From positions 1,312,001 to 1,376,000 of the forward strand of contig CAVUAK010000001.1 in the NCBI GenBank assembly GCA_963739455.1: a stretch of DNA of 64,000 nucleotides. Reading direction: 5' to 3'. Position numbers and translations under genes: made by a program. Positions 1-64,000 of this stretch are shown one piece after another. This DNA comes from an uncultured Gemmatimonadales bacterium (lineage in GTDB: Bacteria; Gemmatimonadota; Gemmatimonadetes; Gemmatimonadales; GWC2-71-9). Position 1 is the first letter of the stretch, and each line of letters begins with the position of its first letter. The notes beneath the pieces are model-generated. The model had not been told where the DNA came from and made no database searches. It was given only the letters and a program-made list of their open reading frames with translations.

Positions 1-4
1 TGGC

Positions 5-256
5 TTGGAGGTTGTGTCCACGGTTCCTGAGGCCTTCTCGCTTCACGATCCTGGCTCACCGTTCCTAATAGTCTTCGTTCCGGTTGAGGCCACGGGTGAG
101 CCGGCGTGCCGAGAACATGTGGCGATGAAGTGGGGGAGCTTGGAAGAATTGGCTGCCATGCCCCTCGCCCCGAGTGACGCCAGCTTTGTCGCCTTCCTAA
201 GCACGCATGACTCTTCAGGTGAGTCGGCGCGCCGAAGCAGTATTCGACCCAAATGA
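5..256 (+). CDS. NUDIX hydrolase (MutT-like), C-terminal part; 5' end outside window
   Basis: Translation GEPACREHVAMKWGSLEELAAMPLAPSD matches the C-terminal pattern of MutT-like pyrophosphohydrolases (EH..L.W....EL....LAP.D). Confidence 0.65.
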   Translation: MEVVSTVPEAFSLHDPGSPFLIVFVPVEATGEPACREHVAMKWGSLEELAAMPLAPSDASFVAFLSTHDSSGESARRSSIRPK

Positions 257-504
257 ATAGCGATCCCAGCGCCCCGTTGGTCGCATCCTTGCCGGCCGCC
301 CCAAGCGAACTGTCCTGAGCCCCCGCTTCGTGGACGGGCGTGTCGAGCTGGTTGAAGTCGATCTCGACGCTTGCCCGGTTCACCGGCCCGTCCCGCCGTG
401 CGCTCATACCGTCTGGCATGCCAGTCGTGAGCGCACAACCGACTACATCTGCCGGCCAGGCGGACAGAGCTCCACGACAAGGCGGATCGTCGCGTAGGCA
501 CCAA

Positions 505-526
505 CGTCACACCCTCATTGCATCCT
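505..526 (+). promoter_or_regulatory. Candidate WYL/PafBC-type promoter motif (copy 1)
   Basis: CGTCAC-ACCCTCATTG-CATCCT, 35 nt upstream of ATG 562; same spacing as the copies at 3019 and 5882. Confidence 0.5.
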
Positions 527-561
527 GGTGGGCAGCAGCTCTACCCCAACCAGGAGTTCCC

Positions 562-1623
562 ATGCGTCGCTTGCGGATTGTGACCGCCATCTTCGCGAGC
601 GCCTTGCTCGCCTCCTGCAGCGAGCCATCGGCTGCCCCCGAGGGGCCCGACGCTGTGGTTCCAGCTGACGGTGACTTCGAGACGGCCGAACTCCGGATGG
701 GTCAGGTCCGCACCCGCCCGGTCTGGGTACCGCGCGGCTACACGCTGGTAGACATGAACAACCGTGGCGACCTGCTGCTCGGTGCGGCCTGGCTGCCGAA
801 GGGCAGGGTGCGACCGCTCGCCATTCCGTTCGTGGGGCGGTCCATCAACAACCATCGACAGATCCTGGGTCCCGGGCGGAAAATCTTCAACAACGGCCGC
901 GTCAATGAGCTGCCGGATCCATGCATCCCCTTCACAGCGCTCCTTACCGAGGATGACGGTACAACCCGGCAGATTGCCTTCGACTGTTCGCAGGTCCTGG
1001 TGCACAGCGATGCCCTCGCTGAGAATGGTGACGCAATCATCTACTACTGGCATTTTGGCGTCGCCAGTGAGCTGTCACCCTATCAGTACTTCAAGGTCTG
1101 GCGCGCAGCCGAGCGCGAGTGGAAGACGATCCGCGAGTTTGAACTTGATGAGCACATTCTTATCCATCCGGTCATCAGTGACGCCGGCGTCCTCGCCCAC
1201 ACCATGAATAACAGTGGCATCTCTCAATCACTCGTGTCTGACAGCGTTTACCTGTCGGGCGCTGAGGCTTGCCCCGGGTTTCCTGGCGCGAATACACGCG
1301 TTCTGGCCGTCAATGACGCAGGAGAGAGCGTGGGCCTGGTGTACTGCCCGGATGCGGGGAACGCTGGGGTGGGCGTCAGGTGGTCGCGCGAGGGCATTCC
1401 GACTCGGCTGGGAGGCTCTCCTTCCGTGATCGACAACTACGGGAACGCCGCAGGCATTCGCGACAGCGACGGGCACACCGTGCTCTGGCTGATGGACGGA
1501 CTGGTAATCGATCTATCAGCTGCAGCCGGGGTTCAGCCGGCGAGCGTGCGGAAGTTTCTGAAGCGGGGGCAGATCTACGGGTTCGTCGGCACGGAGCCCG
1601 TAGTGTGGCGGTTCGGTTTCTAG
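562..1623 (+). CDS. Secreted lipoprotein with HAF-like extracellular repeats
   Basis: RBS CAGGAG then ATG 562; lipobox LLASC; repeated xNNxGxx/xNDxGxxVG motifs (DMNNRGDLL, SINNHRQILG, AVNDAGESVG, VIDNYGNAAG). Confidence 0.7.
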   Translation: MRRLRIVTAIFASALLASCSEPSAAPEGPDAVVPADGDFETAELRMGQVRTRPVWVPRGYTLVDMNNRGDLLLGAAWLPKGRVRPLAIPFVGRSINNHRQILGPGRKIFNNGRVNELPDPCIPFTALLTEDDGTTRQIAFDCSQVLVHSDALAENGDAIIYYWHFGVASELSPYQYFKVWRAAEREWKTIREFELDEHILIHPVISDAGVLAHTMNNSGISQSLVSDSVYLSGAEACPGFPGANTRVLAVNDAGESVGLVYCPDAGNAGVGVRWSREGIPTRLGGSPSVIDNYGNAAGIRDSDGHTVLWLMDGLVIDLSAAAGVQPASVRKFLKRGQIYGFVGTEPVVWRFGF

Positions 1624-1671
1624 TACGCCGGCTGGCGTCGGGGACGGCCTGGCTCAGTTCTCCTGCCTTTA

Positions 1672-2322
1672 TCACCAAGCCTTCGTAGCGGCCAGGACCC
1701 GGGCCTCGACCAGGGCGAGAACCTGCGCTTCCGACGTCCCTCCCTTGCCCTGCAGCGCCAGCAGGAACAACTGCGCCGCATAGCACCAGGTGAGCGTGAC
1801 CAGTGCGACGGCATCGAGCCAGTTGAGCAGGTCGGTCGCAACCTTCACTTGATGGTTTCGGAGCCGTGCAGCCTTCGTCGTGCGCGCGATGTCCGCCAGC
1901 GCTTCCAGTGCCTCGGCGGTGTCCTTTACATAGCGCAGCGGCGAGAACTTGACGCCAATCTTGACGCCCGTTGCCAGCAACTCCATGAGCAGGTGCTTCG
2001 CGGCCTCCGCATCCTTGCCTTGCGATATCAAGTCGGCGGACGCGAGGTGAGCCTTGAATGCCGACAGCGACTGAACCGCCGAGATCTGGACGATCCGGTT
2101 GCCGGTTGCACTCGACCGCTGCTTTCCCGTCGCCACTGCCTTCCTGTTGTAGGCCGCGACCGCCGTCTCCAGGTGCGCGAGGCTCGCACTCATTGCGCCG
2201 AACAGTGCGTGCACCTGCTGGACCCTTACCACCAGTGCCTGGTGCGTGTCCTTGGTGACAAGTGCTCGCACCGTCCTGCGGCGGCGGGAGAGGCGGGTAA
2301 GCACTGCTGCGACCTTGGCCAT
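1672..2322 (-). CDS. Hypothetical helical protein (216 aa)
   Basis: RBS CCAGGAG upstream of ATG, TACTAT -10-like box further upstream, fills the gap between genes; no recognisable motif. Confidence 0.6.
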   Translation of the reverse strand: MAKVAAVLTRLSRRRRTVRALVTKDTHQALVVRVQQVHALFGAMSASLAHLETAVAAYNRKAVATGKQRSSATGNRIVQISAVQSLSAFKAHLASADLISQGKDAEAAKHLLMELLATGVKIGVKFSPLRYVKDTAEALEALADIARTTKAARLRNHQVKVATDLLNWLDAVALVTLTWCYAAQLFLLALQGKGGTSEAQVLALVEARVLAATKAW

Positions 2323-2401
2323 GGAACTCTCCTGGAGCGGGGCACTGGGGGAGGATCACTCCAATAGTACCCCGTTCGAGAAATCGCGATCGAGCGCGCG
2401 G

Positions 2402-2899
2402 TCATGGCCTTCTGGTCAGGCCGGGCATGGCGAGGGCCGCGAGGAACCCCAGAAGCACCAACACCCCGACAGCGAGCGCGGGCAATAGCGGTCGAACACC
2501 TCCTGCGTTGACGATGGCCTCAGGGTCGGTGTGGTGTGCCTTCGTCTGGGCGAGTTTCCAGTTGGTGTGGCGATAGTAGAACCAGCTGCCGTACGCGCCG
2601 AAGAACACGGCAACCAGGAGGTTTCGTGGGATATCCAACCAGCGGGCCCCGGGCGGCACGCCCAGGAGCGCCTCAACGACGCCCCCGACAGCACCCAGCC
2701 CGATGAGCGCGACAAGGGAGATGAAGAAGTACTTGTACATCCGTCGATACAGCATCCACATGACATTGAAGAAGAAGGCTGGCCAGTTCCAGCGAAGCGC
2801 CTGCAATCCACCATTCGGGTCGGCCTCAGTCCAGGCCTGCAGGTAGTAGTCCGCGTTCGGCCCGACGAAGGCGCGAACGTCCGCTTCAGGATGCTGCAT
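2402..2899 (-). CDS. DUF2628-type membrane protein
   Basis: AFVGPNADYY...WNWPAFFFNVMWMLYRRMY pattern with hydrophobic helices; start set at MQHPEA. Confidence 0.75.
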   Translation of the reverse strand: MQHPEADVRAFVGPNADYYLQAWTEADPNGGLQALRWNWPAFFFNVMWMLYRRMYKYFFISLVALIGLGAVGGVVEALLGVPPGARWLDIPRNLLVAVFFGAYGSWFYYRHTNWKLAQTKAHHTDPEAIVNAGGVRPLLPALAVGVLVLLGFLAALAMPGLTRRP

Positions 2900-3018
2900 G
2901 AGACTCGCCTTTTGGGGATAGGAGAACGTACGCGGCGGTACCGCAGCGGAGAAGCATGGGACGAACGACCTATGGAGGAACGGCGCTCGGAGCCAGGTCA
3001 TCGCGCGCGGGCGGCTAC

Positions 3019-3040
3019 TGTCACACCATAGCCCCATCCT
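3019..3040 (+). promoter_or_regulatory. Candidate WYL/PafBC-type promoter motif (copy 2)
   Basis: TGTCAC-ACCATAGCCC-CATCCT upstream of small ORF 3077. Confidence 0.55.
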
Positions 3041-3076
3041 GGTTGCAAGAGTTCTACTCACCCAGGGGTTGCCCTC

Positions 3077-3229
3077 GTGATACTCATTCTGGTCTCGCTC
3101 TTTGTGGGCTACTTCGCGGGCTACCTGCGCGGCACCCACATCGCAGACGCCGAGTGCGCCGCGTGGCACGGCGCCTCGCCCGTAGACTGGCAGGACGGCG
3201 ACACCGTGCCCCACTGTCACAGGCGTTAG
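3077..3229 (+). CDS. Small single-TM protein (50 aa), below the ORF-track cutoff
   Basis: GTG 3077 to TAG 3229: VILILVSLFVGYFAGYLRGTHIADAECAAWHGASPVDWQDGDTVPHCHRR; AGGGG upstream; motif copy 2 upstream. Confidence 0.4.
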   Translation: MILILVSLFVGYFAGYLRGTHIADAECAAWHGASPVDWQDGDTVPHCHRR

Positions 3230-3237
3230 CATACTTT
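3215..3237 (+). promoter_or_regulatory. Candidate motif copy 3 / leaderless promoter of the pafB-like gene
   Basis: TGTCAC-N11-TACTTT followed 6 nt later by ATG 3244 (spacing differs by 1 nt from the other copies). Confidence 0.45.
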
Positions 3238-3243
3238 TCATGC

Positions 3244-4341
3244 ATGGCCAAACTTCAGCGCTGGGTGGACCTCCTCGCCGCACTCCTCCGGCGCCGCAAT
3301 GCCGCGAGCCTCGAGGAACTGAAGCCCGACGTCCCTGAGTACCTCAGCGCCACCAACCTCGCCGCGCTCCGTCGCATGTTCGAGCGGGACAAAGTGGAGC
3401 TCCGGGAGTTCGGCATTCCCATCGTCACCGTCTCCGACTCGGCGGGAGAAGTGGTGGGCTACCAGCTTCGCCGCGACGCCTTCTACCTCCCCTACCTGAC
3501 GCTCATGCAGGGCGCCGCCCGGAAGTCAGCGCCGCGGCGCGTCGATCGCTACGGCTATCGATCGCTTCCCGAGCTCGCCTTCGAGGCGGATGAACTCGAG
3601 GCGGTGGTCGAGGCGGCGCGCCGAGTGCAGCAACTGGGTGACCCCACGCTCACGACGCTGGCAAAGTCCGCCATGCGGAAGCTCGCGTTCGATATGCCGG
3701 TTGACCTGGGCGTGCGCGAGATGAAGGCCGTCTTCATGGGACCACTGGCAGATGCCGTTGCACCAGCAGCTCGAGCCCCCGCCGCCGACATCCTCCAGGT
3801 GCTCGACGAAGCCCTCCGGCTGCGGAAGCATGTCACCATCCACTACCACTCCATCGGCTCCGACACCCTGGGCTCGCGCGAGGTGTCTCCGTTCGGCCTC
3901 TTCTTCCTTGGCTCGCACTGGTACCTGGCGGCGCAGGAAGATCCCGCCGGTCCGGTGAAGAACTTCCGGGTAAGCCGGATCAGCGATGCCACGGTGAACC
4001 TGCGGCGGCCCGGAACACCGGACTTCGAGATTCCCGCCACGTTCGACCTCAAGACCCATGCGACTTCGCGCCACGCCTGGGAGCTCGGCGACGCAGGAAG
4101 CATCGAGGCGCTGGTGGATTTCCGCGGAGCGAGCGGCCCGACTGTCGCCGCACAGCGCCTGGGTGAGGCGGTTCCGGGTGCACCGACACAGCGGCGCTTC
4201 CGCGTGCGACGGGTCGAGCCATTCACCCGATGGCTGCTTTCATTTGCCGGCGAAGCGGTTCCGGTCTCGCCTGAGGAAGTGACCGCACCCTACCAGGAAC
4301 TGGCCCGGACCGCGCTCGCCGCCGCGAGGGAGTCCGCATGA
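3244..4341 (+). CDS. pafB: PafB-like HTH-WYL-WCX transcriptional regulator
   Basis: N-terminal KLQRWVDLLAALL...RRMFERDKVELREFGIPI (PafB-type HTH); WYL core SREVSPFGLFFLGSHWYLAA...KNFRVSRI. Confidence 0.85.
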   Translation: MAKLQRWVDLLAALLRRRNAASLEELKPDVPEYLSATNLAALRRMFERDKVELREFGIPIVTVSDSAGEVVGYQLRRDAFYLPYLTLMQGAARKSAPRRVDRYGYRSLPELAFEADELEAVVEAARRVQQLGDPTLTTLAKSAMRKLAFDMPVDLGVREMKAVFMGPLADAVAPAARAPAADILQVLDEALRLRKHVTIHYHSIGSDTLGSREVSPFGLFFLGSHWYLAAQEDPAGPVKNFRVSRISDATVNLRRPGTPDFEIPATFDLKTHATSRHAWELGDAGSIEALVDFRGASGPTVAAQRLGEAVPGAPTQRRFRVRRVEPFTRWLLSFAGEAVPVSPEEVTAPYQELARTALAAARESA

Positions 4342-5300
4342 CCGACACCGCTGCCGACCAGCTCCGTCGCGTGCTGCAGCTCATTCCGGAGCTGGCTGAC
4401 GACCAGAAGCACTCGCTCGACGGCATCGCCGATCGCCTGGGTGTTGACCGGAAGCAGTTGCTCAAGGACCTGCGGAGCCTGGCCAACCGGTTCGATGATC
4501 CCGGCGGGTTCGTGGAAGGAGTGCAGGTGTATGTCGGCAGCGACTCGGTGTCGATGCACGCCGATCACTTCCTTCGCCCCATGCGCCTCACAGTGCAGGA
4601 GCTTGGCGCGCTCGAGCTCGGCATGGCCCTGGTACGCGCCGAGCGGCCGCCAGAGGAGCGTGGAGTGGTGGATCGCGCGCGGGCGCGCCTTGCGAAGGTG
4701 CTTTCACAGACACCGGGTGACCCGCCGCCGCTCGATGTCCGCACCGCGTCCACCGGCTCCGACGCCGACAACGAGACCCTCGCTGCGGTGCGCCGAGCGA
4801 TGCGGCTCAAGCGCATGCTCAACATCAGCTATCGCAGCAGCAGCGCGAATGAGCCGAGGGAGCGCGCGGTCAGGCCGTACGCGTGTGTCTTCGCGTCGGG
4901 GGCGTGGTACCTGGTGGCCTACTGCGAACGAAGCGCGGGGCTCAGGGTGTTCCGGCTCGACCGGATCGAGGCGGTGTCGCAGGGAGAGACGCCCTACGAG
5001 ATGCCGGAAGGATTCTCACTGGATGATGTCGTGCGTGACGGTCGGGTATTCCTCGGTCAGCCCAATGAACAGGTTCGTATCTGGTATGGTCCAGCGGTGG
5101 CGCGATGGGTGGCGGAGCGGGAAGGGAAGTCGCTGGAGAAGGATGGCAGCGTGACAATCAGCTATCCGCTTGCTGACACGCAGTGGGTGGTGCGTCACGT
5201 GCTGCAGTACGGCGCGGAGGCGAGGGTGCTGGAGCCGGAGAGTGCGCGGGTGGCGGTGCGGGAGGCGCTTGAACGGATTACCTCGGCGCCCGCGGCCTAG
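4338..5300 (+). CDS. pafC: PafC-like HTH-WYL-WCX transcriptional regulator
   Basis: ATGA overlap with upstream gene; ADQLRRVLQLIP, DHFLRPMRLT, RAVRPY...GAWYLVAYC...RVFRLDRI, LQYGAEARVLEP. Confidence 0.85.
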   Translation: MTDTAADQLRRVLQLIPELADDQKHSLDGIADRLGVDRKQLLKDLRSLANRFDDPGGFVEGVQVYVGSDSVSMHADHFLRPMRLTVQELGALELGMALVRAERPPEERGVVDRARARLAKVLSQTPGDPPPLDVRTASTGSDADNETLAAVRRAMRLKRMLNISYRSSSANEPRERAVRPYACVFASGAWYLVAYCERSAGLRVFRLDRIEAVSQGETPYEMPEGFSLDDVVRDGRVFLGQPNEQVRIWYGPAVARWVAEREGKSLEKDGSVTISYPLADTQWVVRHVLQYGAEARVLEPESARVAVREALERITSAPAA

Positions 5301-5836
5301 GAGAGGCCCGCGAAAAGTGCCGCGACGTCGATAACGAGCGGCTCACCGACGCCTGGCGTCCACGGCAATTCGCGATCTAGAACCTCTGGCCGGTCGTCGC
5401 CCGGCGTCCAGCGCTCCACCACCCCGCCATCGATGTCCACGATCCAGTACTCAGGAACGCCCGCGCGCTGATAGAAGCGCCGCTTGAGGCCACGATCGTA
5501 GCGCGCGGTTGATGGGGACAGCGCCTCGACGACCAGGAGGGGCGGCGCATCCTCCCACCTCTCGAAGTTGATCGATGGCAGGACGAAGATATCGGGCTGG
5601 TTCACCTGGCCAGGTTCCAGCTCGAGGTCGGCCGGTGACCAGAGCGCCCGGCCCAGGCCGGCCGATCGAACGTATGGGCTGAGCACGTCGTAAAGCGCGC
5701 TGAGCACCACCTGGTGCCGAAAGGCGGGCGACGGGCTCACGATGAGCTCGCCGTCCACCAACTCGTATCGGTTGCCGTCGGCTGGGAGGTTGAGCACCTG
5801 TTCGCGGGTCCAGCGGATGGTGTCGGGCATGCCCAT
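5297..5836 (-). CDS. Uma2 family (PD-(D/E)XK) putative endonuclease
   Basis: RYELVDGELIVSPSP..RHQ, QPDIFV, LLVVEALSPSTARYDRGLKRRFYQRAGVPEYWIVD; start may be the second ATG (5830). Confidence 0.9.
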   Translation of the reverse strand: MGMPDTIRWTREQVLNLPADGNRYELVDGELIVSPSPAFRHQVVLSALYDVLSPYVRSAGLGRALWSPADLELEPGQVNQPDIFVLPSINFERWEDAPPLLVVEALSPSTARYDRGLKRRFYQRAGVPEYWIVDIDGGVVERWTPGDDRPEVLDRELPWTPGVGEPLVIDVAALFAGLS

Positions 5837-5881
5837 AGCGTACGCTCGGCTCGGCGGGATTGGCAAGGAATGCCGGTACAC

Positions 5882-5903
5882 TGTCACACCCCCCTTCCAG
5901 ATT
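5882..5903 (+). promoter_or_regulatory. Candidate WYL/PafBC-type promoter motif (copy 4)
   Basis: TGTCAC-ACCCCCCTTC-CAGATT, 50 nt upstream of the VWA gene ATG. Confidence 0.55.
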
Positions 5904-5953
5904 CCTCCCCGGATCAGCCGCCATTCCGCGGCGCCAATGCTCAGGGAGGCACG

Positions 5954-7210
5954 ATGCGCGCTCAAGTCCATCTGTCCACCAAGTTCCTGACCACCCAGAA
6001 CGCCCACCAGGTCGGCATCCTCACCACGCTTGCCGGTGACACGCCGCCAACCCGGGCACCGATCAACGTCATCCTGGTGCTCGACCGGTCGGGATCGATG
6101 TCGGGCCAGCCGCTCGCCGCGGCCCTCGAGGCGGCGCGCCGCTTCGCCGGCTTCCTGGGTACCAACGACCGCCTGGGCGTGGTGGCTTTCGATGACGAGG
6201 TGACGGTGGTGAGCGCCCCGGCTCCCGCGGGGAACCCCGCTGTGCTGGACGCGATCAGCCGGATCCAGGCCGGCGGCAGCACCAATCTCTCTGGCGGCTG
6301 GCTCAAGGCGTTCGAGCTGGCGCGGGAAGGCATGGTGGATGGCGTCAACCGGATCGTGCTCCTCACCGATGGCCAGGCGAACGTCGGCATCACCGACCTG
6401 CAGGCGCTCACCGCGATGACGCGTAGTGGCGCTGAGTCGCGTATCAGCACCACCTGCATCGGCTTCGGTTCCGGGTTCAATGAGGACCTGCTGCAGGCGC
6501 TCGGTCGCGAGGGCCGAGGCAACTACTGGTACGTTGAGCGCGACGACCAGATGGCGGGAGTGTTCGAGGGGGAGATCGAGGGACTGGTGGCACTCGCCGC
6601 GCAGAACGTGGTGGTCGAGGTGCGGCTGCTTCACCCGAAGGCTTCCGGAGTCACGTTCTTGCAGCAGTATCCGGTTACCCGCACTGCTGACGGCGGCTGG
6701 TCGGCGTCGCTGGGAGATCTCTACGCCACCTCACCGCTCGCGCTGGGGCTCATCATCCATGTTGACGAGCTCGAGTCACTGGGCGTCACTCCCGTGGCCG
6801 AGGTGAGGTGCATTGCCGATGTGGTGCTGGCGGACGGCATCGAGCATCGCACGATCATCCAGGAGGTGAAGGCCAACCTGGATGGTGCGGATCATCCCGA
6901 GCCGGTGGTGGAGAAGACGTTCCTGCGCTTCGCTGCGGCCACGAGCCGGGATGAGGCGATCAAGCTTGCCGATGCGGGAGACACCGATGGTGCGGCGAGC
7001 GTCTTGAACAACGTGGCGGCGCAGTTCTCGCCCTACCTGGACGATGCGGAGATGGTCCAGGAGCAGTCAGACCTTGCCTCGGAGGCGGCGCGGCTCAAGG
7101 CACAGGAGTACGCGCCTGAGGATCGGAAGTACATGCAGGCGTTCTCGATGAGCATTCGGGAGGGGAAGCGGGCGTACAAGGACAAGCTGCGGAGGCCGGG
7201 GAAGAAGTAA
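5954..7210 (+). CDS. VWA domain protein
   Basis: RBS GGGAGG; MIDAS VLDRSGSMSG, GGSTNLSGG, VLLTDGQAN. Confidence 0.9.
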   Translation: MRAQVHLSTKFLTTQNAHQVGILTTLAGDTPPTRAPINVILVLDRSGSMSGQPLAAALEAARRFAGFLGTNDRLGVVAFDDEVTVVSAPAPAGNPAVLDAISRIQAGGSTNLSGGWLKAFELAREGMVDGVNRIVLLTDGQANVGITDLQALTAMTRSGAESRISTTCIGFGSGFNEDLLQALGREGRGNYWYVERDDQMAGVFEGEIEGLVALAAQNVVVEVRLLHPKASGVTFLQQYPVTRTADGGWSASLGDLYATSPLALGLIIHVDELESLGVTPVAEVRCIADVVLADGIEHRTIIQEVKANLDGADHPEPVVEKTFLRFAAATSRDEAIKLADAGDTDGAASVLNNVAAQFSPYLDDAEMVQEQSDLASEAARLKAQEYAPEDRKYMQAFSMSIREGKRAYKDKLRRPGKK

Positions 7211-7222
7211 GCCTGAGATGAT

Positions 7223-8071
7223 CTACCTTGCGGCGGCCGCCCGAGCACTGAGCTCGGCGGCCGCTGTCTCGACCCTCCAGGTGCCATCCTTGTAGCCGAT
7301 GACACGGACGGTGCCGTCCATGTCGGTGCGGTAGATCGCTTTCGCGTAGTGACCGTAGTACTGAAGCACCCACTGATCGGGATGACCGTACGAGTTGTTT
7401 CGGCCTACCGAAACAACGACTATCTCGGGCTTCGTGGCCTCGGCCCAGCCTGGAATGATTCCGTTGCGGGCGCCATGATGCGCCGCCTTCATCAGTGTGA
7501 CCTGCGGCATGCCGAGCGAGAGGAAGTACTGCAGTTCCTCGTACTCAGAATCGCCGGTAAAGAGCGCCTTGAATTGTCCGAACTCCAGCAAGACTCCAAC
7601 CGACTCATTGTTTGTGCTCCCACCAAGCCCGGGTGGCGGCAGGATGCGCAGGCTAGTGCTTCCAAGCGCGAACGTATCAGGCGTCGCTGTAGTGCGAGGA
7701 ACGCCCATTCGTCCGAGAACCCACTCGACGAGGTTCCAGTCGCCCGACTTGTACCGTTGTCCATTGTCCATATAGGACGCGACCGCAAACATGCCGAGTA
7801 CGGTTGGCATGCCGCCGATGTGATCCTGATGCGGGTGTGAGGTGATAACCAGATCCAGGGAATCGACGTGCCATTCCCTGAGACGGTCGAGGATAGCTGC
7901 GTTGCGCCCGGCATCGATCAGCGCCGCCCGTCCCTCGAACGACCGCACCAGCACCGCGTCCCCCTGGCCCACGTCGAAGAAAATGACCTCGATCGAGTCC
8001 GCCTGCTGGGCACCGAGCGGGTGCCCGAGACCCAGGACGAGGGCAGTAAGAGCAACAAGTTTGCGGAGCAT
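7223..8071 (-). CDS. Secreted MBL-fold hydrolase (ComEC/Rec2 C-terminal-like)
   Basis: Signal peptide; FFDVGQGDA, SHPHQDHIGG, FTGD, HHGA, NSYGHP. Confidence 0.85.
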   Translation of the reverse strand: MLRKLVALTALVLGLGHPLGAQQADSIEVIFFDVGQGDAVLVRSFEGRAALIDAGRNAAILDRLREWHVDSLDLVITSHPHQDHIGGMPTVLGMFAVASYMDNGQRYKSGDWNLVEWVLGRMGVPRTTATPDTFALGSTSLRILPPPGLGGSTNNESVGVLLEFGQFKALFTGDSEYEELQYFLSLGMPQVTLMKAAHHGARNGIIPGWAEATKPEIVVVSVGRNNSYGHPDQWVLQYYGHYAKAIYRTDMDGTVRVIGYKDGTWRVETAAAELSARAAAAR

Positions 8072-8116
8072 GCCCGCGCAACCAGCAGGGAGCGTGCCCA
8101 AGCCCGCAGACGAGCG

Positions 8117-10015
8117 TCAAGGCGCCCGGTAGAACGGCTCCCCTGCCTCTGCCTCGAACCTTGCCCGCTTCTTCCGCGACGCTCGGTCCAGCAGCAGGCA
8201 GGCCCAGTCGCCCTTGATTGGCATTCCCTCAATCACTGCGCTCCGCACCTTGTTCAGGTGCTCGCGCCGGTCGAATGACGTCGCGTACTGCCAGATGCTC
8301 TTCCGGGCCAGCACCGCCAGTCCGTAGAACGGCATTTCCGGGAAGTGCTGGACTTTCTTCCGCACCAGCGTGGCACTGCTGATCTCGGGAATCGCCTTGA
8401 GTGCGTCTCGCAGGAGCTGAAGCTCCGACTCGGGGAGCCCGTGCGGCTCGATCGGGTCGCCGATCACGAACGTTGCCCGCTCCTGCCGTGCCACATCAAC
8501 GTTGTCGATGTGTGCCTGTGCCCGGTTCACGTATCGCTCTGCTTCTGCCGGCCGGCCACGAGCCGTAAGGAAGCTGTGCGCCTGGCGGCACGCTTCGAGC
8601 ACATCGATACCGCCGAGCGCGAGTGCGCGATCGACGAACACCAGCCCTGCCTCATCACCCGCGCGGAGAAGGCCCAGGCCCCACGCCACCTGGGCCGGCG
8701 CGAACTCCGGTGTGTCGGTCGCGATCTGCTTGATGAGAGCGTCTCCTTCCTCACCCCGCTCCTCGTCCCAGAGGAGCCTCGCCCGCTCCCATCGCTCCGC
8801 AGCGCTCAATGAGCCCGCCTCGGCCGCATCGAGCTTCGCCAGGCGCTCCCGGTTGGCGAGCACCTCGGCGTGGGCCTTCTGCCACTCCGAAAGCATCGTG
8901 TCGCTCCACAGCTTGTCCGCCTCCTTCATCAAGGCTGGCAACGCGTCACCCAGGATTTCCGTCATGGCGCTCACCCCGACCGGATCAGGCAGCCTCGGCG
9001 CTTCGCCCAGCGCCTCGAGTCGTTCCCTGAGGCACGGATGCGAGTCCAGGAGGCCGGTCTGCTCCGATAGCGCCGGCATCAGCCCGCGTGCGATCTCGTC
9101 ATGCCTGGTGGGCTCACCCACCCACCGGCACAGGGCGCTGATGGTGTCGTTCGTGGGTAGCGGATGCTTCCGGACATGTCGCTGGATGTGCGGGATGCCC
9201 ACTCCTGCAATCCAGCGGCTCGCGAGTTCGATGCGAACCAGGGCGTCGGCGTACTCCCGGTTGGTGACCAGCGAGGCGCCGAGTCGATCGGCCCGATACT
9301 CCACCACGCGTGACATGACCACACTGTAGGCGTTGAAGAGCGGTGCGTACCACTTCGCGAAGCGGGCAAGCTGCTGGTTCGCCGCGGTGGGATTCTTCCT
9401 GAGCTCCACGAGCAGGCTGTTCCAGGACTTGTGCTGCCGATAGATCCAGGCTCCCCACCCGGGGTCGGCATTCAGAAGGTGGGCCATCTCGTGCGCCAGC
9501 GCCGCGCGAAATTCGCGGACGCTCAACACCTGCATGAGGGCCAGGCCGAGGACGAGATAGTTGCGATGCCACCCGAAGACGCCAAGCCTCGGCACCTGGA
9601 CCACGCCTGCGTTGACATCCATGTCGAGCAGCACAGCGTCGATGCGGGGCCCGCCTATCTCCTGGCGGACCTCCTCGACGATGCGGAAAAGGTCCGGAAA
9701 CCGCTCCGGCGTAGCCGGTATTCCCCTTGGCGTGGGGATCTCCACCCAGAGCGCCCGCAGCACGATGACCAGCCCGGCCAGGGCCGGAGCCAGCAGGGTG
9801 AGGGGGCCCTGCATTCCCGGCTGGGTGAAGGCGCTCCAGATCCCGCCGATGACAAGGGCAACCAGCAGCACGACGACGCCAACGAGGACGAAATAGCCGA
9901 GGGCGACGACGCCCAGCACGCGAAGCTGGTACAGGCGGGGGTGAGCAACAGCAGTCCGTTGGAGCCCGAGGACGAGTGCCTCGAGCTTCCGGTATTCATC
10001 GGCGCTCCTGATCAT
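8117..10015 (-). CDS. M48-family membrane metalloprotease with C-terminal TPR-like region
   Basis: N-terminal TM helices; DVNAGV, LAHEMAH, EYRADRLG, DSHPCLRERL. Confidence 0.85.
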   Translation of the reverse strand: MIRSADEYRKLEALVLGLQRTAVAHPRLYQLRVLGVVALGYFVLVGVVVLLVALVIGGIWSAFTQPGMQGPLTLLAPALAGLVIVLRALWVEIPTPRGIPATPERFPDLFRIVEEVRQEIGGPRIDAVLLDMDVNAGVVQVPRLGVFGWHRNYLVLGLALMQVLSVREFRAALAHEMAHLLNADPGWGAWIYRQHKSWNSLLVELRKNPTAANQQLARFAKWYAPLFNAYSVVMSRVVEYRADRLGASLVTNREYADALVRIELASRWIAGVGIPHIQRHVRKHPLPTNDTISALCRWVGEPTRHDEIARGLMPALSEQTGLLDSHPCLRERLEALGEAPRLPDPVGVSAMTEILGDALPALMKEADKLWSDTMLSEWQKAHAEVLANRERLAKLDAAEAGSLSAAERWERARLLWDEERGEEGDALIKQIATDTPEFAPAQVAWGLGLLRAGDEAGLVFVDRALALGGIDVLEACRQAHSFLTARGRPAEAERYVNRAQAHIDNVDVARQERATFVIGDPIEPHGLPESELQLLRDALKAIPEISSATLVRKKVQHFPEMPFYGLAVLARKSIWQYATSFDRREHLNKVRSAVIEGMPIKGDWACLLLDRASRKKRARFEAEAGEPFYRAP

Positions 10016-10048
10016 GCGGACAAAACTACCTGCAGTTCCAGCGCCGCG

Positions 10049-11896
10049 TCAGCGCTCGCATCCCTCCCGCACGAAGGTGTCGGCGATCGACATGATGCGC
10101 CAACCCTGCGGCGTCTTCAGGAGCTGGACCGCATCGACCCCGCAGTGACTGAACTCCTGCCCGAAGTGGAAGTCATACTGCGCCCACACCGTAGCCAGCG
10201 TGCCACTGACCCGAACCTCCGGATTGAAGGCGCGCTCGGTCCATGCTGGCCGGGTGTCGCGCGCCACGAGTGCCGCGAAGTCCGCCCAGGTGATATGCTG
10301 CACGTGGGGCGGATTCCCATCACGACCGGGACGCATTCCCACCAGCACAGCCTGCGAATCGAACACCTGTCGCATCGCCGCAGTGTCCTTCGCGTGCATC
10401 GCATCGAACAGGCGCTGCACCACCGCGAGCACCTCCCGCTGGTCATCGGGTGAAGGTGCTGATGCCGGGGCCGCCGCCTTCTTCTCCTCCATCGGTGCGG
10501 TGACCGCGACGCGCGCCTTCTCCTTGAACGCCTCGAGTGCCGCCGAGTCGTACCAGGCGCCTCCTGCGACCACGCCAACGATCGACTGCGTGTTCGCGAT
10601 ATCGGTGAGTGGATTGGCGGAGAGCAGCAGCATGTCGGCTCGCTTGCCCACCTGGATCGTGCCCTGCTCGTCGGACACGCCAAGCCACGCGGCTGGCACT
10701 ACCGTCGCCGCGCGGAGTGCCTGATAGGGCGTGAGCCCCGCAGCCACCAGCGCCTGCAGCTCGCGATGGAGCATCCAGCCGTAGGACATGAGCCCGCCGG
10801 GGCCGTCGGATCCCGCCATCACCTCGCCGCCCGAGTCCACGATCGCCTTCACCATGCGGTTCCGGACCTGCTGGTAGCGCGCGCGCTGCGCCGCTGTCGG
10901 CGGGTTCTTCCAGTAGAAGGTGCGGGAGCGTTCCCATGGCCCGAGCATCGCGGGCGGCAGGTACTGGTACTCGGGCCGTGCCTTGACCTGGGCGTCGGTG
11001 TACTCGATGGCGAACCAGGAATTGAAGAAGGCCGCCGTCGGCGTCACGAACACGCCCGCCCGCGCGGTCGCACCGGCGAGAGCCTCGAGCTTCGCTTCAT
11101 CGACGTATGCGAGCGAGTTCCAGTTCTTCGCCCGGTAGGCGTTCACGTCGCTCACCGACACGCGGCTCGGCGCGGAGTCGGCGAGGATCGTCTCCATGTA
11201 GTTGTCGAGATGCTCGATCTGCTGCCCCGCCGCGAGCGCCATCGGCACTCCCACGCGCGGGTCGACATGGCCCGTGACGCGAATACCCGAGGCCTGCGCC
11301 TCGGCCATGATCGCGGCGTACACGTCAGGGGTGATGTTCGTCGTGAGCTTGATGAAGTTGTAGCCGGACGCGCTGGCGCTCCGCACCGCGGCACGCGCCT
11401 CCTCGGCGTTACGCACGAGGAGCGTGTTGATTCCCGAGTCACCCGAGAGTTGCGGCGACGAGACCCAGAGCCGGGGGCCGGGCAACGTCCCCTCACGCAC
11501 CTCGCGCTGCAGTTCGAGGTGCTGTGGGCGGCCGATCTGCAGGCGTGCGGAAGTCGTGCCGAGCGCCAGGTAGAGGCCCAGTTCAGCGGGGGCCGCCGAC
11601 TCGGGGGCGTACTCATCGGAGAAGAGGTGCGCGTGCATGTCGGTGAGGCCGGGCATGAGGTACATGCCGCGTCCGTCGATGCGCCGCATGCCTGTGGGTA
11701 CCGGCGTGGTCCCGGCCGGCCCCACCGCGGCGATCCGTCCGGAGCGCACCACCACCGTGGCGTTCCGGAGCGGCCGGTCGCTCGTCATGGTGATGACGGT
11801 GGCACCGGTGATCGCGAATGGTTCGGGGTCGGGTCCGCGGCTGGACAGGAGCGCGCCGGTAGCGGCCGCCAGGAGCAGGGCGGGGGAGATAAGCAT
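10049..11896 (-). CDS. Amidohydrolase family protein fused to a C-terminal NTF2-like domain
   Basis: PGLTDMHAH, AGSDG, GTIQVGKRADMLLL; C-terminal VVQRLFDAMHAKD...ATVWAQYDF...HCGVDAVQLLKTPQGWRI. Confidence 0.85.
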   Translation of the reverse strand: MLISPALLLAAATGALLSSRGPDPEPFAITGATVITMTSDRPLRNATVVVRSGRIAAVGPAGTTPVPTGMRRIDGRGMYLMPGLTDMHAHLFSDEYAPESAAPAELGLYLALGTTSARLQIGRPQHLELQREVREGTLPGPRLWVSSPQLSGDSGINTLLVRNAEEARAAVRSASASGYNFIKLTTNITPDVYAAIMAEAQASGIRVTGHVDPRVGVPMALAAGQQIEHLDNYMETILADSAPSRVSVSDVNAYRAKNWNSLAYVDEAKLEALAGATARAGVFVTPTAAFFNSWFAIEYTDAQVKARPEYQYLPPAMLGPWERSRTFYWKNPPTAAQRARYQQVRNRMVKAIVDSGGEVMAGSDGPGGLMSYGWMLHRELQALVAAGLTPYQALRAATVVPAAWLGVSDEQGTIQVGKRADMLLLSANPLTDIANTQSIVGVVAGGAWYDSAALEAFKEKARVAVTAPMEEKKAAAPASAPSPDDQREVLAVVQRLFDAMHAKDTAAMRQVFDSQAVLVGMRPGRDGNPPHVQHITWADFAALVARDTRPAWTERAFNPEVRVSGTLATVWAQYDFHFGQEFSHCGVDAVQLLKTPQGWRIMSIADTFVREGCER

Positions 11897-12030
11897 CGGA
11901 ACCTCGCAGGGAGACCAGGGCAGGGCGGCGCGGGGCGCGCCGGCTGCGGTGCATTCCCATACGGGATTGAGGGTGAGCGAGTGTCGCGAGGGCCCGTTGC
12001 GCTCTCCTGTCCGAAGGATGAGGCTTCTGC

Positions 12031-13650
12031 ATGCTCGTTTTCGAAGTCGTCATCGTGCTGCTCCTGCTCGGCGCGGCGCTCGCCGCGCTGTCGCGCCGGA
12101 TAGGCGCGCCCTACCCGGCGCTCCTGGCCCTCGCCGGTGCCGCACTCGCGCTCCTTCCCGGGCTGCCCACCGTCGTGCTCGATCCCGAGCTGGCGCTGGC
12201 ACTGTTCGTGGCACCGGTGTTGGTCGATGCCGCCTTCGACGCATCGCCGCGCGACCTGAGGGCCAACTGGCGCCCCATCGCCAGCCTCGCGCTTGGTGCC
12301 GTGGCGCTCACCATCGCGAGCGTCGCAATAGTTGCGCGGATGCTGGTTCCCGACATGCCGTGGCCAGTGGCAATCGCCCTCGGCGCTATCGTCGCACCGC
12401 CTGATGCGGCCGCTGCCACTGCGGTTCTCCGGCAACTCCGACCGCCGCATCGGCTGCTCGTCATCCTCGAGGGCGAAAGCCTCTTCAACGACGCGAGCGC
12501 GCTGCTGGTGTACCGGCTCGCGGTCACCTCCATGCTGGCCGGCGCCTTCTCCGGATGGAGCATCGTGCCGACGCTGCTCGCCGTCAGTGTCGGCAGCGTG
12601 CTGCTGGCCCTGGTCCTGGCAAGGATCGGCATGGCGATCAGCGCCCGCATCACGGATGTGTCGACCGCGGTGATCTTCCAGTTCTGCACCACCTTCGGCG
12701 TCTGGATCCTCGCCGAGCGACTGCATCTCTCGGCGATCATCGTGCTGGTGGTGTATGCGATGGCGGCGTCGCGCCGGGCACCCGAGGTGGTACCGGCGCG
12801 CATTCGTATTCCGGCGTGGGCGGTGTGGGAGGTGGCGGTGTTCGTGCTGAACGTCCTCGCGTTCATCCTCGTTGGATTCCAGCTCCGCTCCATCGTGGAG
12901 CGCGCCTCGGGGGAGACCGGTCTTCGCTACACCATGGTGGCGGTGATCGTGTGCGCCGTGGTCATCCTCGCACGCATCGTGTGGGTGACGGCGGCGACGA
13001 CGTTCTTCCGCTGGCGCTCCCACCACCGTGCCGATGGCACTGCGAGCCGGAGCGAGGCAGTGAGGCTCACGCCGGCGGCTGCTTCGGTGGCGAGCTGGGC
13101 GGGCATGCGCGGCACAGTAACGCTCGCTACCGCGCTGGCGCTCCCGACAAGCCTTGGCGACGGCACGCCGTTCCCGTACCGGGACCTGGTGCTGGTGGTG
13201 GCCTTCGGCGTGGTGGTCGGCACGCTCGTGGTTCAGGGCCTGACGCTGCGGCCGCTACTGCTTCGGCTCAAGTTGGTGGACGACGGCATGGTGGACCGCG
13301 AGGTGCGCCTTGCCCGGTTCGAGTCGCTGCAGGCGGCTCTCGCGGCGATCGAGGATTGTCCCGGTGCCGAGACGGCGGCGCTGGTGCGGCATCGCTACGA
13401 GGTGCAGTTGCGTCGCGCGTCGATGGAGCATGAAGCGGGAGATGTGGAGGTGCCCGACACGCCAGAGACCGCCGCGATCCGGAGCGCCGACACCGCCGTG
13501 GTTCGCGCCGCGACCGAGGCGCAGCGTCACCGGCTGGTGGCGCTACGCGACAATGGCACCATCGGGGACGCGGCATTCCAGCGGCTGGAGGTGGAGCTCG
13601 ACTGGGCGGAACTGGACTGGGCGCAACTGCTGCGCGAGGGTCAGGCATGA
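12031..13650 (+). CDS. CPA1-family Na+/H+ antiporter
   Basis: Multi-TM; LGAIVAPPDAAA, ILEGESLFNDASAL, WAGMRGTVTLA. Confidence 0.9.
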   Translation: MLVFEVVIVLLLLGAALAALSRRIGAPYPALLALAGAALALLPGLPTVVLDPELALALFVAPVLVDAAFDASPRDLRANWRPIASLALGAVALTIASVAIVARMLVPDMPWPVAIALGAIVAPPDAAAATAVLRQLRPPHRLLVILEGESLFNDASALLVYRLAVTSMLAGAFSGWSIVPTLLAVSVGSVLLALVLARIGMAISARITDVSTAVIFQFCTTFGVWILAERLHLSAIIVLVVYAMAASRRAPEVVPARIRIPAWAVWEVAVFVLNVLAFILVGFQLRSIVERASGETGLRYTMVAVIVCAVVILARIVWVTAATTFFRWRSHHRADGTASRSEAVRLTPAAASVASWAGMRGTVTLATALALPTSLGDGTPFPYRDLVLVVAFGVVVGTLVVQGLTLRPLLLRLKLVDDGMVDREVRLARFESLQAALAAIEDCPGAETAALVRHRYEVQLRRASMEHEAGDVEVPDTPETAAIRSADTAVVRAATEAQRHRLVALRDNGTIGDAAFQRLEVELDWAELDWAQLLREGQA

Positions 13651-14954
13651 CACTCCCGGTTGTCGTGATCGGCGCGGGAGTGGCCGGACTGTCAGCCGCG
13701 CATCATCTCGCGCAGGCAGGTCGTCGCGTAGTCGTGCTCGAGGCGCGGAACCGACCCGGCGGCCGCATCCTTACCCAGCGACATGACGAATCGGGTGCGG
13801 TCGAGCTTGGCGCCGAGTTTGTGCATGGGAATCCGGCGGTGACGCTCGACCTGATGCGCGCTGGAGGCATCGGCCTGATGCCGCTCGAGAGCGATCACTG
13901 GCTGCTTGACCACGGCCGGTTCGTACCGATGGACGACGAGATGGGTGACCTGCACGAACTGATGGCGATGGCCCGGACGGAGAAGACCGACCGATCCGTC
14001 GCGGCGTTCCTGGCAGATGTGGAGCATGACCCCAGGTTCGTCGAGTCGGCGAGGTGGATGCGGAACCTGTTGCAGGGTTTCGATGCCGGCGACCCTGAAC
14101 GCGCGAGTCTCCATGCGATCGTGCGCGAATGGAGTGGCCCCAGCCTGGGTGCGGGGCAGGGGCGTCCCTCTGGCGGCTACGGGAAGCTGGTGGACTTCAT
14201 GGTGCGGCAGCTCGACCCGTCCCTGGTGGAATTGCGGATGGGTGTGCCGGTAGGAGGCGTGTCATGGTCACGGGGCAAGGTGCATGTCGAGCTGGGCAAT
14301 GGCCGCGAGCGTATTGCGGCGAGCGCAGCAGTCATCACGGTGCCACTCAGCCTGCTCCAGTCCTCGCTCGGGAGTTCGCCTGCCATTCGCTTCGACCCTC
14401 CACTCACTTCCAAGGCTGACGCACTGGCCGGACTCGCCATGGGTCCGGTGCACCGGGTGATGATCCGCTACGCCACTCCGCCGTGGGAGGCTCAGCTGGG
14501 CAGGCCGACTCCTGCGGCGACCTTCCTGCATGCGCCCGAACAGCCGTTCAGGACGTTCTGGACTGGTGACGAGGGATCACCGTGGCTCACCGCCTGGTGT
14601 GGCGGTCCGCCCGCCGCGCGCATGGGTGAGCTCCCCGACTCGGGCATCATCGACCAGGCCATCGCGTCAGCGCACGCGATGTTCGCCGAGTCGATGGGCA
14701 GGGTGCCCGATCCGGTGGAGGTGCGATTCCACAACTGGTCGCGCGATCCGTGGACGCAGGGCGCGTACAGCTACGTCGCGGTCGGGGGGATGGGTGCGCA
14801 GGCGGCGCTGGCGGCGCCGGTGGAAGGAACCTTGTTCTTCGCCGGCGAGGCGACGGATGCGAATGGGGAGGCTGGGACGGTGGCGGGCGCGATCATGTCG
14901 GGTGTGCGGGCGGCGGGGGAGGTTGTCGCTCCAGGGGTAGACCGTCAATTCTGA
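13647..14954 (+). CDS. Flavin monoamine oxidase family protein
   Basis: VIGAGVAGL, LEARNRPGGRI, ELGAEFVHG, WSRDPWTQGAYS, FFAGEAT. Confidence 0.9.
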   Translation: MTLPVVVIGAGVAGLSAAHHLAQAGRRVVVLEARNRPGGRILTQRHDESGAVELGAEFVHGNPAVTLDLMRAGGIGLMPLESDHWLLDHGRFVPMDDEMGDLHELMAMARTEKTDRSVAAFLADVEHDPRFVESARWMRNLLQGFDAGDPERASLHAIVREWSGPSLGAGQGRPSGGYGKLVDFMVRQLDPSLVELRMGVPVGGVSWSRGKVHVELGNGRERIAASAAVITVPLSLLQSSLGSSPAIRFDPPLTSKADALAGLAMGPVHRVMIRYATPPWEAQLGRPTPAATFLHAPEQPFRTFWTGDEGSPWLTAWCGGPPAARMGELPDSGIIDQAIASAHAMFAESMGRVPDPVEVRFHNWSRDPWTQGAYSYVAVGGMGAQAALAAPVEGTLFFAGEATDANGEAGTVAGAIMSGVRAAGEVVAPGVDRQF

Positions 14955-15685
14955 CTCGCCGGTCTCCTCGAGAAGGCGACAATGCACAACAGCATCAGCC
15001 CGAGCAGCGTCGCTGACGCCGAGTAACGGCTCAATGCCAGCCCACCATTCGCTATCGGCTTGTCCAGGAAGTCGCCCACTACCGCGCCGAGAGGCCGCGT
15101 AAGGATGAAGGCTGCCCAGAACAGCACTGTTCGCGAAACCTTCGTGAAGTAGTAGGCCGCCGCGATGACGGCCAACGCCCCACCGAACAGGATTGCGGCG
15201 CCACCATACCCGAAACCCGCCGTATCTGCTGTCCAGTCCCCCAGCGCAGTGCCCAGCGTCTGGGAGAACATGATCGTGACCCAGTAGAACATTTCGGACT
15301 GGGACGAGCTGACGGAATTGACGGCGACCGTGCCGAGTGTGCGATACCAGGTAAACAGTGACGCCAACAGCAGGGAGAGGAGGATGGCCGATCCCCCGGC
15401 ATAGCCGACGCCGAGTGAGCGGGTCGTGAAATCGGCGAGGGTGGTCCCCACCGTGGTGGTTGCAACGATGGTGGCCCAGTAGAGGAAGGGATGGAATTTC
15501 CTTGCGGCGACCTGCGCAATCACGGCGACAACGAAAATGGCCCCGAAGATTCCGGTGCTGACGAGATAGCCGAGGTTCATCGACATCGACACGGCGTCCC
15601 CGCCGGTCTCGCCGAGCGTGGTTGCGAGGATCTTGATGACCCAGAAGGCCAGCGTGACTTCAGGAACCTTGCTGGCCTGGTCCAT
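14945..15685 (-). CDS. COG4705/DUF347-repeat membrane protein
   Basis: SKVPEVTLAFWVIKILATTLGETGGD; FWAAFILTRPLGAVVGDFLDKP. Confidence 0.85.
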   Translation of the reverse strand: MDQASKVPEVTLAFWVIKILATTLGETGGDAVSMSMNLGYLVSTGIFGAIFVVAVIAQVAARKFHPFLYWATIVATTTVGTTLADFTTRSLGVGYAGGSAILLSLLLASLFTWYRTLGTVAVNSVSSSQSEMFYWVTIMFSQTLGTALGDWTADTAGFGYGGAAILFGGALAVIAAAYYFTKVSRTVLFWAAFILTRPLGAVVGDFLDKPIANGGLALSRYSASATLLGLMLLCIVAFSRRPASQN

Positions 15686-17610
15686 CAGATGAGGTGAGTC
15701 AATCCGGCAGTACGAAGCAGCCGCGCGTACCGGGCATCGACGGCAAGCCCCTTCCGGTTGTACGGCAGGTCCATGAGCACCCGCCGCATCCGGCCCGGCC
15801 GCCGGTGATATCCCTGTTCCAGCCAGTCCATCGCGCGGTTCCACTCGCCCAGCTCCGCCAGCACGATGATGAGCTTGTCGGACAGCTGCCTGCTTCCGGC
15901 CGCGTCCTGGAAGGGATCTTCCAGTTGCGCCTTCTCCAGCAGCTGCTGCAACTCCTGCCTCAGGTCGGCCTCGCGCGCCGCGGGCCAGCCCTGACGGTCG
16001 TTCGCCTCGGTCAGCGCCTGCAGGCGGGCCGTCTCACCCCGTACGCCAAGCATTGAGCGTCGCGCATCGAATGCCTCCTCGATGAGGCCGGCACGGTGGC
16101 AGCTCATTTCCAGCCGCTCGAGCGCGGCGTCGTAGTTGGGCGATAACCGGAGCGCCTCGCGCAGTGGCCCGCGCGCCTCGTCGTAGCGGCCGAGCGCCAT
16201 GAGGACGTCGGCCAGGCCCACCGCCATGAATGGTGAGCCGGGCGCCAGCAACGCGGCGGCCCGCATTTCTTCAAGTGCCTCCGGGAGGCGTCCGGCAATC
16301 TTGAGCCAGGCACCATACAGTCGGCGTCCCAGCGGAATGCTGAGGGCTCAGTTCGGCGCCGCGCTGCAGCTCCACACCCGCTACCTCGAACTCATCCTCC
16401 CAGTAAAGAAAGGTGACCCCAAGCGCTGTGTGGACCTCGCCGACGTTGTCATCGGCCGCGAGCGCGCGCAGGCGGAGCGCGTGTGCTTCACGGGAAGCTA
16501 CAGCGAGATCGGTGAAGCCCCTGATGCCGGTGACGTGCACCACGTCTCCCAGCTTTACCAGAATCAGGGCGTTCTCCGGCGCGCGAGCCAGCGCCTTCTC
16601 GAGGTAGATCTTCGCCAGCTCCAGCTTGCCGCGCGCTCCCGGCCCACCGTGAATTCCAGCCTCGAAGAGCGTGTCGCCCTGCTGCACCAATTGGGCGACG
16701 TCGGCCGGAAGGTTCCCGAGCGGTGACACCGGAGCCGGCATATCCACGATCGTGACTGGGGAAGACCCGGAGTCGATCGCCCGCAACTCCTGAAGCAGGA
16801 CCACACCAGTCGCGGGCCGGTCTTCCCTGGCCTTCGCCATCATTCGCTGGATCAGTGCCGCGAGCCGGGGCGGGACATCGGGTCGCTCAGCCGCGCGCAT
16901 CGGGAACCGGAGCCGTCAGGTGCGCCGCAATGGTGGCGGTGGCGCCGCGGCCGCCGTAGGGCGCCTGCCCGGTGAGCAGCTCGAACGCGACGCATCCGAG
17001 GCTGTAGAGGTCTGACCGCCCGTCGATGTCCGCCGTTCCCGCGACCTGCTCCGGGCTGATGTAGTCGAGGGTGCCGATCACCATGCCGGCCTGGGTGAGT
17101 CGCTCCGCTGGAGCGGCAGCCGCGCGAGTGCGCAATGCCGAAATCAGCGAGCAGCGCCCGGTCCTGGTACCAGAAGATGTTCTCCGGCTTGAGGTCACGG
17201 TGCACCACCCCGTTGGCGTGGGCATACGCGAGCGCCTCGGCGAGGTCGGCGATGATGCGCCGTACCTCCGCGGGCGGGAGCGGGCCGATATCCTGCAACC
17301 GTCCACGCAGTGTGCCGCCCTCGATAAGCGGCATGACGAAGTAGAGACAGCCGGCTGCTTCACCGCTGCTGAAGAGGGGTACGATGTTGGGATGAACCAG
17401 GCGCGCGGTGAGGCGGATCTCCTGGGCGAACCGGTCCGGGCCGAGCGCACGTGAGATGGCGGCGGGGAGCAGCTTGATCGCCACCTCGCGCCCGAGCTCG
17501 CGGTCGTGTCCCTTGAGGACGGTGCCCATACCGCCGCGTCCCAGTTCGCCCTCGACCTGGAAGCGCAGGGAGAGGGCGGTGAGGACGTCGGCGGGAAGGT
17601 CGGTCACCAT
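15685..17610 (-). CDS. Ser/Thr protein kinase with C-terminal TPRs; split by about 3 frameshifts (near 17130, 16900, 16330)
   Basis: [24 protein letters not shown] in one frame; [20 protein letters not shown] in the next; TPR helices in two further frames. Confidence 0.8.
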
Positions 17611-17671
17611 GGCGACGGAAGTTAGATTGAGGGTGTCAGGTAAGTAATGGTCTCCCACCTGGAGTGACTTC

Positions 17672-19015
17672 GTGAACAGACTACGGCGATTGCTGGTCAC
17701 TGGGGCTGTGGCGCTGGCTGCCGCCAGTTCGGCGAGCGCCCAGCTGAAGCCAGCAACCATTGCCGCAGTGAATGCCGCTGTCGACGCCGACAGCGCGCGG
17801 CTCATCGCGATCTTCAAGGACCTGCACCAGCGTCCCGAACTGGCGTTCACCGAGACGCGCACTGCCGGGATCGTGGCGAAGGAACTGACGGCGCTCGGTT
17901 ATACGGTGACCACCGGCGTCGGAAAGACCGGCGTGGTGGGCGTGCTCAAGAACGGTCCCGGCGCAACGCTCTGGTTCCGCGCCGACATGGATGCCAATGG
18001 CGTGCGAGAGGAAACCGGCCTGCCCTGGGCAGCCACCGAATCGCAGCGCATGGCCGATGGCAGCGAAGTTCCCGTGATGCATGCCTGCGGGCACGACGCG
18101 CACATCACCTGGCTGCTCGGCCTCGCGAAGGCGATGGTGACGCTCAAGTCGAGCTGGTCGGGGACACTGGTGGTGTATGCCCAGCCCGCCGAGGAGATCG
18201 GGATGGGTGCATTGGCGATGGTGAAGGACAGCATCTGGAGCCGCGGCTTCCCGAAGCCCGACTTTGCGCTGAGCAGTCATGCAGTGCCAGGACCGGTTGG
18301 TGTCGTCGCCAATGCCGCGGGTGTTCGCATGGCGGGAACGGACCAGCTCGACATCACCTTCCGCGGTATCGGCGGCCATGGCTCGGCGCCGGAACTGGCG
18401 ATTGATCCGGTGGTGATGGCGGCGCAGGCGGTGCTTGCCTACCAGACGATCATCAGCCGGACGGTCGATCCACAGGCGGCGGCGGTCCTGACCGTCGGGT
18501 CGATTCAGGCCGGGCGCGACAACAATGTCATACCGCAATCGGCGAAGCTGCTGCTCAACCTGCGGTGGCTGACGTCCGACGTGCGCGAGCTGATAATCAA
18601 GCGGATCGACCAGATCGACAGCGGGGTGGCCATCGCGGCGGGTGTGCCGCGCGACCGGATGCCGATTCGGGAGATGAAGGGGACGGCGCCGCCGCTGGTG
18701 AACGACTCGACGCTGGTGGCGAAGGTGAATCCATCGCTCACCGAACTGCTGGGCAAGGGCAGGGTGATCAACAACTTCCCGACGGTGATGGGTTCGGAGG
18801 ATTTCCAGGTGCTGTACGAGCCGATCGGGACGCCGTACGTGTTCCTGCTGATCGGTATCGCACCGATGGAGAAGTTCATGGCGGCGCAGAAGGCAGGGCG
18901 CGCATTTCCCTATGCCAATCACAACCCCGACTTCTTCGTGGATATTCCTGCTATCGCGGTCGGGACGAAGGTGGATGTGGTGGCGGCGCTGGCGCTGTTG
19001 ACGAAGCCGAAGTAA
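17672..19015 (+). CDS. M20 family amidohydrolase (hippurate hydrolase-like), secreted
   Basis: DLHQRPELAFTE, RADMDA, MHACGHDAH, QPAEE, GSEDF. Confidence 0.9.
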   Translation: MNRLRRLLVTGAVALAAASSASAQLKPATIAAVNAAVDADSARLIAIFKDLHQRPELAFTETRTAGIVAKELTALGYTVTTGVGKTGVVGVLKNGPGATLWFRADMDANGVREETGLPWAATESQRMADGSEVPVMHACGHDAHITWLLGLAKAMVTLKSSWSGTLVVYAQPAEEIGMGALAMVKDSIWSRGFPKPDFALSSHAVPGPVGVVANAAGVRMAGTDQLDITFRGIGGHGSAPELAIDPVVMAAQAVLAYQTIISRTVDPQAAAVLTVGSIQAGRDNNVIPQSAKLLLNLRWLTSDVRELIIKRIDQIDSGVAIAAGVPRDRMPIREMKGTAPPLVNDSTLVAKVNPSLTELLGKGRVINNFPTVMGSEDFQVLYEPIGTPYVFLLIGIAPMEKFMAAQKAGRAFPYANHNPDFFVDIPAIAVGTKVDVVAALALLTKPK

Positions 19016-19250
19016 CCCGGCGCATGTATGCGCGCAGCACGGCATTCATGCGCGTTTGGTAGTGAGGACCCTGCTGCCGGTACCAAGCGAGGACCTCGCG
19101 GTCGACGCGGAGGGAAATTGCAATTTTCTTGCGCGTATCCTGCGCTGGCGTGGCGCTCTCGTGGCGCTTCTGGATGCGAGCGAGATTGGCGCGCCGCTCG
19201 CCGGAGAGACCACCCCATCTCTCATCAGGTGGTGCCCAAAAACGCGCGTT
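18951..19250 (-). pseudogene. BrnA-type (DUF4415) antitoxin remnant without its own start codon or a toxin partner
   Basis: KKIAISLRVDREVLAWYRQQGPHYQTRMNAVLRAYM matches the BrnA RHH consensus; no in-frame ATG/GTG/TTG downstream of the neighbouring stop. Confidence 0.6.
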
Positions 19251-21006
19251 ACTTCGCCTGAACCGCCCCGATGACGTACTCCGGCACCAGCTCATCCCGG
19301 AACTTCCGCCACACCCGATAGCGGTTGTAGTTCCCCGCGTTGAACGCCACCACGATGTCGAGTTCCGGGAGCACGATCATCAGCTGGCCGCCGTTGCCGC
19401 TCGCGTCGTACTCGCGATACGCCTTCCCGTTGTGCATCAGGGTGTGAAGGTGCCAGGCATAGCCATCGTGTGAGCTGTCGGGTGCGGTGGCATGAGGCAT
19501 GGTGGACTGTTCCACCCACTTGCGGCTCACCACTCTCGTTCCATGCCAGGTACCGCCATTCAGGTACATCTGTCCGAGCTTGAGGAAGTCGCGCGGGAGG
19601 AGATACAGCCCGCCGCCGGCGTAGGCACGGCCATCGGGCATGAGGTTCATGTGCCAGATGCCCATCTGCATCGGCCACGAGATGTTCTGGTAGAAGAAGT
19701 CGAGCAATGACATGCCTGAAGTCTGCGCCACGACAGCACCGGCGAGGTTGATCGTCGCGGAGCAGTAGGCGTAGGTGCTGCCTGGCTCGTTCGCCATCGG
19801 GAGGCCCAGGGTAAAGCCGTACCAGTCGGGCAGCTGGCCGCCCCAGAGCTTCTCCTCGTTGCCGGGAGAGTTGTCGTCGTTGTCGTCGCAGGCCAGGCCG
19901 GAGGTGTGCGTCAGCAGGTTGCCCACGGTGATCTTCGCGCGACGCGGATCGTTGTCGGGCTTCACGGAGTCGAGTACGGAGTACACCGGGGTATCGATGG
20001 TGAACTTCCCCTGGTCGATCGCGATGCCCGCCATCAGCCCGGTAAATGTCTTGCCCGCCGAGCGGAGGTCGTGTGGCTCGTCGGCAGTGAAGCCGAAGAA
20101 GTACTCCTCGAGTACAAGCTTTCCCTTCCGGGCCACCAGCACTGAGTGGATCTGCGGTGCGTCGCGGTCGTTCAGGTCTGCCGCAATGATCCAGCGAACG
20201 AGGTCAGCCAACACGCTATCGCTCATGCCGACGCTGGTCGCAGTCCCCACACTCCATCCATCCACCCTGGGAGCCGGCGCGCGATAGGTGTACGGCGGCT
20301 CGGTCCGGGGACGCGGCGTGTAGCGACGCGCCTGTTCGAGAGTGATCGGCGTGAGGTTGAACGGGGTGCCGAAGTCCATGGTGATCGTGTGCGCTACGGG
20401 ATTGTACGCCTGGTTGAAGCGCACCTTGCCGGTGGCGGGGTCGGTGAGCGCAACGTCGTCGCCCGCGACGGCGACTCGAAACGAGGAAACGCCACCGTTC
20501 CATCCCATCTGCGGGTTGCGGAAGCTGCCGCGCAGCGTGCCGCTGTCTCCCGGCTGGATGTTCAGGTAGATCGACATGCGCTGGTCGAGTGGCACTACCA
20601 CGCCATGAACTACCGGCTGGGGTGACCAGACGATTTCCACTGGAACCGGCGATGCGAACCAACCGAGAGGGCCAGGCGGCTGGGTCCAGAATCCGGCCAG
20701 CGGCCTGCCAACAACCGGCACGCCGGCGTCGAGCCGGCTGCTGTCAGGGAAGGTGAAACGCCAGCCATGCCCGGTCCAGGTCGACGGCACTTCGAGGCCG
20801 CCGATCTTCGCGATCCAGGTGGTGGGTCCGGTAGCGGGAATGACGATCGGTCCGCGGAGGTCAGGGCCGAAGACGGTGTCGATGCCCCAGAGTCCAATGA
20901 GGGCAGAGCCTGACTGTTGCGCGGGGAGGGGAGAAGCGGCGAGCAGGAGGCAGCAGGCGATTCCGCTTATGGCTCCCACACCGGCGGGCGTTCCAGGATT
21001 CGCCAA
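19249..21006 (-). CDS. Serine hydrolase (beta-lactamase/AmpC-like family), secreted
   Basis: HDLRSAGKTF (SxxK), LLTHTSGL, YAYCS, ASGNGGQ; exact start uncertain. Confidence 0.85.
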   Translation of the reverse strand: MANPGTPAGVGAISGIACCLLLAASPLPAQQSGSALIGLWGIDTVFGPDLRGPIVIPATGPTTWIAKIGGLEVPSTWTGHGWRFTFPDSSRLDAGVPVVGRPLAGFWTQPPGPLGWFASPVPVEIVWSPQPVVHGVVVPLDQRMSIYLNIQPGDSGTLRGSFRNPQMGWNGGVSSFRVAVAGDDVALTDPATGKVRFNQAYNPVAHTITMDFGTPFNLTPITLEQARRYTPRPRTEPPYTYRAPAPRVDGWSVGTATSVGMSDSVLADLVRWIIAADLNDRDAPQIHSVLVARKGKLVLEEYFFGFTADEPHDLRSAGKTFTGLMAGIAIDQGKFTIDTPVYSVLDSVKPDNDPRRAKITVGNLLTHTSGLACDDNDDNSPGNEEKLWGGQLPDWYGFTLGLPMANEPGSTYAYCSATINLAGAVVAQTSGMSLLDFFYQNISWPMQMGIWHMNLMPDGRAYAGGGLYLLPRDFLKLGQMYLNGGTWHGTRVVSRKWVEQSTMPHATAPDSSHDGYAWHLHTLMHNGKAYREYDASGNGGQLMIVLPELDIVVAFNAGNYNRYRVWRKFRDELVPEYVIGAVQAK

Positions 21007-21431
21007 ATCTGTCTCCGGTGAACAGCGAGGTGGAGCTGCCCCGTGCCAATTGCGTGGGACACAGTGCTGCCGGGCCCAAGCCTCGCCAGGCAGGCCCGCA
21101 GCGTGCGAGAGTTCTCATCCCAGAGGCGTCGCACTTCCAGCAGCGATTTGGCACCGTGCGACATCATCCCCGATGACGGTAGCCGCACTGGAATCCGGAG
21201 CCGTCGAAGAAAAGTGAACATCGCCAAGCGATAGCGCTGCGGCAACTCCGGCTCCCGCAGGTTCAGCAGTGCAGCTTGCTCGGCGAGGGCGACGTGCTCG
21301 AGAATCTCGAGTATCGACCACTCGCCGGCACGGTGCCGGAATGAGAGCAGGATCGGGTCGAGGGCATCCATCTCGTCAAGCAGTGCGCGACGTTCCCGGT
21401 CATACGCATCGAGCTTTCTCTCGAGCGCCAT
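20967..21431 (-). CDS. DinB family protein
   Basis: GEWSILEILEHVALAE and C-terminal HxxxHRRQI. Confidence 0.7.
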   Translation of the reverse strand: MALERKLDAYDRERRALLDEMDALDPILLSFRHRAGEWSILEILEHVALAEQAALLNLREPELPQRYRLAMFTFLRRLRIPVRLPSSGMMSHGAKSLLEVRRLWDENSRTLRACLARLGPGSTVSHAIGTGQLHLAVHRRQIWRILERPPVWEP

Positions 21432-21504
21432 CGACGGAGCGTAGCTCCCGGTCACCACGGCACGGTTCATTATGAATGTCATGCAGACACGATCGCCACG
21501 GCGG

Positions 21505-22781
21505 TCACGAGCGCGTGAAGCTCGAGCCACCGTGGCGAAACAGCCGACGCTGGAGGGCTATGCGTCGCGGGTGTACCAACCTCGATTCGCGTCGCGGGGG
21601 CGCGCGGAGGGTCACCTGGGTGATCTCCGACCATGCGCCGAGCCGGAAGGGAATGCCCCAGTAGCCAGTGCCGGGATTGATGTAGAGGAGGGCGTTACCC
21701 TCTGCGTGCCCGCCCATCGCGTGCTCCAGGAAGGGCGACGCCATGCTCCACCCGAGCTTCGGGATGGCGAACTGTCCCCAGTGCGTGTGACCGGAGAGCG
21801 TCAGCACCACGCCACGCTGTGCGAGTGCGGGCCAGAGGGCGGGGTTGTGAGCCAGCGCAAGGACAGGAACGCCAGCCGGCACCTGCGCCAGCGTCGCGGC
21901 GATGTCCACACCGCCGTTGGCGGCATCGTCGCCGGCGGCTGGGATCCCCGGATGCCCGCAATCGCGAGCGTTGCCCCTCCGCGCGTAATGGTGCGCGACT
22001 GGTTCACCAGCACGTGGCTTCCCAGCCGTTCCTTGAGGCGTCGCGCGACGTTGTTCCAACCGGCGTAGACGTCGTGATTGCCCGCGATGACGTACACCCC
22101 GAGCGGCGCATCGAGCATTCCCACCGCATCGACATACGGATCAGTGTCCTCGGCGTGATCATCGACCAGGTCGCCAGTGATGGCGATGAGGTCGGGTTCG
22201 AGTGACTGCACGGTGGCAACGATCCGCTCGAACCTTGCCGCGGGAAGGTGCGGCCCGATGTGCAGGTCGGAGAGCTGCACGATGCGGGTGCCGTCGAGTC
22301 CCGCGGGCAGGTTGGCGATTTCGGCGGTGACGTTCCGCACCACCAGGCGCCGCGAGCCGACGTAGCCGGCGAGCAGGAAGATGCCGAGCAGGACGGCGAC
22401 GGTGCCGGCCAGGATGCGACCACCGACAAGGGCAGCGCCGAACGGGGTGCCGATCGCTGCGCCGAGCGCGCCGGCAATGGCCACGAACGGGAGCATCAGC
22501 TGAACGTACCAGAAGGGCCGCATCACCCAGAGGCGATAGGCTGCACCAGGTGCGGCGCCGAAACCGCCCCGAACGAGGAGCAGGAGCAGCGGCAGGATGG
22601 TGAACGCCGCCAGCGCTCCGAGGTAGAGGGGGGCGCCGGGCACGACACCGTACGCCAGCGTGAGAATGGTGCCCCAGGTGGTGACGAAGTAGAGCGCCAG
22701 ATAGGCGTAGGCGCGCGCCGGTACCGGCGGAAAGTTGCGGCGGGGCTTGGTGGCGAGAGCAGGTGCGGTCATGGAGCTCAT
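21505..22781 (-). CDS. Membrane-anchored metallophosphoesterase (YkuE-like); one frameshift near 21950
   Basis: QLSDLHIG, ITGDLVD, AGNHD in frame 1; LAHNP, LSGHTHWGQ, PFRLGA in frame 2. Confidence 0.85.
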
Positions 22782-22796
22782 GATACAATCCTTCAA

Positions 22797-22860
22797 GTAA
22801 ACGGTCGTTGACTTGAGGGACTCTAACAGGTGATCTGGGAATTTGTCAACACGCGTTTAC
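22797..22860. promoter_or_regulatory. Two palindromic operators GTMAAC-N4-GTTKAC (likely TetR sites)
   Basis: GTAAACGGTCGTTGAC (22797-22812) and GTCAACACGCGTTTAC (22845-22860) between divergent genes. Confidence 0.65.
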
Positions 22861-22868
22861 TTTGCGGC

Positions 22869-23444
22869 ATGGTGAAGAAGAAGCGGGACGCAGCGACCAC
22901 GCGAGCGGCCATCCTCAAGGCGGCGCGCCAGGCATTCTCCAGCCACGGTTACGACCGGGTCGGGGTGCGGGACATCGCGGCGAAGGCCGGTGTCACGGCG
23001 GCACTGGTCAACCGCTACTTCGGGTCGAAGAAGCAGCTCTTTGCGGAAGCAGTACTGGAGGCCAAGGGGGTGGGAGAGCTGCTGCTGGGCGACCGGGGCA
23101 CGGCGGGAGCGAGGCTCGCGGCCATGATGCTGGACAAGGATCCGCATGGAAAGGACGGGGGCGACCCGTTGATTGCGATCCTGAGGTCGGCGCCTGATCC
23201 GGAGGCGGCGGGCATCGTGCGCGAGTGGCTGCAGAAGGTGATGGTGGGGCCGATCGCGAAGTGGCTGGGGGGCCCCGATGCGGAGACGCGTGCCAGCGTG
23301 ATGGTGTCAACGCTGCTCGGGTTCATCATCCTGCGTCAGGCGATTGCGCTGCCGGGCCTCAGTGCGTCACGGGGCGCTGCCCTGCGGTCGATGATGTCGG
23401 CGGCGCTGCAGTCGCAGATTGACGCGAGCTTGCCTCGCGGCTGA
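22869..23444 (+). CDS. TetR family transcriptional regulator
   Basis: TRAAILKAARQAFSSHGYDRVGVRDIAAKAGVTAALVNRYFGSKKQLF. Confidence 0.92.
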   Translation: MVKKKRDAATTRAAILKAARQAFSSHGYDRVGVRDIAAKAGVTAALVNRYFGSKKQLFAEAVLEAKGVGELLLGDRGTAGARLAAMMLDKDPHGKDGGDPLIAILRSAPDPEAAGIVREWLQKVMVGPIAKWLGGPDAETRASVMVSTLLGFIILRQAIALPGLSASRGAALRSMMSAALQSQIDASLPRG

Positions 23445-24813
23445 ATACCAGGGGAGGCACCGGCACACCGGGCCGGGGCACCCCGACGACCAGCGCCGGA
23501 AGGGTGGAGGTCTCCTCCGCGCCATAGACCAGCGTCCAGGAGCAAAAGGCTTCCTTGGTGCGACTCAGCATGCAGAGCGTGCCGTTGTCCGCCGATATGG
23601 TCGTGGCGTCGAGGGCATCGAGCTGGGGGAGCTGGCGAAGCTCACCAAAAGACCAGCTGGCGATCCCGGCTGGTGTCGTGACGTAGCCTTCCTGCCAGCC
23701 AACATCGAAGAGCGGACCCATGACGCCCGGGATGGTGACCTGAAGCGGGACGCTCGACTGCTGGGTCAGGAGGCCTGGCTCACCCCAGCACCACACCGTG
23801 TCATCCTGTTCAACGCCGCAGGCAGCAGCAAACGAAAGCTCGACCTGCTTGAAGTGATGGTTACCCGACACGCGCACGGGGGTTTCCGACGGGGTCAAGG
23901 TACCGTCGCCCAGCTGGCCCTTCCTGTTGTCATTGCCCCAGCACCATGTCGATCCGTCCTCCTCAATTCCACAGGCGTAGGTGAACGCGACCCCAATGAA
24001 TCCGCCCCCCGCCTCAATGCGGGTGAAGTGCAGGGTGGGCGACACCTGGGTCGCGTGGAACGCTGGTGTGTAGGCGTCGTCCCAGCACCAGGCTGTGAGG
24101 TCTGCGGCACGACCACAGAAGGTGATGCCGCCTCCAGTGAGATGGGTGAGCGGAGGTGCGCCAGTCACTGGCACCCACTGCTGGTCATTCGAGAAGCCGG
24201 TGCACAACGGCACCCCCGATGTCCCAACCACGCAGAGGGCGTCAATGACGGCACTCAACTCGATCGCCTCAACTGTCGCGGGGAACTCGACGAGGTCGCG
24301 CTGGTGCCAGCCATCGGGCACGGGGGCCACGCGGTCGAGTCCATAGCCCCAGCAGGAGAGGCGGGCACCAATGGTTCCGCAGGCGTAGATGCTCCCAGCA
24401 TCGACCTGGTCGAGCGTCAGGGCGTGCGCGCTGGTACCCATAGTGAGCTCGGCGTCCCCGTACCTGGCTGTGAGCTGGTAGTCGCCGGGCAGGCCGCCGG
24501 TGTAGTAGAAGTCGAAGTTGGGTATTCGCGGAAGCGTCCAGCGGACAGTCGCGATTCCGCGGTCGTCGGTGACAGGGTCCGCCGGTTCCACGGTGCCGTC
24601 ACCCGTGAAGGAAACAGTGACACCCCGCTGGGGGTCGCCATCGCGATTCCGGACGCGAAGACTGACTTGCTCGAACAGCTGGCCGGGAAGTGATTGCCCC
24701 GCCGGGAGCTGGATGGCCTGGAAATGGAATGCCGCGCCCGAGGGCTCGGATCCGGAACTGCAGCCTGCCACGGCCAGGACCGGAAGGACGAGCCCAAGGG
24801 AGCGGACGCGCAC
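23359..24813 (-). CDS. RCC1-like repeat lipoprotein with N-terminal Ig-like domain
   Basis: Lipobox VAGC; repeated ACG....G..WCWG motifs, GQLGDGT; 3' overlap with tetR suggests the end is imprecise. Confidence 0.75.
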   Translation of the reverse strand: MRVRSLGLVLPVLAVAGCSSGSEPSGAAFHFQAIQLPAGQSLPGQLFEQVSLRVRNRDGDPQRGVTVSFTGDGTVEPADPVTDDRGIATVRWTLPRIPNFDFYYTGGLPGDYQLTARYGDAELTMGTSAHALTLDQVDAGSIYACGTIGARLSCWGYGLDRVAPVPDGWHQRDLVEFPATVEAIELSAVIDALCVVGTSGVPLCTGFSNDQQWVPVTGAPPLTHLTGGGITFCGRAADLTAWCWDDAYTPAFHATQVSPTLHFTRIEAGGGFIGVAFTYACGIEEDGSTWCWGNDNRKGQLGDGTLTPSETPVRVSGNHHFKQVELSFAAACGVEQDDTVWCWGEPGLLTQQSSVPLQVTIPGVMGPLFDVGWQEGYVTTPAGIASWSFGELRQLPQLDALDATTISADNGTLCMLSRTKEAFCSWTLVYGAEETSTLPALVVGVPRPGVPVPPLVFSREASSRQSATAAPPTSSTAGQRPVTH

Positions 24814-24952
24814 GAAACGTCTCCTCTGGTTCTGTTCGGTTATCGCATTGATGGGTCCGCGGCCACGGTCCCGGATTCAATGACGACGAGGGGCGAAACT
24901 CCTGCACACCGGGTTCCGTCTAAGGCCACCACCACCCTTTTCCGGAATCCCG

Positions 24953-26899
24953 ATGCGATCTGTCGCCCTGTTGCTGCTCGCCGCGCTGCCGCTTGCCGCC
25001 CGCCCGCTTTCCGCCCAACAGGAACCACCCCGCGCCATCCGGCGCACCGTCCCGATAACCCGGACCTTCGAGACGGGGCTCAAGGCGGGTACCCGGGACT
25101 CGACCGGCCGGCCGGGCGCCCGGTACTGGCAGTTCGGCACCGACTACAAGATCGACGCGCGGCTGGACCAGCTCACCGGCCGGATCACCGGGCGCGAGGT
25201 GGTGACCATCCGCAACCCAAGCGACTCGGCGATCAAGCAGCTGGTCATTCGCCTCTACCAGAACCGGTTCGACCCGATGAGCCCCCGGAGCCGGGTGCCC
25301 CCTTCGGTGACGAGCGGACAGACGCTCTACAAGGTGGTGGTCGATGGCGTTGACATCGACACGAAGTCACCGGCGGCAGTGTGGTCCACCGGCACGCTGG
25401 TGACGATCCCGCTCGCGAAGCCCATAGCCGCCGGGGGCACATCCACCGTCGAGATCGAATGGGCCGGTGACATCCCCGATATCCCCATCGGTCGCGGCGC
25501 GGCGCGCGGTGGCCGTCGCGGCCTGCGTGTCTTCCAGCTGGCGCAGTGGTATCCGCAGGTGTCCAAGTACGACGACCTGCGCGGATGGGACCGCGAGCCG
25601 CACCTGGGCGGGAGCGAGTTCTACAACAACTATGGCCGCTTCGAGGTGAACATCGACGTGCCGTCAGGCTACCTCGTCGGTGCCACCGGCACGTTGCAGA
25701 ACCCCGACGAGGTGCTGACGGCCACGGCGCGCGAGCGGCTGTCGCATGCACTTGAGAGCGACAGCCAGCGGGTGATCGTGGGTCCCGATGAGCGTGGTGC
25801 AGGGAAGGCGACGGCCGCCGGCAACCGGCTGGTGTGGAAGTTCACCGCCGACACGGTGAACGACTTTGCCTGGGCCACCTCCGCGGAGTACCGGTGGGAT
25901 GCGACGCGCGCCACGATCCCGGGGCGCGGGGCAATTCCCATCAATGTGTTCTACCTGCCGGAGGACACGCTCTACCTCAAGACCGGCGCGATGGCCCGGC
26001 ATGCGCTCGAGTACTACAGCACGCTCTGGTTCCCGTACACCTGGCCGCAGTTCACCCAGGTGGATGGCCCCGAGAACGGGATGGAGTACCCGATGCTCAC
26101 GATGAGCGGACCGGGCTTTGGCGTCACTGACCACGAGATCGGGCACCAGTGGTGGCCGATGATGGTGGGCGTGAACGAGACCTGGTACGGCTGGATGGAC
26201 GAGGGATTCAACCAGTACATGAACATCCTGTCCGAGGATGCCTGGAACAACAAGCCGTCGCTGCTCGACAGCCTTGGCGGCCAGTTCGGCCAGACGTCGG
26301 GGATGGAAGCCCAGGCCCCGATGATGTGGAACAACAACTACGGCGGCCCCTTCACCGGCTATGTCACCTACTCCAAGGCGCCGATGATGCTGTCGATGCT
26401 TGGTGCCATCGTGGGCGACAGCGCGGTCCAGCGGGCGATGAATGCGTACGCGAAGACGTGGCGCTTCAAGCACCCGTCGCCGTGGGACTTCATGTTCGCG
26501 ATGAACCGGGAGCTCAAGCAGAACCTGGACTGGTTCTGGTACTACTGGCTGTTCACCACCGAAGCGGTGGACCAGTCGATCGCAAAGGCCAGCATCTCAG
26601 GTGGCAGGGCGCAGGTGACGGTGCGGCAGGCAGGCGAGATGCCGTCACCAGTGGTGCTCAGGGTCGAGTTCGCCGAGAGTGGCCCCGCGCCAAGCAAGAT
26701 GAAGAATGCGGTGATCAACGGACGGACGGCGACGGTGACGTGGCCCGTGGATGTCTGGTTCAGCGGGAGCAGGACGTTCGTGGCGAACCTGGACTTCGGT
26801 GGGGCCAGGATCGAGAAGATCGTGCTCGACCCGGGTCAGCGGTTCCCGGACCGGGACTTCAGCGACAACGTGTGGCCGAGGGCTGCTGCGACGAAGTAG
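24953..26899 (+). CDS. M1 family metallopeptidase, secreted
   Basis: GMEYP, HEIGHQWW...WMDEG, YSK. Confidence 0.9.
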   Translation: MRSVALLLLAALPLAARPLSAQQEPPRAIRRTVPITRTFETGLKAGTRDSTGRPGARYWQFGTDYKIDARLDQLTGRITGREVVTIRNPSDSAIKQLVIRLYQNRFDPMSPRSRVPPSVTSGQTLYKVVVDGVDIDTKSPAAVWSTGTLVTIPLAKPIAAGGTSTVEIEWAGDIPDIPIGRGAARGGRRGLRVFQLAQWYPQVSKYDDLRGWDREPHLGGSEFYNNYGRFEVNIDVPSGYLVGATGTLQNPDEVLTATARERLSHALESDSQRVIVGPDERGAGKATAAGNRLVWKFTADTVNDFAWATSAEYRWDATRATIPGRGAIPINVFYLPEDTLYLKTGAMARHALEYYSTLWFPYTWPQFTQVDGPENGMEYPMLTMSGPGFGVTDHEIGHQWWPMMVGVNETWYGWMDEGFNQYMNILSEDAWNNKPSLLDSLGGQFGQTSGMEAQAPMMWNNNYGGPFTGYVTYSKAPMMLSMLGAIVGDSAVQRAMNAYAKTWRFKHPSPWDFMFAMNRELKQNLDWFWYYWLFTTEAVDQSIAKASISGGRAQVTVRQAGEMPSPVVLRVEFAESGPAPSKMKNAVINGRTATVTWPVDVWFSGSRTFVANLDFGGARIEKIVLDPGQRFPDRDFSDNVWPRAAATK

Positions 26900-26911
26900 C
26901 GGCAGCCGGGC

Positions 26912-27436
26912 TCAGGGGATCTGGCTGATCTGTGCCGCGTTGAAGGTGCCGGTGACGACGATCTGCACCGGCGTGGGGTCGCAGCAGGGACTGGTACGCA
27001 CGGCACGCAACTCGAAGTTGCCGGCTACCCCGTTGTAGGCGCTGCGGGTGAGGGTGATGGTGCCGCTCCGGGTGGCGTACTCTTCCAGGGCGCCACCCAC
27101 CACGAGGCCCACCGTGCCGCCGAAGACGGTGTCCTTGCCGGCGGGGAAGGTGGGCGACTCAATGTCGTAGGTGCCGGCGAGCGGTCGGGGCGTGCTGGTT
27201 GATGCCAGGAAGATGCGCGCGGCACCTCCCTCTCCCAGGATCAATGCCAGGCCGGCCGCGTTCGAGCCGTCATCGACGGTCACACCGAACACCGCTTCAC
27301 CGGCAACGCTTGCGGTGTGCGCGCCCGTGATGTCCCCGGCGAAGGTGGAGGTGCCTGGCTCGTTCCCGGTGTCGTCACCGCAGGCCATGAGAAGGAGGCT
27401 TGCCGCGGCAACGGTCCGCATCGTCGTGCGCATCAT
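26912..27436 (-). CDS. Hypothetical lipoprotein
   Basis: Lipobox LLMAC; beta-rich sequence ending VTGTFNA. Confidence 0.7.
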   Translation of the reverse strand: MMRTTMRTVAAASLLLMACGDDTGNEPGTSTFAGDITGAHTASVAGEAVFGVTVDDGSNAAGLALILGEGGAARIFLASTSTPRPLAGTYDIESPTFPAGKDTVFGGTVGLVVGGALEEYATRSGTITLTRSAYNGVAGNFELRAVRTSPCCDPTPVQIVVTGTFNAAQISQIP

Positions 27437-27458
27437 CCCCGAGAGTTCCCCTGCGAAG

Positions 27459-29189
27459 CTAGTCGTTGACCACGTCGTAGTCGGTGACCTGACCATCGGC
27501 GGTAAGGTACACCAGCGCGAAGGCACCGGCTTTCGAATCGTTGAGCCGGTAGCATAGCACCGTTGTCACCTGACCTCCATGGCGCTCGATGCCCCGCCCG
27601 GTGACATCCTCCGCCAGGATGTAGCTGATGCTGGAGAACCCCTTCAACACATCCTGCGACCGGCCGGCGAAATCGGCCTTTGCCGAGGCGGTGATGCTGG
27701 GCGACTCGTTCAATGCCGGGCCGCCCTCGCCCAGGGCGCGAAGGGCCGCCTCGGCCTTCAACGTGCGCGCCGGATCGGGGTCGCGCTGGGGCTTTGCGTC
27801 CCGGAGCAGTGGGCTCACCCGCGGTGCAGTGACATCCTTGCCATTGATAGGCCGCGAGAAGCCCACAATGTTACCCGCGGCGTCGCGCATGAACGTGAAG
27901 CGGCGCGACTGGTCGTCGCTGGTGACCTGCCACTCGCCGGTCGGCAGGAAAACCCGGTCGGGCAGACCATCGGTCATCGAGACGAGCTTGTCGCCCTGCG
28001 GTACCAGCGTCGCCAGCTGGTTGTTCGCCACCTCATAGCGACCACCGAAGGAGGCGATCCGCGCCAGGGGAATGCGGACCGGCGTCAACGCGAACTGCGG
28101 CGCGCTGCCGGGCCAGCCATACTCGCGCGCCACGAACTCGTAGATGCGACGCATCATCCCGGAGTTGTCATTCGCGTTGATCATGATCGCGATGCCCTGG
28201 CCGGTCTCGGCGAAGCCGCCCATGTAGGCGTCGAAGCCGTCGTCACGCCCGCCATGGAAGAAGAGGACCTTGCCACTGCTCGCATCGAGGAAGACGCCGA
28301 GCCCGTCCTCGCCCTTCACTTCGGTGAGCATCTGTCGCGTCATCGCCTGGGAGATGACGGGGTTGGCGGTGCCGGCGTACGACTGCTGGATGGCGATGAT
28401 GAAGCGACCAAGGTCGGTCGCGGTGGTCCAGAGCCCGGCGGCGGCCATCTCGGGATACAGATGGAAGCGTCCCGGCACGGGGGTGCCGGGGGCATACTGC
28501 CCGGCAGCAACAAAGGGGAGCATCGCCGTCGACGGTGGCTGCTGGAAGCTGCTCTGCGTCATGCCGAACGGGGTGATGACGTTTGTCGCCATCCACTGGT
28601 CGAATGGCACGCCGGTCACGTCGTTCATCATGAGCTGCATGACGGTGTAGCCGCCGCCGGAGTAGCGCCAGATCGTGCCGGGGGTGGTATCAACTCGCAC
28701 CGGTGGACTGTTGGCGGGCGGCGACCCGTCGAGAATCTGGGTGAGCGTCGGCACCGGGGTGCCGACTTCGTATCCGCCGAAGCCGTGCACGGTGAGGCCC
28801 GCGGTGTGGCTCAGGATCCGCTCCAGCGTGACCTTCTCGGTACCGGTGAAGCCGTTGTCGGGCACCTTCCAGGTGGTCAGCTTGTCATTGACGTTGCCGT
28901 CGAGCGACAGGGTGCCGGCCTCGACCAGCTTGAGGGCACCCACCGCCGCGACGCTCTTGCTGATGGACCCGGCCAGGAAGCGGGTGTCGGTCGTGACGCG
29001 GGCCTTTCCGTCGGGGGCGGTGACGCCGTATCCCTTGGCGTAGACGACCTTTCCCTTGTCGACGATGGCGAGGGAGAGGCCGGGGATCTTCCGCATCGCC
29101 ATCTGCGCGCGGATGAAGGCATCGAGGCTGTCGGGCGATTGTGTCGGGGCGGCGAGGAGCAGCGCGGACAACAGGATGTTTGGTATCAT
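27459..29189 (-). CDS. Serine hydrolase (beta-lactamase family), secreted
   Basis: GSISKS, LSHTAGL, WRYSGGGY, FFHGG. Confidence 0.9.
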   Translation of the reverse strand: MIPNILLSALLLAAPTQSPDSLDAFIRAQMAMRKIPGLSLAIVDKGKVVYAKGYGVTAPDGKARVTTDTRFLAGSISKSVAAVGALKLVEAGTLSLDGNVNDKLTTWKVPDNGFTGTEKVTLERILSHTAGLTVHGFGGYEVGTPVPTLTQILDGSPPANSPPVRVDTTPGTIWRYSGGGYTVMQLMMNDVTGVPFDQWMATNVITPFGMTQSSFQQPPSTAMLPFVAAGQYAPGTPVPGRFHLYPEMAAAGLWTTATDLGRFIIAIQQSYAGTANPVISQAMTRQMLTEVKGEDGLGVFLDASSGKVLFFHGGRDDGFDAYMGGFAETGQGIAIMINANDNSGMMRRIYEFVAREYGWPGSAPQFALTPVRIPLARIASFGGRYEVANNQLATLVPQGDKLVSMTDGLPDRVFLPTGEWQVTSDDQSRRFTFMRDAAGNIVGFSRPINGKDVTAPRVSPLLRDAKPQRDPDPARTLKAEAALRALGEGGPALNESPSITASAKADFAGRSQDVLKGFSSISYILAEDVTGRGIERHGGQVTTVLCYRLNDSKAGAFALVYLTADGQVTDYDVVND

Positions 29190-29243
29190 GGGACGTTAAG
29201 ACGGTGCTGGATCGGGAAAGGTTGCAGGGTGATACGGTTGAAG

Positions 29244-29279
29244 GGCGGGGAGGGCGGGGAAGGCGGGGAAGGCGGGGAG
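29244..29279 (+). repeat. Tandem 9-mer (GGCGGGGAR)x4
   Basis: GGCGGGGAG GGCGGGGAA GGCGGGGAA GGCGGGGAG in the divergent intergenic region. Confidence 0.9.
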
Positions 29280-29302
29280 GAACGCACCAAGAGGAGTTGT
29301 GA

Positions 29303-30955
29303 ATGGCAAACGACGCTGACGTCGCCTTTCCGGTATTGAGCGGTCGGGATCTTACTCGTCTCGTGGCGCGGGGGCATCCCAAGGATATCAAGCCGGGAGA
29401 CGTTCTCTTCGCCCAGGGCGACCGGAACTTCTGCTTCTACGTCATCCTCGAGGGTGCGGTGGAGATCATCGAGCACGCCACCGACACCCCCCACGTCGTC
29501 ACGACTCATCGGGCCGGCCAGTTCACCGGCGACATCGACACGCTGACGGGGCGCGTGGCGCTGGTCACGGCCCGCGTCGTCGAGGGTGGCAAGGTGGCGA
29601 TGCTGAGCACCGGCGAACTCCGGAAGGCGATCGACGAGATGCCGGAGGTTGGTGACATAATCATCAAGGCGTTCCTGACGCGCCGGCGGATGCTGGTGGA
29701 CGCCGGATTCGTGGGCGTCACGATGATCGGCTCGCGCTTCTCGCCCGCAGCGCACCGGTTGCGCGACTTCGCGGTGCGAAACCTGGTGCCGATCCGCTGG
29801 ATGGACCTCGACTCCGACGTGCAGGCCGAGGAGATGCTGCGCACCTTCGGCGTCTCGGCGGCGGACACGCCGATCGTGATTGGCTCCCAGGGCCAGGTTC
29901 ACCGGAACCCGTCGCTGGAGCAGTTCGCCCGATGTGCCGGGCTGGTGGTGACGCTCGACGCCGATCATGTCTACGACCTCGTCGTGGTGGGAGCCGGGCC
30001 CGCAGGCCTTGCCGCCTCGGTGTACGCGGCGTCGGAAGGACTCGACGTGCTGACCGCCGATACCGTGGCCGCCGGCGGACAGGCGGGCACCAGCGCGCGG
30101 ATCGAGAACTACCTCGGATTCCCCACTGGCATCTCGGGCCGGGAACTCACCCAGAACGCGCTGGTCCAGGCGCAGCGGTTCGGCGCCCAGATCACGGTGC
30201 CATGTACCATCCGCTCGCTCGGCATCGATGGTGGCGACCGGGTGGTGACCCTCGCCGACAGCACCCGCATACGCACCCGCTGCGTGCTGGTGGCAAGCGG
30301 CGTGGAATACCGGAAGCTCGACGTGCCGAGGTTCGAGGACTTCGACAGCGCCGGCATCTACTATGCGGCGACCGAGATGGAAGCAAAGATGTGTGGTGGT
30401 GAAGAGGTGATCGTGGTGGGCGCGGGCAACTCGGCGGGCCAGGCGGTGGTGAACCTCGCGCGCCATGCGCGACGGGTGCACCTGGTGGTGCGCGGCGGCG
30501 ACCTCGGCGCCAGCATGTCACGCTACCTGGTGGATCGCATCGAGTCGATGGACAACGTCACCATTCGCCTCAACACCAACGTGACGGGACTCGAGGGTGA
30601 CGGCCACCTCGGCGGGGTGCACATCAAGAGCAAGGACGGCGCCGAAGAGACGATCAAGACCAGCGCGCTGTTCCTGTTCATTGGTGCCGACCCGAATACC
30701 AGCTGGCTCCGCGGCTGCGTGGAACTGGACAAGAAGGGATTCGTGCTGACGGGGATCCAGCTCGCGCCCGACACGGCGCGGCTGGAGCGGTGGACGGCGC
30801 TGGGGCGCGCGCCGTTCCTGCTGGAGACGACGCTGCCGGGGGTGTTCGCGGCGGGCGACGTACGGAGCGGATCGGTGAAGCGAGTGGCGTCAGCGGTGGG
30901 GGATGGGGCGATGGCGGTGAGTTTTGTGCATGCGCATATAGGGGCGAGGGTCTAG
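29303..30955 (+). CDS. Cyclic-nucleotide-binding domain / thioredoxin reductase-like FAD oxidoreductase
   Basis: N-terminal cNMP fold (GDVLFAQGD..FYVILEG..GQFTGD); VVGAGPAGL, IENYLGFPTGISG, VGAGNSAGQ, FAAGDVRSGSVKRVASAVGDG. Confidence 0.9.
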   Translation: MANDADVAFPVLSGRDLTRLVARGHPKDIKPGDVLFAQGDRNFCFYVILEGAVEIIEHATDTPHVVTTHRAGQFTGDIDTLTGRVALVTARVVEGGKVAMLSTGELRKAIDEMPEVGDIIIKAFLTRRRMLVDAGFVGVTMIGSRFSPAAHRLRDFAVRNLVPIRWMDLDSDVQAEEMLRTFGVSAADTPIVIGSQGQVHRNPSLEQFARCAGLVVTLDADHVYDLVVVGAGPAGLAASVYAASEGLDVLTADTVAAGGQAGTSARIENYLGFPTGISGRELTQNALVQAQRFGAQITVPCTIRSLGIDGGDRVVTLADSTRIRTRCVLVASGVEYRKLDVPRFEDFDSAGIYYAATEMEAKMCGGEEVIVVGAGNSAGQAVVNLARHARRVHLVVRGGDLGASMSRYLVDRIESMDNVTIRLNTNVTGLEGDGHLGGVHIKSKDGAEETIKTSALFLFIGADPNTSWLRGCVELDKKGFVLTGIQLAPDTARLERWTALGRAPFLLETTLPGVFAAGDVRSGSVKRVASAVGDGAMAVSFVHAHIGARV

Positions 30956-31000
30956 GGGAACTGAAACAGCGTGAGGGGGAACTGAAACTGCGTGAGGGGG
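30955..31000 (+). repeat. Tandem 21-mer GGGGAACTGAAACWGCGTGAG x2
   Basis: Direct repeat between two genes; related to the arms of the inverted repeat at 51818-51936. Confidence 0.8.
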
Positions 31001-31010
31001 CCTGCTGATC

Positions 31011-31295
31011 ATGGCACTTGAGTGTGAGCACGTAGTTCAAGCCAGGAACGTGAAACCGCACACGCCGAACGGGTGCGAGGAGTGCCTCAAGCTGGGAATG
31101 CGATGGGTGCACCTGCGGCTCTGCCAGGAATGCGGGCACGTCGGCTGCTGCGACAATTCCATCGGGAAGCACGCCACGAAGCACTTTCATGCGACGAAGC
31201 ATGCCATCATGAAGAGCTTCGAGCCGGGAGAGGACTGGAGCTGGTGCTACGTTGATGAACTCTTCATCGAGCCGGCGGTGCGGCCGAAGGCGTAG
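31011..31295 (+). CDS. UBP-type zinc finger protein
   Basis: CEH...CEECL...WVHLRLCQECGHVGCCDNS..KHATKHFH...WSWCYVDE. Confidence 0.92.
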   Translation: MALECEHVVQARNVKPHTPNGCEECLKLGMRWVHLRLCQECGHVGCCDNSIGKHATKHFHATKHAIMKSFEPGEDWSWCYVDELFIEPAVRPKA

Positions 31296-32531
31296 CTACA
31301 CGTCCCTGGCCAGGCGAATGCCGGTGAACTGCCAGCACGCCTCGGGCGGGAAGAAATTGCGATACGACGCCCGGATGTGATCCTGGGGCGTGGCACAGGA
31401 GCCGCCGCGCAGCACGAACTGGTTGGACATGAACTTCCCGTTGTATTCGCCGAGGGCGCCGGGAGCGGCGGCATAGCCGGGATACGGCGAATACTGGCTC
31501 CGGGTCCATTCCCAGACATCGCCCCACATCTGGTGAAAGCGCACACCGGGCGTCCGCCGCCAGGCCACCGGATGAAGCACCTCGATGTCGGCCAGGTTGC
31601 CCTGCACTGGCTCACCGCGCGCCGCCACTTCCCATTCCTGTTCGGTCGGCAGACGGGCTCCCGCCCAGCGCGCGTATGCGTCGGCCTCGAAGTAACTCAC
31701 GTGACATACCGGCTCCGCAGGGTCCACCTCGCGCATGCCACCCAGCGTGTACGTCATCCAGCGGTGGTCGTGCTCCTCCCAGTAGAAGGGTGACGCCCAG
31801 CCGCGGGACTCCACCGCGGCCCACCCCATCGACAGCCAGAGCTCGGGGCGCGCGTAGCCGCCGTCGCCCATGAAGGCGAGAAATTCGGCATTGGTGACAA
31901 GCCGGTCAGCGAGGGCAAACCGATCGAGGAAGTGCCGGTGACGGGGCAGTTCGTTGTCAAAGCAGAATCCGTCGCCCTCGTGCCCGATCTCGTAGAGCCC
32001 CTCGTCGATCTCGATCCAGTTGAGCGCAGGTACGTTGACGCCGGAGAGCGGCTCGGGCTGGTGATACGCCGGCCGCAGCGGGTTGACGGAGAAGACGTGC
32101 TTGATGTCGGTGACGAGCAGCTCCTGGTGCTGCTGCTCGTGGTTCAACCCGATTCGGAGCAGGGGCTCGAGAGTGTCCGGCGACACCACGGGCGAGGCGA
32201 GCAGCTCCAGCATGTGCCGGTCGACCCATGCCCGGTATTCATACACCTCGCGCACGGTGGGCCGGGACAGATATCCGCGCTGGTCACGTGCGTGACGGGC
32301 GCCGGCCTGGACATAGTAGGAGTTGAACAGGAAGGCGTATCGCGGGTCGAGCGGCTTGTAGCCGGGAAGGTGCGGACCGAGCAGGAACGTCTCGAAGAAC
32401 CAGGTAACGTGGGCCAGGTGCCACTTGGTGGGGCTCACATCTGCCATGGTCTGCACGACACAGTCCTCGGCGGCGAGGGGTGCCGCCAGCGCCTCGGTCC
32501 GCTCGCGCACCCGGCGATACCGCTCGATCAT
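31296..32531 (-). CDS. egtB: Ergothioneine biosynthesis sulfoxide synthase EgtB
   Basis: DVSPTKWHLAHVTWFFE, FNSYY, NHEQQHQELL, FGE-sulfatase domain, GEYNGKFM, RASYRNFF; start 32531 or 32573. Confidence 0.93.
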   Translation of the reverse strand: MIERYRRVRERTEALAAPLAAEDCVVQTMADVSPTKWHLAHVTWFFETFLLGPHLPGYKPLDPRYAFLFNSYYVQAGARHARDQRGYLSRPTVREVYEYRAWVDRHMLELLASPVVSPDTLEPLLRIGLNHEQQHQELLVTDIKHVFSVNPLRPAYHQPEPLSGVNVPALNWIEIDEGLYEIGHEGDGFCFDNELPRHRHFLDRFALADRLVTNAEFLAFMGDGGYARPELWLSMGWAAVESRGWASPFYWEEHDHRWMTYTLGGMREVDPAEPVCHVSYFEADAYARWAGARLPTEQEWEVAARGEPVQGNLADIEVLHPVAWRRTPGVRFHQMWGDVWEWTRSQYSPYPGYAAAPGALGEYNGKFMSNQFVLRGGSCATPQDHIRASYRNFFPPEACWQFTGIRLARDV

Positions 32532-32603
32532 GGTGCCGCCCAATCCCTCTTCATCTTTCAGGTGTATCATCATCCTATAGGATAAACCGTACGGCTGCCG
32601 GAG

Positions 32604-33581
32604 GTGCGCAGGGTGTCGACGATATCAGCTGGCCAGGCAGCCCGGGCGCAGAACTGGGAAATGCTGGACGAGGTGCGTTCGGGGCTGGGCCGCCCGCAGA
32701 AGGAGTTGTCGCCCAAGTACTTCTACGACCTGGCGGGATCGCTGCTCTTCGAGGAGATCACCCGGCTACCGGAGTACTACCTGACCCGGGTGGAGCGCGA
32801 ACTGCTGGTCGAGCACGCGCCACAGCTCATGACCAGCACTGGCGTCCGCACGCTGGTGGAACTGGGTGCCGGGAGCGCCTCCAAGACACGGATCCTGCTG
32901 GACGCGATGGCTCGAGTGAGCGCCGGCGGCACGTACGTGCCGATCGACGTCAGCGGGGCTTTCCTGAGCGAGACGGCGAGCGGGCTCCGTGCCGCCTACC
33001 CCGGCCTCCGCATTGCCCCGGTCACCGCCGACGTGTCTCGGGACTTCCAGCTGCCGCGGCATGACTCACCGGTCCTCTTCGCCCTGCTCGGCAGCACCAT
33101 CGGCAACTTCGACGAGATGCAGGCGCGGCTGCTCCTGCGTCGGATCCGCGAGCTGATGGGACCGTCAGATCGCTTCCTGCTGGGCGCCGACCTGCAAAAG
33201 GATGCCGCCCAGCTCAACGCGGCGTACAACGATGCCGCCGGCGTCACGGCCCGGTTCAACCTCAACATGCTCCAGGTGCTGAACCGTGAACTTGGCGCTG
33301 ACTTCGACCGCCCAGCCTTTGCGCACCGGGCCTTCTACAATGAGCAACTGCACCGCATCGAGATGCACCTCGTCTCATTGGTGGACCAGGTGGTGACGAT
33401 CCCGGGGATCGGTGGTGTCGCACTGGCGAAGGGTGAGTCGATCCGGACGGAGATCAGCTGCAAGTATGACCGCGCCGGCATCGAGGTCCTGTTCACGGCG
33501 GCGGGCATGTCGCTGGAGACATGGCACACCGATGACCTGCAGCGCTTCGCACTGGCGGTTGGCCGGCTCGGCGTTAGCTGA
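32604..33581 (+). CDS. egtD: L-histidine N-alpha-methyltransferase EgtD
   Basis: PKYFYD..GS.LFEEITRLPEYYLTR, ELGAGS, GSTIGN, AYNDAAGVTARFNLN, RTEISCKY. Confidence 0.93.
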   Translation: MRRVSTISAGQAARAQNWEMLDEVRSGLGRPQKELSPKYFYDLAGSLLFEEITRLPEYYLTRVERELLVEHAPQLMTSTGVRTLVELGAGSASKTRILLDAMARVSAGGTYVPIDVSGAFLSETASGLRAAYPGLRIAPVTADVSRDFQLPRHDSPVLFALLGSTIGNFDEMQARLLLRRIRELMGPSDRFLLGADLQKDAAQLNAAYNDAAGVTARFNLNMLQVLNRELGADFDRPAFAHRAFYNEQLHRIEMHLVSLVDQVVTIPGIGGVALAKGESIRTEISCKYDRAGIEVLFTAAGMSLETWHTDDLQRFALAVGRLGVS

Positions 33582-33592
33582 CGCTCCCGCCG

Positions 33593-34102
33593 TCAGTCCT
33601 TCTCCAGCACGGCACAGGCCAGTCGCGCGCCGGACCCGCCATTCGCCGGGGAGTTGCCGAGGTTATCGGGGTTGGCGTGCAGTATGACGGCGTGGCCCAG
33701 GATGCTGGTGCTGTCGGAGAAGAGGTTCACCCGGCCCTCGGTGATCTCGAGCTTGCCGGTGCCGTCGGGGCCGACGGTGATGTTGCCGAGATCGCCGGCG
33801 TGCCCGATGCCGTTGGGGCCGGCATGAAAATTCTTCTGCAGGGGATCGAAGTGGGGGCCGGCGCCGGCGAATGGGCCCGCTGAATCCGCAGGCGTGCCGC
33901 AAGTGGCGTTGGCGTGCACATGCAGGCCGTGCCTGCCGGGCGGAAGGCCATGTACTACGACCTTGATCCGCACTCCCTTCGCCTCCTGCTTCACCTCGAT
34001 CTTGCCGACCTCGGCGCCGCTGGCATCATGCAGGACGCCCCTGGCGCCAAGCGCGAACAGGCCCAGCAGGAGAATTGTCGCGCGACCGGTCATTGAATCC
34101 AT
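33593..34102 (-). CDS. sodC: Cu/Zn superoxide dismutase family protein
   Basis: HGLHVH, GPHFDP, HAGDLGNI, AVILHANPD, GGSGARLAC. Confidence 0.88.
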   Translation of the reverse strand: MDSMTGRATILLLGLFALGARGVLHDASGAEVGKIEVKQEAKGVRIKVVVHGLPPGRHGLHVHANATCGTPADSAGPFAGAGPHFDPLQKNFHAGPNGIGHAGDLGNITVGPDGTGKLEITEGRVNLFSDSTSILGHAVILHANPDNLGNSPANGGSGARLACAVLEKD

Positions 34103-34131
34103 GACAATACAATAACGGTATTGCCCGCCGG

Positions 34132-34299
34132 CTAGCGCCCCCTTCGCGTCTTCGCCGTACGCCCTTCCTGCTTCCGCTGCTTGTTCACCGTGGCGCCGGC
34201 GATTTCCTTGGCGCGTTTCAGCGAGCGACCCTGCTTCCGCTCTGATTCCTTGATGTGTTCGTATTGCCGCTCGTCCTTGCTGCTCCATGCGCGAGGCAT
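34132..34299 (-). CDS. Small basic protein (55 aa), family often labelled plasmid stabilization protein; below the ORF-track cutoff
   Basis: Strong RBS AGGAGGAGG; MPRAWSSKDERQYEHIKESERKQGRSLKRAKEIAGATVNKQRKQEGRTAKTRRGR. Confidence 0.8.
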   Translation of the reverse strand: MPRAWSSKDERQYEHIKESERKQGRSLKRAKEIAGATVNKQRKQEGRTAKTRRGR

Positions 34300-34411
34300 A
34301 TGGCCTCCTCCTGGTTGCGGGCCTCATTCGAAATACCGCCGCGAGGCTGCATTTGTTGCCTGCCCGGGGTACTCTCACTGACACGACTGCGGTGACAAGA
34401 GGAGCAACCTG

Positions 34412-35938
34412 ATGGCAGACACGAACGATGCCGCCAAGCGAGACCTTCGCGCGGGCGTTTCGCTCCAGGACCTTCCCGATGGCGGGATGCTGCAGGGTAC
34501 GGTCGATGGCGATGACGTGATCGTCGCGCGTCGAGGGGACGAGGTGTTCGCCGTGAGTGCATTCTGCACCCACTATCACGGGCCGCTCGCCGAGGGTCTC
34601 GTGGCAGGAGATACGGTACGCTGCCCTTGGCACCACGCCTGTTTCAGCCTTCGCACCGGCGAGGCGGTGCGGGCGCCGGCGCTGGACGCGATCACCTGCT
34701 GGCGGGTCGACCGGGAGGGTGATCGCGTCCTTGTGCGCGAGAAACTCGCGGTACCTGCCCGGCCGGGCGCCGGTCGCCCGGGCAAGGCGCCGGACTCGAT
34801 TGTCATCGTTGGTGGTGGTGCGGCCGGGCTTGCCGCGGCTGACATGCTGCGTCGCGAAGGGTACGACGGCCCGCTCACGATGATCAGCGCCGACGACTCC
34901 CCGCCGTGTGATCGTCCCAACCTCTCGAAGGACTACCTCGCGGGCACGGCACAGGAGGAGTGGATTCCGCTCCGCCCGCCGGAATTCTACGAGGAGCGAC
35001 AGATCGACCTCCTGCTCAACGCGCGGGTGTCAGGGCTCGACCTGCGCCACCGGAGACTCGAGCTCGAGGATGGCGGAAGCCGGGGCTACTCCGCGCTGCT
35101 GCTGGCGACCGGTGCCGAGCCGGTACGACTGGAGATTCCGGGTGCCGCGAAGGACCAGGTGCTGTACCTCCGCACCTTCGCGGACAGCAAGGCCATCGTG
35201 GCACGGACGGCGTCGGCGAAGCGAGTGGTGGTGATCGGGGCGAGCTTCATCGCGCTCGAGGTGGCGGCCTCACTGCGGGCGCGCGACATCGAGGTTCATG
35301 TGGTGGCACCTGATCGCGTTCCGCTCGAGCGAGTGATGGGGGCCGAGGTGGGTGCGTTCATCCGGCAGGTCCACGAGGGTCATGGCGTGGTGTTCCACCT
35401 GGGCCAGACTGTGGCTCGGGTCGACGGACGCGCCGTGATGCTGACCGACGGCACCACGCTCGATGCCGATTTCCTCGTGGCCGGTGTCGGGGTGCGACCG
35501 GTGACCGGCTTCGCCGAGAAGGCCGGGCTCAAGATCGATCGTGGTATCACCGTGAATGAGTTCCTCGAGACATCGGAGCCCGGCGTCTTTGCCGCGGGTG
35601 ACATCGCGCGGTGGCCGGATCCGCACACCCGCGAGCGGATCAGGGTGGAGCACTGGGTGGTGGCGGAGCGCCAGGGACAGGTGGCGGCGAGGAACATGCT
35701 GGGGCACGAGGAGCAGTTCGACGCGGTGCCGTTCTTCTGGAGCCAGCACTATGACCTGGCGATCAATTATGTGGGTCACGCCGAGAAGTGGGACGGGGTG
35801 GTGATTGACGGGTCGCTCGAGTCGCGGGACTGCAAGGTGAGCTACATGCTGGGCGGGAAGGAACTCGCGGTGGTCACCATCTTCCGTGACCAGGAAAGCC
35901 TCGAGGTGGAGCGTGCGATGGAGCTGTCGGTGCGCTAG
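34412..35938 (+). CDS. Rieske [2Fe-2S] / FAD-dependent oxidoreductase fusion
   Basis: CTHYHGPL...CPWHHACF; VGGGAAG, DRPNLSKDYL, AAGDIA, RVEHW, PFFWSQHYD. Confidence 0.92.
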   Translation: MADTNDAAKRDLRAGVSLQDLPDGGMLQGTVDGDDVIVARRGDEVFAVSAFCTHYHGPLAEGLVAGDTVRCPWHHACFSLRTGEAVRAPALDAITCWRVDREGDRVLVREKLAVPARPGAGRPGKAPDSIVIVGGGAAGLAAADMLRREGYDGPLTMISADDSPPCDRPNLSKDYLAGTAQEEWIPLRPPEFYEERQIDLLLNARVSGLDLRHRRLELEDGGSRGYSALLLATGAEPVRLEIPGAAKDQVLYLRTFADSKAIVARTASAKRVVVIGASFIALEVAASLRARDIEVHVVAPDRVPLERVMGAEVGAFIRQVHEGHGVVFHLGQTVARVDGRAVMLTDGTTLDADFLVAGVGVRPVTGFAEKAGLKIDRGITVNEFLETSEPGVFAAGDIARWPDPHTRERIRVEHWVVAERQGQVAARNMLGHEEQFDAVPFFWSQHYDLAINYVGHAEKWDGVVIDGSLESRDCKVSYMLGGKELAVVTIFRDQESLEVERAMELSVR

Positions 35939-36006
35939 CGGATACGACCTTGCGCTTCAGGTACCGGCGCTCGACGTTATGCGATCCCGACTACCCCGGA
36001 GAGACA

Positions 36007-37251
36007 ATGCGCGCAGCTGTCGTTCTTTCGCTGGTGCCGGTCCTTGCCCTGCATGCCATCCTGGCGAGCGCCCAGGTAACCGCGATCAAGGCGGGGCGTG
36101 TGGTGGACCCCGACGCCGGGACGGCGGCGAAGGACCAGGTGATCCTGGTGGAAGGCGGCCGGATCACGGCGATCGGCGGCGACGTGAAAGTGCCGAGCGG
36201 TGCGAAGGTGATCGACCTTTCGCGGGCGACGGTATCGCCAGGGCTGGTGGACGCGCACACCCACCTGTGCATGGATGTCCAGGCCAAGCGTGACGCGGGG
36301 AACTATTACATCACGACGCTGATCGACCCCGACGCCTACCGCTCGATCGAGGGCGTCGTCAACGCGAAGACAATGCTCGAGGCGGGCTTCACCAGCGTGC
36401 GCGACGTGGGCAACGAGGGACGGTATGCCTGCGTACAGGTGCGGCGGGCCATCCAGCGAGGGCTGGTTCCCGGACCGACGATGATCACGGCCGGGCGCAT
36501 CATCGCGCCGTACGGCGGCCAGTTCCACCTGCAGCCTGACAAGCCGGCGCTGGCGGAGCCGGAGTACTACTTCGCCGACACCCACGATGAGATGGTGAAG
36601 GCGGTGCGCGAGAACGTGCACTATGGCGCCACCGTCATCAAGATCGTGGTGGACGACCAGCAGTACATCTACTCCACCGACGACATCATCTTCATCAAGA
36701 ATGAGGCTGCGCGTGCCGGGCTCAAGCTCGCGGCGCATGCGTGGACCGAGCCTGGTGCGCACAACGCGGCGGAAGCGGGCGTCGCATCGATCGAGCACGG
36801 CTTCGACATGACCGATGCCGACCTGGAGATCGCAAAGAAGAACGGGGTGGTCCTGGTGGGAACGGAGTATCTCGCCCTCGACGATACGCCGGAGGCGCAC
36901 AAGCAGTGGGTGGACCGCCTGGCGCGGGCCTACAAGGTGGGCGTGACCCTGGTGTATGGCACCGATGCCACCAACCTGCTCGCCGACAAGACCCGCGGAC
37001 AGGATGCCATGATGGGGATCGACCCCTGGGTGGAGGCGGGCATCCCGGCTCCGGACATCCTCAAGGCGATGACGACCAGCGCGACGCGACTGCTGGGGGT
37101 GGACAAGCAGAGGGGCACATTGAAGGTGGGAATGGCCGCCGACCTCATTGCCACGCCCGACAACCCGCTCACGAACATCCAGACGCTCAAGCAGGTCAAC
37201 TTCGTGATGAAGAACGGCGCGGTGGTACCGCTACCCGGCCAGGGCCGTTGA
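36007..37251 (+). CDS. Metal-dependent amidohydrolase (prolidase-like), secreted
   Basis: PGLVDAHTH, AGFTSVRDVG, AAHA, SIEHG, YGTDA. Confidence 0.9.
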   Translation: MRAAVVLSLVPVLALHAILASAQVTAIKAGRVVDPDAGTAAKDQVILVEGGRITAIGGDVKVPSGAKVIDLSRATVSPGLVDAHTHLCMDVQAKRDAGNYYITTLIDPDAYRSIEGVVNAKTMLEAGFTSVRDVGNEGRYACVQVRRAIQRGLVPGPTMITAGRIIAPYGGQFHLQPDKPALAEPEYYFADTHDEMVKAVRENVHYGATVIKIVVDDQQYIYSTDDIIFIKNEAARAGLKLAAHAWTEPGAHNAAEAGVASIEHGFDMTDADLEIAKKNGVVLVGTEYLALDDTPEAHKQWVDRLARAYKVGVTLVYGTDATNLLADKTRGQDAMMGIDPWVEAGIPAPDILKAMTTSATRLLGVDKQRGTLKVGMAADLIATPDNPLTNIQTLKQVNFVMKNGAVVPLPGQGR

Positions 37252-39396
37252 GATCGGCAGCTTTCGCACGCGCTTGCCGGTCGCGGCAAACACCGCATTG
37301 GCTATTGCGGGCATGACCGCGGAGGTGCCGGGTTCGCCCATGCCCCCCGGCTCCTCCGTGCTCCTCACCAGGTGAACCTCGATGACGGGCGACTCGTTCA
37401 TGCGGAGCGCCCGGTAGTTGTGGAAGTTGCCCTGCTCGACCCGGCCATCCTTGAGGGTAATCTCCCCGTAGAGCGCCCCTGATGCCCCGAAGATGATCCC
37501 GCTCTGCATCTGCGCCTCGATGATGTGCGGGTTGACCTGGATGCCGCAGTCCACCGCGGCCACCACACGAGTGACCCGCACGTCACTGCCGGTGACCTGC
37601 ACTTCAGCCACCTGGGCGACAAAACTCCCGAACACATGCTGCACCGACACCCCGCGCCCGTGTCCGGCGGGCATCGGCGTTCCCCATGACGCCTTGCTGG
37701 CGGCGAGCTCGAGGACGGCGGCGGCGCGGGGCGAATTCGCCAACAGCGCCCGGCGGAAGGCCACCGGGTCCTGGCTCGACGCGGCGGCCAGCTCATCGAT
37801 GAAGCTCTCGACCACGAAGATGTTGTGGGTGGGGCCGACGCCGCGCCACCAGCCGGTGGGAATGCCGGGTGGTTCCACGCGCACATACTCGACCAGCATG
37901 CTGGGGAAGTCGTACGGGGTGTCGGTGGCGCCGTCGACGGCGTCGAGGTCGATGCCCTTGATGGTGGTAACCAGTCTCGAGAACCCGGCGGCCTTCAACC
38001 CGCTCACGCTCTTCTCTGCCCACCGGAGCAGGATGGATGGCCCGGCGATGCGATGGCTCCACGCCACCGGCTTGCCGCTCGCGTCGAGCCCGGCGGCGAT
38101 GCGGTCGTAGTAGTACGGCCGGTACATGTCGTGCTGGATGTCCTCCTCACGGCTCCAGGTGACGCGTACCGGACCATCGACCTGCTTCGCGATCGCCACT
38201 GCCTGGGTGACGTAATCCACCTCGAGCCGGCGACCGAACCCGCCCCCGATGAGATGGTTGTGCACCTTCACCTGGTCCTTCGAGAGGCCGGTGACCTTCG
38301 CAGCGGCTGCCTGCGCGCGGCCCGCGACCTGGGTGCCGAGCCACAGGTCGCATCCATCGGGTCGCACGTGCACCGTGCAATTGATCGGCTCCATGGTGGC
38401 GTGAGCGAGGAACGGCGCCTCATAAATGGCCTCGACCCTGGTCGTGGCACCGGCCATGGCGGCGCCGACGTCACTATCCTCCCTCGCCACCTTGCCCGGC
38501 CTGGCTGACGCCTCCTCGAGCTGCTTCACCACGTCGGCGGTGGAGAGCGACGCATGCGGTCCGTTGTTCCACTTGATGTCGAGCGCGGCGAGACCCTGTC
38601 GCGCCGCCCAGGTGTTGCTCGCGATGACGGCGACGGCGTCATCGATGCGCACGACCTGGGAGACGCCCTTCACGGTCATCGCCCTGGCCTCATCGACGCT
38701 GTCGACGGTGCCGCCGAAGACGGGTGACGCTGCAACCGCGGCGAAGCGCATTCCCGGAAGGATGGCGTCGATGCCGAACTTCGCCGAGCCGTTGACCTTG
38801 TCGGGCGAGTCGAGCCGCTTCGCCGGGGTGCCGATGAGCGTCCAGTCCTTCGGGTCCTTGAGCGCCACCTTGCCGGGCACGGGCAGGGTCGCCGCCCGAT
38901 CGGCCAGCTCGCCATAGGTACGCTTGCGACCACTCGCGTCGTGAAAGACGACGCCATGGCCGGTACGGCAAGAGGCAGCGTCGACGCCCCACTCCTGCGC
39001 CGCCGCCGCGACGAGCATGGTGCGAGCAACCGCGCCAGCGTGGCGGAGCGGCATCCACATCACCCGCACCGAGGTCGACCCGCCAGTGCCCTGAAAACCG
39101 AGCGCGGGATTGAAGTACGGCCTGGCCGGTGGCGCTGCCTCGAGTGTCACCTGGTCGAGGCCCACATCGAGCTCCTCGGCGAGGAGCATCGGCATGGAGG
39201 TGTAGGTGCCCTGTCCCATTTCCACCTGGGACATGACGAGGGTGATGACGCCGTCGCGACCAATGCGGATCCAGGCATTGGGGGCGAAGGTGCCGGCGGC
39301 CGCGGTGTCGTCGCGCTGGCCGAGCCGGCACGAGAGCAGCAGGCCACCACCGGCCGCAACACTGGCCACGATGAACTCACGACGGGACCAGGCCAC
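37231..39396 (-). CDS. Xanthine dehydrogenase-family molybdopterin-binding subunit (IorB-like), Tat-type leader
   Basis: SRREFI, EMGQG, TGGSTS, HATMEP, GGGFGRR, WWRGVG, GMGEPG. Confidence 0.9.
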   Translation of the reverse strand: MAWSRREFIVASVAAGGGLLLSCRLGQRDDTAAAGTFAPNAWIRIGRDGVITLVMSQVEMGQGTYTSMPMLLAEELDVGLDQVTLEAAPPARPYFNPALGFQGTGGSTSVRVMWMPLRHAGAVARTMLVAAAAQEWGVDAASCRTGHGVVFHDASGRKRTYGELADRAATLPVPGKVALKDPKDWTLIGTPAKRLDSPDKVNGSAKFGIDAILPGMRFAAVAASPVFGGTVDSVDEARAMTVKGVSQVVRIDDAVAVIASNTWAARQGLAALDIKWNNGPHASLSTADVVKQLEEASARPGKVAREDSDVGAAMAGATTRVEAIYEAPFLAHATMEPINCTVHVRPDGCDLWLGTQVAGRAQAAAAKVTGLSKDQVKVHNHLIGGGFGRRLEVDYVTQAVAIAKQVDGPVRVTWSREEDIQHDMYRPYYYDRIAAGLDASGKPVAWSHRIAGPSILLRWAEKSVSGLKAAGFSRLVTTIKGIDLDAVDGATDTPYDFPSMLVEYVRVEPPGIPTGWWRGVGPTHNIFVVESFIDELAAASSQDPVAFRRALLANSPRAAAVLELAASKASWGTPMPAGHGRGVSVQHVFGSFVAQVAEVQVTGSDVRVTRVVAAVDCGIQVNPHIIEAQMQSGIIFGASGALYGEITLKDGRVEQGNFHNYRALRMNESPVIEVHLVRSTEEPGGMGEPGTSAVMPAIANAVFAATGKRVRKLPISTALAG

Positions 39397-39397
39397 C

Positions 39398-39874
39398 CTA
39401 TGGCTCCCGAACCGCGAGCGTGGAAGAGAGGGCCGCCCGCATGATGGCGGCGCGGATGCGGGTGTAGGTACCGCAGCGGCAGATGTTGCCAGACATCGCG
39501 TTGTCGATGTCGCTATCGGTGGGATGCGGGTTGGCCGCGATGAGCGCAGCGGCGGACATGATCTGTCCCGACTGGCAGTATCCGCACTGCACCACGTCGA
39601 GATCGAGCCAGGCGTCCTGCACCTTTTTCCCGGCGGGGGTGTCACCCACGGCCTCGATGGTGGTGATCGTGCCGCCACTTGCCGCCATGACCGGGGTGAC
39701 GCATGACCGGATCGCCTGGCCGTTCAGGTGCACGGTGCAGGCGCCGCAGGCGCCAATACCACAGCCGAACTTGGTGCCGGTCATCTGGAGCACGTCGCGG
39801 ATGACCCAGAGGAGGGGCATGTCGTCGGGGACGTCGACGTCGCGCGGCGTGCCGTTCACGTTCAGGGTGGGCAT
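39398..39874 (-). CDS. (2Fe-2S)-binding subunit (IorA-like)
   Basis: [34 protein letters not shown]. Confidence 0.92.
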
Positions 39875-39947
39875 CGGGGTTCCGTTCTGGAATTGCCAGA
39901 TTGCTTCGGCCACTGCGTGGCCTCGCGATGACACTTACAATACAACA

Positions 39948-40982
39948 ATGGAACTTGGACTCTGCAGCTTCGTGGAAATCTCGCCGGACCCCGCTACCGG
40001 CACCCTCATCGGCCCGGAACAACGGGTCAAGGACCTCATCGAAGAGGCCGAACTCGCCGACCAGCTCGGCCTCGACGTCTTCGGGATCGGTGAGCATCAC
40101 CGACCGGACTTCGTGGCGTCGGCGCCGGCGGTGGTACTGGCGGCGATCGCGATGCGCACCAGGCGACTTCGTCTCACGAGTGCCGTGACGGTGCTCAGCT
40201 CGGACGATCCGGTGCGCGTCTTCGAGGAATTCGCCACGCTGGACCTGTTGTCGGGTGGCCGAGCCGAAATCATGGCGGGGAGGGGATCCTTCACCGAGTC
40301 GTTCCCGCTGTTCGGGTACAATCTCGACGACTACGACGACCTGTTCGCCGAGAAGCTTGCGCTGCTGCTCAAGCTCCGGGAGGACGCACCGGTAACGTGG
40401 AAGGGCCGGCTTCGCCCTCCACTCCGGGAGACAGTGGCCTATCCGCGGCCGGTGCAGCAGCCGCTGCCAGTGTGGATCGGGGTGGGCGGCAATCCGCCGT
40501 CGGTGGTACGGGCCGCGACGCTCGGGCTACCGATGGCACTGGCGATCATCGGCGGGGCACCGGAGCGCTTCGTGCCGCTGGTGAACCTGTACCGCGATTC
40601 GGCGCGGAAGGCGGGGCATGACCCTGCGACGCTGCCGCTCAGCATCAACACCCACGCGTATGTCGCCGAGAAATCACAGCAGGCGGCCGACGAGTTCTAC
40701 CCGTCCTATGCATACGTCATGTCGAAGATCGGGCGGGAGCGTGGCTGGCCCCCGATGAACCGCGCGCAGTACGAGGTGCTCCGGTCGCCGCGAGGGGCGC
40801 TGGCGGTGGGGAGCCCACAGGAAGTGATCGACAAGATCCTCTTCCTGCACGAGCTGTTCGGGCAGCAGCGGTACATCGCGCAGTTCAGCGTCGGGACGAT
40901 ACCGCATGACAGGATGATGCGGTCGATCGAACTGTTCGGGACGGTGGTGGCGCCGGCGGTCAGGAAGAGCTTGGGCAGGTGA
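39948..40982 (+). CDS. LLM class flavin-dependent oxidoreductase
   Basis: [44 protein letters not shown] 6 nt before ATG. Confidence 0.92.
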
Positions 40983-40986
40983 CCGC

Positions 40987-41005
40987 GGGAACAGGGAACA
41001 GGGAA
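40987..41005 (+). repeat. Heptamer repeat (GGGAACA)n, short copy
   Basis: GGGAACA GGGAACA GGGAA between convergent stops. Confidence 0.7.
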
Positions 41006-41007
41006 GC

Positions 41008-42237
41008 TTATTCCTTCGGCGGCGGGGACTGGAGGCGCTCGACAATGTCCCGGGTCGAGTCGAGGATGCCGACATCGGGCAGCGCGTTCTCCGCGACCCA
41101 CGCCTGAAAGAACGGATTGTCGAAGATGACCGTCTTGCCATCGCGCGTGAGGATCTCGCGCTTCTCCAGCCACTCGACGGCCTGGGCCACCTCGGCGCTA
41201 CTGCGGAAGCCGAATCGCTGGAGGCTGTGGCGGGCGTAGAGCTTCGGTTCGCCGACGGCCACCGCGCGGAGCACGTTCTGCTGGCTGGGCGGCAGGTCAT
41301 CCCACAGGCGCCGGAATGCCTCGCCGTAGCTGTCGAGGAGCTCCTGGAGGGCATCATCCAGGGTGGCCGTCGTGACAGCCCCCACTGGGGCCGCGACGTC
41401 GTACACGGCTCGCGCGAGTTCCACGATATCCCGGGTGCGGGGTCCGGCGGTGGCCACCACGCGGGCGCCGATGCCACCGGGGGGCACACGGGCCCCGGCG
41501 AGTCGCTCGTCGATCCAGCGCGCCATGTGGCCGGGGTCGATGGGGCCGAGATGCAGCGGGCGAAAGAGCTTGTAGAAGGCCCGACCCTCGCCCTGCATGG
41601 CGGCGAGCAGGGAGAGTTCGGACCCGGCGCCGACGTAGGCCACGTGCTGATGACGCTCGATGATGCCCCGCAGGTGCCACTCGGCGCCCTCGCCACCAAA
41701 GCGCGCGATGGTCTGGAATTCATCGAGCACGATGCCGATGCGCGCCTTGCGCTGGGCCGCCACCTGGTCGATGGTGTCGAGCACGCGCTGGAGGGTGGCA
41801 CGCTGTTCCTCGAGGGAGTCGCTGCGGCCCTCGAGACTCAGGCTTGGCAGCGCCAGGCCGGTGACGGGGTCGAGTGAGAGGCTGACCCTGAGGGTCAATG
41901 CCTTGAGGAACCCGGCGAGCACGTCCTGCCACCTCCGCCCGATGGCCCGGCTGGCCCCCTGCAGGATCCGGTTGGCGATGTCGGTGACGGTGGTGGCGCC
42001 GGACAGGTCGGCCCGAAACGCGACGCCCTTTCGCGCGGTGACGCTGGCGATGGCCCGGTCGAGCGTGGAGCTCTTGCCCATGCGCCGGGGCCCGAACACC
42101 AGGAGCTTGTCGCCGGGGGACAGCAGGGCCTTCTCGATGCGGCGCAGTTCGTCCGCCCGGTTGGTGAAGAAGCCCTCGGCCACGACGCCGCCAATGCGGA
42201 AGGGGTTGATGGGCGGAAAACCGGCCGGGCGTGACAT
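41008..42237 (-). CDS. P-loop ATPase (archaeal-ATPase/AAA-like) with C-terminal winged helix
   Basis: NPF.IGG...FTNRADEL, Walker A GPRRMGKSS, Walker B IVLDEFQ, C-terminal FDNPFFQAW. Confidence 0.85.
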   Translation of the reverse strand: MSRPAGFPPINPFRIGGVVAEGFFTNRADELRRIEKALLSPGDKLLVFGPRRMGKSSTLDRAIASVTARKGVAFRADLSGATTVTDIANRILQGASRAIGRRWQDVLAGFLKALTLRVSLSLDPVTGLALPSLSLEGRSDSLEEQRATLQRVLDTIDQVAAQRKARIGIVLDEFQTIARFGGEGAEWHLRGIIERHQHVAYVGAGSELSLLAAMQGEGRAFYKLFRPLHLGPIDPGHMARWIDERLAGARVPPGGIGARVVATAGPRTRDIVELARAVYDVAAPVGAVTTATLDDALQELLDSYGEAFRRLWDDLPPSQQNVLRAVAVGEPKLYARHSLQRFGFRSSAEVAQAVEWLEKREILTRDGKTVIFDNPFFQAWVAENALPDVGILDSTRDIVERLQSPPPKE

Positions 42238-42241
42238 GGAT

Positions 42242-42319
42242 GTAATATAGTTATTAGTAATACGAATGCTAGCTCATTTTGGTCTCCAGCGACAAAATTG
42301 CAGTAATACACTTATTAGT
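42242..42319. promoter_or_regulatory. Two TAATA-N4-TATTA operator-like sites in an AT-rich divergent promoter region
   Basis: GTAATATAGTTATTAGT (42242-42258) and GTAATACACTTATTAGT (42303-42319). Confidence 0.55.
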
Positions 42320-42331
42320 TAGTTCATCTCG

Positions 42332-43507
42332 ATGCACTTCGGCTCCCGCTCCCTGCTGCTCCTCCTCGGCGCCGTCAACGGTGCCATCCTCGCCGTGCCA
42401 TTGCTGCGCGCCCGGGTCAACCGGACGGCGAACCGCCTGCTGGCCGCCCTGATCCTCGTCACCGCCATCCGGCTGATCCCGTACGTCGTGGGCTATGCGG
42501 GGGCATATGACGAGCACCGATGGCTCACCTTCGCCCCGTTCGACCTCACCTTCGCGTTCGGGCCACTGCTCTGGGGCTATGTCGTGGTGCTCACCACCGG
42601 TGCGCTCCCGAGCCGGTGGCGGTGGCACTTCGTGCCCGTCGCGCTGCAGCTGGCATACTCGCTCGCCTGCTTCACGCTCCCGATCGATGCCAAGTGGGAC
42701 TGGTATACGGGGTGGCACCTGCACCTGGTGGACCCGGTCATGCTCGGCCTGTTGCTGGTGTCGCTCAGCGGGTACCTGGTGGCGGCGGGGCGCCAGTACC
42801 GACGCTATCTCACCTGGCTGGATGACCACCTCAGCAACAACGACGACGTACGCCTTGCCTGGCTCCGCAACATCCTCCTCGCCTTTGCGGCGACGGTCGC
42901 CGTCACCACCGGCTTCGCCCTCGCGGGATGGTTCGTGACCCCGCTCAACTTCTTCGATCGGTTCCCGGTGATGGTATGGCTCGCCGGGCTCACCTATTTC
43001 CTGGGTCTCGCGGGCTGGCGTGATGGTGAGCGACGCTATCCGCTCCCGTCGGATGTTGCCGACGGGCCGGCGCTGGTCCCATCCCGGCCCGAGCCGCGCG
43101 TCGACTACGCCGCCATCGCGAAGGGGTGGGTGAGCACCATCGAGGCAGGGGCGTGGTGCCGCGATGAGACGCTGACCCGGGAGCGGCTCGCCGAGCGACT
43201 GGGGACCTCGCCGAGGACACTGTCGCGCGTGCTGAATGAGGGGAGGGGGGAGAGCTTCCACCGCTTCATCAATGGGCTCAGGGTGCGGGCCGTGCAGCGG
43301 GAACTGGAGGATCCGGCTTCCGACCGGGACCTCCTGCAGGTGGCGCTCGATGCCGGCTTCTCGGCGAAGGCATCGTTCAACCGCGTCTTCAAGTCGGTGA
43401 CGGGCATGACACCCTCCACCTACCGGGAAATGGCCCGCTCGGGAGGTCTCACTTCGGGCCAAACCGTTGGAACGGCGGAAGCTGAGACGCAGACAAGGGG
43501 GGAGTAG
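42332..43507 (+). CDS. Membrane-bound AraC family regulator
   Basis: About 7 TM helices then LAERLGTSPRTLSRVLN...SFHRFINGLR...ALDAGFSAKASFNRVFK. Confidence 0.9.
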   Translation: MHFGSRSLLLLLGAVNGAILAVPLLRARVNRTANRLLAALILVTAIRLIPYVVGYAGAYDEHRWLTFAPFDLTFAFGPLLWGYVVVLTTGALPSRWRWHFVPVALQLAYSLACFTLPIDAKWDWYTGWHLHLVDPVMLGLLLVSLSGYLVAAGRQYRRYLTWLDDHLSNNDDVRLAWLRNILLAFAATVAVTTGFALAGWFVTPLNFFDRFPVMVWLAGLTYFLGLAGWRDGERRYPLPSDVADGPALVPSRPEPRVDYAAIAKGWVSTIEAGAWCRDETLTRERLAERLGTSPRTLSRVLNEGRGESFHRFINGLRVRAVQRELEDPASDRDLLQVALDAGFSAKASFNRVFKSVTGMTPSTYREMARSGGLTSGQTVGTAEAETQTRGE

Positions 43508-43546
43508 GGTAGGATCGCCGGTCCCTCAACCCGGCGCCGTTCATCG

Positions 43547-45052
43547 ATGAGAGCAATTCCACTCCTGCTGGCGTTCCTGACGTTGGGTGCGGGAGGCGCA
43601 CCTGCCCAGGCACCCGGCCCCATTGCTGCCCACCCCGACACTGGCACGCTGTCCGCAGCGGCGCTGCAGGCCGACGTGCAGGTGCTCCGGCAGGCGTATG
43701 AGGCACTGCATCCGGGCCTCTATCGATACAACACGCCGGCGGCGATGAACCTCCACTTCGACTCGCTGGCGGCGGCCCTGGGTCACGACCAGTCGCTGGC
43801 GCAGGCGTACGTCACTATCGCGCGCTTCCTCAACCTGATCGAGTGCGGGCACACCTTCCCCAACCCCTTCAACCAGAAGGACCGGGTCCTGGGCGAGGTG
43901 GTGACTGCCGGCGGGAGGGTGCCCTTCTACTTCCGCTGGCTCGATGGACGGATGATCGTCACCCGCAACGTGTCGAGTGACTCATCGCTGTCGCGGGGCA
44001 CCGAGGTGCTGGCGATCAACGGGGTGTCGTCGGCAGAGCTCCTGCGACAGCTCACGCCACTGTCGCGCGCTGATGGCAGCAACGATGCGAAGCGGGTGGC
44101 CAACCTCGAGGTGCTCGAGGTGGAGAGGTACAGTGCGTTCGACGTGTACTACCCGCTTGTCTTCAATGTGCCGGCTGGGCCGTGGATGTTCGAGGTGAAG
44201 TCGCCCGCGGGGCAGGTGCGGCGGGTGGCACTGATGCCGGTGAATGCGGCGGCACGCTCGGCGGTGGCGGACTCGGTCGGGAGCGAGGGACAGGACTCAC
44301 TGACGCCGCCGTGGACACTCCGCCAGGCGGACGGCGGCATCGCCGTGCTCAGCATGCCGACATGGGTGACGTACAACAACCACTGGGACTGGCAGGGGTT
44401 CATCCATCGCGCGTTCGCCGAGCTCGTGGCACGGGGCACGCCGAACCTGGTGATCGACCTGCGCGGGAACGAAGGAGGGACGAGCGTAGGCGAAGTCATC
44501 CTGCAGCACCTCGTCGACGCGCCGCTGGCGCTCTCCACCTCCGATCATTTCACTCGCTACCGGAGCATTCCGCCGAGCCTCAGGCCCTACCTCGATACAT
44601 GGGATCGATCGTTCGACGACTGGGGTGCCGCGGCGACGCCATCTGCAAGCCGGCCCGGCTTCTACCGGATGACGAAGTACGACGATGACCAGGAGGGCGT
44701 CGTCATCCAGCCGGCCGCACCGCGGTATCGGGGCAAGGTGTGGGTGCTGGTCGGCCCGGAGAACAGTTCGGCGACGTTCGAGTTCGCACTCGCGGTGAAG
44801 CAGCACAACCTGGCGACGCTGGTGGGACGCCCGACGGGTGGCAACCAGCGCGGCATCAATGGCGGCGCGTTCTACTTCCTGCGGCTGCCCAATTCGGGGA
44901 TCGAAGTGGACCTGCCGCTGATTGCCCAGTTCCCCAGGGAGCCGCAGCCAGATGCCGGGATTACGCCCGATGTGCTGGTGGAGCCGTCGGTGCAGGACAT
45001 CGCGGCGGGAGTGGATGCGGAGCTGGAGGCGGTGCGGGCGCGGACAAGATAG
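43547..45052 (+). CDS. S41 family peptidase, secreted
   Basis: HPGLYRY, VIDLRGNEGG, NSSATFEF, LVGRPTGG, GITPD. Confidence 0.88.
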   Translation: MRAIPLLLAFLTLGAGGAPAQAPGPIAAHPDTGTLSAAALQADVQVLRQAYEALHPGLYRYNTPAAMNLHFDSLAAALGHDQSLAQAYVTIARFLNLIECGHTFPNPFNQKDRVLGEVVTAGGRVPFYFRWLDGRMIVTRNVSSDSSLSRGTEVLAINGVSSAELLRQLTPLSRADGSNDAKRVANLEVLEVERYSAFDVYYPLVFNVPAGPWMFEVKSPAGQVRRVALMPVNAAARSAVADSVGSEGQDSLTPPWTLRQADGGIAVLSMPTWVTYNNHWDWQGFIHRAFAELVARGTPNLVIDLRGNEGGTSVGEVILQHLVDAPLALSTSDHFTRYRSIPPSLRPYLDTWDRSFDDWGAAATPSASRPGFYRMTKYDDDQEGVVIQPAAPRYRGKVWVLVGPENSSATFEFALAVKQHNLATLVGRPTGGNQRGINGGAFYFLRLPNSGIEVDLPLIAQFPREPQPDAGITPDVLVEPSVQDIAAGVDAELEAVRARTR

Positions 45053-45053
45053 G

Positions 45054-45101
45054 AACTGCGGGAACAGGGAACAGGGAACAGGGAACAGGGAACAGCGAAC
45101 A
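45054..45101 (+). repeat. AACTGC-(GGGAACA)x5 heptamer array
   Basis: Five perfect GGGAACA units (45060-45094) plus GCGAACA. Confidence 0.9.
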
Positions 45102-45139
45102 GGAAGGGGCGACTCGCCTTTCCGGTACTATTCTTCTGT

Positions 45140-46087
45140 ATGCCCCTACTTGGATTGCACCACGTCACCGCCATCACTGGCGACGCGCCAGCCAACCTGC
45201 GCTTCTACCGGGACGTTCTGGGCCTGCGCCTGGTGAAGAAGACGGTGAACCAGGACGATGTCTCGGCTTACCACCTCTTCTATGCCGACGCGAAGGGAAC
45301 TCCAGGCACCGACGTCACCTTCTTCGACTGGCCGCGGGCTGCGCCGCACCAGGCGGGAGTGAGCGACATCTCGCGCATCGGGCTCAGGGTGCCGAGCGGT
45401 GCGTTGCCGGCGTGGGAAGCTCGATTCGCCGAAAGAGGCGTGAAGCACGATCCGGTCGCGCCGGTTGCGGGCCGGCCGACGCTGCACTTTACCGATCCAG
45501 AGGGACAGCGCCTGGCGCTCGTCGCCACCGACGAGCCGGCGACGCCACCCGTCTCGGTGCCATGGACGGCAGGAGGAGTGAGCGAAAGCGAGGCGATCCG
45601 GGGATTGGGCCCGATCTCGCTCACGGTGCGGAAGGCCGACTCCACCGTCGCGGTGCTCACCGAGATCATGGGCTTCTCGCCCATCAGTGATACCGAAGTA
45701 GATGGTGGCCGCGATCTCGTGCTCCGCTTGGGCGATTCCGGCGCTGCGGGTGAATTGCAGGTCGAGGAGCGTCGGGCGCTCCCCATGGCGCGCCAGGGCC
45801 GGGGCGGCGTGCACCATGTCGCGTTCCGCACCCACGATGACGCATCTCAGAAGGAGTGGCTGGACCGGCTGCAGCGCTCCGGCGTGCCGAACTCCGGGAT
45901 CATCGACCGCTTCTATTTCCGCTCGCTCTACTTCCGCGAACCCAACGGCATCCTCTTCGAGCTCGCCACCGATGGACCGGGATTCTCGGCCGACGAGTCA
46001 GCCGAAAGCCTGGGCGCAAAGCTCGCGCTGCCGCCTTTCCTCGAGCCTCGCCGCGCGAGTATCGAGGCGGGGCTGGTGCCGCTTTGA
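45140..46087 (+). CDS. Ring-cleaving dioxygenase (VOC/glyoxalase family, MhqO-like)
   Basis: GLHHVTAI, LVKKTVNQDD..AYHLFY, GGVHHVAFR, DRFYFRSLYFREPNGILFELATDGPGF. Confidence 0.92.
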   Translation: MPLLGLHHVTAITGDAPANLRFYRDVLGLRLVKKTVNQDDVSAYHLFYADAKGTPGTDVTFFDWPRAAPHQAGVSDISRIGLRVPSGALPAWEARFAERGVKHDPVAPVAGRPTLHFTDPEGQRLALVATDEPATPPVSVPWTAGGVSESEAIRGLGPISLTVRKADSTVAVLTEIMGFSPISDTEVDGGRDLVLRLGDSGAAGELQVEERRALPMARQGRGGVHHVAFRTHDDASQKEWLDRLQRSGVPNSGIIDRFYFRSLYFREPNGILFELATDGPGFSADESAESLGAKLALPPFLEPRRASIEAGLVPL

Positions 46088-46641
46088 CCATCCTGCTCGC
46101 GCTTCTCGCGGCGATCGTGCTGTATGTCATCCTGGCATTCAACTCGCTTACCCGACTCCGGCTGCTCGCGAACAACGCCTGGGCAGACATCGATGTACAG
46201 CTCAAGCGACGGCACGACCTGGTTCCGCGCCTGGTGGAGACGGTGAAGGGGCACACCGGGTATGAGCGGGGCACGATCGAGGCAGTGGTAGCAGCCCGGA
46301 ACCGCGCCACCGCTGCCACCGGGCCATCGGCGAGTGGGGTCGCCGAGGGTGAGCTCACCGGTGCAGTGCGACAGGTATTCGCCCTGGCCGAGGCGTATCC
46401 CGACCTCAAGGCGGGAGAGAGCTTCCTGTCGCTTCAGCGATCGCTCGTCGAGATCGAGGATCACATCCAGAACGCGCGCCGCTACTACAACGCGGTGGTG
46501 CGCGACCTGAACACGAAGATTGCGCAGTTCCCCTCCAACCTGATCGCCGGTCCCTTCGGCATCGCGCCGCGCGAGTTCTTCGGGCTGGCTGATACCTCCG
46601 AGGCGGCGGCGCCCGGCATCGAATTCGGCAAGCAGTCGTGA
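46084..46641 (+). CDS. lemA: LemA family protein
   Basis: TTG start overlapping the upstream TGA; NAWADIDVQLKRRHDLVP, AEAYPDLKA, ARRYYN, FPSNLIA. Confidence 0.92.
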   Translation: MTILLALLAAIVLYVILAFNSLTRLRLLANNAWADIDVQLKRRHDLVPRLVETVKGHTGYERGTIEAVVAARNRATAATGPSASGVAEGELTGAVRQVFALAEAYPDLKAGESFLSLQRSLVEIEDHIQNARRYYNAVVRDLNTKIAQFPSNLIAGPFGIAPREFFGLADTSEAAAPGIEFGKQS

Positions 46642-48362
46642 GGCGCGCCGTGCTGGTGGCGCTTGCCACGCTCACCGTTTCCACCACAGCACAGGCCCAG
46701 CGTACGCTGGCAATCCAGGATTTCCACGCACAGATCGTGGTGAACACGGACGGTAGTATCGACGTCACCGAGACGATCACGGCGCGCTTCGACGGCAAGT
46801 GGAACGGGATCTATCGCACGGTGCCGGTGGACTATCACAATCCGCAGGGATTCAACTGGTCACTGCGGCTCAGCGAGACAGCGGCAACAGGCCCCGACGG
46901 CGGCGCACTCAAGGTCGAAAGCAGCCGCATGGGGCACTACCAGAAGTTCAAGATCTGGGTGCCGGGTGCCGAGGACGTGACGAAGACGGTGTCGTTCCAC
47001 TACAGGGCGGTGAACGGCCTTCGGTTCTTCGAGGATCACGACGAGCTCTACTGGAACATCACCGGCGACGAGTGGGACGTGCCGATCGAGTCGGCGAGTG
47101 CCACGATCACGCTTCCCGAGGGTGCTGCGGGAGTCCGGGCGATTGCCTTCAACGGCGACTACGGCAGCCGGGCGCAGGACGCGGTGGTGAACATCGATGG
47201 CAGGACGGTGAGCGTGCGCATGCCGCATCCGCTCGGCTTCCACGAGGGTGTCACCGGCGTGGTGGGATGGAACACCGGCCTGGTGAAGCGCCCAACGGCG
47301 GCGGCAAAGGTGATGGGCTTCTTCGCCAGCAACTGGCCGCTGATGCTGCCGCTGCCGGTGCTGCTCGGCATGCTGACACTCTGGTGGAAACGTGGTCGCG
47401 ACCCGCGGAAGCGCCCGGTGACGGTGCAGTACGAGCCGCCGAAGGATGTATCCCCGGCCGAGGCCGGAGTGCTGATCGACGAGAAGGTGGACATGCGTGA
47501 CGTGATGGCCACGCTCGTCGACATGGCGGTGCGCGGCTACATCCGCATCGAGGAAAAGGAGGAGCCGCACCTCTTCGGGCTCTGGACGTCGAAGGAATAC
47601 GTGTTTCACCGACTCAAGCCACCAGCGGAATGGCGCGACCTGCAGCGGCATGAGCAGCTCCTGCTGGAGGGCTTGTTCGACGGACACGGCACCTCGGTGG
47701 AACTGTCCGACCTCAAGAACCAGTTCTACCGGAGCCTGGGCGGGATCCAGACGGCGGTGACCCGCCGGCTGGTGGACCAGGGGCACTACCGCGCCGATCC
47801 CGCCACGGTGCGGGGGCGCTGGCGCTTCGGCGCCATCTTCGCCGGCTTCGTCACCTTCGCGCTTGGCGGTGTCGTCGGCGCGAAGTTCGGGTTTACGCCG
47901 CTGCCCTTCATGGTGGCCGGGGTGAGCATTGCGCTGATCATCGCCATCATCGGGCAGCTGATGCCTGCGCGGACGGTGCCGGGCACGCGCACGCTGGAGC
48001 AGGTGCTCGGGTTCGAGGAGTTCCTGTCGCGGGTGGAGAAGGAGAACTACGCGCGGGTGGTGAAGACTCCGGAGATGTTCGAGCGGTTCCTGCCCTATGC
48101 GATGGCGTTCGGGGTGGAGCGGACCTGGGCGAAGGCATTCAAGGACATCGTGCGCGCGCCGCCGCAGTGGTACAGCGGGGGGAACATGTCGGTTTTCGAT
48201 GCATCCCATTTCAGCAACCGCATCGGTGCCCTGTCCAGCAGCGCGGGGAGCGCCATGACGTCGTCGCCGCGGAGCTCGGGCGGTTCGGGCTTCAGCAGCG
48301 GTGGGTCGTCGGGCGGGTCATCGGGTGGTGGATCAGGGGGCGGCGGTGGCGGGGGCTTTTAG
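46638..48362 (+). CDS. DUF2207 membrane protein
   Basis: DGSIDVTETI, DELYWNITG..W, FERFLPYAMAFG, Gly/Ser-rich tail; follows lemA as is common. Confidence 0.9.
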   Translation: MRRAVLVALATLTVSTTAQAQRTLAIQDFHAQIVVNTDGSIDVTETITARFDGKWNGIYRTVPVDYHNPQGFNWSLRLSETAATGPDGGALKVESSRMGHYQKFKIWVPGAEDVTKTVSFHYRAVNGLRFFEDHDELYWNITGDEWDVPIESASATITLPEGAAGVRAIAFNGDYGSRAQDAVVNIDGRTVSVRMPHPLGFHEGVTGVVGWNTGLVKRPTAAAKVMGFFASNWPLMLPLPVLLGMLTLWWKRGRDPRKRPVTVQYEPPKDVSPAEAGVLIDEKVDMRDVMATLVDMAVRGYIRIEEKEEPHLFGLWTSKEYVFHRLKPPAEWRDLQRHEQLLLEGLFDGHGTSVELSDLKNQFYRSLGGIQTAVTRRLVDQGHYRADPATVRGRWRFGAIFAGFVTFALGGVVGAKFGFTPLPFMVAGVSIALIIAIIGQLMPARTVPGTRTLEQVLGFEEFLSRVEKENYARVVKTPEMFERFLPYAMAFGVERTWAKAFKDIVRAPPQWYSGGNMSVFDASHFSNRIGALSSSAGSAMTSSPRSSGGSGFSSGGSSGGSSGGGSGGGGGGGF

Positions 48363-49283
48363 CGGTGCCTTCCTGCCGCCCCACCAGTAGATCCACGTTG
48401 TGCCGATGGTGTTGAAGTTGCCTCCCGTGCGAGCGTACAGGCCGGTGGTGCCGAAGATGCGGAGCGCGTTGTGGCGATTCACGGGAAAGACGAGTGTGGC
48501 GCCGAGGCGCCCGTTCTGCTGGAACTCAGGGTCCTTCACGCCGTCCGTGGTAATCCTGCCCCCGCCGTACAGCGTACCGCCCACCGCGCCCCAGATGCCC
48601 GACCTGAAGGTGTAGACGACGTTCAACTGTCCGGAGTAGAGTGGCGCCTGCTGGCGAACGTGGCCATTGAAGAAATCACCGTTCGCGGTGTAGAAAGTGA
48701 CCGCGCCGAGGAATTCGAGCGTCAACCGACCAAGGGCCTGGGAGAGGCCGACCTGGGGCCGGAACGACCAGCGGTGAGTGCCGACGTTGATGAGCTTTGT
48801 GTTGTCATACTGTCCGATGGGCGCGGTCACGGTGAGGTTCGCGCCCATGAGCAGGCCCTGGTGGTAATGCGGCAACTCGCTCAGCGAGAGCGCCGGGGCG
48901 CCGAGGAAGTTCACCGATACCGCGCCAGTGAAGTCGCTCAGCCCGCAGACATTGCGGGACTCCGCGACGCCTCGAACCTCGCCCGTGCCGTGTATGCAGG
49001 CGAAGGCGTTGCCAAAATTGGCCTTGGCCGACATGCCGAAGAAATTGAAGGCGTGCGAATAGCCGGCGAGGGGGCCATGAAAGGTCACGTGGGCGTTCTC
49101 GATCGGCACGGACGGATCGAACGAGACACTTCCCCAGGAGTAGCCATATCCGCCGATCAGGAAGTTCATCCCGACGGGGGTGTTGACGAAAAAGCGGGGG
49201 TCGAGGGTCTGGGCGCGCGCCGGTGCCGAGGTGCCCAGCAGGAGGAGGCCCAGAAGGGGCACGGTGATAGAGTAGGGGCGCAC
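48333..49283 (-). CDS. Outer-membrane beta-barrel transporter (phenol MetA-pathway family)
   Basis: Signal peptide, QTLDPRFFVNTPVGMNF, APIGQYDNTKLINVGTHRWSFRPQVG; start uncertain. Confidence 0.8.
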   Translation of the reverse strand: MRPYSITVPLLGLLLLGTSAPARAQTLDPRFFVNTPVGMNFLIGGYGYSWGSVSFDPSVPIENAHVTFHGPLAGYSHAFNFFGMSAKANFGNAFACIHGTGEVRGVAESRNVCGLSDFTGAVSVNFLGAPALSLSELPHYHQGLLMGANLTVTAPIGQYDNTKLINVGTHRWSFRPQVGLSQALGRLTLEFLGAVTFYTANGDFFNGHVRQQAPLYSGQLNVVYTFRSGIWGAVGGTLYGGGRITTDGVKDPEFQQNGRLGATLVFPVNRHNALRIFGTTGLYARTGGNFNTIGTTWIYWWGGRKAPLKAPATAAP

Positions 49284-49344
49284 GGACGAACAAGGTACGG
49301 CATCGATGCCAACTGCGGGAAGAGGGAAGCGGGAAGAGGGGGTC

Positions 49345-49373
49345 TTGCGCGATTTCCCGATAACCTGTACTGT
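49345..49373 (+). promoter_or_regulatory. Sigma70-type promoter of the tRNA/rtcB operon
   Basis: TTGCGC-17 nt-TACTGT. Confidence 0.55.
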
Positions 49374-49389
49374 GTCTGCGCTTGACCGG

Positions 49390-49508
49390 GAGTCGCGTCC
49401 CAGAGGTCGTCGATCCAGAGCAGTGCCGCACGGCACCAGCAGGGTCGGCTATGGTGGCTGAGCCTGGCTCTCCCCCTACGACCACCGAGACGCGGCTCTT
49501 TTTGTTTT
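49390..49508 (+). ncRNA. Structured Y-shaped RNA (candidate), ending in a U-tract
   Basis: Nested pairings GAGTCGCGTC/GACGCGGCTC, GGTCGT/ACGACC, AGAGC/GCTCT, plus two hairpins (GTGCC-GCAC-GGCAC; CAGG-G-TCGGCTA/TGGCTGA-G-CCTG), followed by TTTTTGTTTT. Confidence 0.5.
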
Positions 49509-49545
49509 CCGTCGATTGACGATTTCCTGATGTAAGGAGTGCACT

Positions 49546-49725
49546 GTGTCCGCGATGTCACGCAGGTCCATCCCAGCACGACCCTGCCGCTTGCATGGGG
49601 CAAAGGTGCGCACGGTCGCGCTCGCGACGGTGAAGGGGGACGTGTATGCGGACCGGCGAGCCTTGGTCGAGGGCGGTCGTGGAATTGATGCGATGCAGGT
49701 GGGGAGCGTGAACCGGGGGCCATAA
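49546..49725 (+). CDS. Leader peptide (59 aa) ending RGP-stop
   Basis: RBS TAAGGAG 6 nt before GTG; MSAMSRRSIPARPCRLHGAKVRTVALATVKGDVYADRRALVEGGRGIDAMQVGSVNRGP*; contains the antiterminator strand. Confidence 0.65.
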   Translation: MSAMSRRSIPARPCRLHGAKVRTVALATVKGDVYADRRALVEGGRGIDAMQVGSVNRGP

Positions 49726-49760
49726 GCGGCCTGGGTTCGGCTCCATCGGGCGAGAGGATC

Positions 49761-49802
49761 GCCCCACCTGCGCAGAAGATGCCGGGTGGGGCTTTTTGTT
49801 TT
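49761..49802 (+). terminator. Intrinsic terminator / attenuator
   Basis: GCCCCACCTG-C-GCA-GAAGA-TGC-CGGGTGGGGC followed by TTTTTGTTTT. Confidence 0.85.
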
Positions 49803-49818
49803 CGGGAAGAGGAGTTTC

Positions 49819-49830
49819 GCTCTTTGACAA
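49819..49830 (+). promoter_or_regulatory. boxA-like antitermination element
   Basis: GCTCTTTGACAA resembles rrn boxA (TGCTCTTTAACA); lies between the attenuator and the stable-RNA genes. Confidence 0.6.
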
Positions 49831-49849
49831 CCGAAGGATGCGATGAAAA

Positions 49850-49913
49850 GACGTGATGACGTGAAGACGTGATGACGTGATGACGTGATGACGTGATGAC
49901 GTGATGACGTGAA
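49850..49913 (+). repeat. Tandem octamer (GACGTGAW)x8
   Basis: Eight consecutive GACGTGAT/GACGTGAA units; the same unit recurs at 50088-50103 and 50542-50573. Confidence 0.95.
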
Positions 49914-49920
49914 GGAACTG

Positions 49921-50006
49921 CAGGCTGTGGCCGACGCGCGGATGGCGTTCTCATGCGAGACCGCGACTCCCGGATGGGGCGTCATTCGTTCGTCGTGCCA
50001 TTTCCT
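49921..50006 (+). ncRNA. Second Y-shaped structured RNA (Y-RNA-like candidate)
   Basis: Long stem TGGC-CGACG-C-GCGGATGGCG / CGTCATTCGT-T-CGTCG-T-GCCA enclosing two hairpins (TCTC-ATGC-GAGA; CTCC-CGGAT-GGGG). Confidence 0.45.
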
Positions 50007-50078
50007 GAAGGCGTTGCGCAATGGGAGCGCGCCCGACTGTCTCTCGGGAGGGTGCGGGTTCGAATCCCGTCGGCTTCG
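50007..50078 (+). tRNA. tRNA-Asp(GTC), atypical, no encoded CCA
   Basis: Acceptor GAAGGCG/CGGCTTC (one G.G), D GCGC/GCGC, anticodon arm CCCGA-CTGTCTC-TCGGG, T arm GCGGG-TTCGAAT-CCCGT, G73. Confidence 0.8.
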
Positions 50079-50112
50079 TTGGTGCCGGACGTGAGGACGT
50101 GAGGGGTTATCC

Positions 50113-50185
50113 CAGGTGCGTAGCTCACTCGGCAGAGCGCGGGGATGTGGCCCCCGAGGAGGTGGTTCGAATCCGCCCCACCTGA
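50113..50185 (+). tRNA. tRNA-His(GTG)-like, atypical acceptor
   Basis: D GCTC/GAGC, anticodon arm CGGGG-ATGTGGC-CCCCG, T arm GGTGG-TTCGAAT-CCGCC; acceptor CAGGTG(C)G/CCACCTG needs a bulge; no G-1/C73. Confidence 0.7.
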
Positions 50186-50191
50186 TGTCAA

Positions 50192-50266
50192 CCGCCCGTA
50201 GCTGAGGCTGGGTCAAGCGCCCGTCTGATACACGGGAGCACGGAGGTTCGATTCCTCCCGGGCGGA
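50192..50266 (+). tRNA. tRNA-Ile(GAT), no encoded CCA
   Basis: Acceptor CCGCCCG/CGGGCGG, anticodon arm CCCGT-CTGATAC-ACGGG, T arm GGAGG-TTCGATT-CCTCC, A73. Confidence 0.85.
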
Positions 50267-50277
50267 CTGCAGCACAA

Positions 50278-50350
50278 TCCTCGTAAGCATTGACGCGTGA
50301 TGCAGCGGGCTCTTAACCCGCAGAGCGGGGTTCGACTCCCCGACGGGGGA
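50278..50350 (+). tRNA. tRNA-Lys(CTT), atypical (A8)
   Basis: Acceptor TCCTCGT/ACGGGGG, D GCAT/ATGC, anticodon arm GCGGG-CTCTTAA-CCCGC, T arm CGGGG-TTCGACT-CCCCG, A73. Confidence 0.85.
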
Positions 50351-50353
50351 CTT

Positions 50354-50425
50354 GCTCCAGTGGCCGAGCGGCCGAGGCACCAGCCTTCCAAGCTGTGGAC
50401 GGGGGTTCGATTCCCTCCTGGAGCT
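50354..50425 (+). tRNA. tRNA-Gly(TCC)
   Basis: Acceptor GCTCCAG/CTGGAGC, anticodon arm CAGC-CTTCCAA-GCTG, T arm GGGGG-TTCGATT-CCCTC, U73. Confidence 0.88.
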
Positions 50426-50462
50426 TTGAACTGCGGGGGACAGGGAACAGGGAACAGGAAAC

Positions 50463-50534
50463 GCGCGGATAGCTCAGCGGGAGAGCGCCGGTCTCACATA
50501 CCGGAAGGCGCTGGTTCAATCCCAGCTCCGCGTA
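50463..50534 (+). tRNA. tRNA-Val(CAC)
   Basis: Acceptor GCGCGGA/TCCGCGT, D GCTC/GAGC, anticodon arm CCGGT-CTCACAT-ACCGG, T arm GCTGG-TTCAATC-CCAGC, A73. Confidence 0.88.
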
Positions 50535-50541
50535 TCGTCAT

Positions 50542-50573
50542 GACGTGAAGACGTGAGGACGTGAAGACGTGAG
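50542..50573 (+). repeat. Tandem octamer (GACGTGAR)x4
   Basis: GACGTGAA GACGTGAG GACGTGAA GACGTGAG between tRNA-Val and rtcB. Confidence 0.9.
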
Positions 50574-50593
50574 GAAACCGAAAGGAGGGTCAG

Positions 50594-51820
50594 GTGAAGA
50601 TCTTTGGAACGCACGACGACGAACACGCGGGCCCAGCTCGCCACAGGTGGCGGAGCGGGCCCGGAAGGTGGCGCTGATGGCCGACGGTCACGTGGGCTAC
50701 GTGATGCCGATCGGTGGAGTGGCGGCCTACGACAACGCGGTCTCGGTGGTGGGAGTGGGGTTCGATATCGCCTGCGGCAACGCCGCGATCCGGACCGACC
50801 TGACGCTGGCCGACCTGGGCGACACCGGTGACGCAGACCGCTCGAGCCTGACGAATCTGGCCGACGAGATCGCCGACACGGTGAGCTTCGGCGTCGGCCG
50901 GAAGAACCGGGCCGACGATGCGCCGACCGATCGATCCGCTGTTCGAGGACGCCGCGTGGGACGCCGTGCCGGCCAAGCATCGCCAGGCGCTCAGGACCAA
51001 GGCGCGCCAGCAGCTCGGCACGGTGGGAAGCGGCAACCACTACGTGGACGTCTTCGCCGACGAGGCGGGAGCGCTGTGGGTCGGCGTGCACTTCGGAAGC
51101 CGGGGATTCGGTCACACCGTCGCCTCGAACTTCCTGGCGCTGAGCCAGGGCAAGGCAAGTGGGGCGATCGGGCGCCCGAGGTCGAGGTGCTGCTGTCGCT
51201 CGACCAGCCGCTGGGTCACGACTACTGGGCCCTGATGGAGCTGGCGGGTCGCTACGCCTACGCCGGCCGGGAGTGGGTGGCCCGGAAGGTGGTCTCGATC
51301 CTCGGCGGGCGGGAGCTGGAGCTGGTGCACAACCATCACAACTTCGCCTGGAAGGAGCAGCACGAGGGCGAGGAGCTGGTGGTGGTGCGGAAGGGAGCGA
51401 CGCCGGCGTTCCCGGGTCAGCTCGGCTTCATCGGCGGATCGATGGGTGACGATGCGGTGATCGTGCGGGGCGCCGACGTCAGGAGATGCAGCGGTCGCCG
51501 AGACGCAGCGAGAGGCGCTCTACTCGACGGTGCACGGGGCCGGGCGAGTGATGAGCCGGACCGCCGCGGCCGGCAAGCGGAACCGGAAGACCGGGGAGAT
51601 CCTGACGCCGGGACGGGTCACGCCCGAGATGATGAAGGGCTGGATCGCGGAGAAGGGTGTGGTACTGCGGGGCGGAGGGCTCGACGAGAGCCCGCAGGTC
51701 TACCGCCGGCTGCCGGACGTCCTGGCGGCGCAGGGCGACACCATCGAGGTCCTGCACACGCTCCGGCCGCTCATCGTGGTCATGGCTGGAGCGAATGAGT
51801 TCGATCCGTACAAGGACTGA
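50594..51820 (+). CDS. rtcB: RtcB family RNA 3'-phosphate/5'-OH ligase; about 5 frameshifts (near 50621, 50643, 50933, 51155, 51483)
   Basis: RBS AAGGAGG + GTG; stitched frames give MADGHVGYVMPIGG, VGFDIACGN, GTVGSGNHY, HFGSRGFG, HNHHN, RKGATP, GSMG, HGAGRVMSR, DESPQVYR. Confidence 0.9.
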
Positions 51821-51936
51821 ACAGCGTTAGGAGGAACTGCAGGAGCATAAGGAGGAACTGCGACAGCGGGTGCTGCGTGGGCCGTCCGCAGTTGCTGTTC
51901 CTCCTCACGTTCTTCTGTTCCTCCTCACGCTGTTCA
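51818..51936. repeat. Long imperfect inverted repeat (arms of about 50 nt built from 20-21-mer units)
   Basis: TGAACAGCGTTAGGAGGAACTGCAGGAGCATAAGGAGGAACTGCGACAGCGG vs CCGCAGTTGCTGTTCCTCCTCACGTTCTTCTGTTCCTCCTCACGCTGTTCA. Confidence 0.85.
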
Positions 51937-51940
51937 TCAC

Positions 51941-52015
51941 TGCTCCGTGGCCGAACGGATTCAAGGCACCCGGCTTCGACCCGGGAGATTGAGGGTTCGA
52001 CTCCCTCCGGGGCAT
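51941..52015 (+). tRNA. tRNA-Arg(TCG)
   Basis: Acceptor TGCTCCG/CGGGGCA, anticodon arm CCCGG-CTTCGAC-CCGGG, T arm GAGGG-TTCGACT-CCCTC; no CCA. Confidence 0.82.
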
Positions 52016-52076
52016 TCTGTCCATCGCATCCATCGGTTGACACACGGACACTCATGCAGGTGGAAGGGAGGGGACC

Positions 52077-52578
52077 ATGTTGCTGTGCCTGGTATACAAC
52101 ACGACCGGAGAGCCGATCGAGCTCGTGCCGTCGCTCATGGGCCTCGTGCTTCACCTGCGGGGCAAGGCGGTGATCCTGGAGACGGTGCCGGGGCGGTTCG
52201 CGCGAAGCCCGCGACTCAGTCTTCCCGCTGCCGGCAAGCGTAGTGCTGCGACAGCACCGGCGAATCGGGTCACGCGTGGCGGCCCTGACCAACGAGCACC
52301 TGTTCCTGCGGGACGGGCACCGGTGCGCGTACTGCGGGCGGCATCGCCGGGAGCTTGGTGCACGGGAGCGACTGACCCGTGACCACCTGGTGCCGCGGTC
52401 AAAGGGAGGAGCCGACACCTGGCTCAACGTGGTAACCGCATGCAGTTCGTGCAATCACGAGAAGAACGACAAGCTACTGAAGGATGCGGGCCGGAAGCCA
52501 CGGGTGGATCCGTGGGAGCCTTCGCGAGGCGAGCTGGTGACGCGACGGCTGTCGGCTCGACAGGCCACAGTGGCATGA
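52077..52578 (+). CDS. HNH endonuclease (McrA/HNH_5-like); one frameshift near 52235
   Basis: RBS GGAGG; N-terminal CLVYNTTGEPIELV; second frame LFLRDGHRCAYCG...LTRDHLVPRSKGGADTWLNVVTACSSCNHEKND. Confidence 0.88.
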
Positions 52579-52590
52579 AAGGAGACGACA

Positions 52591-52905
52591 ATGACAAGCG
52601 CCCGAACAAAGCGAGAGGAGGGATCGGCGGAGATCACGGCAGGCAGCTACTTCGTGGTTACGGGCGCGCACTTCTCGGCCTGGGTGAGCACGGAGATGGC
52701 CCGCCACATCGAGGCTTGCCTCGACGCGACGCCGCGTCCGGAGTGGATCGCGTTCGTCGACCTCAGCGGAGCACGCATCCGCCTCCGAAGCGGGCAGATC
52801 CAGTCGATCTGCCAGAGCACGGTGGAGCAGCGCCAGGTGTATCGTGACTTGTGGCGCGCGCTGCAGCAGGAGAAGCAGGCCGATCGTCGGCCCGACGAAT
52901 ACTGA
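52591..52905 (+). CDS. Hypothetical protein (104 aa), likely last gene of the tRNA/rtcB operon
   Basis: RBS AAAGGAG; 12 nt after the HNH stop. Confidence 0.7.
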   Translation: MTSARTKREEGSAEITAGSYFVVTGAHFSAWVSTEMARHIEACLDATPRPEWIAFVDLSGARIRLRSGQIQSICQSTVEQRQVYRDLWRALQQEKQADRRPDEY

Positions 52906-53009
52906 GTAACGAGCGCGTGACGCGTCGACGCGCCAGAAAGGGGGTATTATGGTGAAGTGGCCTCCCGGCAACGGGAGGCTCTTCATCCAGCTTTTCAGGA
53001 GAGGTTCCC

Positions 53010-53573
53010 ATGTCACGTACCGCTGCCCCATCCCGTCCCGCTCGCCGCTCCCAATCGCCCAACGGATCCGCGGCGGACAGCACCCGGCTTTACACGACCA
53101 AGAATGACCTGCCCCACGATACCCGGGTCCAGGTCGTCGAACTTCTCAGCCAGCGCCTGGCGGATGTGCTCGACCTGCAGTCCCATTGCAAGCAGGCGCA
53201 CTGGAACGTGAAGGGTCCTCACTTCATCGCGCTGCACAAGCTGTTCGATGAGATCGCGGAGGAGGTGGAGGACTACGTGGACGTCATCGCCGAGCGGATT
53301 GTGCAGCTGGGTGGCGTGGCAGAGGGCACGGTGCGGGCGGTGGCTGCGAAGTCGGCGCTGATCGACTATCCGCTGGCGCTCAGCAGCGGCGAGGAGCATG
53401 TCGCCGCGCTCTCCGATTCCCTGTCGCAGTTCGGGCGGACCGTGCGGATGGGCATTGAAGAGATGGGCGAACTGGAAGACGCCGACTCGGCGGACATCCT
53501 GACGGGGGTATCACGCGGCATCGACAAGTGGCTCTGGTTTGTCGAGGCACACCAGCAGGGGCGCAACGGCTAG
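53010..53573 (+). CDS. dps: DNA starvation/stationary-phase protection protein Dps
   Basis: LYTTKNDLP, KQAHWNVKGPHFIALHKLFDE, DVIAERIVQLGG, DKWLWFVEAH. Confidence 0.95.
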   Translation: MSRTAAPSRPARRSQSPNGSAADSTRLYTTKNDLPHDTRVQVVELLSQRLADVLDLQSHCKQAHWNVKGPHFIALHKLFDEIAEEVEDYVDVIAERIVQLGGVAEGTVRAVAAKSALIDYPLALSSGEEHVAALSDSLSQFGRTVRMGIEEMGELEDADSADILTGVSRGIDKWLWFVEAHQQGRNG

Positions 53574-54565
53574 GTTCCGCAGCCGATCCGGGCCTTGCTG
53601 ACAATGAAGTTGTCCAGGTATCGCTCCTCCACCTTCGGGGCGCCGGCGTTCCAGTAGTTCTCGATGAACACGGCGTTGATACCGTAGGTGGAGTAGCTGC
53701 CGACCCAGTTGAGCCCGCTGCGGGTGGCATCGAGCTTTCCGTCCACCCAGAGCTCGAAGAGGCCGTTGGACTGGCCGGCGGTGTTGAGCTTGGCATGCGC
53801 TTCCACACAGTGCCATGCCCCGAGGCTCGGCGCGGTGAAGAGTGGGGTCAGCCCTTGGGCCCTGCCGAGCCAGCGGAGATGGCTGAAGTCGTTGTAGGTG
53901 GTGGTGCGGACGGTGCCGGCAGCATCAGTGCCGGAAGCGGGATCGATGAACAGGTAGTTGAAGGAGGGCGTGGTCCCGCCACTCCAGACATGGGCAATCA
54001 TCGCCTGGGCCCAGCTCGAGCTGGACACAAAAATGGTGGCTCGTGACAGCTTTTCCGCGCCTCCACCCTGCCAGTTGGTCGGGTACCGCACGAAGATGCG
54101 CCAGTAGACCTCGCGATATTTCGCGGTACCGCCATCCACGGGCCGGAAGTAGGGCTGCGGCGTCTTCCCGAAGGCGAGGTGCAGCGCGCCAGACGATGTC
54201 TGCGGCGTCGTCGCGTAGACCGAGCGCATGGCGTACGAGCTACCGACACCAAGGCCGGGCTGGCGGGTGAATCGTCCCCCCGCCTTGGCGAACTCGAAGT
54301 AACGGGCGAGCCGGTCGGTGTCGAAGTCATCGCACCAGATCCACTCTGGACGGGCGCGCGAACACTCGTTCACCAGCGAGGCGGGACTCACGGCGAGGGC
54401 GGCACCAGACAGCGTGTCGAGAATGACGGCTGTGTCGTCACCCGAGTCGCTGGACGCCTCACCTGGCACGGTGCTCGTCTCGGATGGGGCCTTGTCGCAG
54501 GCGGCGGTGCCCAGCAGGATCGACAGGAAGAGCCACGGTGCACGTGGCAGGCGCATTGGATTCAT
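53570..54565 (-). CDS. Lipoprotein with a polysaccharide-lyase-like beta-sandwich
   Basis: Lipobox TAAC; WIWCDDFD, WHCVEAHAKLNT, FELWVDG, YLDNFIVS. Confidence 0.65.
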   Translation of the reverse strand: MNPMRLPRAPWLFLSILLGTAACDKAPSETSTVPGEASSDSGDDTAVILDTLSGAALAVSPASLVNECSRARPEWIWCDDFDTDRLARYFEFAKAGGRFTRQPGLGVGSSYAMRSVYATTPQTSSGALHLAFGKTPQPYFRPVDGGTAKYREVYWRIFVRYPTNWQGGGAEKLSRATIFVSSSSWAQAMIAHVWSGGTTPSFNYLFIDPASGTDAAGTVRTTTYNDFSHLRWLGRAQGLTPLFTAPSLGAWHCVEAHAKLNTAGQSNGLFELWVDGKLDATRSGLNWVGSYSTYGINAVFIENYWNAGAPKVEERYLDNFIVSKARIGCGT

Positions 54566-54676
54566 GGCACAAGGTAGGACATTGCATCCTGGCCTTCCGT
54601 GACCAAGGGCGCATTTTCATAGACATTTTCCAGACGGTTCGTCACACTGCTCCGTCACACTGTATAGGAGTGCCGC

Positions 54677-55600
54677 ATGCCAGACCGGGATCGTGACGCC
54701 ATTATCGCCGTGGCCCTCATGGCTGCGCTGTCCGACGGAAATGCCACGGTTGAGGAAAAGCGCCAGCTGCAGGCGGCCATGAGCCAGGCCGGCACTGGGG
54801 ATCTGGACGCGCTCACCATGCGCATCACCACCGGTCAGCTGAGCCTCCAGGACGTCGCGTCGCGGCTCCCTGACGAGTCGGTTCGGCGCGAGGCCTATGA
54901 GCTGGCTGTGCTGGTGTGTCATGCGGATGGGCCCGCGAATGCCGCGGAGGCGAGCTTTCTCTCTGCCCTCCGGGGCGCCCTGGGCTTGAGCGACGCGTCA
55001 GCTGGTGTCATCGATCGCGAAGCGGCGACGGTGAGCGCGGCGGCCAGTTCGGCGGTGGCTCCGGTGGGCAGCGGCACGCCGCCGTCGCCGGCCGGACTCG
55101 ACGAGCTGATCCAGCAGCAGGCGATCATCACCGGTGCGCTGGAGATCCTGCCCGACCGGCTGGCGAACCTTGCCATCATTCCGCTCCAGTTGCGGCTGGT
55201 CTACCAGGTCGGCCAGGCCCACGGACAGCAGATGGATGCGAACCAGATCCGTGACCTCGCGGGCGCGCTCGGCATCGGTGCTGCGGCGCAGGTCATGGAA
55301 GGCGCCGTGCGAAAGCTCCTGGGTGGTGCGGCCTCGAGCATACTGGGCGGACTGCTCGGCGGGACGGCGGGGCTTGCGGCGGGTGCCGCCGTCACGTTCG
55401 CCTCGACCTATGCGTTGGGGCACGTGGCGAAGCAGTACTATGCGCAGGGCCGCCGGCTCAGCACCGCCGACCTGAAGGCGCTCTTCGCCCGCTTCCAGGA
55501 GGAGGCCAAGACCCTGTATCCGAAGGTGCAGTCGCAGGTGCAGTCGCAGGCCAAGTCGCTCAACGTGCAGCAATTGCTCTCGGGATTGCGCCTGCCCTAG
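54677..55600 (+). CDS. TerB-like N-terminal domain plus DUF697/YcjF-like C-terminal domain protein
   Basis: ALMAALSDG...EEK, AVLVCHADG...AEASFL; AIIPLQLRLVYQVGQAHG, FASTYALGHVAKQYY. Confidence 0.75.
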   Translation: MPDRDRDAIIAVALMAALSDGNATVEEKRQLQAAMSQAGTGDLDALTMRITTGQLSLQDVASRLPDESVRREAYELAVLVCHADGPANAAEASFLSALRGALGLSDASAGVIDREAATVSAAASSAVAPVGSGTPPSPAGLDELIQQQAIITGALEILPDRLANLAIIPLQLRLVYQVGQAHGQQMDANQIRDLAGALGIGAAAQVMEGAVRKLLGGAASSILGGLLGGTAGLAAGAAVTFASTYALGHVAKQYYAQGRRLSTADLKALFARFQEEAKTLYPKVQSQVQSQAKSLNVQQLLSGLRLP

Positions 55601-55613
55601 GGGGACGACGACC

Positions 55614-58101
55614 ATCGCCACGACGTTCCGTCTCGACCAGCTGAACGCGGCCCTCGCGGGTCGCTACGACATCATGGAGCCGCTGGGCCAGGGTGGCATG
55701 GCCACGGTCTGGCTCGCGCGCGACCTGAAGCACGATCGCCTGGTCGCCATCAAGCTGCTCCGCCCGGAACTCGCGGTTCCGGTGGGTGCCGACCGCTTTG
55801 CCAGCGAGATCGGCATCGTCGCCAAGCTCAACCATCCCAACATTCTCGGTGTGCTCGACTCGGGCGTCGTGCAGATCGACGGCGTGACCGCGCCGTACTA
55901 TGTCATGCCCCATGTCGAGGGTCCGTCACTCAGTGCACTGCTGAGCCGGGGCGAGAAGCTCGAGGTAAACGAGGCGCTGCGGCTTGCTGCGGAGGTTGCC
56001 GATGCGCTGGCCTTCGCGCACTCGCGCGGGGTGGTGCATCGCGACGTGAAGCCGGGCAACATCCTGATCCAGGCGGGCCACGCGCTGGTGGCCGACTTCG
56101 GGGTCGCGATCGCGCTCGACGCGGCGACGAGGGGCGGCCGGAACACGATGTCGGGCGAGATCCTGGGGACACCGGTGTACATGAGCCCGGAGCAGGCATC
56201 GGGAGCGACGCGGCTCGACGGGCGGAGCGACATCTACAGCCTCGGTTGCGTGCTGTACGAAATGCTCTCGGGCGACCCGCCGTTCACCGGGAACACGCCG
56301 CAGGCGATGATCGTGGCGCACCTGAGCGAGCCGCCGCCGCCACTGGCATCGAAGCGGCCGGGCATCTCGCCAGCGCTTGCGGCGACGGTGCATCGCGCGC
56401 TGGAGAAGAAGCCGAGCGATCGCTACGCCAATGCCGGTGAGTTCCGGGATGCACTCGAGCGGCTTCGCACGTCCATCGCGCTTCGCCGGCAGTGGTGGCC
56501 GACGGCGGCACTGGTGGTCGCGGTCGCCGCGTTCTTCTGGTGGAGTCCGTGGCGGCGTCGCGCCGGCGAGGCGGCACCGGGGGGGGAGACGGTGGTGCTG
56601 CTGAGCGGCTTCAGGGATCGAAGCGGCACGATGCGGGCGGAAGGTGCGGCGCTCGACGACGCGATGCGGCTCGAATTGCAGAAGGTGCCCGGGCTCAAGG
56701 TGATCGACGTTGGTGACCAGCCCGAATTGCCGGTGGACACGCTGCGCAAGCGCTACCGGGCCGACTGGATCATCCGCGGGGTGGTAGACCAGATCGGAGA
56801 TAGTGTCGGCGCCACAGTGCGCGTGGTGGATGCCAGCAATGGCGCCGAGGTGCGAAGTGGGATGCTGCGGCAGGCGTCGCCCGCCACGCTGCAGGCGGCG
56901 GCAACGGCACTTGGCGAGGAGAGCCTGTTCGGGACGGTGCGGTACGCGATGGATTCGGTGCTGCATAGACCGCTGGTTGCTCGAGCCTCGGTGCCGATAG
57001 CGCAACGGCCGAGTGCGCGCGCGCGTGCACGGGTCGATCGTGGCGCGAGCGAAAGACGCGCTGACCTCGGTAGGGCCGCGACGCATGCTGGAGGAACTGG
57101 CCCTTGCTGATTCCCTGCTCGCCGTCGGCACCGGACCGTCGTCCCTCCAGCGCCCTGGCGCCGTACGCCCGCGCCGAACTCGGCAACGACGTCGGCTTCG
57201 CGCTCCTGGCGGCGTGGCAGTACTTCCCCGACTCCACCTGGCTTCCGCAGCCGACCGAGGCACTCCTGCAAGGCGCTGCCATTCGCCAGCGAGGCGATCA
57301 AGCGCGCGCCCGAGTCGGCCGATGCCTGGTTCCTCAGGAGCAAGATCTACGGCTGGCTGCTGCTGGCAACGGCCGACACCGGCCTGGCGCGACAGCGCGC
57401 TAGCCGACCTGCGCAAGGCGAGTTCCCTCGCCGGTGGGCGAGCCGATATCTGGGCAAGGCGCGCAGACGTCGAGCACATGGCTGGCCGGTCGGCTGACGC
57501 GCGTTTCTCTGCGGAACAGGGCCAGGCGGTGGACTACCTGCACACCCACGCCGAGACGCTGCTCAGTAGTCGTGCCGGGGCGGAAATGGTATTGGGTGAG
57601 TACGGCAGGGCTCGGGAGAGTTGCCGCGCCGGGTCGCGCCAGTTTCCTGGCAATCCCTATTTCATCCCTTGCGAAGCGGAGGTGCTCGGCCGCAGCTCCC
57701 GGGCTCCGCGGGACGCCGCCACGATAGTAGCGCTCGCGGATTCTCTCGACGAGTATGGAACAGGGTACGTGTCACGCATCATGCCCGATGACATCCGGTT
57801 CTGGGCCGTTGCGATCCTGGCGCGGGCCAGCCAGCACGCCGCCGCCGCACGCCTGTACGATGGGGTCGCGGGCGGCTGGCACGGTGCGGTCGATGCTAAC
57901 CTGTTGTTGGAGGCCGCCTACGCGCGACAAGCCATGGGCGACCGGGACAGCGCCCTGGCCCTGGCGGCGCGCGCTGTACAGCAGGACCCTGGCACTGTCG
58001 GAAGCTTCGAGCGCCTTCGATGGTTTCAGCCCCTCCGCGACCACCCGCTCTTCTCCGCTGCGATGAAGGGGATCCCGCCGACAGAGGCTGAACGTCGCTG
58101 A
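55614..58101 (+). CDS. Ser/Thr protein kinase with TM segment and TPR-like C-terminus; several frameshifts in 56960-57300
   Basis: LNAALAGRY..LGQGGMATV, VAIK, HRDVKPGN, DFG, GTPVYMSPEQ, DGRSDIYSLG; first ATG is at 55674 but homology-like sequence extends upstream. Confidence 0.8.
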
Positions 58102-58411
58102 CGGTGCCTGAACCGAGCCCCATCAGAACAAATGGCTTGTCAGTAGTGACATGGCGGTGGAGCAGGAGCTTGATCGCCCGCAGCGTGCCATTTCCCTTTC
58201 CCATCAAGATGTCCGCGCGGCTTCCGACGATCTTCTCGACCTCGGCAAGAAACACGGCCGGATCATCGGGATCTCCGTCCGGCTCCTCAAGGCCAGGGTA
58301 CGGGTCCGCAGGAGTGCTTTCCTGTGCGCGGCCGCACTCGACGATTGCTGATGCAGAGCAGAACTGCTTGCCTGGAACCTTGATGCAGATCTGGCTGGCG
58401 AACGTGTTCAT
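57896..58411 (-). CDS. Possible hypothetical protein; 3' part overlaps the kinase, true end uncertain
   Basis: GGAG RBS + ATG 58411; fills the otherwise empty 58100-58411 gap. Confidence 0.3.
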   Translation of the reverse strand: MNTFASQICIKVPGKQFCSASAIVECGRAQESTPADPYPGLEEPDGDPDDPAVFLAEVEKIVGSRADILMGKGNGTLRAIKLLLHRHVTTDKPFVLMGLGSGTVSDVQPLSAGSPSSQRRRAGGRGGAETIEGARSFRQCQGPAVQRAPPGPGRCPGRPWLVARRRPPTTG

Positions 58412-58432
58412 GACTGCTCCGTGAACGAGTCC

Positions 58433-59182
58433 CTAGGGAGTTATCACCCCTCGCCGAAAATCGGAAGGCACAAGAAAGCCCATGGGCCGTTTGGCCCATG
58501 GGCTCCCAGTACCGATATGTTGGCCGACTACTGCCTGATCCAGGTGGGCCTGAAGGTCGCGGGTCACCTGCGCCACCATCTGATCAACCATCTGCGCATA
58601 GGCGGCGTTCGGGTCCTTCCCCGAGATGCTCGGCAGGCGACCGGGGCTGACCGCCACCTGGCCCACGCTCTGGCTCGCGGCACCACTTGAACGCCAGAGC
58701 GTGCCGCCGGTGCTGGTGGAGATCAATCGCACATTCAGCTCCGCCGAGACAGTGGCGCCGACGTTCACGTCACCTGCAGCGCTGACACCGCCATGCGGCT
58801 TTGCATTCGACACTGCGAGCTGTCCGAAGAACACCGCGGGGATGTGCCGGTCACGCCCGAGTTCCTGCGCCGCAGCCGGTGCGTCACCAGCCGCGAGAAG
58901 GCGGGCCACCGCTGTGTCAGCGGGCCCAAGTTCGAGCAATTCGAAACCGGTCTGGCTGGCGAGAACTTCTTCGGCGAAGCGCTGGGTGGCGAGCTGGCCC
59001 AGCCCGTTCTTCGACTGGTCGGCGGAGAAGTTGACCAGGGCAATGCGGTCGTAGTTGCCGAGGTCGAGCCTGGGTGGGACCCGGGCCATTTGCGAGGAAC
59101 AGGCGGTGAGCGCCACGGCCACCGTTGCGGCGGCCGTGAACGCGCGAATTCCACGATTTTCCAACCCATTGATCGACAACAT
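58433..59182 (-). CDS. Hypothetical lipoprotein (CsgG/TolB-N-like); true stop probably about 58528 after a 1-nt indel
   Basis: RBS AGGAGG; lipobox LTAC; RIALVNF, NVRLISTSTGGTLWRSS; removing one C near 58558 gives RDFRPTWIRQ* just before the terminator. Confidence 0.7.
   Translation of the reverse strand: MLSINGLENRGIRAFTAAATVAVALTACSSQMARVPPRLDLGNYDRIALVNFSADQSKNGLGQLATQRFAEEVLASQTGFELLELGPADTAVARLLAAGDAPAAAQELGRDRHIPAVFFGQLAVSNAKPHGGVSAAGDVNVGATVSAELNVRLISTSTGGTLWRSSGAASQSVGQVAVSPGRLPSISGKDPNAAYAQMVDQMVAQVTRDLQAHLDQAVVGQHIGTGSPWAKRPMGFLVPSDFRRGVITP
58470..58504 (-). terminator. Intrinsic terminator hairpin
   Basis: Perfect 12-bp inverted repeat AGCCCATGGGCC-GTTT-GGCCCATGGGCT with a T-rich tail on the minus strand. 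Confidence 0.7.
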
Positions 59183-59236
59183 CTTGCCCTGCCTCCTGGG
59201 GGTTCGCCCCAGGAGAAAAGGCAAGAGACAGGCCTG

Positions 59237-59599
59237 CTAGGCGCCGATCTTTTCCGCTGGCGTGACGGCGGCCTGGTCGCGTTCCCCGGTGCGGATGCGA
59301 TGCACCTGCTCCAGGTCGAGCACGAAGACCTTGCCATCGCCCACTTCACCGGTGCGCGCAGCGGCCAGGATGGCCTTCACCGTCGGTGCGACGTACGGCT
59401 CCGATACGCCAATCTCCAGCCGCACCTTCTCCTGCAATGCCACTTTCACCGTCGTGCCGCGATAGGTCTCGGCGCGTTCGGTCTCGCCGCCGTGTCCCAT
59501 GACGCGGGACACGGTGAGGCCACGGACTTCGGCGCGGTACAGTGCCTCGAGCACGTCGTTGAGGCGCTCCGGCCGGAAGATCGCGATGATGAGGTTCAC
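59237..59599 (-). CDS. glnK: P-II nitrogen regulatory protein
   Basis: AIFRPERL, GLTVSRVMGHG, ETYRG, ARTGEVGDGKVFV, RIRTGE; adjacent to amtB. Confidence 0.92.
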   Translation of the reverse strand: MNLIIAIFRPERLNDVLEALYRAEVRGLTVSRVMGHGGETERAETYRGTTVKVALQEKVRLEIGVSEPYVAPTVKAILAAARTGEVGDGKVFVLDLEQVHRIRTGERDQAAVTPAEKIGA

Positions 59600-59614
59600 T
59601 GAAGTGATCTCCGG

Positions 59615-60941
59615 TCAGCGAGTGGCGGGGAAGGGAACGGCCACGGGCATTCCCACCTTGGCGACTTCATCCGGCAGCACGAGGATCGAGCCCTCGCCGG
59701 TGCTGTAGGCCTCTTCGCCATGCTGGGTAACGTCGAGCCCAAGTCCCTCGGACTTCTGGTCGGCGCGCAGCGTCATGACGAGGCCGAGCACCTTGAGGAT
59801 GATGAACGTCATGACGCCAGCGTAGACGAACGAGGCGCCTGCGCCGAGCGCCTGCTTGCCCAGCTGCGCCGGGTTGCCGGCGAGAAGGCCGTCGGTGCCG
59901 CCCCACGCCTTCGCCGCGAAGACGCCGGTGAGGAGTGCGCCGGTGAGCCCGCCGACACCGTGACCTGCGAACACGTCGAGCGAGTCATCCAGTCGCGTGC
60001 GGGAACGGTACAGGATGACGAAGTAGCTGGGGAACGTCGCAATCGCACCGAGTGCCAGTGCCCCGATCGGGCCGACGAAGCCAGCTGCCGGCGTGATGGC
60101 CACGAGGCCCACCACGATTCCGGTCGCACCCCCAACCGCCGTGACGTGACCGGTGCGGATGGTGTCGAGAATGCACCAGACGACCAGGGTGGCCATCGGG
60201 GCCAGGAAGGTGTTGGTGAATGCGAGCGCCGGCGGACGCATTCGCCGCGAGCGCGCTGCCGCCGTTGAAGCCGAACCACCCGAACCAGAGCAGGCCTGCA
60301 CCGAGCAGGACGAACGGCACGTTGTGCGGCAGGATGGCCTGACGACCGTAGTCCTTGCGGCTACCGAGCACCAGCGCTGCCACCAGCGCCGACACGCCGG
60401 CGTTGATGTGCACCACGGTGCCGCCGGCAAAGTCGAGCACACCGGCAGCGCCCAGCCACCCGCCGCCCCACACCCAGTGTGCCACCGGAGCGTACACAAC
60501 CAGCAGCCACACCGAGATGAACACGACGTAGGGCCAGAAGCGCATGCGCTCGACGATGGCGCCGGAGATCAGGGCCGCCGTAATGATGGCAAAGGTGCCC
60601 TGGTACGCCATGAACAGCAGGTGCGGAATGGTGCCCTTGGGGGCGAGGTCCACACCGTTCAGCAGCGCGTTGCTGAATCCGCCGAGCCACGGGGAGCCCT
60701 CGGAGAACGACAGGCTGTAGGCAATGAGCGCCCACAGGATGCCGATGAACCCGAGTGCGACGTAGCTCATCATCATGGTATTCAGCGAATTCTTCGACCG
60801 GACCAGACCGCCGTAAAAGAACGCCAGGGCAGGCGTCATGAGGAGCACCAGGGCCGTGGACATGAGCATCCAGGCGGTGTCGGCAGGCACGAGGGCCGGA
60901 ACGACGTCCTGCAACGCGAGTAGAACGTGTGGACTGGTCAC
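59615..60941 (-). CDS. amtB: Ammonium transporter; one frameshift near 60235
   Basis: DTAWMLMSTALVLLMTP, FAIITAALISGA, DFAGGTVVH, LWFGWFGFNGGS; second frame GLVAITPAAG, DDSLDVFAGHG, HGEEAY. Confidence 0.93.
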
Positions 60942-61026
60942 AGTGCGACGGCCTCCAGGGGGAGGGGGTGAGAGGGCGCGTGGACCTGTTGAGATAACCT
61001 AAAATCGGGGTCGGCGCAAGCTTTCT

Positions 61027-61067
61027 TGCACAAGAATTTGTGCACTTTTTGCATGATTCAGTGTGCA
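61027..61067. promoter_or_regulatory. Two TGCAY-N8-GTGCA palindromes upstream of amtB-glnK
   Basis: TGCACAAGAATTTGTGCA (61027-61044) and TGCATGATTCAGTGTGCA (61050-61067). Confidence 0.45.
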
Positions 61068-61256
61068 TCCATGCACGGTGCTTGCGCCACGTGGCTAGCT
61101 AAGTCGTTGCCACTGGAAATCTTGGTGTTGCTATCGTGCATCGGTTAGTGCCTTTCGGGGCCCCTGAAGCGGGATTTTTCCGCCGGTAGGCGGCCCTTCG
61201 GGGGGCGTATATGTTGCAGCAAAATTTCGCTTTCCCATTACGCGTCAGGACCACCC

Positions 61257-64000
61257 GTGTCAGCTGTTAGCCCCCGTTCGGCAGAAATCGCCCGCCTCGG
61301 TACCGCCGCCCTCGTTGCCCTGATCATGGCGGCGTGCCTCACCGAGCCCGAGCCGATGGGGCCCAACGAGGCGCCGGCGGCCACGATCGCGGAGCCAACG
61401 GCCGCCCTGACGTTCAAGGGTGGGGACAGCATCGCCTACGCGGGGAGCGCCACCGACCGGGAAGACGGCACGGTGCCGGGATCGCGGCTTACCTGGTGGG
61501 TAGACCTGCATCACGACACGCACACGCACCCGTTCATGCCGCGCACTGCCGGATCGAGCGGCAAGCTGTTCGTGCCGCCGATTGGCGAGACGTCGGACAA
61601 CGTGTTCCTGCGGCTGTACCTCGAGGCGATGGATGACAGCGGCAAGGCGGACACCGTCTTCCGGGACATCCAGCCGCAAAAGGTGCAATTCACCCTGGCC
61701 ACCAACCCGGCGGGGCTCAGTGTGACGCTGGATGGGCAGCCCAGGGAGGTCCCGATCACCATTACGGGCGTGGTGGGGATGGAGCGCGAGCTCGGGGCCG
61801 CGGCGCAGACGGTCGGTTCCACGTCCTACAATTTCACGAGCTGGTCGGATGGCGGTGCGGCCACGCATCGCATCAGTACACCGGCCGACGCCACCACCTA
61901 TACCGCGCGATTCACGGCGGTGGTCAACCAGCTGCCCACGGTGTCGATCACCGCGCCGTCGAATGGTGCTGCCCTGACCGTCAACACCGCCACGACCATC
62001 ACCGCCAACGCCACGGACGGCGACGGCACGGTGAGCAAGGTCGAGTTCCTCGATGGCTCGACGCTGCTTGGCACCGATACCTCCTCGCCCTACTCGCTGG
62101 CGTGGACGCCGAGCGCGACCGGCACCCACTCGCTCACGGCGCGCGCGACCGACAACCAGTCGGGTGTGCGCACCAGCTCGGCCGTCACGGTCAGCGTGAA
62201 CCTCCCGCCGAACCAGTTGCCGACGGTGTCGCTCACGGCGCCGGCGAACGGTGCCAGCGTGACGGTCAACACCTCGGTGACGCTCTCAGCCAACGCCTCG
62301 GACCCGGATGGGTCGGTGGCATCGGTGGGCTTCTACGACAATGGCACGCTGCTCGGATCCCCGGACGCGACGTCGCCCTACAGCTTCTCGTGGCTGCCCA
62401 CCGTGACCGGTGCACACTCCATCACCGCGCGTGTCACTGATGATCGCGGCGGCACGACCACCAGCGCGGCGGCCAACGTGACGGTGAATGCAGCGGCCAA
62501 TGTGCCGCCCACCGCGACACTGACGGCGCCGGCGAGCGGTGCGATCCTGGTGGCAGGCGTTGCGACGACCCTGACGGCCACGGCATCTGATGGCGACGGC
62601 TCGGTGAGCAAGGTGGAGTTCTACGATGGCGGCACCAAGCTGGGCGAGGACGCCACGTCGCCCTACAGCATCTCCTGGACGCCTGCCACCACCACGACCG
62701 GCACGCGTTCACTCACGGCGCGGGCGATCGACAACCTGGGTGCTGCGGGCTCGTCGGCTGCGGTGCCGGTGACGGTGAACCTTCCGCCCAACGTGAATCC
62801 CACCGCGACGCTCACGGCGCCCGCGAACGGGGCAACATTGCCGCGGGGCGTTGCCACCACCCTCACCGCCACCGCGGCCGACGCCGACGGTACGGTGACC
62901 AAGGTCGGCTTCTACGACGGGGCCACGCTGCTGGGCGAAGACACGGCGTCACCCTACTCGTTCAGCTGGACGCCGTCCACCACGGGGACGCATACCCTCA
63001 CGGCGCGAGCCACCGACAACCGGGCCGGCACCGGTACGTCGGGCGCGGTGAACGTGACGGTGAACAACCGGCTCCCGACCGCGACGCTGACTGCTCCCGC
63101 GTCGGGCGCGACACTGGTGGCGAACAACGCGACGACCCTGACGGCCACCGCCGCGGATCCCGACGGCACGGTGGCAAAGGTCGGGTTCTACGACGGTGCG
63201 ACGCTGCTGGGTGAAGACGCGACGTCGCCCTACTCGTTCAGCTGGACGCCAACCGCGACGGGATCGCACTCGCTCACCGCGCGGGCGACCGACAACAACG
63301 GCGGCGTGGGCAACTCGCCGGCGGCATCGGTGACGGTCACGTCGTCGGGGACCGACACCCAGGCACCCACGCTCACGCTCACGAGCCCGGCAGGGCAGAC
63401 CACCGGGATCACGGGGTCGCCGACCTTCACCGTCACGACGGCCGACAACGTCGGAGTCACGGCGGTGGACTACCAGGTGGACGGCGACGCGGTGGGCCAG
63501 GCCACCTCGTCACCATGGAGCTTCACGCTGCCGGCGACGTCGGCATACACCACCGGTGTGCATGTCATCCGCGCCCGGGCGCGCGATGCGGCAGGAAACC
63601 AGTCGCCGTGGTCGGCGGCACGTGTCACGTTCGGTGGCAACGAGAACATTCCCGACGGCTTCACGCGCGCGACGTACGTGCAGGGACTGACGAGCCTCGG
63701 AACATCGATGGCGTTCAGCCCCGATGGCCGCCTCTTCATCTGCGAACAGAACGGGCAGCTCAGGGTGGTGAAGGCCGGCGTCCTGCTGAGTACCCCGTTC
63801 GTGACGGTGCCCACCAGCCAGGTCGGGGAGCGAGGGCTGCTCGGGGTGACGTTCGACCCGAACTTCGCGTCGAACGGTTACGTGTACGTGTACTACACCA
63901 GCGCCACGGGCGGCGCCCACAACCGGATCAGCCGCTTCACCGCGTCGGGTGACGTGGCGGTGCCCGGCAGCGAAGTCATCATCAAGGAACTCTCGACGCT
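61257..64000 (+). CDS. Large lipoprotein with about 6 bacterial Ig-like repeats and a PQQ-dependent glucose/sorbosone dehydrogenase domain; runs off the window (absent from ORF track)
   Basis: AGGA + GTG 61257, lipobox MAAC; repeats NxxPTVxxTAPxNG...DxDGTVxKVxFYDGxTLLGxD..SPYSxxWTP; from about 63650 SMAFSPDGRLFICEQNGQLRVV...GERGLLGVTFDPNFASNGYVYVYYT. Confidence 0.88.
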   Translation, partial: MSAVSPRSAEIARLGTAALVALIMAACLTEPEPMGPNEAPAATIAEPTAALTFKGGDSIAYAGSATDREDGTVPGSRLTWWVDLHHDTHTHPFMPRTAGSSGKLFVPPIGETSDNVFLRLYLEAMDDSGKADTVFRDIQPQKVQFTLATNPAGLSVTLDGQPREVPITITGVVGMERELGAAAQTVGSTSYNFTSWSDGGAATHRISTPADATTYTARFTAVVNQLPTVSITAPSNGAALTVNTATTITANATDGDGTVSKVEFLDGSTLLGTDTSSPYSLAWTPSATGTHSLTARATDNQSGVRTSSAVTVSVNLPPNQLPTVSLTAPANGASVTVNTSVTLSANASDPDGSVASVGFYDNGTLLGSPDATSPYSFSWLPTVTGAHSITARVTDDRGGTTTSAAANVTVNAAANVPPTATLTAPASGAILVAGVATTLTATASDGDGSVSKVEFYDGGTKLGEDATSPYSISWTPATTTTGTRSLTARAIDNLGAAGSSAAVPVTVNLPPNVNPTATLTAPANGATLPRGVATTLTATAADADGTVTKVGFYDGATLLGEDTASPYSFSWTPSTTGTHTLTARATDNRAGTGTSGAVNVTVNNRLPTATLTAPASGATLVANNATTLTATAADPDGTVAKVGFYDGATLLGEDATSPYSFSWTPTATGSHSLTARATDNNGGVGNSPAASVTVTSSGTDTQAPTLTLTSPAGQTTGITGSPTFTVTTADNVGVTAVDYQVDGDAVGQATSSPWSFTLPATSAYTTGVHVIRARARDAAGNQSPWSAARVTFGGNENIPDGFTRATYVQGLTSLGTSMAFSPDGRLFICEQNGQLRVVKAGVLLSTPFVTVPTSQVGERGLLGVTFDPNFASNGYVYVYYTSATGGAHNRISRFTASGDVAVPGSEVIIKELST

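What the first reader, a model, noticed from the sequence alone, without database searches (positions are those of the whole stretch)
49345..52905. Candidate translation-stress rescue operon: attenuator-gated array of atypical tRNAs with RtcB, an HNH nuclease and novel structured RNAs
Seen, all on the + strand: promoter > structured RNA > leader peptide with terminator/antiterminator > boxA > octamer repeats > structured RNA > tRNA-Asp, His, Ile, Lys, Gly, Val > rtcB > hairpin repeat > tRNA-Arg > HNH > orphan ORF. No integrase, phage gene, rtcA, rtcR or Ro60 gene is in the window. Known: RtcB re-ligates 2',3'-cyclic-phosphate/5'-OH RNA breaks. Anabaena PCC 7120 has a cryptic tRNA operon containing an HNH gene, induced by translation inhibitors through the repressor TrcR, which also controls rtcB. 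Enterobacterial rtcBA is controlled by RtcR/sigma54. Inference: a distinct compact system in which ribosome stalling itself switches on spare or decoy tRNAs plus the repair ligase. I know of no description of this architecture.
Basis: partly seen in the sequence, partly recalled or inferred. Interest (0 to 1): 0.92.

Follow-up and report, generated by a model that had tools for sequence, protein, structure and literature searches.

The report
RNA-switched tRNA and RNA-repair operon
In one group of soil and sediment bacteria, spare tRNA genes and an RNA-repair enzyme sit behind an undescribed RNA switch that probably senses stalled ribosomes and may amplify itself through a downstream RNA that pairs with the start of the transcript.

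Summary
Real and conserved. All listed parts exist, but the octamer and hairpin repeats are genome-wide repeats, and rtcB and HNH carry six frameshifting insertions that match this assembly's error pattern (both are intact in relatives). The window copy is a reduced form: 6 of 7 related array+rtcB+HNH loci also carry Ro60, with Y-like RNAs where checked. The cargo (tRNA array, HNH, rtcB, dps nearby) is known from cyanobacteria; this scan noted attenuator-led versions in other phyla. New is a Gemmatimonadota-wide leader without an Rfam match: terminator-like hairpin T1; a sequence-variable leader ORF whose stop lies 32-50 nt before terminator T2 (67 of 69 loci, antiterminator covaries); an rrn-identical boxA with a long-range stem closing after the last tRNA; and a rod-shaped RNA (E3) whose loop ACGCGAC is complementary to T1's invariant 5' strand. 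The same T2 module also precedes MATE pumps and DksA/TraR genes. Best reading: whiB7-like ribosome-sensing attenuation of an RNA-repair/tRNA operon (0.7). Boldest reading: E3 antiterminates T1 in trans, an RNA-only positive-feedback loop (0.35). No compensatory T1/E3 variant and no expression data were found.

The parts
49345..49373 (+). sigma70-type promoter, TTGCGC-17 nt-TACTGT
   Evidence: TTGACA/TTGCGC + about 17 nt + TAnnnT at the same place upstream of the leader in nearly all loci printed; not found by the consensus scan; start site inferred
49388..49401 (+). invariant 5' strand GGGAGUCGCGUCCC (H0); can fold as a GGGA/UCCC hairpin with loop GUCGCG while T1's 3' arm is not yet made
   Evidence: MFE of window fragments of 22-112 nt; median hairpin probability 0.82 in 72 leaders; 14/14 identical in 26 of 26 T2-found loci that also have E3
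49388..49508 (+). T1: terminator-like helix closing a variable insert, followed by a U-rich tract
   Evidence: z -3.65; in 27 T2-found loci the 9 core positions of the 3' arm give 212 Watson-Crick, 30 G-U and 1 mismatch
49546..49725 (+). leader ORF, 59 aa, SD AAGGAG at 49534; stop codon in the loop of the antiterminator's inner hairpin
   Evidence: ORF of 40-98 aa, sequence not conserved, stop 32-50 nt before T2 in 67 of 69 loci; five control windows 0-2 of 69
49695..49770 (+). antiterminator (GCAGGUGGGG pairing with the CCCCACCUGC arm of T2)
   Evidence: alternative folds; class-wise covariation CGCAGG/CCUGCG 17 of 33, CACAGG/CCUGUG 12 of 15, CGCGGG/CCCGCG 8 of 11, cross-class 0-1 except CGCGGG in 4 of 15
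49760..49802 (+). T2 intrinsic terminator
   Evidence: found in 69 of 80 sequences examined; centroid fold
49819..49830 (+). boxA GCTCTTTGACAA
   Evidence: identical 12-mer before the 16S and the 23S gene of this genome; boxA in 16 of 20 loci with an array and 8 of 51 without
49827..49845 (+). 5' strand of a long-range stem, rrn-type processing stem (inferred)
   Evidence: inverted repeat I3; partner lies after the last tRNA in 11 of 16 boxA+array loci, with different but complementary sequences; same layout in the genome's rrn
49850..49913 (+). GACGTGAW octamer array (also 50542-50573): genome-wide repeat, not part of the system
   Evidence: 60 arrays genome-wide; absent at this place in relatives
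49927..50001 (+). E3: rod-shaped RNA with apical loop (A/C)CGCGAC followed by UCCC, complementary to H0
   Evidence: present in 71 of 79 loci plus the window; median z -3.67; loop bases unpaired 0.67-0.97 vs 0.16-0.21 in flanks; 15 of 28 pairs with two-sided changes in 26 similar members
50006..50534 (+). six tRNA genes Asp-GUC, His-GUG, Ile-GAU, Lys-CUU, Gly-UCC, Val-CAC; no encoded CCA; each anticodon also has a housekeeping copy
   Evidence: relatives carry up to 17 in a similar order
50594..51820 (+). rtcB (short, about 400 aa type), five frameshifting insertions in this assembly
   Evidence: PF01139 in three frames; intact 403 aa in G008; indels
51818..51936 (.). hairpin repeat: genome-wide interspersed repeat
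   Evidence: about 13 loci and 74 copies of its core in the genome; many hits in relatives
51941..52015 (+). tRNA-Arg-UCG, the only gene with this anticodon among those ARAGORN lists in the genome
52022..52039 (+). 3' strand of the long-range stem
52077..52578 (+). HNH endonuclease, one frameshifting insertion in this assembly
   Evidence: PF01844/PF14279; intact 165 aa in G008; 12 of 12 HNH-bearing leader loci also have an array of 3 or more tRNAs
52591..52905 (+). orphan ORF, 104 aa; family found in 32 of 80 leader loci; predicted Sm-like barrel (weak)
   Evidence: AlphaFold pLDDT 86.5; best matches Rv3208A Z 5.3 and Hfq Z 3.6-3.7, none significant

Best explanation
A Gemmatimonadota translation-stress and RNA-repair operon controlled by an RNA leader rather than by RtcR or TrcR. 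Shown by comparison: a promoter, two terminator-like hairpins, a leader ORF whose stop sits in the antiterminator of T2, an rrn-type boxA and stem bracketing the tRNA array, and E3. Inferred step 1: a ribosome that translates the leader ORF to its stop melts the antiterminator so T2 terminates; a stalled or damaged ribosome, or missing tRNA, lets the antiterminator form and the operon is read (whiB7-like, largely independent of peptide sequence). Inferred step 2: boxA recruits the rrn antitermination complex and the long stem gives an RNase III-type cut that releases the untranslated tRNA block and E3. Inferred step 3: spare isodecoder tRNAs refill or decoy the tRNA pool and RtcB (with Ro60 and Y RNAs in most relatives) repairs or clears cut RNA. 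Inferred step 4, least certain (about 0.35-0.45): E3's loop kisses the transient H0 loop of new transcripts and stops T1 from forming, so the response amplifies itself. The window copy is a reduced member (seven tRNAs and Ro60/Y RNAs missing against G008, orphan ORF in their place), and its frameshifts are probably assembly errors.
For: Leader pattern in 20 of 301 genomes of the order, 0 for the reversed control (two hits looked like chance). 80 loci (output cap) among 185,579 species genomes; 77 titled as Gemmatimonadota lineages, 2 'bacterium', 1 actinobacterium with no other element. Of these 80, 58 carry rtcB or Ro60, 19 an array of 3 or more tRNAs, 7 array+rtcB+HNH. Stop position 67 of 69 vs 0-2 of 69; antiterminator covariation. 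The T2 module alone precedes MATE pumps (8 loci) and DksA/TraR genes (6 loci), and once each or twice HPF and release-factor-family genes further down, as expected of a translation-stress sensor. Stem after boxA closes after the last tRNA in 11 of 16 loci. H0 and E3 co-occur: of 50 T2-found loci 26 have both, 20 neither, 3 only H0, 1 only E3 with a cut contig; two rtcB loci lost both cleanly. 12 of 12 H0-bearing loci found through Ro60 in metagenomes have E3. T1's 3' arm drifts through G-U pairs while H0 stays fixed; H0 is altered in 2 of the 3 loci lacking E3. H0:E3 duplex is stronger than H0:T1-arm in 55 of 72. Background frameshifts hit 28 of 99 other genes, 43 of 48 events being +1/+2 insertions. 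Precedents: Anabaena L-array, HNH and rtcB induced by chloramphenicol; whiB7 uORF attenuation.
Against: No transcript data at all. No compensatory H0/E3 variant was found in any set; Longimicrobium E3 has a C opposite the A of H0 (9-10 of 11). E3-like hairpins without H0 occur in 2 of 31 rtcB-found loci, and 26 of those 31 lack the leader altogether. U tracts after T1 and T2 are often interrupted and calls neither. Covariation classes follow a few clades and are not independent. The stem's duplex energy is no better than GC-rich controls; only its position is informative, and 5 of 16 loci gave no partner (3 on short contigs). Six insertions in 1.7 kb exceed a uniform background (expected 0.7, P 0.0008), though other patches have 4-6 per gene; with the lost tRNAs and lost Ro60, real decay in this strain remains possible. 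Array tRNA-Asp has a pyrimidine at 37 and tRNA-His seems to lack G-1/C73, so some may not be charged (identity rules recalled).
Confidence: 0.7

Rival explanations
1. Same attenuator, but E3 pairs with H0 in cis after both terminators are passed, closing the leader into a loop that sets RNA stability, processing or leader-ORF translation; no trans feedback.
For: H0 and E3 always lie in one transcript about 350-770 nt apart; E3-less H0 leaders in G118 and G178 have no E3-bearing leader found elsewhere in the genome.
Against: A cis pairing does not explain why T1 keeps a long insert and a transient H0 hairpin, nor why E3 shows the motif in a loop on a 35-45 bp rod, the usual shape of a diffusible antisense RNA (shape argument recalled from plasmid antisense RNAs). 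G163 has one E3-less and one complete leader.
Confidence: 0.25
2. A protein (possibly the Sm-like orphan or Ro60) recognises the CGCGAC motif or the H0 hairpin; E3 is a decoy or loading site, and the complementarity is a by-product.
For: Invariance across a phylum without compensatory change is typical of protein recognition; the orphan family rides in 32 of 80 leader loci and resembles Sm/Hfq folds weakly; no Hfq match in this genome.
Against: The same-sense copy in T1's 3' arm tolerates changes only if they keep G-U pairing, which fits RNA pairing; many leader loci lack the orphan or Ro60; the fold match is not significant.
Confidence: 0.2
3. In this strain the locus is a decaying remnant of a mobile tRNA array: rtcB and HNH are true pseudogenes and the leader no longer matters here (the family stays real).
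For: Five insertions in rtcB, one in HNH; seven tRNAs and Ro60/Y RNAs missing against G008; acceptor-stem mismatch in tRNA-Asp; G006 shows similar erosion; patchy distribution and different flanks among congeners.
Against: All six events are +1/+2 insertions like 43 of 48 background events in the same assembly; no stop codon inside the RtcB matches; leader, stems and orphan ORF are intact; no integrase in the window; no viral or plasmid hit for the leader.
Confidence: 0.2
4. T1 senses damaged tRNA directly: 3' tRNA fragments carrying CGACUCCC from the T arm pair with GGGAGUCG and antiterminate; E3 mimics them.
For: CGACUCCC is the T-arm sequence of the array's own Lys and Arg tRNAs; fits an RNA-repair cargo.
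Against: Only 2 of 62 tRNA/tmRNA genes carry it and neither is a housekeeping gene; the conserved loop core CGCG does not match a T loop; the rRNA operon shares at most 6 nt.
Confidence: 0.07

Closest known systems
Cyanobacterial tRNA L-arrays, Anabaena PCC 7120 trn operon (PMC8421152; TrcR in PMC10272220)
   Same: Long array of redundant, divergent tRNA isodecoders, patchy among relatives, with HNH, rtcB and dps as neighbours; induced by translation inhibitors in Anabaena.
   Different: Anabaena control is by promoter direct repeats (read) and the repressor TrcR (title seen); here a leader ORF, two terminators, boxA and E3. rtcB is inside the operon and Ro60/Y RNAs are usual partners.
Salmonella rsr-yrlBA-rtcBA RNA repair operon (PMC7790460; Y RNAs PMC4201824)
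   Same: Ro60, tRNA-like Y RNAs and RtcB together (in relatives of the window).
   Different: No RtcR or RtcA match in this genome; sigma70-type promoter with attenuation instead of sigma54/RtcR; spare tRNA array and HNH added.
whiB7/wblC uORF attenuator of Actinomycetota (bioRxiv 10.1101/2023.06.02.543512)
   Same: Long, sequence-variable leader ORF overlapping an antiterminator; stalling gives read-through; the module also heads drug-efflux genes; the response has positive feedback.
   Different: Feedback there is by the WhiB7 protein at the promoter; here no regulator gene is linked and the candidate feedback element is an RNA. An extra upstream terminator (T1) is present.
Small transcription activating RNAs, STARs (synthetic; PMC5648800)
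   Same: An RNA binding the 5' half of a terminator hairpin prevents termination: the geometry of E3 and H0/T1.
   Different: STARs are engineered; E3 would be natural, encoded downstream in the transcript it activates, and would seed by loop-loop contact.
rrn operon leader (boxA plus processing stems)
   Same: Identical boxA 12-mer followed directly by one strand of a long-range stem.
   Different: Brackets a tRNA array (with rtcB in some loci) rather than rRNA.

Membership tests
tRNA L-array | long cluster of co-oriented tRNA genes | tested here: met
   7 in the window, 12-17 in several relatives; the window copy is short
tRNA L-array | adds redundant isodecoders rather than new anticodons | tested here: met
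   6 of 7 anticodons have a housekeeping copy at 51-74% identity
tRNA L-array | patchy presence among relatives, HNH neighbour | tested here: met
   leader in 20 of 301 genomes; HNH only with arrays, 12 of 12
tRNA L-array | silent until translation stress; tRNAs aminoacylated | not testable with these tools
   needs RNA work in a carrier strain
TrcR regulon (Anabaena) | tandem 9-nt direct repeats over -10/TSS and a TrcR repressor | not tested
   no search for TrcR or its repeats was run; promoter regions vary freely between -35 and H0
RtcR-controlled rtcBA operon | rtcR and rtcA linked to rtcB | tested here: not met
   no PF06956 or PF01137 match in the genome, 84% complete
Ro60-Y RNA-RtcB repair locus | Ro60 (TROVE+vWA) gene in the locus | tested here: not met
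   none in the window's genome; met in relatives: 30 of 80 leader loci
Ro60-Y RNA-RtcB repair locus | YrlA-type Y RNAs next to Ro60 | tested here: inconclusive
   relatives only: tRNA-model hits of 117-126 nt before Ro60 and YrlA hits of 32-33 bits, below the gathering score 69; GNCGAAG motif visible in L017
whiB7-type uORF attenuator | leader ORF overlapping an antiterminator of an intrinsic terminator | tested here: met
whiB7-type uORF attenuator | read-through on ribosome stalling | not testable with these tools
   needs reporter or Term-seq
whiB7-type uORF attenuator | homology to the whiB7 leader, downstream WhiB7 | tested here: not met
   cargo families contain no WhiB protein among those scanned; an analogue, not a member
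Rfam RNA families | match of T1, T2 or E3 to a curated model | tested here: not met
   only tRNA-related matches in the window and in 12 related loci at E up to 0.1-1
trans-acting antiterminator RNA (STAR-like) | complementarity to the 5' half of a terminator, exposed seed | tested here: met
   10-11 of 11 nt, loop-exposed
trans-acting antiterminator RNA (STAR-like) | compensatory change between RNA and target | tested here: inconclusive
   both partners are invariant in the sets found without using them
trans-acting antiterminator RNA (STAR-like) | activation of read-through in trans | not testable with these tools
   needs in vitro transcription or two-plasmid assay
Sm/Hfq-like proteins (orphan ORF) | Sm fold and ring formation | tested here: inconclusive
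   Rv3208A Z 5.3, rmsd 3.1, 57 aligned; Hfq Z 3.6-3.7; Foldseek best E 0.044

The most novel reading that the evidence does not exclude
The leader is a natural, protein-free two-stage switch with positive feedback: ribosome stalling in the leader ORF opens T2, which produces the rod RNA E3; E3's ACGCGAC loop kisses the transient GUCGCG loop at the 5' end of new transcripts (also of other leaders in the genome) and blocks T1. It would be a natural STAR encoded in the transcript it activates, running an RNA-repair and spare-tRNA regulon across a phylum, perhaps helped by the Sm-like orphan protein.
Probability: 0.35. Interest if true: 0.92.

Novelty: new variant of a known kind. Interest (0 to 1): 0.74.

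Why it matters
What switches on bacterial RNA repair outside the RtcR-bearing proteobacteria, and what long spare-tRNA arrays are for, are open questions. This locus ties both to a ribosome-sensing RNA leader in an abundant, little-studied phylum and defines three RNA elements with no Rfam model. If E3 acts on T1 in trans, it is a natural counterpart of the engineered STAR activators and an RNA-only amplifier, testable in a few weeks with synthetic RNA and E. coli polymerase or a two-plasmid reporter. The T2 module also marks translation-stress genes (MATE pumps, DksA/TraR) across the phylum.

Tried and rejected
Octamer and hairpin repeats as system parts: rejected, genome-wide. Consensus promoter/terminator scan: uninformative. 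Covariance model from the 72-row E3 alignment: came out without base pairs and was not used. First antiterminator search had a coding error; only its stop positions were used and the test was redone; partner positions were mis-indexed and redone. Search for compensatory H0/E3 variants through T2 (50 of 54 places), Ro60 (64 of 80 loci with upstream DNA, with a de novo three-copy scan) and short-type rtcB (31 loci): none found. rRNA or tRNA as H0's partner: at most 6 nt in rRNA, 2 of 62 tRNA/tmRNA genes. Trans partner for E3-less leaders: found in G163, not in G118 or G178. Leader in viral contigs: 0; in plasmids: only weak tRNA matches or none. Sequencing runs: no RNA holder listed, and no run held half the words; the four laid runs are other strains. 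Orphan ORF: no Pfam, NCBIfam or PDB sequence match; Atlas gives only unnamed, mostly Gemmatimonadota clusters; no Foldseek hit at E 0.001. Leader-peptide codon census showed an Ala/Gly/Arg-rich make-up typical of GC-rich DNA and no conserved motif (no formal test against the proteome). Literature searches without a paper on this leader: 0 papers; other systems.

Full report
OBSERVATION. The window is G000:C1:1312001-1376000 of a 3.6 Mb, four-contig, 84% complete genome. Titled records with the same leader are almost all Gemmatimonadota, so I take the organism to belong there. ARAGORN and Rfam give seven tRNA genes at the stated places. RtcB is present in three reading frames and HNH in two. 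The genome gives no match for Ro60, RtcR, RtcA or Hfq, and its five integrase matches lie outside the window. The octamer arrays (60 in the genome) and the hairpin after rtcB (about 13 loci) are dispersed repeats that happen to sit in spacers.

FRAMESHIFTS. Against G008 (about 90% identical) rtcB has five and HNH one frameshifting insertion. In 99 other genes (117,551 aligned bases, from 153 G008 genes probed) the assembly has 48 frameshift events in 28 genes; 43 are +1 or +2 insertions and they cluster, up to 6 in one gene. A uniform rate predicts 0.7 events here (P 0.0008 for 5 or more), so this is either a bad patch or real decay. Contigs of four other runs lack the inserted bases in 2-4 of 4 runs per site, but these are other strains. 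Assembly error is more likely; not proven.

RELATIVES. A DNA search of 41 genomes found the block in G008, G009 and G006, and rtcB alone or with the leader in others. G008 has 14 tRNAs, intact rtcB and HNH, then tRNA-like Y RNA candidates and Ro60; G009 has 12 tRNAs, HNH, Y-like RNAs, Ro60, rtcB. A laid contig has 352 extra bases between tRNA-Asp and tRNA-His and 1,970 between HNH and dps. The window copy is thus a shortened member in which the orphan ORF stands where Ro60 usually is. Of the 80: rtcB 46, orphan 32, Ro60 30, array of 3 or more tRNAs 19, HNH 12, array+rtcB+HNH 7 of which 6 with Ro60, none of these cargoes 12, five of which have under 1,600 bases downstream. The locus sets of different calls overlap, so counts are not additive. 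Many rtcB genes of this type have no leader: 26 of 31 fetched without reference to it.

THE ATTENUATOR. T2 was found in 69 of 80 sequences (79 loci plus the window; the actinobacterial hit L073 was dropped). In 67 of 69 an ORF of 40-98 codons ends 32-50 nt before T2, against 0, 2, 2, 1 and 0 in five neighbouring windows of equal width. The peptides share no motif. The strand that would open T2 lies just before the stop and changes with T2's arm: CGCAGG with CCUGCG (17 of 33; 10 and 7 have the near variants TGCAGG and GGCAGG), CACAGG with CCUGUG (12 of 15), CGCGGG with CCCGCG (8 of 11); these classes follow clades. In the window the stop codon lies in the loop of the antiterminator's inner hairpin, and removing the part a terminating ribosome would cover leaves T2. 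A search with T2 alone hit 45 of 401 genomes of the phylum, 0 for the control; besides the repair loci it heads MATE pumps (8 loci) and DksA/TraR genes (6), some followed by HPF or release-factor-family genes. This is the arrangement described for whiB7 (passages read).

BOXA AND STEM. The 12-mer is identical to those before this genome's 16S and 23S genes, where it is also followed by one strand of a long-range stem. BoxA is in 16 of 20 leader loci with an array and 8 of 51 without. In 11 of 16 a 17-23 bp partner lies after the last tRNA (2-42 nt away in 9), with sequences that differ between loci yet stay complementary. Antitermination and RNase III cutting are inferred from recalled rrn biology.

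T1, H0 AND E3. In 27 loci found through T2, T1's 3' arm departs from perfect pairing at 31 of 243 core positions, 30 of them G-U, while the 5' strand is unchanged: the helix is RNA, and its 5' strand has a second constraint. Until the 3' arm is made, that strand folds as GGGA-GUCGCG-UCCC (window fragments up to 112 nt; median probability 0.82 in 72 leaders). Downstream of T2, 71 of 79 loci and the window carry E3, a rod whose stems differ widely but whose loop shows ACGCGAC; 3 of the 8 misses are cut contigs. In 26 similar members that I picked, 15 of 28 pairs show two-sided changes. A CGCGACYCC match is expected 0.007 times per 330 nt. Among 50 of 54 T2 places: both 26, neither 20 (several of these are chance hairpins), H0 only 3, E3 only 1; L139 and L140 keep promoter, T2 and rtcB but lack both T1 and E3. 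In metagenomes, 12 of 64 Ro60 loci examined had H0 and all 12 had E3; three more had E3 with the contig cut upstream. Against: L325 and L334 keep E3 without H0, Longimicrobium E3 has one mismatch, and no compensatory pair was seen. E3 is made only after both terminators are passed, so it cannot rescue its own transcript; action on later transcripts gives positive feedback, which is the geometry of STARs (passages read). Cis pairing or protein binding remain open.

tRNAs AND ORPHAN. Six of the seven anticodons duplicate housekeeping genes at 51-74% identity; none encodes CCA (13 of 54 others do); Arg-UCG is unique. Asp-GUC, His-GUG, Gly-UCC and Leu-CAG are the commonest members in 18 arrays of 5 or more. 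In Anabaena 23 of 26 array tRNAs are charged and some are cut under stress (passages read), so both refill and decoy roles have precedent. The orphan folds confidently into a small barrel with weak likeness to Rv3208A and Hfq; this is a lead only.

WHAT IS KNOWN. PMC8421152: passages and section 22 read. PMC4201824, PMC5648800 and bioRxiv 2023.06.02.543512: passages. PMC10272220 and PMC7790460: listing and start of abstract only. Kissing antisense RNAs, rrn processing and tRNA identity rules are recalled. No supplements were read; motif lists in supplements or subscription journals could already hold these RNAs. Searches for this leader in print gave nothing and Rfam has no model. Earlier notes of this scan report attenuator-led RtcB loci in Hymenobacter and a verrucomicrobium; I did not test them, and none matched this sequence.

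VERDICT. Observation confirmed, interpretation partly supported. The cargo is a new member of known tRNA-array and Ro60-RtcB systems; the control region is a new variant with one element (E3/H0) that may be categorically new. Interest 0.74.

Noticed in passing
window 53010-53573: Dps/ferritin gene right after the locus; same position in G008 but internally deleted there. dpsA is co-regulated with the Anabaena array. Seen in only 1 of 80 leader loci, so probably a neighbour.
   Followed up: partly
L126-L130, L149, L152, L159: T2-type leader-ORF attenuator in front of MATE efflux pumps: candidate antibiotic-inducible efflux in Gemmatimonadota.
   Followed up: partly
L088, L134, L135, L163, L164, L167, L283: Leader (complete, H0-only or T2-only) in front of DksA/TraR-type genes, with HPF (L134) or a baeRF10 release-factor-family gene (L164) behind.
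   Followed up: partly
L051, L078, L095: Hen1 RNA-repair methyltransferase downstream of the leader, a second RNA repair system under the same control.
   Followed up: no
G000 genome-wide: GACGTGAW tandem octamers (60 arrays) and AGGAGGAACWG-based hairpins (74 core copies), plus GGGAACA-type heptamer runs: several families of short dispersed repeats, often as inverted pairs.
   Followed up: partly
L017 5360-5700 (reverse orientation), L049 5864-6265: Several tandem Y-RNA-like units before Ro60, scoring below the YrlA gathering threshold.
   Followed up: partly
L046, L069, L158, L139: A second small conserved ORF (MLDIRLLLLETP...) between E3 and the orphan gene, with no Pfam match.
   Followed up: no
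window 50006-50185: Array tRNA-Asp has a pyrimidine at position 37 and tRNA-His an unusual acceptor end, both shared with relatives.
   Followed up: partly
G000 genome-wide: The assembly has about 0.4 frameshifting insertions per kb of coding DNA, in patches; pseudogene calls in this genome need care.
   Followed up: yes
phylum sample: Two RtcB types in the phylum (about 580 and about 210 bits on PF01139); the window's is the short type. Leaders of the long type were not examined.
   Followed up: partly
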